Shown piece after piece: positions 1 through 26,326 of a stretch of 26,326 bases of DNA. The stretch spans positions 1 to 26,326 of the forward strand of contig JANOTL010000003.1 of NCBI GenBank assembly GCA_031416315.1. Direction: 5' to 3'. Source of the stretch: Pseudomonadota bacterium (GTDB taxonomy: Bacteria > Bdellovibrionota_B > Oligoflexia > Oligoflexales > CAIYRB01). Numbering within the stretch: the stretch's first letter is position 1; every line of letters starts with the position of its first letter. Position numbers and translations under genes: made by a program. The notes under the pieces were generated by a model. That model did no database searches. It had not been told where the DNA came from and saw nothing but the letters and a program-made list of their open reading frames with translations.

Positions 1-401
1 CCGCCGACCTCGACCTGGGCGCCGCGCGGCGCGAAACCCGAGGTCTGCGGCGCGGACTCGGGAAAGGGGACGAGCTTCAGGAGGTCGGCGGAGGTGACGC
101 GCCCGTCGGCGTGGGGAGCCAGGTGCGAGCTCCGCTCGGCATTCCCGATGAATTCAGGGTAGCGGCCGCGGCGCAGCAAGTGGACGTCGGCGCCGTCGGC
201 GCGAGTCTCACGGGACAAATATTCGTGGTGCTCGAAGCGGCACCAGCGAGGCAAGTCGTCGCGCAGGGCCGGGTCGCGCGAGGCGAGCGCGACGACCGCG
301 CCGACGTCGGCGCAGGCGAGCGCCGGGCGCAGAAGCGAGAGGAGGCCCTCGCCGATCGTGAGATCGCCGCCGTCGACGGCGACCGCGCTCGCGATGCTCA
401 C
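1..401 (-). CDS. Partial (3' end outside window) protein with N-terminal TusA/SirA-like domain
   Basis: Not in the ORF track. GTG at 401-399 overlaps the upstream TGA (GTGA). Frame open to the window edge: MSIASAVAVDGGDLTIGEGLLSLLRPALACADVGAVVALASRDPALRDDLPRWCRFEHHEYL...SGFAPRGAQVEVG. The first ~78 aa follow the TusA pattern (D-x-x-x-L...ALxxxxxGxVxxxxxxDP...DLPxWC...H) but the CPxP cysteine is absent. Confidence 0.75.
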   Translation of the reverse strand, partial: MSIASAVAVDGGDLTIGEGLLSLLRPALACADVGAVVALASRDPALRDDLPRWCRFEHHEYLSRETRADGADVHLLRRGRYPEFIGNAERSSHLAPHADGRVTSADLLKLVPFPESAPQTSGFAPRGAQVEVG

Positions 402-1222
402 GGATGGGGCTCGGGCGCCGTCTCGGGATCGGCGAGCGCGGCTCTCAAACTGTCGTAGCCGGTCTCGCGCGGCGGCATCCATTCTTTCAAGCCTTCGAGC
501 TCGAGGAGGCGGCGATGCGTCGGATTGCTCCAGCTCATCGCGAAGAGCGCCCGCTTGAAGGCTTCGATCTTCTGGGGGTCGGCCGACGGCAGCGCGTCGA
601 ACATGCAGTGGTCGTAGGGCGGCGTCGACCAGACGGAGCGCACGCGGGCGGCGTCGATGCGGCCGGCGGCCTGCTCCAGGATCCAGATGAGGTCGCCGAC
701 GACGCCGGCGTCCGCGGTGCCTTCGTGCACGGCGCGGAGGACGTCGAGCTCGCTGCGCCCGGTGTCGCCGTGCTTGCCGACGTCGGTGTCGAACTTCACC
801 TGTTGGACGGCGCGGAGGTCTAAGCCTTCCCTCTTCAGGAAATGCAGCGGCAGGATGCGGGCCTGCGTCGAGTCGCGGCTGCCGACGGCCAAGCGCTTGC
901 CGGCGAGCTTTTGCGGGGAGTCGATGCCCGAGCCCTCGCGGACGATGAGCCGGGAGCGGAAATCGCGGTCGGAATCGCGCATGCCCAAAGACAACGAGCG
1001 TCCTTCGGTCGCGGCCTTGATGCGAACGTGCGCGAGCGGGGTGCTCCACGCCAGGTCGATCTTGCCGGCGAGGAGGAACTCCGTCTGCCGCTCGTAGTTC
1101 GAGAACAGCACGAAGTCCATCGGCGCGTCCTGCGCGACGAAGAACTCGCGGATGCCTTCCCAGATCGAGACGACTTTCGGGTCGTAGGCGACGGCGCCGA
1201 GGACGATCGTTGCTTTGGTCAT
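398..1222 (-). CDS. PhnD/SsuA-type (periplasmic-binding-protein type 2 fold) protein, no signal peptide
   Basis: 274 aa; motifs LFSNYERQ, GKIDLAW, LAGKRLAVGSRDSTQARILP, AVHEGTADAGVVG typical of phosphate/phosphonate-binding proteins; N-terminus MTKATIVLGAVAYDP starts directly with the first strand of the fold. Confidence 0.85.
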   Translation of the reverse strand: MTKATIVLGAVAYDPKVVSIWEGIREFFVAQDAPMDFVLFSNYERQTEFLLAGKIDLAWSTPLAHVRIKAATEGRSLSLGMRDSDRDFRSRLIVREGSGIDSPQKLAGKRLAVGSRDSTQARILPLHFLKREGLDLRAVQQVKFDTDVGKHGDTGRSELDVLRAVHEGTADAGVVGDLIWILEQAAGRIDAARVRSVWSTPPYDHCMFDALPSADPQKIEAFKRALFAMSWSNPTHRRLLELEGLKEWMPPRETGYDSLRAALADPETAPEPHP

Positions 1223-1247
1223 GAGCTAGGGCCTCGTCTCGTGCGGA

Positions 1248-2420
1248 TCAGAAGAGGGGGAGACCCGTCAGGGCTTTGCCGACGAAGTCGTTGAGATGAT
1301 CGACCGTGGGCGCCATCACCCAGCCGGCGCGCGCGTCGCGGAAGTAGCGCTCGACCGCGAGGTGCTTCGAGAACGCGGCGCCGCCGCAGGTCTTCATCGC
1401 CAGGTCGGTGACCATCGTCGCCGTCTCCAGCGCGAAAGCGCGCGACTGCAGAACGTACAGCGGAGTCATCGCGTGCGGGGCTTCCATGTCGTTGACGGTG
1501 TAGCCGAGAAGCGCGCGCGAGGCTTCGGTGCGGGCACTCATCTCCGCCAAGCGGGCGCGCAAGTTCGGCAGGTCGCGGAGACGCGACTGGTTGTGCGTGA
1601 ACTCGCCGTCGGTCAGATGCTTGCCGGTGATGCGGACGCAGGCGAGCGCCAGGCCGTGAGCCATCGCGGAGGTGCCGACGGCGAACCAGGGGAGGATCAC
1701 TTCGAGCATCATCGCGGCGCCTTCGCCGTTCGCGGTCATCAGGGAGTCGCCGGCGACCTTCAGCCCTTCGAAGCAGACGGCCCCGGAGTCGTTGCCGCGC
1801 AGGCCCATGCCGTCGAACCCTTTGTCGGCGCGGACGCCTGCGGCAGTGCGCTGCACGGCGTACATGGTCGACTCGAGCGGCGAGGCGGCGCCGGGGCGCT
1901 GGGAGCTCGCGACGTAGGAGTCGGCGTGGTTGGCGGAGGTGACCCAAGATTTCTTGGCGTTGACGGTGAAATGCGCCGCTTTCGCGTCGCCTTCGAGCTT
2001 CGATACAGGGGCCCAGAACTGCGAGCGGGAGCCGGCCTCCGAAAGCGCCAGCGTCGTGAGGTGACCCCCGGCCGCGATCGCCTTGAGGACCTCGGTCTTG
2101 TTCTTCAGGGTCTTCGACGCGGCGTAGGCTTGGGCGCCGGAGTTGTGCATGACGTAGATCATCGCGGTCGAGGCGCATTCTTGCGCCAATTCCTCGACGA
2201 CCGCGGCGAAAGTCTTCGGCGCCTGGCCTTGGCCGCCAACTTCGGTCGGGAGCGTCAGGCCGAAGAAGCCCGCATCGGCCAAGGCCTTCATGGCCTCGGC
2301 GGGAAAGCGACCCTCCTTGTCGGTGGCGGAAGCCCGCTGCCTTAGCTCGGTCTGAGCGATCTTCTTCGCCGATTCGAGCCACTTGTTCGCGGATTCCGAC
2401 ACGCCGTAGAGGTGCTTCAT
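1248..2420 (-). CDS. Acyl-CoA dehydrogenase-fold flavoprotein
   Basis: 390 aa; LADAGFFGLTLPTEVGGQG, ALSEAGSRS, KSWVTS, GMGLRGNDS, CGGAAF, VERYFRDARA; SD AGGAG about 9 nt upstream. Confidence 0.93.
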   Translation of the reverse strand: MKHLYGVSESANKWLESAKKIAQTELRQRASATDKEGRFPAEAMKALADAGFFGLTLPTEVGGQGQAPKTFAAVVEELAQECASTAMIYVMHNSGAQAYAASKTLKNKTEVLKAIAAGGHLTTLALSEAGSRSQFWAPVSKLEGDAKAAHFTVNAKKSWVTSANHADSYVASSQRPGAASPLESTMYAVQRTAAGVRADKGFDGMGLRGNDSGAVCFEGLKVAGDSLMTANGEGAAMMLEVILPWFAVGTSAMAHGLALACVRITGKHLTDGEFTHNQSRLRDLPNLRARLAEMSARTEASRALLGYTVNDMEAPHAMTPLYVLQSRAFALETATMVTDLAMKTCGGAAFSKHLAVERYFRDARAGWVMAPTVDHLNDFVGKALTGLPLF

Positions 2421-2473
2421 GGCCGACGACTCCTGGAGCTACTGGGATAGATCCATGATTGAGACAGGCTACA

Positions 2474-2503
2474 AGGGTACGAGGAACTCCCCGAGAGCGT
2501 CAA
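2474..2503 (-). promoter_or_regulatory. Candidate sigma70 promoter of the ACAD operon
   Basis: Minus strand TTGACG (2503-2498), 18 nt spacer, TACCCT (2479-2474), about 55 nt upstream of the ATG at 2420. Confidence 0.45.
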
Positions 2504-2877
2504 ATGCCCCAGATCGTCGTCAGATAGGCGTCGCGGCCTTCTTTCGCACAGTATTCCTTAAACTCCTTGGGCTTCTTCTTGTAGTAGTCCTGGTGCTCTT
2601 CCTCGGCGCGGTAGAACGTGGTCGCCGGGGAGATCTCGGTGACGATCGGCTTCTTGAAGCGGCCGGTCTTGACGATGGCGGCTTTCGATGCCTCGGCGAT
2701 CTTCTGCTCTTCGGGCGTCCCGTAGTAGATCACGGTCCGGTAGTGCGAGCCCTTCTCGCCGAACTGCTCGTTAACGGTCGTGGGATCGATGCTGCGCCAG
2801 AACGCGTCGACGAGCTTCTCGTACGTGACCTTTTTCGGGTCGTAGGTCACCTCGACCGCCTCGGCGTGGCCGGAGGT
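2500..2877 (-). pseudogene. msrA: 5'-truncated peptide-methionine (S)-S-oxide reductase MsrA
   Basis: Frame reads TSGHAEAVEVTYDPKKVTYEKLVDAFWRSIDPT...QF...YRTVIYY...FYRAEEEHQDYYKK (MsrA motifs). Upstream are two in-frame TGA (2893-2898) and no GCFW catalytic motif in any minus frame before the next gene. Confidence 0.85.
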
Positions 2878-3017
2878 AGGCGGCGCTCGCCTTCATCAAC
2901 GACTAAGGATGGTTACATAGCGCCCGTTCGACGCATTGCGCAGGTGGGGCGCCCGAAGCTAGGTTCTCCCGGTTCCCATGAACCGACCGCTTCGGAGACC
3001 TTGCCATGCAAGACGTC

Positions 3018-4295
3018 ATGAATTCACAGGTTGCTCGCGCGCTCGCCGCGGGCTTTTTTTGTTTGTCGCTGGCCGCTCCCGCCGTCGCCAAGGCATCGAA
3101 GCCTGCGTTCGGCACCTTGGAGCTCGACCTCTCGAGCTACGAGTACCGGCAGCTCCTCACGGCGCAGAAGCGCGTGAAGGACGGCGAGAACGAGCCGGAG
3201 CGCAGCCCCGCGCTCGACGCGATCATCGCCGTCGGCGCGCGCAACCTGGCGTGGCTCGAGTTCATCAACGCGACGCGCCCCGAAGCGACGAAGCTCCAGC
3301 TTTCTACGGCCCAGACGCAGCGCGGCTACCCGATCGACGCGCCGACGCGCTCGAACGAGTCGATCGTGACCGCGGAGTGGACGGCGCTGCAGGCGAGCCT
3401 GCCGGCGTTCATGACGGAGATCCTCGTCGGGGGCGGCGAATTCATCGGCACGCTGCCGATCGCGGACGACGCGTTTCTGGCGCAAGTTCGCCTCGTAGAC
3501 CGCGTTTATCAGCGCGCGGCGCGTTGGATCCTGCAGGTGCCTTACTTGGAATATTACACCGAGATCGCGCGTCGCGATCTGCGCGGGTATTACCACCTGA
3601 GTCGGATGAAGGACCTAGAAGGCACGCTGAAATCGTGGGGCCGGCTCACGGATGCGCGCAAGGCCGAGCTTTCGGGTTGGCTCGTTTCCGAATGCCGGAT
3701 CGAAGAAGAGAGCGGCTGCGAGGCAAAGCTTGCGGAGAAGGTCGCGGCCGATGGCCACCCGTGGGCGTTTCAGCAGCAGTATGGCGACTTGGCCGCGGCG
3801 TTCTGGGACACATTCTTCGTGATTCCGGCGACGCGCAGCGACGTGACGTGGACGGCGGCGGAGCCCGAGGTGTTCCGGATCCCGTTCCGCGATCCGGGTC
3901 GTGAGGACGTCAAAGCCTGGTTGAAGGAGAACATCGAGGACGAGTGGCGCTGGCTCGACTGGCGCCTGACCCTCGATTTCCAGGTGGAAGGCGACGACGA
4001 CATGACGCACGTCGTGTTCCAGGCCGGAGCGACGCCGCACGTCAACGGCCTCGCCGGCAGCGAGATCACCATGGACGGCAACCGCAGCATCGGCGAGTAC
4101 ACCTCGCGCTGGACGATTCGGCACGAATACGGGCACGTGCTCGGCTTCCCGGACTGCTACCTCGAGTTCTTCGACGCGGCCGCGGGCGAAATGATCAGCT
4201 ACCAGCTCGACATCACGAACATGATGTGCAGCCGCCGCGGGCATCTGCAGCAGAAGCACTTTGACGAGCTGAAGCGGGTCTATCTCACGCCCTAA
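3018..4295 (+). CDS. Secreted putative zinc metalloprotease (metzincin-like)
   Basis: Signal peptide (ALAAGFFCLSLAAPAVA); C-terminal HEYGHVLGFPD (HExxHxxGxxD) followed by a Met-turn-like NMMC. Alternative start at 3006. Confidence 0.85.
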   Translation: MNSQVARALAAGFFCLSLAAPAVAKASKPAFGTLELDLSSYEYRQLLTAQKRVKDGENEPERSPALDAIIAVGARNLAWLEFINATRPEATKLQLSTAQTQRGYPIDAPTRSNESIVTAEWTALQASLPAFMTEILVGGGEFIGTLPIADDAFLAQVRLVDRVYQRAARWILQVPYLEYYTEIARRDLRGYYHLSRMKDLEGTLKSWGRLTDARKAELSGWLVSECRIEEESGCEAKLAEKVAADGHPWAFQQQYGDLAAAFWDTFFVIPATRSDVTWTAAEPEVFRIPFRDPGREDVKAWLKENIEDEWRWLDWRLTLDFQVEGDDDMTHVVFQAGATPHVNGLAGSEITMDGNRSIGEYTSRWTIRHEYGHVLGFPDCYLEFFDAAAGEMISYQLDITNMMCSRRGHLQQKHFDELKRVYLTP

Positions 4296-4316
4296 GGGGA
4301 CCGTTTACCGGAGGGC

Positions 4317-4345
4317 TTGCGCCGAAGAGGGAGTCACGCTATCCT
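4317..4345 (+). promoter_or_regulatory. Candidate sigma70 promoter
   Basis: TTGCGC (4317-4322), 17 nt spacer, TATCCT (4340-4345) upstream of the ORF at 4390. Confidence 0.45.
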
Positions 4346-4389
4346 GGGTCCACCATACAAACGTATGGCTAACCTAAGGGGCTGATATC

Positions 4390-4692
4390 ATGTTGAAAGT
4401 CATTGACCTCGACGCCACGCCCAAGGATTGCGACGGCCTCGTCTTCACCCTGACGCTGAACGGAGAAAAGGCCGGCTTCTCTGAGCAGGAGCTTGTCGAG
4501 CTGCTGCGCGCCCGCCACGGAGGCAAGGCTAGTGCCCGCAGAGGCAGCGTCCGCGGCAAAGCCGTTTCCAGCAGCGTAGAGGCGGAAGACAACGGCGAAA
4601 GCGGGAGTGATTTCGATCCTCCGCAAGGAGCCAACGCCGGTCTCAACGGTTCAGGCGAACATCAGGTCAACGGGGCGCTTGCCTTGAGTTGA
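4390..4692 (+). CDS. Hypothetical protein (100 aa)
   Basis: ATG with AAGGGG SD-like element, fills an intergenic gap, globular-looking N-half and low-complexity tail. Confidence 0.6.
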   Translation: MLKVIDLDATPKDCDGLVFTLTLNGEKAGFSEQELVELLRARHGGKASARRGSVRGKAVSSSVEAEDNGESGSDFDPPQGANAGLNGSGEHQVNGALALS

Positions 4693-4696
4693 GTCG

Positions 4697-5062
4697 TCAT
4701 TTCGTCGGTGTGACGACGGGTGTCACTTGCTGCGGCGTCCGGGTATTCGAGGCCCCTCCCGGCATCTTATCGGTCGACCAGGTACCTGCCCGAGCTTGGC
4801 AGTCCGCCTGATTCGCGGCTGAGGCCGCGGTGGCCGTGCCGCCGATGCAGCGAGCCCCTCCGTCTCCCGCTTTGTTCGATTCGACGCGGCCTGCCGAGGC
4901 CTTCACACCGGCATCGGTTTCGGATTCGGCCGGAATCGTGAGACCGGACGTGGTCGGCGTGACGGGAGTGCTGCTCGAGCCTTTTTCCGCCAAAGCGCGC
5001 GCCCCGACGGCGGCAAGATACACGGCGGCGCCGGAAAGCAGCACCGTCTTAAGGGTTTTCAT
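4697..5062 (-). CDS. Small secreted Ser/Thr/Gly-rich protein with a Cys pair
   Basis: Start re-assigned to MKTLKTVLLSGAAVYLAAVGARALA (signal peptide); contains CIGG...NQADCQARAGTW. Confidence 0.7.
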   Translation of the reverse strand: MKTLKTVLLSGAAVYLAAVGARALAEKGSSSTPVTPTTSGLTIPAESETDAGVKASAGRVESNKAGDGGARCIGGTATAASAANQADCQARAGTWSTDKMPGGASNTRTPQQVTPVVTPTK

Positions 5063-5148
5063 CGTTCTTTCCAACATCATGAGCTCCTTCGAGAGTTCCA
5101 GATCTTCACCCGGGCCTTCATGCAATTGCGGCGCCAAGAGGAGACGAT

Positions 5149-5739
5149 ATGATCGGTAGCGGTACGGTGGCCTTGAAGAGGCAACACCATGAGCACGAAC
5201 AATGTGACGAGATCGTCGCTAACACCGCGGAGGTGCTGTGCGCCTTGCAAGCACTCGCAAAACCCCAGCTGCTCAGGATGAAGAAATACGCGCGTTATCG
5301 CATGCGCGCGATCGGGGACGCCGCGCGTGGGCGCAATGACGAGGACCTCCTCGGCGAAGCGCTCACCGCCACCCTTTCGGGACAGCGTCGCTGGAAGCCG
5401 CGCTCTGTCGACTTCGAAGGGCACATGCTCGGGGCGATGCGTAGCATCTCCTCGCATTGGACGGATCGCAAACCCCACCTTTCGCTAGAGGACGCGCCGC
5501 CCGTAGCCTCGCTCAAAGGCGATCCCGAGCGCGAGCTCGCCGCGAAAGAGGAGATCGCCGCGATCCGCGCGCGCTTCGCGCACGATGCGGTCGTCCTCGG
5601 GTTGATGGAGGACTTGAGCCTCGGACTCACCGGCCCGGAAATCAAGCTGTCGCGCGCGTGGTCCCAAGCGGATCTGGAGACGGCCATGCGACGACTCCGG
5701 CGTGGCGTGGAGAGGATGGGCGGAGGACGGCGCTCATGA
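5149..5739 (+). CDS. Atypical ECF-type sigma-70-like factor
   Basis: AGGAG SD; region-2-like LLRMKKYARYR...EDLLGEALTATLSGQRRW...GAMRSISSH and region-4-like HTH GLTGPEIK...LETAMRRLRR. Confidence 0.7.
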   Translation: MIGSGTVALKRQHHEHEQCDEIVANTAEVLCALQALAKPQLLRMKKYARYRMRAIGDAARGRNDEDLLGEALTATLSGQRRWKPRSVDFEGHMLGAMRSISSHWTDRKPHLSLEDAPPVASLKGDPERELAAKEEIAAIRARFAHDAVVLGLMEDLSLGLTGPEIKLSRAWSQADLETAMRRLRRGVERMGGGRRS

Positions 5740-6059
5740 GCGAGTTGACCGCACGACTGCGCCTCTTCTCGGCCTTGGCCGAAAGCAGCGCGCAGCTATC
5801 CGATGCCGAGGCGCTCGCGGAGGCGATACCGGGCGAAGCCGAGCGGATTCACGCGAAGCTTTTGCAAGTGGCGCGGGACCACGAAGCGTTGACGCAACGC
5901 GATTTGCTACTCCCGGATACGCCTGGCGAGCGTCGCGACTTTCTGGAGCGGGTGCTGCGACGGCTTGCGATTCCCTTCGAAGACCTCGGCGAGCTCACCG
6001 ACACGGACGTCGAAGGCCTTTTGATTCGCCTCGGCGAAGTCGGATTCTTGCCTGCCTGA
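5736..6059 (+). CDS. Hypothetical 107-aa acidic helical protein coupled to the sigma-like gene
   Basis: ATGA overlap at 5736-5739, GGAGG upstream; MSELTARLRLFSALAESS...LTDTDVEGLLIRLGEVGFLPA; no TM helix. Confidence 0.75.
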   Translation: MSELTARLRLFSALAESSAQLSDAEALAEAIPGEAERIHAKLLQVARDHEALTQRDLLLPDTPGERRDFLERVLRRLAIPFEDLGELTDTDVEGLLIRLGEVGFLPA

Positions 6060-6095
6060 CTCTTTCCCTCGCTCGCCTCGTGCGCCCTAGCCCCT

Positions 6096-7718
6096 TCAGC
6101 GCCCACTTACCTTGGACACGCGCTCACCTTCACGCTCCGTCGACTGCGTCGATGCTTTTGCAGCGTCCGCAGCTTCCCGCATCGCGCCGATGCGCTCGAG
6201 CACGTGCTGCCGTTGCGCCTTGAAATGCAAGTACATCGCATTCAGACGCCCGCACATGTCGAACGCATTCGGGCCGCGCAGGAAGGAGTAGATGAAGTTG
6301 CGCCAGAAAAGCCAACGGACCTCAGGATCCCTGGTCATGCGCCAGCTTACGATGAAGAGCGCGCGCAGGTCGCGCTTGATCTCGAAAGGTCGCGGCATCC
6401 GCATCGGCAGGTGATTCAGGAGCTTGATCGCCCGGAAGACGCGGTCCATGTAAACTTTCGGCGAGTAGATGCGGTCGACGACGGCGCTGAACTCGGCCAG
6501 GATCTGGTAGCGGTCGCGCGTGGTGACGAAGTTCAGGCCCGGGAAATTGGCCTTGTTGGTCTCGAACGCCGTCTCGTTGCCCAGCAAGCGTCCCTCCCGC
6601 TGGAGACGCCGCGTCAGCTGCGTCTGCGGCAAAGCGACCAGAAGGCCGCACATGGCGACGACGACCGGGCTCTCCTCGATGCAGTCGATCATCGCCCGGT
6701 CCATGCCGGGCGGCTCGCCGTCGAAGCCCATGATGAAACCGCCGACCGGCAGCAGACCGACGTCGAGCATCTTACGGATGCGGTCCTTGATCGGACGCAC
6801 GGCGTTCTGCGATTTTTGCGTCTTCACCAAGAGCTCGGCGTTCGGCGTCTCGATGCCGGTGAAGATCACGCGGAAGCCCGCCATGACCATCTCTTTCATC
6901 ATCGGCACGTCGTCGGCGAGATTCATCGACGCTTCGGTCTGAAAGTAAAACGGCCGCAGGCGCGGGCGGTTCCAGCGCCTGAGCGCCGGGATGATCTCGC
7001 GCCGGATGTAGCGCTTGTTGCCGATGAAGTTGTCGTCGACGACGTCCACGACGCCGCGATAGCCGGTCTTGGCGATGGCTTTGAGCTCGCGGATGATCTG
7101 CTCGGGACCCTTGATTCGCGGCTTGCGGCCGTAGAGCTCGATGATGTCGCAGAACTCGCAGTTGAACGGACAACCGCGCGAGATCTGCAGGGCCATCGCG
7201 GCATAGTCGTGCGGATCGAGGAGGTCGTAGCGCGGCAGCGGCGACGTCGTCATATCGGGTTTTTCGGCGGAGCGGAAGGTGCCGCCCGGATCGCCGCGTC
7301 GCCAGCTCTCGAGCCAAAGCGGAATCGTCATCTCGCCTTCGTCAAGGACGCGAGCGTCCGCAGCGGCGTAGACCTCCGGCTGGCTCGTCGGGTCGGGGCC
7401 GCCGACGAAGACGAACTTGCCGCGCCTTTTCGCCTCGGCCATCAGCGTCAGGAAGGCGTCTTGCTGCGGCAGCATGCCGCCGATGCCCACGACCTCGGCC
7501 CAGGCCCAGTCCGCGTCGCTGACGGCGGCGACGTTCTCGTCGACGATCCGGAACTCCCAATGCTGCGGCAAGATCGCGGCGACGGTGACCAGCCCGAGCG
7601 GGATCGTCGGCGCCTTCACGCCCATGGGCTCGATCGCGGCGCGATAGTTCCAGAACGATCCGAGCGGGAACGTCGGATGCACCAATAGGCAGCGAATCTT
7701 CTCGTCGGGAGTTCTCAC
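6096..7718 (-). CDS. B12-binding radical SAM protein (DUF4070-type C-terminus)
   Basis: PLGLVTVAAILP and VGGPDPT cobalamin-binding region; SRGCPFNCEFCDI (CxxxCxxC); VDDNFIGN; GFIMGFDGE; LPQTQLTRRL. Confidence 0.93.
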   Translation of the reverse strand: MRTPDEKIRCLLVHPTFPLGSFWNYRAAIEPMGVKAPTIPLGLVTVAAILPQHWEFRIVDENVAAVSDADWAWAEVVGIGGMLPQQDAFLTLMAEAKRRGKFVFVGGPDPTSQPEVYAAADARVLDEGEMTIPLWLESWRRGDPGGTFRSAEKPDMTTSPLPRYDLLDPHDYAAMALQISRGCPFNCEFCDIIELYGRKPRIKGPEQIIRELKAIAKTGYRGVVDVVDDNFIGNKRYIRREIIPALRRWNRPRLRPFYFQTEASMNLADDVPMMKEMVMAGFRVIFTGIETPNAELLVKTQKSQNAVRPIKDRIRKMLDVGLLPVGGFIMGFDGEPPGMDRAMIDCIEESPVVVAMCGLLVALPQTQLTRRLQREGRLLGNETAFETNKANFPGLNFVTTRDRYQILAEFSAVVDRIYSPKVYMDRVFRAIKLLNHLPMRMPRPFEIKRDLRALFIVSWRMTRDPEVRWLFWRNFIYSFLRGPNAFDMCGRLNAMYLHFKAQRQHVLERIGAMREAADAAKASTQSTEREGERVSKVSGR

Positions 7719-7763
7719 GATGTCTCGAGATCGGTCGAATCGCCCGGAAAGTGCACTATCTGA

Positions 7764-8645
7764 TCATAAGTCTTTAAATTTATTGATATAAAGCTTCTCT
7801 ACGGCATCCCGCGCCCACGGGGTCCGCCGCAGGAATTTCAAGCTCGACTTCAGGCTCGGCTCGTTGAGGAAGCAGTTGATCGCCACCTCACGTCCCAGGT
7901 ACGGCCAGCCGTAGCGCGTGACGAGCTCGGTCAGCAGCGCCTCGAGCGTCTTTCCCTCCAACGGGTCCTTCGAGCGCCGCTTGGCGAAGAGCCGTTGCGC
8001 GGCTTCCGGGACCTCCGCCAGCGTCGCGACCGCAGCGTCCGCAAATACACAGGCCGCGTGGTGAAAGCTCGGCACGAAGATCGCGCGCAGGCCCGCTGCC
8101 TGGGCGCCGCGGACGTCGTTGACGGGGTCGTCGCCGACGAAGAGCGCATCCTTGGGCTCGACCCCGAGGCGCGCGAGGGCGCTCAGGAAAATATCGGGGT
8201 GGGGCTTCTCGACGCCTTCAGCCTCGGACACGACCACTGCGGCAAAGAAGCGGGCGATGTCAGCTGCTACCGTCTTGTCTCGCTGGAGAGGAAAGCGGCC
8301 GTTGGTGACCACCGCCATGCGGTAGCCGGCGCGACTTAGCTCCTCGAGGCATTCCGCGGCCCCAAGATGTAGGCGCGTGTTGCGCACCGTCGCAGCGTCA
8401 CGATCGGCAAGCAGCTCTTGCCAAGTCGAGCCGACGATGCGGAAATGAGCGATGAGCTCCTCGAAGAGGCCGCGCTTCGGCTTGCGGCCGAAGTCGTCGA
8501 GCTCGAGGAACGCCTCGACGTACGCCTCTTCCGTAAATGGCTCGTTCGCGAACAGACGACGATACTGATCCTGCGCCGCGGCGAGCACCGTCGCCCGGCG
8601 ATCGACCAAGGTCTCATCCAGGTCAAACAAGACGGCTTTCAACAT
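7764..8645 (-). CDS. HAD-family hydrolase fused to C-terminal VF530 (DUF2132)-like domain
   Basis: Start MLKAVLFDLDETL (motif I), VVTNG (II), EKPHP (III), VGDDPVNDV (IV); the last ~68 aa KDPLEGKTLEALLTELVTRYGW...INCF...PSLKSSLKFLRRTPWARDAVEKLY match the VF530 family. Confidence 0.9.
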   Translation of the reverse strand: MLKAVLFDLDETLVDRRATVLAAAQDQYRRLFANEPFTEEAYVEAFLELDDFGRKPKRGLFEELIAHFRIVGSTWQELLADRDAATVRNTRLHLGAAECLEELSRAGYRMAVVTNGRFPLQRDKTVAADIARFFAAVVVSEAEGVEKPHPDIFLSALARLGVEPKDALFVGDDPVNDVRGAQAAGLRAIFVPSFHHAACVFADAAVATLAEVPEAAQRLFAKRRSKDPLEGKTLEALLTELVTRYGWPYLGREVAINCFLNEPSLKSSLKFLRRTPWARDAVEKLYINKFKDL

Positions 8646-8662
8646 GCGGGGAGACCTTTCAC

Positions 8663-9307
8663 GTGCGTGGCGCGCTCTGGGACATGGACGGGACCTTGGT
8701 CGATACGGCGGAGCTGCATTTCCTTGCCTGGCGGGAGACCTGCCTCGCCAACGGGCGGGACCTGACGCGCGCGGAGTTCTTTGCCACGTTTGGACGCCGC
8801 AACGAAGAGACGATTCCACTTTTGTTCGGCGAGCGCTTCCAGGGCGCCGCGGCGGCCGCCCTCGCCTTCCGAAAAGAAGAGCTATATCGCGCCGCTGCGC
8901 TCAAGGGCGTTGAACTGCTGCAGGGCGGGCGGGCGCTCCTCGAAGCCTTCGCCTCCGCCGGCTGGCGGCAGGCGATCGGCTCGAGCGCGCCCCGCCTCAA
9001 CATCGAGCAGATCTTGCGCCAGACGGCCACGACCTCGTCGTTTCAGGCGGTCGTCGCAGGGGAAGACGTCGTTCACGGGAAACCGCATCCCGACGTTTTC
9101 CTGAAGGGCGCCGCGTTGCTCGGCTTGAAGGCCGCGAATTGTGTCGTGCTCGAAGACGCCCCCGCCGGAGTCGAGGCTGCGAAAGCGGCGGGCATGAAGT
9201 GCATCGCGATCACGTTCCGGAGCCATCACACCGCAGAGAATCTCCGCGATGCGGGCGCCGACCTCGTCGTCGCGGACCTCACAAAGGTCGACTTGCGGAG
9301 TCTTTGA
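8663..9307 (+). CDS. HAD-family phosphatase (beta-phosphoglucomutase/CbbY-like)
   Basis: GTG 8663 with GGGGAG SD; ALWDMDGTLVDT, IGSSA, GKPHPDVF, VLEDAPAGVEAAKAAGM. Confidence 0.9.
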   Translation: MRGALWDMDGTLVDTAELHFLAWRETCLANGRDLTRAEFFATFGRRNEETIPLLFGERFQGAAAAALAFRKEELYRAAALKGVELLQGGRALLEAFASAGWRQAIGSSAPRLNIEQILRQTATTSSFQAVVAGEDVVHGKPHPDVFLKGAALLGLKAANCVVLEDAPAGVEAAKAAGMKCIAITFRSHHTAENLRDAGADLVVADLTKVDLRSL

Positions 9308-9369
9308 ATGCGCTGATTTTCGCGGAACGAGGTCGCGCCGCGATGTCCTATAGATGCTCAAGGGGGAGC

Positions 9370-10056
9370 CTATTTGGAATATAGGCCGGTGACCGTCGAC
9401 CCGAAGATCCCGCAATTCCCCGTAGCCGTGAGCGTCACGGTCGAGGAGCTCGTCCGCTTGACGTCGAAGCCGCAGCCTTTGAACGGAGTTTTGAACGGGA
9501 TCTTGTCGTTGGCGCGCTGCCCGTGGGCTCCCACCTCCACACGATCGTTGCCGTTCTCATCCGAGCGAATCGAGAGCTGCGCATGGAAGAGGGGCCCCGC
9601 CGTCGGCTGCTCGAGACTCAGAACGACGTTCTTCTTGTTGTAAGTGCCCGCCCAGCTCTCCGGATTCTTCTCGGGCGGGTACGTGACGTAGGCGCTGACG
9701 CTGGTGCTTTCGCAGCTCGTGAGCTTCGCCAGATTCTGGAATTTGTTGTGCGTGGACGGGATCGGGACGAAGACATAGGCCAAATCGTAGGACTTGCCGT
9801 TGACGACGGTCTCGAAATATTTGCCTTCGGAATCGGCTGCGGGTCGAAAGGTGACGTCCTTGATTTTCACCTCGACCGGTGTGGCGCCGCTGCACGGCTC
9901 GCAGTAGTCGAGCATGCGGTCGACCGCCTGCAAGGCCTTCACTGCCTGCTGCGCCGCGGCCTTCGACGTCCAGCTGCATTGATCGGCGCGCGCGCGCTCT
10001 CCGCCGCACACGAGCCCGAGAATGATCAGACCGCAAAATGAGACGGGAAAGCGCAT
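9370..10056 (-). CDS. Secreted cysteine-containing hypothetical protein
   Basis: Signal peptide ending ARA-DQC; DQC...YCEPC...VNGKSYDLAYVFV...NLAKLTSC N-domain plus a beta-rich C-domain with a Cys pair. Confidence 0.75.
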   Translation of the reverse strand: MRFPVSFCGLIILGLVCGGERARADQCSWTSKAAAQQAVKALQAVDRMLDYCEPCSGATPVEVKIKDVTFRPAADSEGKYFETVVNGKSYDLAYVFVPIPSTHNKFQNLAKLTSCESTSVSAYVTYPPEKNPESWAGTYNKKNVVLSLEQPTAGPLFHAQLSIRSDENGNDRVEVGAHGQRANDKIPFKTPFKGCGFDVKRTSSSTVTLTATGNCGIFGSTVTGLYSK

Positions 10057-10200
10057 CGACGGGATCCTCCGCAATGCCTCATTCTACACCACAAACCGCC
10101 ATTGGGCGCGGCTATGGCGCCGATAGCGACATGGTCTTGGCCGGCGTGCCGATGCGCGTGTTTGATGGGGCGCGACGCACACACAAAACGAGGAGAGCCC

Positions 10201-10791
10201 ATGATCTCGATCATCGCTGCCGCCACGATTCTCGCCTGCTGGGATTCCACCTTCGCCTACAACACGTTTCGAGTCGAGGCGACCGAGGCGCGCTTCTACG
10301 TCAGCATGAGCGGCTCGAGCTTGCCGGGGCGCGAAGGACGGTTCGTCGCTTCCAACGACGCCGAGCAGCTGCGCCTCGGGCCGGGCTGGGACAGCTCGCA
10401 GCACCACTGGCACGTGTCATTCCCGCGCTCCCAGTGCGCCTTCGACGCAGAAGCCAAATCCCTGAGCTGCGCCGCTGGCGACTTGATGGTCAACGAGTCC
10501 TTGGAAAGTTTCTACCGCACGCGTCCGATCGACGAGCTCGGCACCGTCCGCCAGATCACGTCGACCTTCGCGGTGCAGAGGCTCGAGCTTTCGGCTTCCC
10601 CGACCCGCTTCGAGCTGAAGAAGCTGCACCGCTACCCGGGCACCGGCGAGGTCGTCGAGCAGAAGCTCTTCGTCGAGCCGTACGTGATCGGCGACGAGCC
10701 GCAGCCGCTCGACTGCTCCGAAAACGCCGAGAATTGGGCGCCGCTCGTGCCGCAGGCGCTCGTGACGCACCTCGAGGCGTCTTCAAGCTAA
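10201..10791 (+). CDS. Putative secreted hypothetical protein
   Basis: AGGAG SD at 10191; hydrophobic N-terminus MISIIAAATILAC; beta-rich, 4 Cys. Confidence 0.7.
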   Translation: MISIIAAATILACWDSTFAYNTFRVEATEARFYVSMSGSSLPGREGRFVASNDAEQLRLGPGWDSSQHHWHVSFPRSQCAFDAEAKSLSCAAGDLMVNESLESFYRTRPIDELGTVRQITSTFAVQRLELSASPTRFELKKLHRYPGTGEVVEQKLFVEPYVIGDEPQPLDCSENAENWAPLVPQALVTHLEASSS

Positions 10792-10836
10792 GCCGCGCTG
10801 ACGGTCGCTATCCGCAGGCGCAGACGATAAGGAAAG

Positions 10837-12423
10837 TTACCCGGCGCTGATGCGGGCGTGCCCGGAAGCGACCCGCGCCGTTCGAACGATGCGATGCGGC
10901 GACTGCGCGGTCGCCGTCGACTCGACCGCTACGTGCTCGACGGTGAGTCCAGCCTCGGTGAAGCGCAAGAGCGTGAAGCCGTTGCTCGCGAGGTCGAGCC
11001 AGTCCATGTGTGGATTCTCGCGACGCAGCAGGTTGGGCGCGTCAGCGCCGAAAGCACGGATCATCGAGCTGGCGAGCGGCCAGGAGCTGATCGCGGCGGT
11101 GATGAACTCGACTCCGACCGCGGGGCTTCCCTGGTCGCTCGGATCGCGGCGCAGATGGCAGTCGTACGCGGAGTGGATGTCGCCCGTGACGGTGACGAAG
11201 TTTTGAATCCCCTCGGTCGCGATGAACTCGAGGAGCTCGGCGCGCTCGGCCGGGAAGCCGTCCCAGCAATCGAGGTTGAGGACGTGGCGGCCTTCGCCGG
11301 CGTGCGAGGCAGGAGCCAGGTGACCGAGGCGGGCCCGGCGCGCGGCCGGCGCCGGCACGAAGAACGGCGCGACCATCACCTCGCTGAGGAGCACCTTCCA
11401 TTTCGCGTCCGAGGCGGCGAGCTGATCTTTGAACCAAGATTTCTGCGGGCGCCCGAGCATCGAGTGGCCGCTTGCGCGCGCCGCGCCGCAAGGCTGCGTC
11501 ATGAAATCGTCGTCGCAAGGCATGCCGTCGCGGTATTGCCGCTGGTCCAGGACGAAGAGGTCGACCAACGAGCCGAGGCCGATGCGGCGAAACATCTGCA
11601 GGATCGGGCGGCCGTCGGGGGCGCGCGCGAGCTCCTCGTCGATCGGCATGTACTCGGCGAAGGCGCCGTAGGCGCCGGTGCAGCGCGCCATCGAGGTGTC
11701 CAGGTCTCCCGCCGCGTAGTCGTTGAACACCTCGTGATCGTCCCAGAGGTCGATCCACGTGAAAAGGCGGCGCGCCTCGCGGTACGAAGCGTCGCTCAGG
11801 TAGTAGCGGTACTTCTTGCGATAGTCCGCGAGGGTGTGGGCCGCTCGGCCGCTCAGGGGGTCAGGGCTTCCGGCTCGGCCGGCGTCACGCTCGTAGATGT
11901 GGTCGCCGAGATGGACGACGAAATCGACGCGTTGCTGCGCGAGAGCGAAGTAAGCGGAGTAGAAGCCAGCGCTGAAGCTTTGGCACGATACGGCGGCGAG
12001 GCGCAGCTCGGCGACGGACGACGCGGCGCTCGGCGCGGTGCGCGCGCGGCCGACGGCGCTGGCGTAGCCGGATTCGGTGGTGAAGCGGTAGTGGTAAGAG
12101 CCGTTCGGAGACAGCCCCGAGATCCGCACTTTCACCGTGAAATCGCGAGCGCTCGAGGTCGTCACGCGACCGGTGGCGACCCGCGTCGCGGCGCTGAAAT
12201 CAGGGGCCGTGGCGACCTCGTAGCGAACCTCGATCGCGCCGCCTTCGGAGCGGCCCTCGGGCGGGATGCGCGTCCAGATGATGAAGCCGCCGGGAAGCGG
12301 CGAGCCGGAGGTGACGCCGCAGTCGCCGTCGTAATCGGGAGCGGCGGCCCAAGCGCGGGACTCGCCCAGTTGGAATAGCGAAACCGCCGCAAGGCCTTTG
12401 GTCAGGGCGCGCCGACTGAGCAT
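10837..12423 (-). CDS. phoD: Alkaline phosphatase D family protein, Tat-exported
   Basis: Twin-arginine SRRAL; GVTSGSP, IIWTR, DFTVKV, SCQ, HLGDHIYE, WDDHEV, LDQRQYR, WDGFPAER, TGDIH. Confidence 0.93.
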   Translation of the reverse strand: MLSRRALTKGLAAVSLFQLGESRAWAAAPDYDGDCGVTSGSPLPGGFIIWTRIPPEGRSEGGAIEVRYEVATAPDFSAATRVATGRVTTSSARDFTVKVRISGLSPNGSYHYRFTTESGYASAVGRARTAPSAASSVAELRLAAVSCQSFSAGFYSAYFALAQQRVDFVVHLGDHIYERDAGRAGSPDPLSGRAAHTLADYRKKYRYYLSDASYREARRLFTWIDLWDDHEVFNDYAAGDLDTSMARCTGAYGAFAEYMPIDEELARAPDGRPILQMFRRIGLGSLVDLFVLDQRQYRDGMPCDDDFMTQPCGAARASGHSMLGRPQKSWFKDQLAASDAKWKVLLSEVMVAPFFVPAPAARRARLGHLAPASHAGEGRHVLNLDCWDGFPAERAELLEFIATEGIQNFVTVTGDIHSAYDCHLRRDPSDQGSPAVGVEFITAAISSWPLASSMIRAFGADAPNLLRRENPHMDWLDLASNGFTLLRFTEAGLTVEHVAVESTATAQSPHRIVRTARVASGHARISAG

Positions 12424-12454
12424 GCAGCTCTCCAGTGGGGTTCTGCGAAGAACC

Positions 12455-12961
12455 CTACTGCGCGCAGACCTTAGCTGTAAAGGCTCCGTTGACGTACTCG
12501 TCGCCGCTGAAAGGCTTGGCCACGAGCTTGCCGGAGACCTCCGTCGCGGACTCCGCGGTGAGCGCGATGCGACCTCGGCTGAAAGAGACGCTGCTCTCCT
12601 TCCAGTCGAAGGTGATCTCGAGCGAATCGTCGCTGCGCGATTCGGCGTCCGGGATGATGCCCTTGACGACGACCAACGCGCGCGTGCGCACCAGCGCGGT
12701 GCGCTCAGCGTACGTCGCGGGGCAGCTCGCGTTCGCGGCGTCGAGAAGCTCGAGCTCGTATTCTTTCGTCTCGGGGGCGCCGGCGACCGGCGAGCTCCAC
12801 ATGAAGGCAGACGCGGGGGTGAAAGCCTGGCCGCCGAAGTTGCCCGTCATCGGGTCGGCGGAAAGGGGCGGAAGCTCGCCGTTGTCGGCGCTGCTGCCGC
12901 CGTCCGCGCCGCAGCCGGCGACGGGAAGGACCACGAGGACGCAAAGGATGAGCTTCTTCAT
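12455..12961 (-). CDS. Hypothetical lipoprotein
   Basis: MKKLILCVLVVLPVAG-C lipobox; beta-rich, ends VNGAFTAKVC. Confidence 0.8.
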   Translation of the reverse strand: MKKLILCVLVVLPVAGCGADGGSSADNGELPPLSADPMTGNFGGQAFTPASAFMWSSPVAGAPETKEYELELLDAANASCPATYAERTALVRTRALVVVKGIIPDAESRSDDSLEITFDWKESSVSFSRGRIALTAESATEVSGKLVAKPFSGDEYVNGAFTAKVCAQ

Positions 12962-13117
12962 GGGGGCATCGTCTCAAACCTCAGCCAAAAAATCCACGCC
13001 CGAATGCGTCGTTTAGGCCGGCCTTTCCGACTCAATTGCGATTTTCGGGCGAAATGCTACAAGCCGCCTGCTCGCCTGTACACAACCAGAACGTAATAAA
13101 CAGAAGTGAGTTTACAC

Positions 13118-13741
13118 ATGTTTGCCAAAATCGCGACCTTGGTGTCCGTATTGTCGTTCGCCGCTCCGGCCGTGGCCCAAGACGGCGATGGCTCGAATCT
13201 CGGCTATGCCGCCGAGAACGTCCGCGAGGAGGCGGCGGAATTCGTCCGCATTCTCGGCTATCAGGAGCAGCGCGACCACTTCGAGCTGATCAGCGCCGGC
13301 GGGATGCTGGCGAAAGAGGCGGACGAACTGGCGCGTGCCAGCGATCTAGACCCGTACAGCGGGCGCGACGGCTTTCGCGGCACCGCGGATCGCGAGTACC
13401 GCGAGGTGCAGAATGCGTGGCGGGCGTTGAATGACGCGTGGAGCTGGATTCGGATCCGCTCGCACGAGGCGGCCCGCCAAATGGGCCGGATCGCGGCCGC
13501 GATCCGCGAGCTCGAGTATGTCTATGGATACGACGACGGCTACGAACCGGGCTATCCCGGCCAAGGCAATCCGGGCCAAGGCAATCCGGGCCAAGGCAAT
13601 CCGGGCCAAGGCAATCCGGGCCAAGGCAATCCGGGCCAAGGCAATCCGGGCCAAGGTGGCTATTCCGGCCAGGGGAATCCCGGTCAAGGCGGCGGCGACC
13701 ACGGCGAAGGCGACACCGGCGTGATCATCATCCGCCGCTGA
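13118..13741 (+). CDS. Secreted helical protein with (GQGNP)n repeat tail
   Basis: Signal MFAKIATLVSVLSFAAPAVA-Q; helical domain followed by GQGNP repeats. Confidence 0.8.
   Translation: MFAKIATLVSVLSFAAPAVAQDGDGSNLGYAAENVREEAAEFVRILGYQEQRDHFELISAGGMLAKEADELARASDLDPYSGRDGFRGTADREYREVQNAWRALNDAWSWIRIRSHEAARQMGRIAAAIRELEYVYGYDDGYEPGYPGQGNPGQGNPGQGNPGQGNPGQGNPGQGNPGQGGYSGQGNPGQGGGDHGEGDTGVIIIRR
13561..13656 (+). repeat. 15-bp tandem repeat (CCAAGGCAATCCGGG) x6 plus a partial unit, in-frame
   Basis: Six exact copies at 13561-13650, then CCAAGG; degenerate copies continue to about 13690. Confidence 0.97.
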
Positions 13742-13772
13742 GGCTCGGCCGGACCCGGGCTCGCGACGCCGA

Positions 13773-14129
13773 TCAGCGCTTCTTTTTCTTCTTCTTGCCG
13801 CCGCCCTTGCCCTTCAGGCCTTTGGCGGTGACCGTCATGCAGGTCGCTTGAAACATGCCACCTTCCTTGATGAAGATGGCGTTGGTCAGGTAGTCGACCT
13901 TGTGCTTCTTCTGCGCGTCGAGCGTGGCCTCGTCGACGAGACCGATCTCATTGCCCTTCTTTGCCGACGGCGGGTCGCCGATGCAGTACTTGCCGGTGAC
14001 GTTGCTCACGGTCTTGCCGCCGCGCGGAGGGTCGCTCAACGTCATCGAAATGATCGGCGCGTCGAGGACCTTCTGCGAGAAGCAGGCCGTCAGCAGCGCT
14101 GCGAGAGCGAGGAGGGCGAGCTTCTTCAT
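13773..14129 (-). CDS. Small lipoprotein (TRL-like?) with poly-Lys tail
   Basis: MKKLALLALAALLTA-C lipobox; VTGKYC...TCMTVTAKG; tail GKGGGKKKKKKR. Confidence 0.8.
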   Translation of the reverse strand: MKKLALLALAALLTACFSQKVLDAPIISMTLSDPPRGGKTVSNVTGKYCIGDPPSAKKGNEIGLVDEATLDAQKKHKVDYLTNAIFIKEGGMFQATCMTVTAKGLKGKGGGKKKKKKR

Positions 14130-14458
14130 TTGTGGCCGTTCCCCGTGACGATGAGGCAGGTCCGGCGGTACACGAGGATGTTGAGCGTGTCGCGGTCGAC
14201 GGCCATGTTCTGGATGTAGCGGAGGCCCTGGTCGCTCTTGCCGCGGGCCAACGCGTTGTTGATGCTGAGGTCCGACTCCGGCCGCCCGATGCCGAAGACG
14301 GTCGTGGCGCAGTCGCGCGCGTCGATGTGCCCGCTCGATCGGCCCGGCTTTTTGTCGGAGGTGATCGAGAGGTACTGGACCGCCACGGCGTCTTTGTAGA
14401 CGACGCAGCCGGATACTGACACGAGGAGCGCTAAAAGCGCGGCTAAGCGTTGGATCAT
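14126..14458 (-). CDS. Small lipoprotein (TRL-like family)
   Basis: LLVSVSG-C lipobox; ARDCATTVFGIG...SINNAL...VD...LVYRRTCLIVTG pattern; ATGA overlap with the next gene. Confidence 0.8.
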   Translation of the reverse strand: MIQRLAALLALLVSVSGCVVYKDAVAVQYLSITSDKKPGRSSGHIDARDCATTVFGIGRPESDLSINNALARGKSDQGLRYIQNMAVDRDTLNILVYRRTCLIVTGNGHK

Positions 14459-14475
14459 AAAGAAATGTTAACGTG

Positions 14476-14513
14476 CGCCGCCCCGGTCTCGCAAATGCGG
14501 GACCGGGGCGGCG
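14476..14513. terminator. Strong GC-rich hairpin downstream of the DEAD-box gene
   Basis: CGCCGCCCCGGTCTCGCA-AA-TGCGGGACCGGGGCGGCG, 18-bp arms with one mismatch, about 30 nt past the helicase stop. Confidence 0.65.
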
Positions 14514-14544
14514 TTTGGAAAAATCGAGAATGAGCGGGCTTAAC

Positions 14545-16029
14545 CTACCCGCGACGCTGGTGCTGCCCGCCGCCGCCGCGCTGATCGCGACGACCTTCGC
14601 CGCGCTGGTCCGGGAAGCGGCGCTTGAACGGCGGGCGCACGTTGGTGCGCGACTGCCAGCGGTCGATCTCGCGCATCGAGAAGCCGAGGCGGCGATCTTC
14701 GGAAGCGGCGAGCTGCGGGTCGTCGCCCGAGGTCTTGTTCAGGGCGAGCGTCGCGAGCTTCGCGAATACTTCGTCCGCGTCCTCGGCGCCGGCGAGCAGC
14801 CGGGCGGCGAGCGCGCGCGCGGCGTCCGTGGGGACGGTGGCCGAAATCTCGTCGAAGAGGCGGCGGCTCGCCTTCTCGCGGATGGCGGCGCGGGTCGGGA
14901 TCTCGCTCGGGGTGAGCGTGGTGCCGAAGACGCCGGAAATGCGCTGGAGCTTCTGGCAGTCGGCCGGATGCACGAGGGTCAGCGCGATGCCGGCGGCGCC
15001 GGCGCGGCCGGTACGGCCGATGCGGTGCACGTAAACCTCGACGTCCATCGGGAGGCCGTAGTTGAAGACGTGCGAGAGGCCGGCGATGTCCAAGCCGCGG
15101 GCGGCGACGTCGGTGGCGACGAGCGTGGTGAGCTTGCCGCTGCGGAGCATCTCGGTCACCTCGCGGCGCTCGCTGAGGTCGAGCTCGCCATGAAGGGCGC
15201 GGGCGGCGATGCCTTCACGGGAGAGCGCCATGGCGAGGTCGCCGGCGTCCTTGCGCGTGCGGCAGAAGACGATGGCCTTCTCCGGCTCCTCGACTTCGAT
15301 CAAGCGGATCAACGCCTCGAGGCGCTCGTGCTCGTTGACGACGTAGAAACGTTGCTCGATGCGCGTGGGGATGGCGTCCTTCGACTCGTCGACGACGTGC
15401 TTCGCGTCGGTGGTCAGCTCGCGGGAGAGCTTGGTGACCGAGGCCGGCATCGTGGCGGAGAAGAGGAGCGTGCGGCGCGGCTTCGGCAGGTGGCTCGCGA
15501 TGGTGCGGACTTCGTCGACGAAGCCCATGGCGAGCATCTCGTCGGCTTCGTCGAGGACCAAGGTCTTCGGCGCGAAGTTCGGCAGGGCGTTCGAAGTCAG
15601 ATAGTCGAGAAGACGGCCGGGCGTGGCGACCACGACCTCGGCGCCGCGACGGAGCGCCGGCAGCTGACGGATGGCCGGCTCGCCGCCGAAGGCGACGGCG
15701 ACGCGCAGCTTCAGCGTCGAGCTGAGGCGCACCATCTCGTTGGCGATCTGGATGGTCAGCTCGCGCGTCGGCGCGAGGATCAGGAGCTGAGTGCCGCCGC
15801 CCGAGACGAGGCGGTCGAGGCAAGGCAGCGCGTACGCCGCCGTCTTGCCCGTGCCGGTGCGCGCGCGAGCGATGACGTCACCGCCGCTCAAGATGGCCGG
15901 GATCGCCAAACTTTGGATGGTCGTCGGATTTTCGAAACCCGCCGCGCTGATGGCGGCGAGCATGTCGGCGCCGAGGGCAAAAGCGGCGAAGCCGGCGTTG
16001 GGAGCGCCAGGAATGGCTTGGGATGTCAT
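14545..16029 (-). CDS. DEAD-box ATP-dependent RNA helicase (DeaD/CshA-like)
   Basis: Q motif GFENPTTIQ, ARTGTGKT, PTREL, TPGRL, DEAD, SAT, ARGLD, HRIGRTGRAG; start re-assigned to ATG 16029 with AAGGA SD; basic R/G-rich tail. Confidence 0.96.
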   Translation of the reverse strand: MTSQAIPGAPNAGFAAFALGADMLAAISAAGFENPTTIQSLAIPAILSGGDVIARARTGTGKTAAYALPCLDRLVSGGGTQLLILAPTRELTIQIANEMVRLSSTLKLRVAVAFGGEPAIRQLPALRRGAEVVVATPGRLLDYLTSNALPNFAPKTLVLDEADEMLAMGFVDEVRTIASHLPKPRRTLLFSATMPASVTKLSRELTTDAKHVVDESKDAIPTRIEQRFYVVNEHERLEALIRLIEVEEPEKAIVFCRTRKDAGDLAMALSREGIAARALHGELDLSERREVTEMLRSGKLTTLVATDVAARGLDIAGLSHVFNYGLPMDVEVYVHRIGRTGRAGAAGIALTLVHPADCQKLQRISGVFGTTLTPSEIPTRAAIREKASRRLFDEISATVPTDAARALAARLLAGAEDADEVFAKLATLALNKTSGDDPQLAASEDRRLGFSMREIDRWQSRTNVRPPFKRRFPDQRGEGRRDQRGGGGQHQRRG

Positions 16030-16200
16030 GGGTATCCTTTGGTAGGCTGCGGAGCGGGCGGACCTTATCGCAAAGAAGCTGCGAAAGTCAAGGTCGAGGC
16101 CCCTTAAAGGCTTGCGGCACATGAGTTTAGCCGGTACCCGCGCCACTTACTCAGGGTCGTCGGAGTTAGGCCTTCCCCCGGGCCTATGGCGGCGAGCATC
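16030..16200 (-). promoter_or_regulatory. Putative structured 5' leader of the helicase mRNA
   Basis: Successive hairpins at 16061-16095, 16099-16111, 16122-16153 and 16167-16186; TTGACG on the minus strand at 16234-16229. Confidence 0.45.
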
Positions 16201-16294
16201 GCTCTGAAAGACGCCGAAAGCGTCGCATCGTCAACGTCTGCGCCAACTTCCTGACGCCCTAATCAACCCGCGCGGAAGCCGTTATCCTGGAAGC

Positions 16295-16675
16295 ATGAGC
16301 CAACCGCGCGTCTCGATCACGAATCAAGTGTCTTTGGCGGCCTGGGTGGCCCTCGGCCTCGCCGGCGCCCTGTGGATCTCCGACGATATGGACGAGGTTC
16401 GCCTCGTGCTCCTCGGCTACGTCGGCGTGCCTTGGGCCGTGCTCCACTTCGGCTTCTTCCTCTTTCGCCCGCAGTGGCCGGTGCTTTGGCCGCGGCTGCA
16501 TTGGACGTCGGCGATCGTGTGCCTGGGGCTCTTCGGCTTCGGCGTGATCCCGTTGACCAACGCGCTCGGCGGCGACGGCCAGACCGTAAAGCGCTCGGTC
16601 ATGGTCGACCGGCATGTCTCCGTGCGCGACGCGCGCATCGGCGGCCTGGGGATGATCTACCGGACCCGCTGGTGA
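16295..16675 (+). CDS. Hypothetical membrane protein (about 3 TM)
   Basis: Three hydrophobic stretches; fills the gap divergent from the helicase. Confidence 0.7.
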   Translation: MSQPRVSITNQVSLAAWVALGLAGALWISDDMDEVRLVLLGYVGVPWAVLHFGFFLFRPQWPVLWPRLHWTSAIVCLGLFGFGVIPLTNALGGDGQTVKRSVMVDRHVSVRDARIGGLGMIYRTRW

Positions 16676-16797
16676 GATTGCTCCTGGCGCTCGCGCTGGT
16701 CGCGGGATGCCGCGCGCCTAGAGGAGTTGATCGGCTCACGCTGCCGGACGGCGCCGAGCTCGATCGCTTTCAGATCGAGGATCGACGCTGTCCTTAG
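16672..16797 (+). CDS. Very small putative lipoprotein (41 aa) or gene remnant
   Basis: GTGA overlap with the upstream stop; MRLLLALALVAG-CRAPRGVDRLTLPDGAELDRFQIEDRRCP. Confidence 0.5.
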   Translation: MRLLLALALVAGCRAPRGVDRLTLPDGAELDRFQIEDRRCP

Positions 16798-16807
16798 CGC
16801 GCGCGAA

Positions 16808-17350
16808 TCAGCAGCTCGGGTAAGAGCCGCCCCAAGCGACGTCGACGAAGGACGAGCCTTCGGCGCCGTACGCGTCGACGAAGGCTCCGTCGACCGTAAC
16901 CCAGAAAACCTGCTTCACCTGGAAGTTCTTGATGCTGCAGATCTCGAGCTGGGTAGGGCCGCGCCAACGCAGCGTCAGCTCGACGCGCGAGCCGAACCAG
17001 GCCGGGATGTTGTTCATCGCGCTGAGGTTCACGTAGACCTCGGAGCCGGTCGAGACGGCCGTGCAGAGGTCGCCGCTGCAGTCGACGGGCACTTGGTTCG
17101 GGTGCGCGCCGATGATGGTGTTGCGCTCGTCCTCGGTCAAGGGCAGGAAGCTCAGGAGCTCGCCCATGCCGATCTCGCCGAAGCCGACCTGCTGCACGCC
17201 CTGCAGTCGGGCCAGAAAGGACTCGACCTGGCCGGCATTGATCTGTCCCTGTTGGATGGTGATATTGGTTTTCTCGTCACTTGCTGCCGCTTGCACGGAG
17301 AAAGACATGACGCAGCCGAGAACGACGCCGATCGACGCAAAGAAACGCAT
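16808..17350 (-). CDS. Secreted hypothetical protein
   Basis: Signal MRFFASIGVVLGCVMSFSVQA-A; four Cys in the mature part, ends YPSC. Confidence 0.78.
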   Translation of the reverse strand: MRFFASIGVVLGCVMSFSVQAAASDEKTNITIQQGQINAGQVESFLARLQGVQQVGFGEIGMGELLSFLPLTEDERNTIIGAHPNQVPVDCSGDLCTAVSTGSEVYVNLSAMNNIPAWFGSRVELTLRWRGPTQLEICSIKNFQVKQVFWVTVDGAFVDAYGAEGSSFVDVAWGGSYPSC

Positions 17351-17495
17351 GTTGATACCCCGGGTGAATTTGAGCGAGCTTAGTGCATTCGCCGCGCGGC
17401 CGCGAGCCCTGGTGTTGGTGGCCGGCATGCACGCCTTTTCGGCGGTGTGTCGCCGACGCCGCGCGTCGCGGTGGCGGCGACTGCCCAAACGGCTC

Positions 17496-17921
17496 TCAGC
17501 CCTTGCACGTTCCGACGAGCGGCATTTTCGCCGCTTTCAGCTTCGCCAGCGACTCGAACTCGAGCGCGCCGCAGGTCACGCCGGGGAACGGCGAGAACTT
17601 CGGCTTGCCCTCGACGAGCTCCATCTTCTCAAGGCGGGGCGTAAGCGTGAGCTTCGCCTTCTCGGGCACGAGCGCGCAGTCGTCGCCGGTGCGCGTCTTC
17701 TTGCCGGCTTCGGGGAGATTCACGGGCTTCAGCCGGAACGTCTTGCCGTTGACGGCGAAGTCGAGGCTCAAGCTCGCGCCGCCGGCCACGGCGTCGACCT
17801 TCTTCCGCGCCGCGGCGTCGAGCTCTAAGTCGAGCTCAAAACAGTGCTGCGGCACGACATCGATCGCGAGGGCACGCGCCGAGGCGAAGAGCGTGAGCCC
17901 GGTCCAGAGCAGGATTCTCAT
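17496..17921 (-). CDS. Secreted hypothetical protein
   Basis: ATGA overlap with the hydrolase stop; signal MRILLWTGLTLFASARALA; 4 Cys. Confidence 0.75.
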   Translation of the reverse strand: MRILLWTGLTLFASARALAIDVVPQHCFELDLELDAAARKKVDAVAGGASLSLDFAVNGKTFRLKPVNLPEAGKKTRTGDDCALVPEKAKLTLTPRLEKMELVEGKPKFSPFPGVTCGALEFESLAKLKAAKMPLVGTCKG

Positions 17922-18739
17922 GCGTGTTTCCCCAGCCATTCGTCGAGCACGGCGAAATAGGCGCCGCGGTCGAGGTCGTTGTGGAGCTCGTGGTAGCCGC
18001 CCGGAAAGACCTTAAGGGTCTTGTCCGAAGAGCCGAGCGCCTTGTGGATCGCGTGCGTGCCCTGGATATTCGCGAGCCGGTCGGCGTCGCCGTGGACGAG
18101 GAGCACCGGCTGCGTGACCTTCCGCGCGTAGTCGGGCATCTGCGGCAGGGCGCGGAGGATCTCGTTGCCCTGGCGGACCGTGTTGAAGCTGCAATTCAAG
18201 GGGTCGCGCTTGTACGCATCGACCACGGCCGCGTCCCGGGAGATCGCGCCGACCTCGAGGCTGCCCGGCACCTTCAGGGAAGGCAGCACGCGCTCGAGGA
18301 GCTTGCCGACGAAAATTTTGGCGGCGGAGACCCCCGCACCGGGGATGTGGGCGGGCGCGCTGAGGACGATGCCTTGCACCGGACCGTCCTTCGCGACCTC
18401 GGCGGCGCCGTGGAGGACGACAGCACCGCCCAGGCTGTGGCCGAGGAGGAAAAGCGGGGCCGGCGGCAACTCGCGGCGCGCATAACGCACGACCGAGCGC
18501 AAGTCCTCGGAATAGTCGCCGAAGGTCTCGATCCACTGGCGTTTGCCCTCGGAGGCGCCGCAGCCGCGTTGGTCGAAGCGCAGAATCTCGAAGCCCTTCG
18601 AGACGAGGAAATCGGTGGTGTTCGCGTGGCGGCCGCTGTGCTCGCCCAAGCCGTGGACGAGCACGATGCGCCCGCGCGGCTTGGCGCCCGCCTCATGGCG
18701 CCAGGCGCGGAGGGGACCGATCGAGATGCTTTGGCTCAC
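17918..18739 (-). CDS. Alpha/beta hydrolase, lysophospholipase/monoglyceride lipase family
   Basis: VHGLGEHSGR, FDQRGCG, nucleophile GHSLGG, HGDADRL, YHELHND. Confidence 0.93.
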   Translation of the reverse strand: MSQSISIGPLRAWRHEAGAKPRGRIVLVHGLGEHSGRHANTTDFLVSKGFEILRFDQRGCGASEGKRQWIETFGDYSEDLRSVVRYARRELPPAPLFLLGHSLGGAVVLHGAAEVAKDGPVQGIVLSAPAHIPGAGVSAAKIFVGKLLERVLPSLKVPGSLEVGAISRDAAVVDAYKRDPLNCSFNTVRQGNEILRALPQMPDYARKVTQPVLLVHGDADRLANIQGTHAIHKALGSSDKTLKVFPGGYHELHNDLDRGAYFAVLDEWLGKHA

Positions 18740-18828
18740 GCTTCACCGCCATGGAAAGAGGAGACGGGGCAGGCCCTGCTCCATCCAATAATACACCGAA
18801 CTGGGGTCTTAGCCGCCGCAATTGGCGT

Positions 18829-19800
18829 TCAAACCAGCTCCAAGCTCATGAACAGATTGACCCGCTTGTACTTCGACCCCGCGCGCGCCGGATCTGGGAC
18901 GAACCCGCAGCGACGGTACAGGTTCACGGCCGGCGTCAGGCTGTCGTTGGTCTCGAGGTGAATGGATGTTGCCCCCGCCGCGGTGGCCCGGGCGATCGCC
19001 GCTTCCATCAGCTTTTTCCCGATGTGGCGCCCTTGCGCCTTCGGATCGACGGCCATCTTCGCCAGCTCGAACGCGTGCGCCCCGCGGGCGATCAGCGCTA
19101 CGCAGCCGACGATCTCGCCATCAAGCTCGGCGAAGAGGACGTGGCCTCCGTCGGCGACGATGGTCCGCGCGGGGTCGCTGAGCATCTCGACGTCGCTCGG
19201 CTCGACCGCGAAGTAGCGCTCGATCCATGCGAGATTTAGGGCGCTGAAGGCGTCCTTCAGCCGGCGCTGGCCCGCCTTCGACTCGCGGATGAAGTCGACG
19301 ATGCGAACGGTCGCGAGCTCGCGCGTCGTGCGGCGGTCCTTCATGCGCTCGGCGATGCTGCGCTCGTCGAGGACGCGCTCGAGGCGGCTCAGGGCGGAGA
19401 TGACGTCGATGCCCGTCTCGGCGGTGATCTCGTCGACGGCGGCGCGCATATCCTTCCACAGCGGCTCGAGCTTGGCGGCGAGGTCTTTGCCCTTGGCGGT
19501 GAGGGCGAGCCGCGTCTTGCGCTCGTCAATTTTGTCCTTCGTCGCGGTCGCGGCCCCGCGCGTCACCATGTCGCGCGCGATTTGGCTGACGGCCGCGTGC
19601 GACAAGCGCAAGGCCTTCGCCGCCTCGCCCGTCGTCATCGGCCCGGTCTCCCGGAGCACCGAATAAAGCGGGAACCAGCGCGGCTCGAAGCTCGCGTCCT
19701 GCTCCGCATAGATCGCCGCCGCTTCGACCATGAAGCGGTCGCTCAGGCGTTTGAGGCGGCTGCCGAGGGCGAGGCTGCCAAGATGGTGAATGAGATCCAT
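18829..19800 (-). CDS. Bifunctional MarR-family regulator / GNAT acetyltransferase
   Basis: ALGSRLKRLSDR, winged HTH SHAAVSQ...DERK; GNAT FELAKMAVDPKAQGRHIGKKL...LETN...AVNLYRRCGF. Confidence 0.93.
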   Translation of the reverse strand: MDLIHHLGSLALGSRLKRLSDRFMVEAAAIYAEQDASFEPRWFPLYSVLRETGPMTTGEAAKALRLSHAAVSQIARDMVTRGAATATKDKIDERKTRLALTAKGKDLAAKLEPLWKDMRAAVDEITAETGIDVISALSRLERVLDERSIAERMKDRRTTRELATVRIVDFIRESKAGQRRLKDAFSALNLAWIERYFAVEPSDVEMLSDPARTIVADGGHVLFAELDGEIVGCVALIARGAHAFELAKMAVDPKAQGRHIGKKLMEAAIARATAAGATSIHLETNDSLTPAVNLYRRCGFVPDPARAGSKYKRVNLFMSLELV

Positions 19801-19806
19801 GCCGGG

Positions 19807-19836
19807 AACATACGTAAGAGCTTACGGAAGTGTCAA
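19807..19836 (-). promoter_or_regulatory. Sigma70 promoter with palindromic operator in the spacer
   Basis: TTGACA (19836-19831), 18 nt spacer, TATGTT (19812-19807), 6 nt, ATG; inverted repeat CGTAAG-AG-CTTACG at 19813-19826. Confidence 0.75.
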
Positions 19837-19900
19837 CTGATCGCGACGGAGCTCTCGATCTCTCTATGATCTCAACGATTTCTACGATGTCGTCGGCCTC

Positions 19901-21997
19901 TCACCGCGGACCGACGTCGGCCGGAGCTGAGGTCAAGGGCTCGCCGAAGATCGCACGCAAAGTGGCGTCGTCCGTGTTCGCCGGCAGGCGCGACGGCATC
20001 GCGATGAAATTCGGCTCGGGCGAGTAGGTCGCGGCGTCGAGCGCCGGCAGCGCCCTGCGCTCCGCGCCGAAGAGCCCAAACACGTACGGATCGTCGGGAG
20101 AGGTGGGCGGCCGCGTGAAGGCGTTGCCGCGCAGGAGGATGTGGACCGCCTCGATGTCGTGATCGGTAGAGCGCTGGCAGCCGAGAACGATCGGCGTCAC
20201 CTCGAGCACAGAGCGTGAAAGCACAAAGCTCGCGACGATGAGTGTGCCATCGCGATGAATAACGGTCTCGTCGCTGTCTTCGGACCCACCGGAGCCGGCG
20301 GAACCACTGCCCGGCTCGCTCCCCGGCTCCGCCGGCATCGCGTCGTACCCCCCCTGGCGCAAGCACGCCTGCTCGATCACGCTCTCGCTTGCATGAACGC
20401 GGTCGATCACGAGCTCGGTCGTCGTGCGCGTCACGTCCGCCACATAAGTCTCGTCGGCGACCTGATGGACGCGGCTGCGCTCGAGCGTCGCGTTGCGCAT
20501 CGACACGGCCTGGCCGCCCCAGGCGCCGAGGTCAAAACTAACGTTCTTCGCCTGGAACCAGTCGAGCGACGCCGATGCCGAAGAGACGCGGATCTGCGCC
20601 ATGCGGCCGTCTTCCACGATGTTCTGAAAGACCACTGGCGCCTCTTTCGTACCTGCGACCACCAGGGGACCGGCGAACGTCGCGCCCCCGCGGATCGTGA
20701 CGCCGGCCTCGACGGTGACGGCGCCCTCGAACGTCGTCGCGCCGTACCAGTTCGAGGCGGGATCAGCCCTGATGTCATCGTCTTCGGGACGCATCCCGCC
20801 AGGGCTCATGACGAGCCGCAGCCCGGGGGAATCGCCGGCCGGCGTGGTCGGCGCGGGCTCGTCGCCGCCGGTCCCAGGGTGCGGCGTCGGCTCGACCGAA
20901 GCCGATGCCGGCGCCGGCGCCGAAACCGCGCCCGTCGTCGAGCTAATGCGGATCGAGGCATTGCCGCTCATCGTGTTCGAGCCGAACAGCGCGACCTTTT
21001 GTCCGGCGCTGAACGTCACCGGCTGCAGGATGTGCCCGTACAAGATGATCCAGCTCGCGTCGAGCTCCGTCGCGAGGAAACTCACCTCGACCGGATCGCT
21101 GGTTTTCCCGTAGGCGTCGCGGAACTCGACGAGGACCGATGCAAAGCCTTCCTCGATCAGGGGGAGCTCGATCTCGGTCTTCAGCGGTTGCCAACGGCGC
21201 AAGGCCACCGAGACCTCCGGGTCACGCAGCATAGGCCACGAGATGAAACGCATGTATTTCACGCCCGGAACCGGGGCGAGGAGCAAGGTCGGCGTCAAGG
21301 TGCGCACGACGACGCCGCCTTCCGCGTCTTTCACCGAGATCTGCCCCGCAGGCCAGGGATTCTCGCTCAGAGTCATCTCGAGCGCGGCGTCCCCAGAGAG
21401 CGCCAGCTCCGAGAATTCCTGCGGCTGGAACATGTCCTTTTCGGCGCGGATGCGGAAGGCGCCCGCCGGCAGGTTGAGCGAGAAAAAGCCCTCATGATCG
21501 GTGAAGCTCGAGAAGGGCGTCCCCGGCACATAGACGAGGACACCGGTAGCGACCGGCTCGTTCTCCAAGCGCACGTGCCCCGTGACGCGGCGCAAGGCGG
21601 AAAGCTCCATGGAGCGCTCTTCGACCACGTTCCCCGGGGTCACGACGACGTCGCGCACCATCCCTTCGCCGGCGGGCGTCGTGGCGATGAGGCGCCAGTT
21701 GCCTGGCTCGAGCGCCGGCAGGAGGAAGCCGCCTTTAGCGTTGGCGATGGTCTCGACCGGCGCCCAGCTTGAGCCGGCACCGCCTTCTTCCCGGCGTGCG
21801 TAGATCTGCGCCCAGGCGCCGGGCCTCCCGCCTTCGCGAAGGACGCGGCCGAGGAACGCGCCCTTGGCCGCCGGCGCGTCCGCCTTCGGGATGCCGAAGA
21901 CGGCGAGATAGGGGTCGTGCAGGTCGTCGAGACCGCCCTCGGAGCACGAGCTCCCGGTGAGCACGATCAGCGCCGCCATCGTCAACGCGCGCAACAT
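19901..21997 (-). CDS. Large putative lipoprotein with carboxypeptidase-regulatory-like (Cna-B-type) domains
   Basis: GAAGGAG SD; MLRALTMAALIVLTGSS-C; two beta-sandwich repeats (GRVL...ANAKGGFLLPALEPGNWRL; VTGHV...TDHEGFFSLNLPAGAFRIRAEK), Pro/Ser linkers, beta-helix-like C-half (GPLVVAGTKEAPVVF). Confidence 0.8.
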   Translation of the reverse strand: MLRALTMAALIVLTGSSCSEGGLDDLHDPYLAVFGIPKADAPAAKGAFLGRVLREGGRPGAWAQIYARREEGGAGSSWAPVETIANAKGGFLLPALEPGNWRLIATTPAGEGMVRDVVVTPGNVVEERSMELSALRRVTGHVRLENEPVATGVLVYVPGTPFSSFTDHEGFFSLNLPAGAFRIRAEKDMFQPQEFSELALSGDAALEMTLSENPWPAGQISVKDAEGGVVVRTLTPTLLLAPVPGVKYMRFISWPMLRDPEVSVALRRWQPLKTEIELPLIEEGFASVLVEFRDAYGKTSDPVEVSFLATELDASWIILYGHILQPVTFSAGQKVALFGSNTMSGNASIRISSTTGAVSAPAPASASVEPTPHPGTGGDEPAPTTPAGDSPGLRLVMSPGGMRPEDDDIRADPASNWYGATTFEGAVTVEAGVTIRGGATFAGPLVVAGTKEAPVVFQNIVEDGRMAQIRVSSASASLDWFQAKNVSFDLGAWGGQAVSMRNATLERSRVHQVADETYVADVTRTTTELVIDRVHASESVIEQACLRQGGYDAMPAEPGSEPGSGSAGSGGSEDSDETVIHRDGTLIVASFVLSRSVLEVTPIVLGCQRSTDHDIEAVHILLRGNAFTRPPTSPDDPYVFGLFGAERRALPALDAATYSPEPNFIAMPSRLPANTDDATLRAIFGEPLTSAPADVGPR

Positions 21998-22022
21998 AGA
22001 GACTCCTTCACCGGCCGTTATT

Positions 22023-23681
22023 TTAGAACGCAAACCCGAGCGAAGCCGTGCCGATCGCGGGGCGCAGGCCCCGTTTGCTGCCGCCTTGAGCGAGGCCTAC
22101 GCTGCGCGCCGGCAGGACGCGCGCGCCGATGCCGCCGTAGAGAGGGCCGACGATCTCGAGCCAGCGCAGCTCGAGGCCGACGGTCGGGAACACCGCCGCC
22201 GCACGCTGAAAGCCGCGCTCGAAGGCGGGATCTGCGAGGGTGCGCTCGACGCCGAGGCGGCCGAGGCCAAGCGCCGCCGAGACCGCGATCGTTTCCTTTG
22301 GATAGAAGCTGTACGTGGCCTCGCCGAGCGCGAGGCTCGTGCGCAGTTGCGTCGGTGTCGGCGTTACCGCAACATCGGAGATCGCGACGCCGTCCAAGGT
22401 CCTTTGCCCGAAGCTCACAACGGCGCCGAAGCGCGAGCCGAGGATCGCGCTCGCACGCAGCATCGCGGTCCAGGTCCAAAGATCGCGCGCCTCCACCTCA
22501 TCCAAACCGCGCGGCAGAGGCAGGCTCGCGATCGCCGCTTCGGCGCCGAAGCTCGGTGGACGGCGCACGAGGCTCGATACCGCGTACGCTTGCCCACTGC
22601 GCACGAAGACGTCGTGATCGATCAAAGGCGTCGTCGGATGCTGCGGATCGACCAGGGTCAGACGCACGCGGCCCGGGGGCAAGCGCTGCGGCTCCCACAG
22701 TGTGCCCTTGTTGCGCCCGTCGACGTAGACCTGCGCCGATCGGAACTGCTCGGCATCCGCGAAGATCAGCGGCGAGGACTCGTGCCGCACGTCGCCGTTC
22801 AGGATGATGGGGTCCGTACCTTCGAGCCGCAGCAAGGCCGTCGGCGTCTGCAGGCCGCGCGTATAGTCGTACGTTTTCGAGCGCGCGAATTCGTGGGCCT
22901 CGAACAGCGAGACGGCGCCGTCGCGATCGGTGTCGTTCTTCTCCAGGCCTTCGAGCAAAAAATGCGTGTAGATGTCGTTGCGGAGGCGGTCATCCTCGCG
23001 CGCAGGCTGGCCCCAGGCGCTGGCCGAAAGCACCATCGTCGCCGCCGACACCTCGTGCAGGGGCTGCGGAAAAAACTCCGACTTGAGCGTCGTCAGCTCT
23101 TTTTCCAGCTCCGTCGGCAGCTGCGACTTGCCGCCGCCTCCCGAGTGGCAGAGCGCGAGAATCAGCGCCTTGCGCGTCGATTTCAGGCGGCTCAGGCGGT
23201 TCTGCAGGTAGTCGAGCGCGACGCCCGTTTGCGCCACCTTGTCGAAGTCGGTGTCCTTCATCGCGGCGAATCGCCGCAGCGCGTGGCCTTCGCCGTAAGC
23301 CAAGGTGCCGTGCGTCGACAGGTAGACGAGGACGATGTCCTCGGACGAGGTGTTCTTCCGCTCCAATTCGTCGAGCGCGGCCGCGAAGCCCGCGCCGGTC
23401 GCGAGATCGTCGATCAGCACGATCTCCTCGTCGCCCTCGGCCTGGTTGTGCGTCGCGAGGAACTGCCGCAGATCGCCGACGTCCTTCTCGGGGAACTTCA
23501 GCTCGCGGAAGCGCTCGTCGGCGAAGCTCCGCACGCCGACGAGGAGCGCTATGCGCCGCGGCCGGAACGCGGCGCTCACGGCCGGCTTGTCGAGCTTGAT
23601 CGTCGTCACCTGACCGGCATCGGCCGCAGAGGCGGCCTCGGCGCCGAGCGCCAGCCACAGCAATGCCTTATGGAGCCACAT
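22023..23681 (-). CDS. Exported caspase-family (peptidase C14) protein with beta-barrel-like C-terminus
   Basis: Signal peptide; RRIALLVGV, LKFPEKDV, catalytic VYLSTHG and LILALCHSG, ARED...YTHFLLEGL, DRDGAVSLFE, QTP; PEGA-like AQVYVDG; amphipathic strands ending ASLGFAF. Confidence 0.9.
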   Translation of the reverse strand: MWLHKALLWLALGAEAASAADAGQVTTIKLDKPAVSAAFRPRRIALLVGVRSFADERFRELKFPEKDVGDLRQFLATHNQAEGDEEIVLIDDLATGAGFAAALDELERKNTSSEDIVLVYLSTHGTLAYGEGHALRRFAAMKDTDFDKVAQTGVALDYLQNRLSRLKSTRKALILALCHSGGGGKSQLPTELEKELTTLKSEFFPQPLHEVSAATMVLSASAWGQPAREDDRLRNDIYTHFLLEGLEKNDTDRDGAVSLFEAHEFARSKTYDYTRGLQTPTALLRLEGTDPIILNGDVRHESSPLIFADAEQFRSAQVYVDGRNKGTLWEPQRLPPGRVRLTLVDPQHPTTPLIDHDVFVRSGQAYAVSSLVRRPPSFGAEAAIASLPLPRGLDEVEARDLWTWTAMLRASAILGSRFGAVVSFGQRTLDGVAISDVAVTPTPTQLRTSLALGEATYSFYPKETIAVSAALGLGRLGVERTLADPAFERGFQRAAAVFPTVGLELRWLEIVGPLYGGIGARVLPARSVGLAQGGSKRGLRPAIGTASLGFAF

Positions 23682-24297
23682 GCAAACGTACGTCCTTCAC
23701 GGTGGCATCGCCGCGCAGTCGCGCGCGAAACACGTAATTTCCTGGGATTTCCGGCTTGAACGCCAGGTAGCCGTCCTCTTTCGCCAAAGTCTCGCGCTCG
23801 CGGCGCAAGACGTGGGTCGTCGTGATGGTCTGGAACGCGCCGCCGTCGACGGCATAAGAGAGCTCCACCGGCGCGCCGCGCTCGGGATCAAGGCCGCGCG
23901 ACTCCACCTCGAAGACGATGGCGGCGCCGACCGGGACCTCGGCGCCGTCGAGCGCGCGGGTCACCTTGCCGTCGCGGGCGACCGCGAGCTTCAGGGCCTC
24001 CAGTTGAGCCGCTACGACGGCGTCGCCTTTCAGGCGCATTCCGTCGTCCTCCGGCGTTGCGAGCCGCGTCGCAAAGACGAGAAAGGCAAGGCCCGCGGCG
24101 AGAAGGGCCCCGAGCTGCCACATCGAGCGCGGCGGGAGGCGCCGCGACTTGCGTCCCGCGAGGTTGGCAAACAAACGCTGCTCGAATCCCTCGGGGATCG
24201 TCGCGCGCGCCTCTACCGCCATCTCCTCGCGCGCCAGCGAGCGCCGCAGTTCCTCACGGAACCCCTCGTTCAGCTTTGCTTCGTCATGCGTCGTCAT
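23668..24297 (-). CDS. Putative membrane anti-sigma factor
   Basis: ATGA overlap with the sigma gene; cytoplasmic helical N-terminus, TM WQLGALLAAGLAFLVFA, then MRLKG and a beta-sandwich (DUF4384/ActD-like) domain. Confidence 0.75.
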   Translation of the reverse strand: MTTHDEAKLNEGFREELRRSLAREEMAVEARATIPEGFEQRLFANLAGRKSRRLPPRSMWQLGALLAAGLAFLVFATRLATPEDDGMRLKGDAVVAAQLEALKLAVARDGKVTRALDGAEVPVGAAIVFEVESRGLDPERGAPVELSYAVDGGAFQTITTTHVLRRERETLAKEDGYLAFKPEIPGNYVFRARLRGDATVKDVRLHVAP

Positions 24298-24848
24298 CGC
24301 GTCCCTCTCCGCCAGCTCAAGCTCACGAGACGCCGCGGCTTCGGGGCCGCCAGCGCGCCGCGCACGCGCGTCCGAAAGCGCGCGAGCCAGGTTGTCACCG
24401 TCGACGGATTCACGGCGAGCTTGGCGCTCACCTCCGCTAGATCCCAGTCGTACAGGTAGAACAGCTCGACCGCTTCGCGCTGCTTGGCATCGCCGATCTG
24501 CGCGATCATCGTCTTCAATCGCCCGAACGTTCCTTGCCGATCGAGCGCGTCCTCGGCGCTCGGACGGCCGTCGTCGGGCGCCGCCGGATCGTCGGCGTCC
24601 TCGCCGATCGGCGTCAGCTTCTTCCGACGCTCCAGCGTGCGGCCCCACTGGCGGCGCGCGATGGTGAAGAGCCAGGCGACGCGCGCTTCCTCGGCACGGA
24701 CGCTGCCGATGCCGCGAAAAGCCTGGGCGTAAGCTTCCTGCATCACGTCCTCGAGGTCTTCCGGACGATCGACGCCGAGCTTCTTCAGGTGCCGCACCAG
24801 CGGTCGCACCGTCGCGCCATAGAAAGCACGAAAAGCTACGGCATCCAT
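24294..24848 (-). CDS. ECF RNA polymerase sigma factor
   Basis: EDLEDVMQEAY, AWLFTIARR (region 2); QREAVELFYLYDWDLAEVSAKLAVNPSTVTTWLARFR (region 4); AAGGAA SD before ATG 24848. Confidence 0.93.
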   Translation of the reverse strand: MDAVAFRAFYGATVRPLVRHLKKLGVDRPEDLEDVMQEAYAQAFRGIGSVRAEEARVAWLFTIARRQWGRTLERRKKLTPIGEDADDPAAPDDGRPSAEDALDRQGTFGRLKTMIAQIGDAKQREAVELFYLYDWDLAEVSAKLAVNPSTVTTWLARFRTRVRGALAAPKPRRLVSLSWRRGTR

Positions 24849-24918
24849 CGAGCGCGTTCCTTGCCTCTTGAGGAGACTCGAAAAGGGAGAAAGTCCCCAG
24901 ATCCTATCCAAAGCCCAA

Positions 24919-24943
24919 GGCGGCCGCCACTCGGGCGACCGCC
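24919..24943 (-). terminator. Probable intrinsic terminator hairpin
   Basis: Minus strand GGCGGUCGCC-CGAGU-GGCGGCCGCC (G-U wobble works on this strand) then UUGGGCUUU, 14 nt after the stop at 24958. Confidence 0.55.
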
Positions 24944-24957
24944 CTGTCTCACATGGC

Positions 24958-25578
24958 TCAACGCTTCTGGATCGTCAGATTCTTCAGGTCGAGGGGACGG
25001 GTCTGGTCCAGGCCTTTCGAGATCCCGGCCGTGTCGAAGAACGGGTCGTCGCTGCACGCGACGCCTTCCGACCACGAGTAGATCTCGCCCTCGTGGCGGC
25101 TGATGAGCGCGACGCCTTCGCCCGAACGCGTAATGTACGCCCGGCCGTCCGGGCACTCGACGAATTGATAAGCGGTGGTGACCATCACCGACCAACCGCA
25201 GCCCGGCATGGGCTCGCTCGAGCCGGAGCCGTCGTCGAAGCCGCGACCGGTGTTGCCGCGCTCACCCGTCGTCGGGTTGCCGATGACGATGTCGCCGCTG
25301 GAGGCGAGGCAGTAGCCATAAGGACGCACTTCCTTCCACTGGTCGATGCTCGAGCCGCCGCCCACGAGGATGAGGGAGCCGAAAGCCACGGCCCGATTGT
25401 GGTCGTGAAGGTCGGGCCAGAACCACGGATCCGGGTAGGCCACGACATCGCCCGGGACGGGCTCGCCGGGAACCGTCGGAGTCGACGGGGTGTCGTCGTT
25501 GGCGAACGCGACGGTTGTCAAGACGACGGCAACGCCCGCGGCGACGAGAACGGAGAGCTTTCCTTGCACCGATTTCAT
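24958..25578 (-). CDS. Secreted hypothetical protein
   Basis: AGAGGAG SD; MKSVQGKLSVLVAAGVAVVLTTVAFA-N signal; Gly/Pro-rich with 4 Cys. Confidence 0.78.
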   Translation of the reverse strand: MKSVQGKLSVLVAAGVAVVLTTVAFANDDTPSTPTVPGEPVPGDVVAYPDPWFWPDLHDHNRAVAFGSLILVGGGSSIDQWKEVRPYGYCLASSGDIVIGNPTTGERGNTGRGFDDGSGSSEPMPGCGWSVMVTTAYQFVECPDGRAYITRSGEGVALISRHEGEIYSWSEGVACSDDPFFDTAGISKGLDQTRPLDLKNLTIQKR

Positions 25579-25720
25579 GGACTTACTCCTCTTTGAGTGC
25601 TCGAGGATGTAAGTGCGGCCAGGAGCGCCCTGTGTCTCACGCTCGCCGAAAATACTCGAAAGCAGTTGAATCAATTGATGAAATCGCGCACTCTCGAGCT
25701 GACGTTCCTGGGGGCTTTTC

Positions 25721-26152
25721 ATGCGACCGACCACATTGCTTTTCCTTTGTGTGCGGAACTCGGCGCGGAGCCAGATTGCCGAGGGCATGGCGCGCAAGCT
25801 GTTCGGCTCGAAGATCGAGGCGCGCAGCGCCGGCTCGGAGCCGAGCTTCGTGCACCCCCTGACCGCGCGCGTCCTCCGCGAGAAGGACGTCGACGCCGGC
25901 CTGCAACGCTCGAAGCCGATGGCCACGGTGACGAAGCATGACGTCGACTACGTCATCAGGCTATGCGACGAGGAAGTCTGCCCAACCGAGCCCTTGCCGG
26001 AACGCGTGACGCGCCTCCATTGGCCGATCCCCGATCCGATCGCGCCAGTCGACGGCGAGGACTACGGCAAGCAGCTCGAGCGCTTCCGCGCCACTCGGGA
26101 AGACATCGAAGCCAGGCTCCGACGTTTTGGCGAAGAGCAAAAACTCTTCTGA
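25721..26152 (+). CDS. arsC: Arsenate reductase, LMW-PTP (thioredoxin-coupled) type
   Basis: LFLCVRNSARSQIAEG (CX5R), SAGSEP, second Cys pair LCDEEVCP, HWPIPDP, FRATREDI. Confidence 0.85.
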   Translation: MRPTTLLFLCVRNSARSQIAEGMARKLFGSKIEARSAGSEPSFVHPLTARVLREKDVDAGLQRSKPMATVTKHDVDYVIRLCDEEVCPTEPLPERVTRLHWPIPDPIAPVDGEDYGKQLERFRATREDIEARLRRFGEEQKLF

Positions 26153-26326
26153 GCCCGCCGGGAGCTCACTCTTTCAGAACTGGCCGCCTTCGCTGTTGCC
26201 AAGCGGTCTGCAAGACCGGGAATTGAATGGTGGAACGGCCGGATGATCGGGATGTCCGGCACCGACGGCCGGATGTCGTTGGCCATTTTCAGGACTCGGG
26301 CGTAGCTGTTGCTACGTGAAATACAT

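Follow-up and report, generated by a model that had tools for sequence, protein, structure and literature searches.

A five-gene bacterial cassette in which a barrel-anchored caspase may act as site-1 protease for the anti-sigma partner of an ECF sigma factor

We found that genes for an ECF sigma factor, an anti-sigma-like protein, a caspase with a predicted outer-membrane beta-barrel, a lipoprotein and a small Cys-rich protein form a five-gene unit on the minus strand of the 26,326-nucleotide stretch of DNA analysed here (the window). The reading that we favour, at slightly better than an even chance, is that the caspase would act as the site-1 protease for the anti-sigma and that the sigma factor would drive the same five genes; it draws on conservation and structure models. 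A fuller version falls just short of an even chance. In this two-membrane circuit, a Lys-specific caspase of the outer membrane would unlock itself at Lys-Ser bonds of its own linker, cut a site of the same kind in the anti-sigma and fire a one-promoter regulon headed by the Cys-rich secreted protein.

The initial annotation had described four linked and co-oriented genes, and the sequence bears this out. On the minus strand, the sigma gene (24294..24848) and the anti-sigma-like gene (23668..24297) share an ATGA overlap, the latter overlaps the caspase gene (22023..23681) by 14 nt, and a gap of 25 nt separates the caspase from the lipoprotein gene (19901..21997). The unit had, however, been drawn too short by ending it at 24848: a fifth conserved gene (24958..25578, minus strand) and a promoter-like motif lie upstream. 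The gene-neighbourhood check that had been proposed for co-conservation gave a clear answer, since sigma and anti-sigma-like genes were found at most 3.5 kb from the caspase, in several gene orders, at 53 of 60 loci picked by their caspase. This linkage exceeds chance. In a profile search of the phylum set, the anti-sigma family matched in 41 genomes, all within the 44 caspase-positive ones, and in none of the 87 that lack the caspase; the anti-sigma set is an iterated-profile collection, and related sequences in its counts are not independent. Some observations at the loci speak against the site-1 reading: 4 of 49 fully flanked caspase loci (L062, L063, L066, L067) are without both sigma and anti-sigma, and three sigma/anti-sigma pairs with R-G (L096-L098) have no adjacent caspase. 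The four sigma-less caspases adjoin DUF3857/transglutaminase-like genes.

The sigma factor P0001 (184 aa) scores 65.1 bits against TIGR02937 (cut-off 42.9) and also exceeds the cut-offs of PF04542 and PF08281; with regions 2 and 4 only and about 20 kDa, it fits an ECF (group 4) sigma. Its neighbour P0002 (209 aa) shows the traits of a single-pass anti-sigma, namely coupling to the sigma gene through ATGA, one transmembrane (TM) helix and an extracytoplasmic C-terminal Ig-like domain. The AlphaFold2 model comprises helices 7-28 and 38-47, the TM helix 60-78, a flexible linker 79-97 and an Ig-like sandwich 98-208, and Foldseek returned generic Ig-like folds only. The cytoplasmic part, of which only two helices are modelled, corresponded to no known anti-sigma family by Pfam or PDB across 65 members, and distant members of the family reach DUF4384 with scores below cut-off.

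As cleavage site, the initial annotation had proposed an RxKG motif, seen as RLKG at residues 88-91 of P0002, about 10 residues past the single TM helix. Here the Lys stood and the Arg fell: Lys90 is retained in 63 of 65 relatives (one Arg and one Ser in the others) and is followed by Gly or Ser in 63 of 65, but Arg at -2 aligns in only 13 of 65. RxKG was accordingly rejected as a motif (8/60 in an alignment-free count). Lys90 is, besides Met1, the sole near-invariant residue of a family whose median identity is 16%. Counted without alignment, K[GS] occurs within 26 residues past the TM helix in 56 of 60 sequences, compared with 17.6 in shuffles of the same window (maximum 29) and 9/60 in a downstream window; its chance occurrence in such post-TM windows is about 3 in 10. 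When loci were picked by their sigma factor instead, K-G/S was present in all 10 caspase-linked TM partners and in 3 of 14 unlinked ones, which suggests that the juxtamembrane Lys-Gly/Ser tracks the presence of the caspase. Against the site-1 reading, a caspase-unlinked sigma partner in the same genome (C97) also carries K-S past its TM helix. The proposed scissile bond, Lys90-Gly91 (24025..24030, minus strand), lies in a linker predicted to be disordered (pLDDT about 55, residues 81-90). Self-cleavage of the FecR type, which is of the Gly-Thr kind, is unlikely for P0002 because the residue following Gly/Ser varies.

The caspase protein P0003 (552 aa) matches PF00656 with 37.6 bits (cut-off 21.4), is modelled with a pLDDT of 91, and was the only one of five proteins scanned that matched a PADLOC model, one for a caspase. 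The top fold match of its caspase domain (residues 42-296; 22794..23558, minus strand) is the Arg-specific MALT1 (Z 23.7, rmsd 3.4, 222 aligned). The His-Gly/Cys dyad noted earlier is present as STHG (His124) and ALCHSG (Cys178) and is nearly invariant among relatives (His 76/77, Cys 77/77). Meta-, para- and orthocaspases have acidic S1 residues in helix 1 and in loop 5, and P0003 has a candidate for each, Asp67 being conserved in 75 and Glu229 in 77 of 77 sequences; both were located from motif and alignment rather than from superposed coordinates, and are the motif counterparts of MALT1 Asp365 and Glu500, described as binding P1 (PMC4357240). An Asp at -2 from the catalytic Cys, another trait of the Arg/Lys-specific enzymes, is lacking: this position is Ala176 here, Ala in 56/77 and Asp in 20/77. 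At the equivalent position, D137A is described as abolishing AtMC4 self-cleavage (bioRxiv 2020.03.09.983940), a further point against the site-1 reading. Two linker lysines, Lys185 and Lys200, each followed by Ser, are retained in 69/77 and 74/77 relatives, stand before small residues and resemble the linker Lys225 of AtMC4 described in the same preprint. An EF-hand-like loop, D-x-[DN]-x-D-G-x-V-S-x-x-E (residues 250-261; 22899..22934, minus strand), is a possible Ca2+ site, with D250, G255 and E261 conserved in 74 and D254 in 73 of 77 sequences; the EF-hand Pfam matched in 3/77. The signal peptide was judged by eye from a hydrophobic N-terminus (modelled helix 2-18) and an A-S-A site, and this segment lies outside the four most hydrophobic windows of the protein.

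The caspase domain is followed by a small PEGA-like beta-sandwich spacer (residues 305-367; 22581..22769, minus strand; PEGA match in 1/77 members), a region scarcely probed by the fold search, and then by the C-terminal barrel (residues 374-552; 22026..22562, minus strand). The amphipathic strands and terminal Phe described earlier reappear in the model as 8 strands ending at Phe552 and matching OmpW (Z 15.9, rmsd 3.0, 166 aligned), OprF (Z 14.9) and OmpA (Z 14.7). One face is more hydrophobic in 7 of the 8 strands, and the final residue is W, F or Y in 51/77 caspase relatives. With 8 antiparallel amphipathic strands and a terminal aromatic residue, the modelled domain fits an outer-membrane barrel of the OmpA/OmpW type. 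A release site between caspase and barrel was sought, and none is conserved (K325 40/77).

The lipoprotein P0004 carries Cys18, a PF13620 match and two CarboxypepD_reg sandwiches; its lipobox Cys aligned in 11/11 N-termini, though the residue at -3 is Gly here. A C-terminal beta-helix is likely, for which beta-helix clusters at 0.84-0.85 serve as a lead only. With 698 aa it hardly deserves the epithet 'giant' given to it before, and it is a subtype-specific partner of the cassette, other subfamilies having different ones. Shedding of the lipoprotein by the caspase at a tether K-G was rejected, the site occurring in 4/11 only. The fifth protein, P0182 (206 aa), matches no Pfam family, has four conserved Cys (90, 127, 142, 175), is likely secreted and is a predicted direct target of the sigma factor. 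Of the 131 genomes of the phylum, 12 carry its gene, and each of these has the caspase too; the gene adjoins the cassette in 7 of the 11 other genomes.

A predicted cognate ECF promoter (25610..25639, minus strand) lies 31 nt upstream of the fifth-gene ATG and consists of TGAGACA (25633-25639), a 17-nt spacer and CACTTA (25610-25615). The motif TGAGAC(A/G)-N17-(C/T)AC(T/C) is present upstream of 17 of 21 sigma or fifth genes of relatives (shuffles, mean 0.29), and it was found blind in 8/9 sigma upstream regions. A matrix built without the fifth-gene site ranked that site first genome-wide (21.0 bits; next 17.1). A lone TGAGACA before the sigma gene (24945..24951, minus strand) has no -10 match at 17 nt; since the full motif stands there in 9/10 relatives, it is likely a decayed second promoter. 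In other subfamilies the motif occurred in only 1/29. No wider regulon stood out from chance. In the same genome, matrix matches of at least 15 bits numbered 6, against 6 and 8 in two shuffles. Ten relatives gave 28 pattern matches, 15 of them at the cassette or fifth gene (training sites); the 13 elsewhere, 9 of which fall inside long ORFs, compare with 17 for the reversed pattern. The sole promoter found by a sigma-70 promoter scan was that of the downstream MarR-GNAT gene, no convincing terminator emerged from the sigma-70/terminator scan, and no Rfam family matched within the window.

Much of the initial proposal of an outer-membrane caspase as site-1 protease is strengthened by these data (co-conserved genes, a predicted barrel, a near-invariant dyad and a Lys90 tracking the caspase), its motif having to be corrected to Lys followed by Gly or Ser. 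Sequence and structure models give the circuit its parts: the linked genes, the sigma factor, the caspase fold with its dyad, the barrel and the single-TM partner with Lys90-Gly91 exposed. The caspase may rest as a zymogen held by Lys185 and Lys200, as Lys225 holds AtMC4, with gating perhaps by Ca2+ at the EF-hand-like loop. An envelope cue, most likely sensed by the putative sensor lipoprotein P0004, would trigger self-cleavage and then the cut at K90-G91, shedding the periplasmic Ig-like domain. As in textbook regulated intramembrane proteolysis, RseP would then cut the TM stub and free the sigma; the same genome holds an RseP that exceeds the TIGR00054 cut-off (G000:C75). The sigma is predicted to bind TGAGACA-N17-CACTT and to drive the Cys-rich secreted protein, and read-through would transcribe the cassette, a positive feedback. 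Geometry argues against the site-1 reading: tethered to its barrel, the enzyme would extend roughly 8 nm into the periplasm, and the cut site stands no more than about 4 nm off the inner membrane, which together fall short of a typical periplasm.

That distance is easier to accommodate if the caspase does no more than serve as output of the sigma, as a protease of the envelope acting on lipoproteins or outside proteins, the anti-sigma being cut by a host protease of the DegS/Prc type and its Lys-Gly/Ser kept for other reasons. The predicted promoter indeed places the caspase within the sigma's own regulon, and the four caspases that have neither partner and adjoin DUF3857/transglutaminase-like genes agree with such a role. 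We nevertheless consider it unlikely: K-G/S tracks the caspase (10/10 versus 3/14) and recurs in the caspase linker, the anti-sigma family is missing from 87/87 caspase-lacking genomes, and the lipoprotein tether lacks a conserved K-G/S (4/11). Constitutive cutting of K90-G91 as a maturation step, with the pieces staying joined and their later separation being the signal, as proposed for pre-cleaved RsgI and FoxR-type anti-sigmas (such systems are discussed in PMC11506125), would account for the same conserved Lys and dyad and would ease the distance problem if made at the inner membrane during export. It seems quite improbable, since nothing in the linker at K90, which is predicted to be disordered, would hold the pieces together, and an always-active enzyme would have no obvious use for self-inhibiting lysines in its linker or for anchoring in the outer membrane. 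Slightly less credible is Lys90 as an uncut pseudo-substrate in the S1 pocket, either in a FecA/FecR-like bridge passing a conformational signal or with the anti-sigma restraining the protease. The loss of one S1 Asp in 56/77 and the cell-surface signalling layout of barrel, periplasmic domain and membrane anti-sigma favour it, but His (76/77) and Cys (77/77) are retained, unlike in pseudo-caspases, and the small residue after Lys in 63/65 is what one expects at a scissile bond. That P0002 serves the caspase as cofactor and leaves the sigma under some other control, as the unmatched anti-sigma domain and the two modelled cytoplasmic helices might hint, is very improbable given the ATGA translational coupling, the sigma adjacency in all gene orders, the listing of DUF4384-bearing single-pass proteins as putative ECF25 anti-sigmas (PMC7826278) and, as a lead only, a zf-HC2 cluster scored 0.87.

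The site-1 reading has parallels in known systems. In RseA/DegS/RseP, a site-1 cut in the periplasm is followed by RseP; that site-1 enzyme is an inner-membrane serine protease, whereas the present proposal places a cysteine protease of clan CD in the outer membrane. In FecA/FecR/FecI, one locus encodes an outer-membrane barrel whose N-terminal domain is periplasmic, an inner-membrane anti-sigma and an ECF sigma. The P0003 barrel is, in contrast, 8-stranded (179 residues) and not 22-stranded, without plug or TonB box, and its N-terminal domain is an enzyme; the FecR domain PF04773 matched in none of the 65 P0002 members at E 0.05. With MALT1, P0003 shares a caspase fold followed by a beta-sandwich and an acidic S1 on helix 1 and loop 5, and with AtMC4 the linker lysine self-sites; it differs from both by Ala for the loop-4 Asp, export, barrel anchoring and the EF-hand-like loop. 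To our knowledge, no substrate has been assigned to the majority of bacterial caspase homologues.

Closer in function, DdvA/DdvS of M. xanthus is described as an ECF sigma with a single-pass anti-sigma, a periplasmic caspase-like domain and a proposed juxtamembrane cut before RseP (PMC11506125). DdvA, however, holds a TPR-CHAT protease inside the anti-sigma and has a CBASS/CRISPR regulon according to that source. In the cassette a separate C14 enzyme sits on a predicted barrel, P0002 has no TPR-CHAT but a 110-residue Ig-like domain, the caspase matches DdvA at Z 10.6 only (versus 23.7 for MALT1), and the best promoter match is the cassette itself. In type III-E Csx29/Csx30/CASP-sigma, a caspase-like protease likewise cuts a sigma inhibitor and sigma sites lie in the own locus, but the CHAT protease is cytoplasmic and RNA-triggered, the inhibitor soluble and no membrane is crossed (PMC10028731). 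If true, the favoured reading would bring the routes by which caspase-like enzymes control transcription to three, Csx29 and the self-cut proposed for DdvA being the earlier two, and would add a new class of site-1 protease, located in the outer membrane. Under the fuller version, a bacterial caspase would gain a defined substrate, site and promoter and an output that has nothing to do with cell death or CRISPR. In the portions of the literature available, we found no description of a barrel-anchored caspase as site-1 protease, and 'caspase' occurs 0 times in the main text and the available part of the supplement of the ECF reclassification (PMC7826278).

Sigma-70/metacaspase operons were listed for Myxococcus xanthus DK1622, Anaeromyxobacter, Haliangium, Sorangium, Ralstonia and Fibrobacter (Asplund-Samuelsson 2012, PMC3501461). 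They share with the cassette a caspase homologue next to a sigma-70 factor, and N-terminal signal-like helices are noted there as common; the part of that paper at hand mentions neither an anti-sigma nor a barrel and gives no cleavage site, promoter or mechanism, and 'Bdellovibrio' has 0 occurrences in it. For this link, unexplained since 2012, the cassette offers candidates in Cys178 for catalysis, Lys90 for the substrate and Lys185/Lys200 for the self-sites, together with a predicted promoter of 30 nt and one target gene. An atlas score of 0.90 to Myxococcota clusters is a lead only. A word-index search with P0002 matched P0002 alone, a scan of the genome collection found one relative, already in the comparison set, and a profile search returned 1914 representatives at E 0.001. 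Among the relatives, P0020 for the caspase and P0188 for the fifth protein bear names from Oligoflexus tunisiensis, so this described species seems to carry both.

On the minus strand of the window, four co-oriented genes follow one another: an ECF sigma factor (P0001; 24294-24848, 184 aa, passing TIGR02937, PF04542 and PF08281), an anti-sigma-like protein (P0002; 23668-24297, 209 aa, zero matches in Pfam and NCBIfam), a caspase (P0003; 22023-23681, 552 aa, passing PF00656) and a lipoprotein with two CarboxypepD_reg stretches (P0004; 19901-21997, 698 aa). The first two genes overlap at ATGA, the next joint is a 14-nt overlap, and 25 nt separate the caspase and lipoprotein genes; the ORFs and joints of the initial annotation agree with the sequence. 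Each protein has one copy in the genome (G000). Reading the unit as four genes overlooked a fifth conserved gene upstream (24958-25578), whose product P0182 (206 aa, four conserved Cys) has no Pfam match. Of the phylum's 131 genomes, 12 have this gene or a homologue, and all of these are caspase-positive; leaving the window's own genome aside, it adjoins the cassette in 7 of 11, lying upstream of it, divergent from it or downstream. Outside the cassette, a MarR-GNAT fusion gene (18829-19800, minus strand) has its own sigma-70-like promoter (19807-19836), 100 nt past the lipoprotein gene.

The cassette is real and conserved. Relatives of P0003 were found at 79 places in 41 of the 131 genomes, those named being Oligoflexales, Oligoflexus, Pseudobacteriovorax and Bdellovibrionota. 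We sampled 60 of the 78 non-window places, chiefly the stronger or fuller matches. The gene-neighbourhood check proposed earlier upheld co-conservation: sigma and anti-sigma-like genes both lay within 3.5 kb of the caspase at 53 loci, while two, both truncated, had an anti-sigma-like gene without sigma, and five, four of them fully flanked, had neither; because kin are not independent, no p-values are claimed for these counts. The linkage has outlasted rearrangement, as several gene orders occur (sigma-anti-caspase-lipoprotein; large protein-caspase-anti-sigma-anti; anti-sigma-caspase). The partner gene also varies by subfamily, being of the P0004 type in some and a Kelch or RCC1 propeller or an uncharacterized protein in others. 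An anti-sigma profile, derived from caspase loci and hence circular in its positives but informative in its negatives, matched 41 genomes; all lie within the 44 that the caspase profile matched, and the other 87 of the 131 searched gave no match to it.

One subfamily (L044-L049, L052, L053, L088-L090, L107, L108) has two anti-sigma-like genes flanking a single sigma, nearly always with K-G/S in both, and most of its loci also have, upstream of the caspase, a protein of 830-1020 aa (the two scanned gave no Pfam match). Genomes G065, G064 and G073 each carry a lone Asp-type caspase (L063, L066, L067) adjoining a gene that encodes about 870 aa (DUF3857/transglutaminase-like in L062, the sole one scanned), and elsewhere a lone sigma/anti-sigma pair (L096, L097, L098) with R-G in place of K-G; these may form a split system. 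A cluster is found close to two of these pairs; scanned in L098, its genes match imelysin, di-haem oxidoreductase and porin. No R-G pair was detected for the fourth lone caspase (L062, in G068). The second C14 protein of G000 (L001:1117-2295, G000:C68), a lipoprotein-like caspase of 392 aa unrelated to the barrel type, is followed by an RCC1-like repeat lipoprotein (155-1072).

The pattern TGAGAC(A/G)-N17-(C/T)AC(T/C) lies upstream of 9/10 sigma genes of the cassette's subtype and of 8/11 fifth genes (500 shuffles: mean 0.29, maximum 3). It was first drawn up by eye with the window included; a blind gapped-word count over nine non-window sigma upstream regions placed it top (8/9). A matrix of 17 non-window sites ranked window 25639-25610 first, at 21.0 bits, across the whole 6.4-Mb genome; the runner-up (17.1 bits) was on par with shuffles. 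The window's sigma gene keeps the first box alone. A two-box motif ahead of an ECF gene fits autoregulation. Since the motif is best at the cassette, and ten relatives had no surplus of sites outside it, the predicted regulon would be the cassette itself, headed here by P0182; the available text of one study also describes a two-box motif preceding an ECF gene as consistent with autoregulation (PMC10028731). The caspase might be merely an output of the sigma factor, a reading to which its place in this predicted regulon lends itself and which the tracking of Lys-Gly/Ser with the caspase makes improbable. A low-molecular-weight phosphatase/ArsC-like gene (PF01451; 25721-26152, plus strand) is divergent from the predicted promoter. 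Intergenic matches at L203, L216 and L212, within chance counts, may mark two extra targets: a conserved secreted-type protein of 329 aa, which the motif precedes by about 300 nt in two genomes, and a lipoprotein-like ORF of 482 aa, where the distance is 80 nt.

In its model, P0002 has two helices on the cytoplasmic side and a transmembrane helix at 60-78, which a linker of low confidence joins to an Ig-like sandwich. The proposed RxKG caspase site stood in part. Position 90 is Lys in 63 of 65 aligned relatives (the other two have R and S), and the residue after it is Gly in 49, Ser in 14, Asp in one and Asn in one. Arg two positions before occurs in 13, and RxKG was dropped for K|G/S. Independently of alignment, K[GS] occurred in 56/60 sequences against 17.6 in same-window shuffles (maximum 29) and 9 in the downstream window; here P0002 replaced the window's longer ORF and one truncated row was left out. 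For an unbiased control, 60 loci were chosen by TIGR02937 in five genomes, and 24 were kept after removal of 11 without ECF profile match, 12 without downstream gene and 13 without transmembrane segment. K[GS] was present in 10/10 partners with a caspase in the locus versus 3/14 without. As counter-cases, a G000 sigma partner unlinked to caspase carries K-S, and three orphan pairs carry R-G with no caspase adjoining. A constitutive cut at K90|G91, as maturation, is about as improbable as the output reading. An orphan anti-sigma-like gene (L109:5838-6512, G000:C172) has K-G past its transmembrane helix and lacks sigma and caspase neighbours for about 6 kb; it may be a second substrate or a remnant. 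The only caspase-linked partner with R-G (L065:640-1272) adjoins an Asp-type caspase (1811-3493) whose first linker site is Arg (G-R-S), a possible covariation in a single case.

In the AlphaFold2 model of P0003 (77 sequences; pLDDT 91.1, pTM 0.84), residues 42-296 form a caspase domain and 305-367 a small beta-sandwich, and eight strands make up the C-terminal part. The barrel suspected at the C-terminus is indeed predicted, with OmpW, OprF and OmpA as nearest folds (Z 15.9-14.7). Both ends of such barrels lie on the periplasmic side, so the enzyme domain would be periplasmic. MALT1 is its top fold match (Z 23.7, rmsd 3.4, 222 aligned), followed by AtMC4 and caspase-9 (21.5). His124 is kept in 76/77 relatives and Cys178 in all 77, and an EF-hand-like loop (250-261) is conserved. 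In MALT1, the available text assigns binding of the basic P1 to Asp365, Asp462 and Glu500 (PMC4357240); matched by motif, P0003 has Asp67 (75/77) and Glu229 (77/77), while position 176, the counterpart of Asp462, is Ala in 56/77 and Asp in 20/77. Because D137A is reported to abolish AtMC4 self-cleavage (bioRxiv 2020.03.09.983940, as far as available), the absent Asp speaks against a standard S1 pocket, although K-G/S partners adjoin Asp-type and Ala-type caspases alike. Lys90 might dock without being cleaved, which we consider unlikely given the retained His-Cys dyad and the small residue after the Lys. Past Cys178, Lys185 (69/77) and Lys200 (74/77) each precede a small residue, in the place where AtMC4, in the text available, has its autoinhibitory Lys225.

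Anatomy, conservation and motif statistics come from the sequences themselves, folds and promoter from prediction; the proteolytic steps, sigma binding and the roles of P0004 and P0182 we infer as follows. The zymogen caspase would rest beneath the outer membrane until a cue arrives through the lipoprotein, would cleave itself at the linker lysines and then cut P0002 at K90|G91; RseP, which is present in G000, would act next, and the freed sigma would transcribe P0182 and the cassette. This chain is plausible and, as a whole, modestly favored. Its weak point is reach across the periplasm, with no conserved release site seen in P0003; cutting in export or on failed barrel assembly would, speculatively, resolve this. 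That P0002 is not an anti-sigma is very improbable given its linkage to sigma genes, even though only two cytoplasmic helices are modeled and profile matches are lacking.

Sigma-70/metacaspase operons were reported in 2012 with no mechanism in the available text (PMC3501461). Caspase-like cutting of a sigma inhibitor, in the portions available, is demonstrated for Csx29/Csx30 (PMC10028731) and proposed for DdvA (PMC11506125). In the literature searched, no paper described a barrel-anchored caspase that acts as a site-1 protease. The cassette would resemble RseA-type proteolysis in mode of action and cell-surface signaling in layout, and it falls outside FecIRA and DdvA on the membership tests applied.

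Elsewhere in the window, 13106-13741 (plus strand) encodes a secreted-type protein in which the five residues P-G-Q-G-N repeat in tandem close to the end. A small divergent set, read by eye, pairs a small secreted-type ORF with a sigma-like or helix-turn-helix ORF and a short coupled ORF (4697-5137, minus strand; 5149-5739 and about 5734-6059, plus strand).
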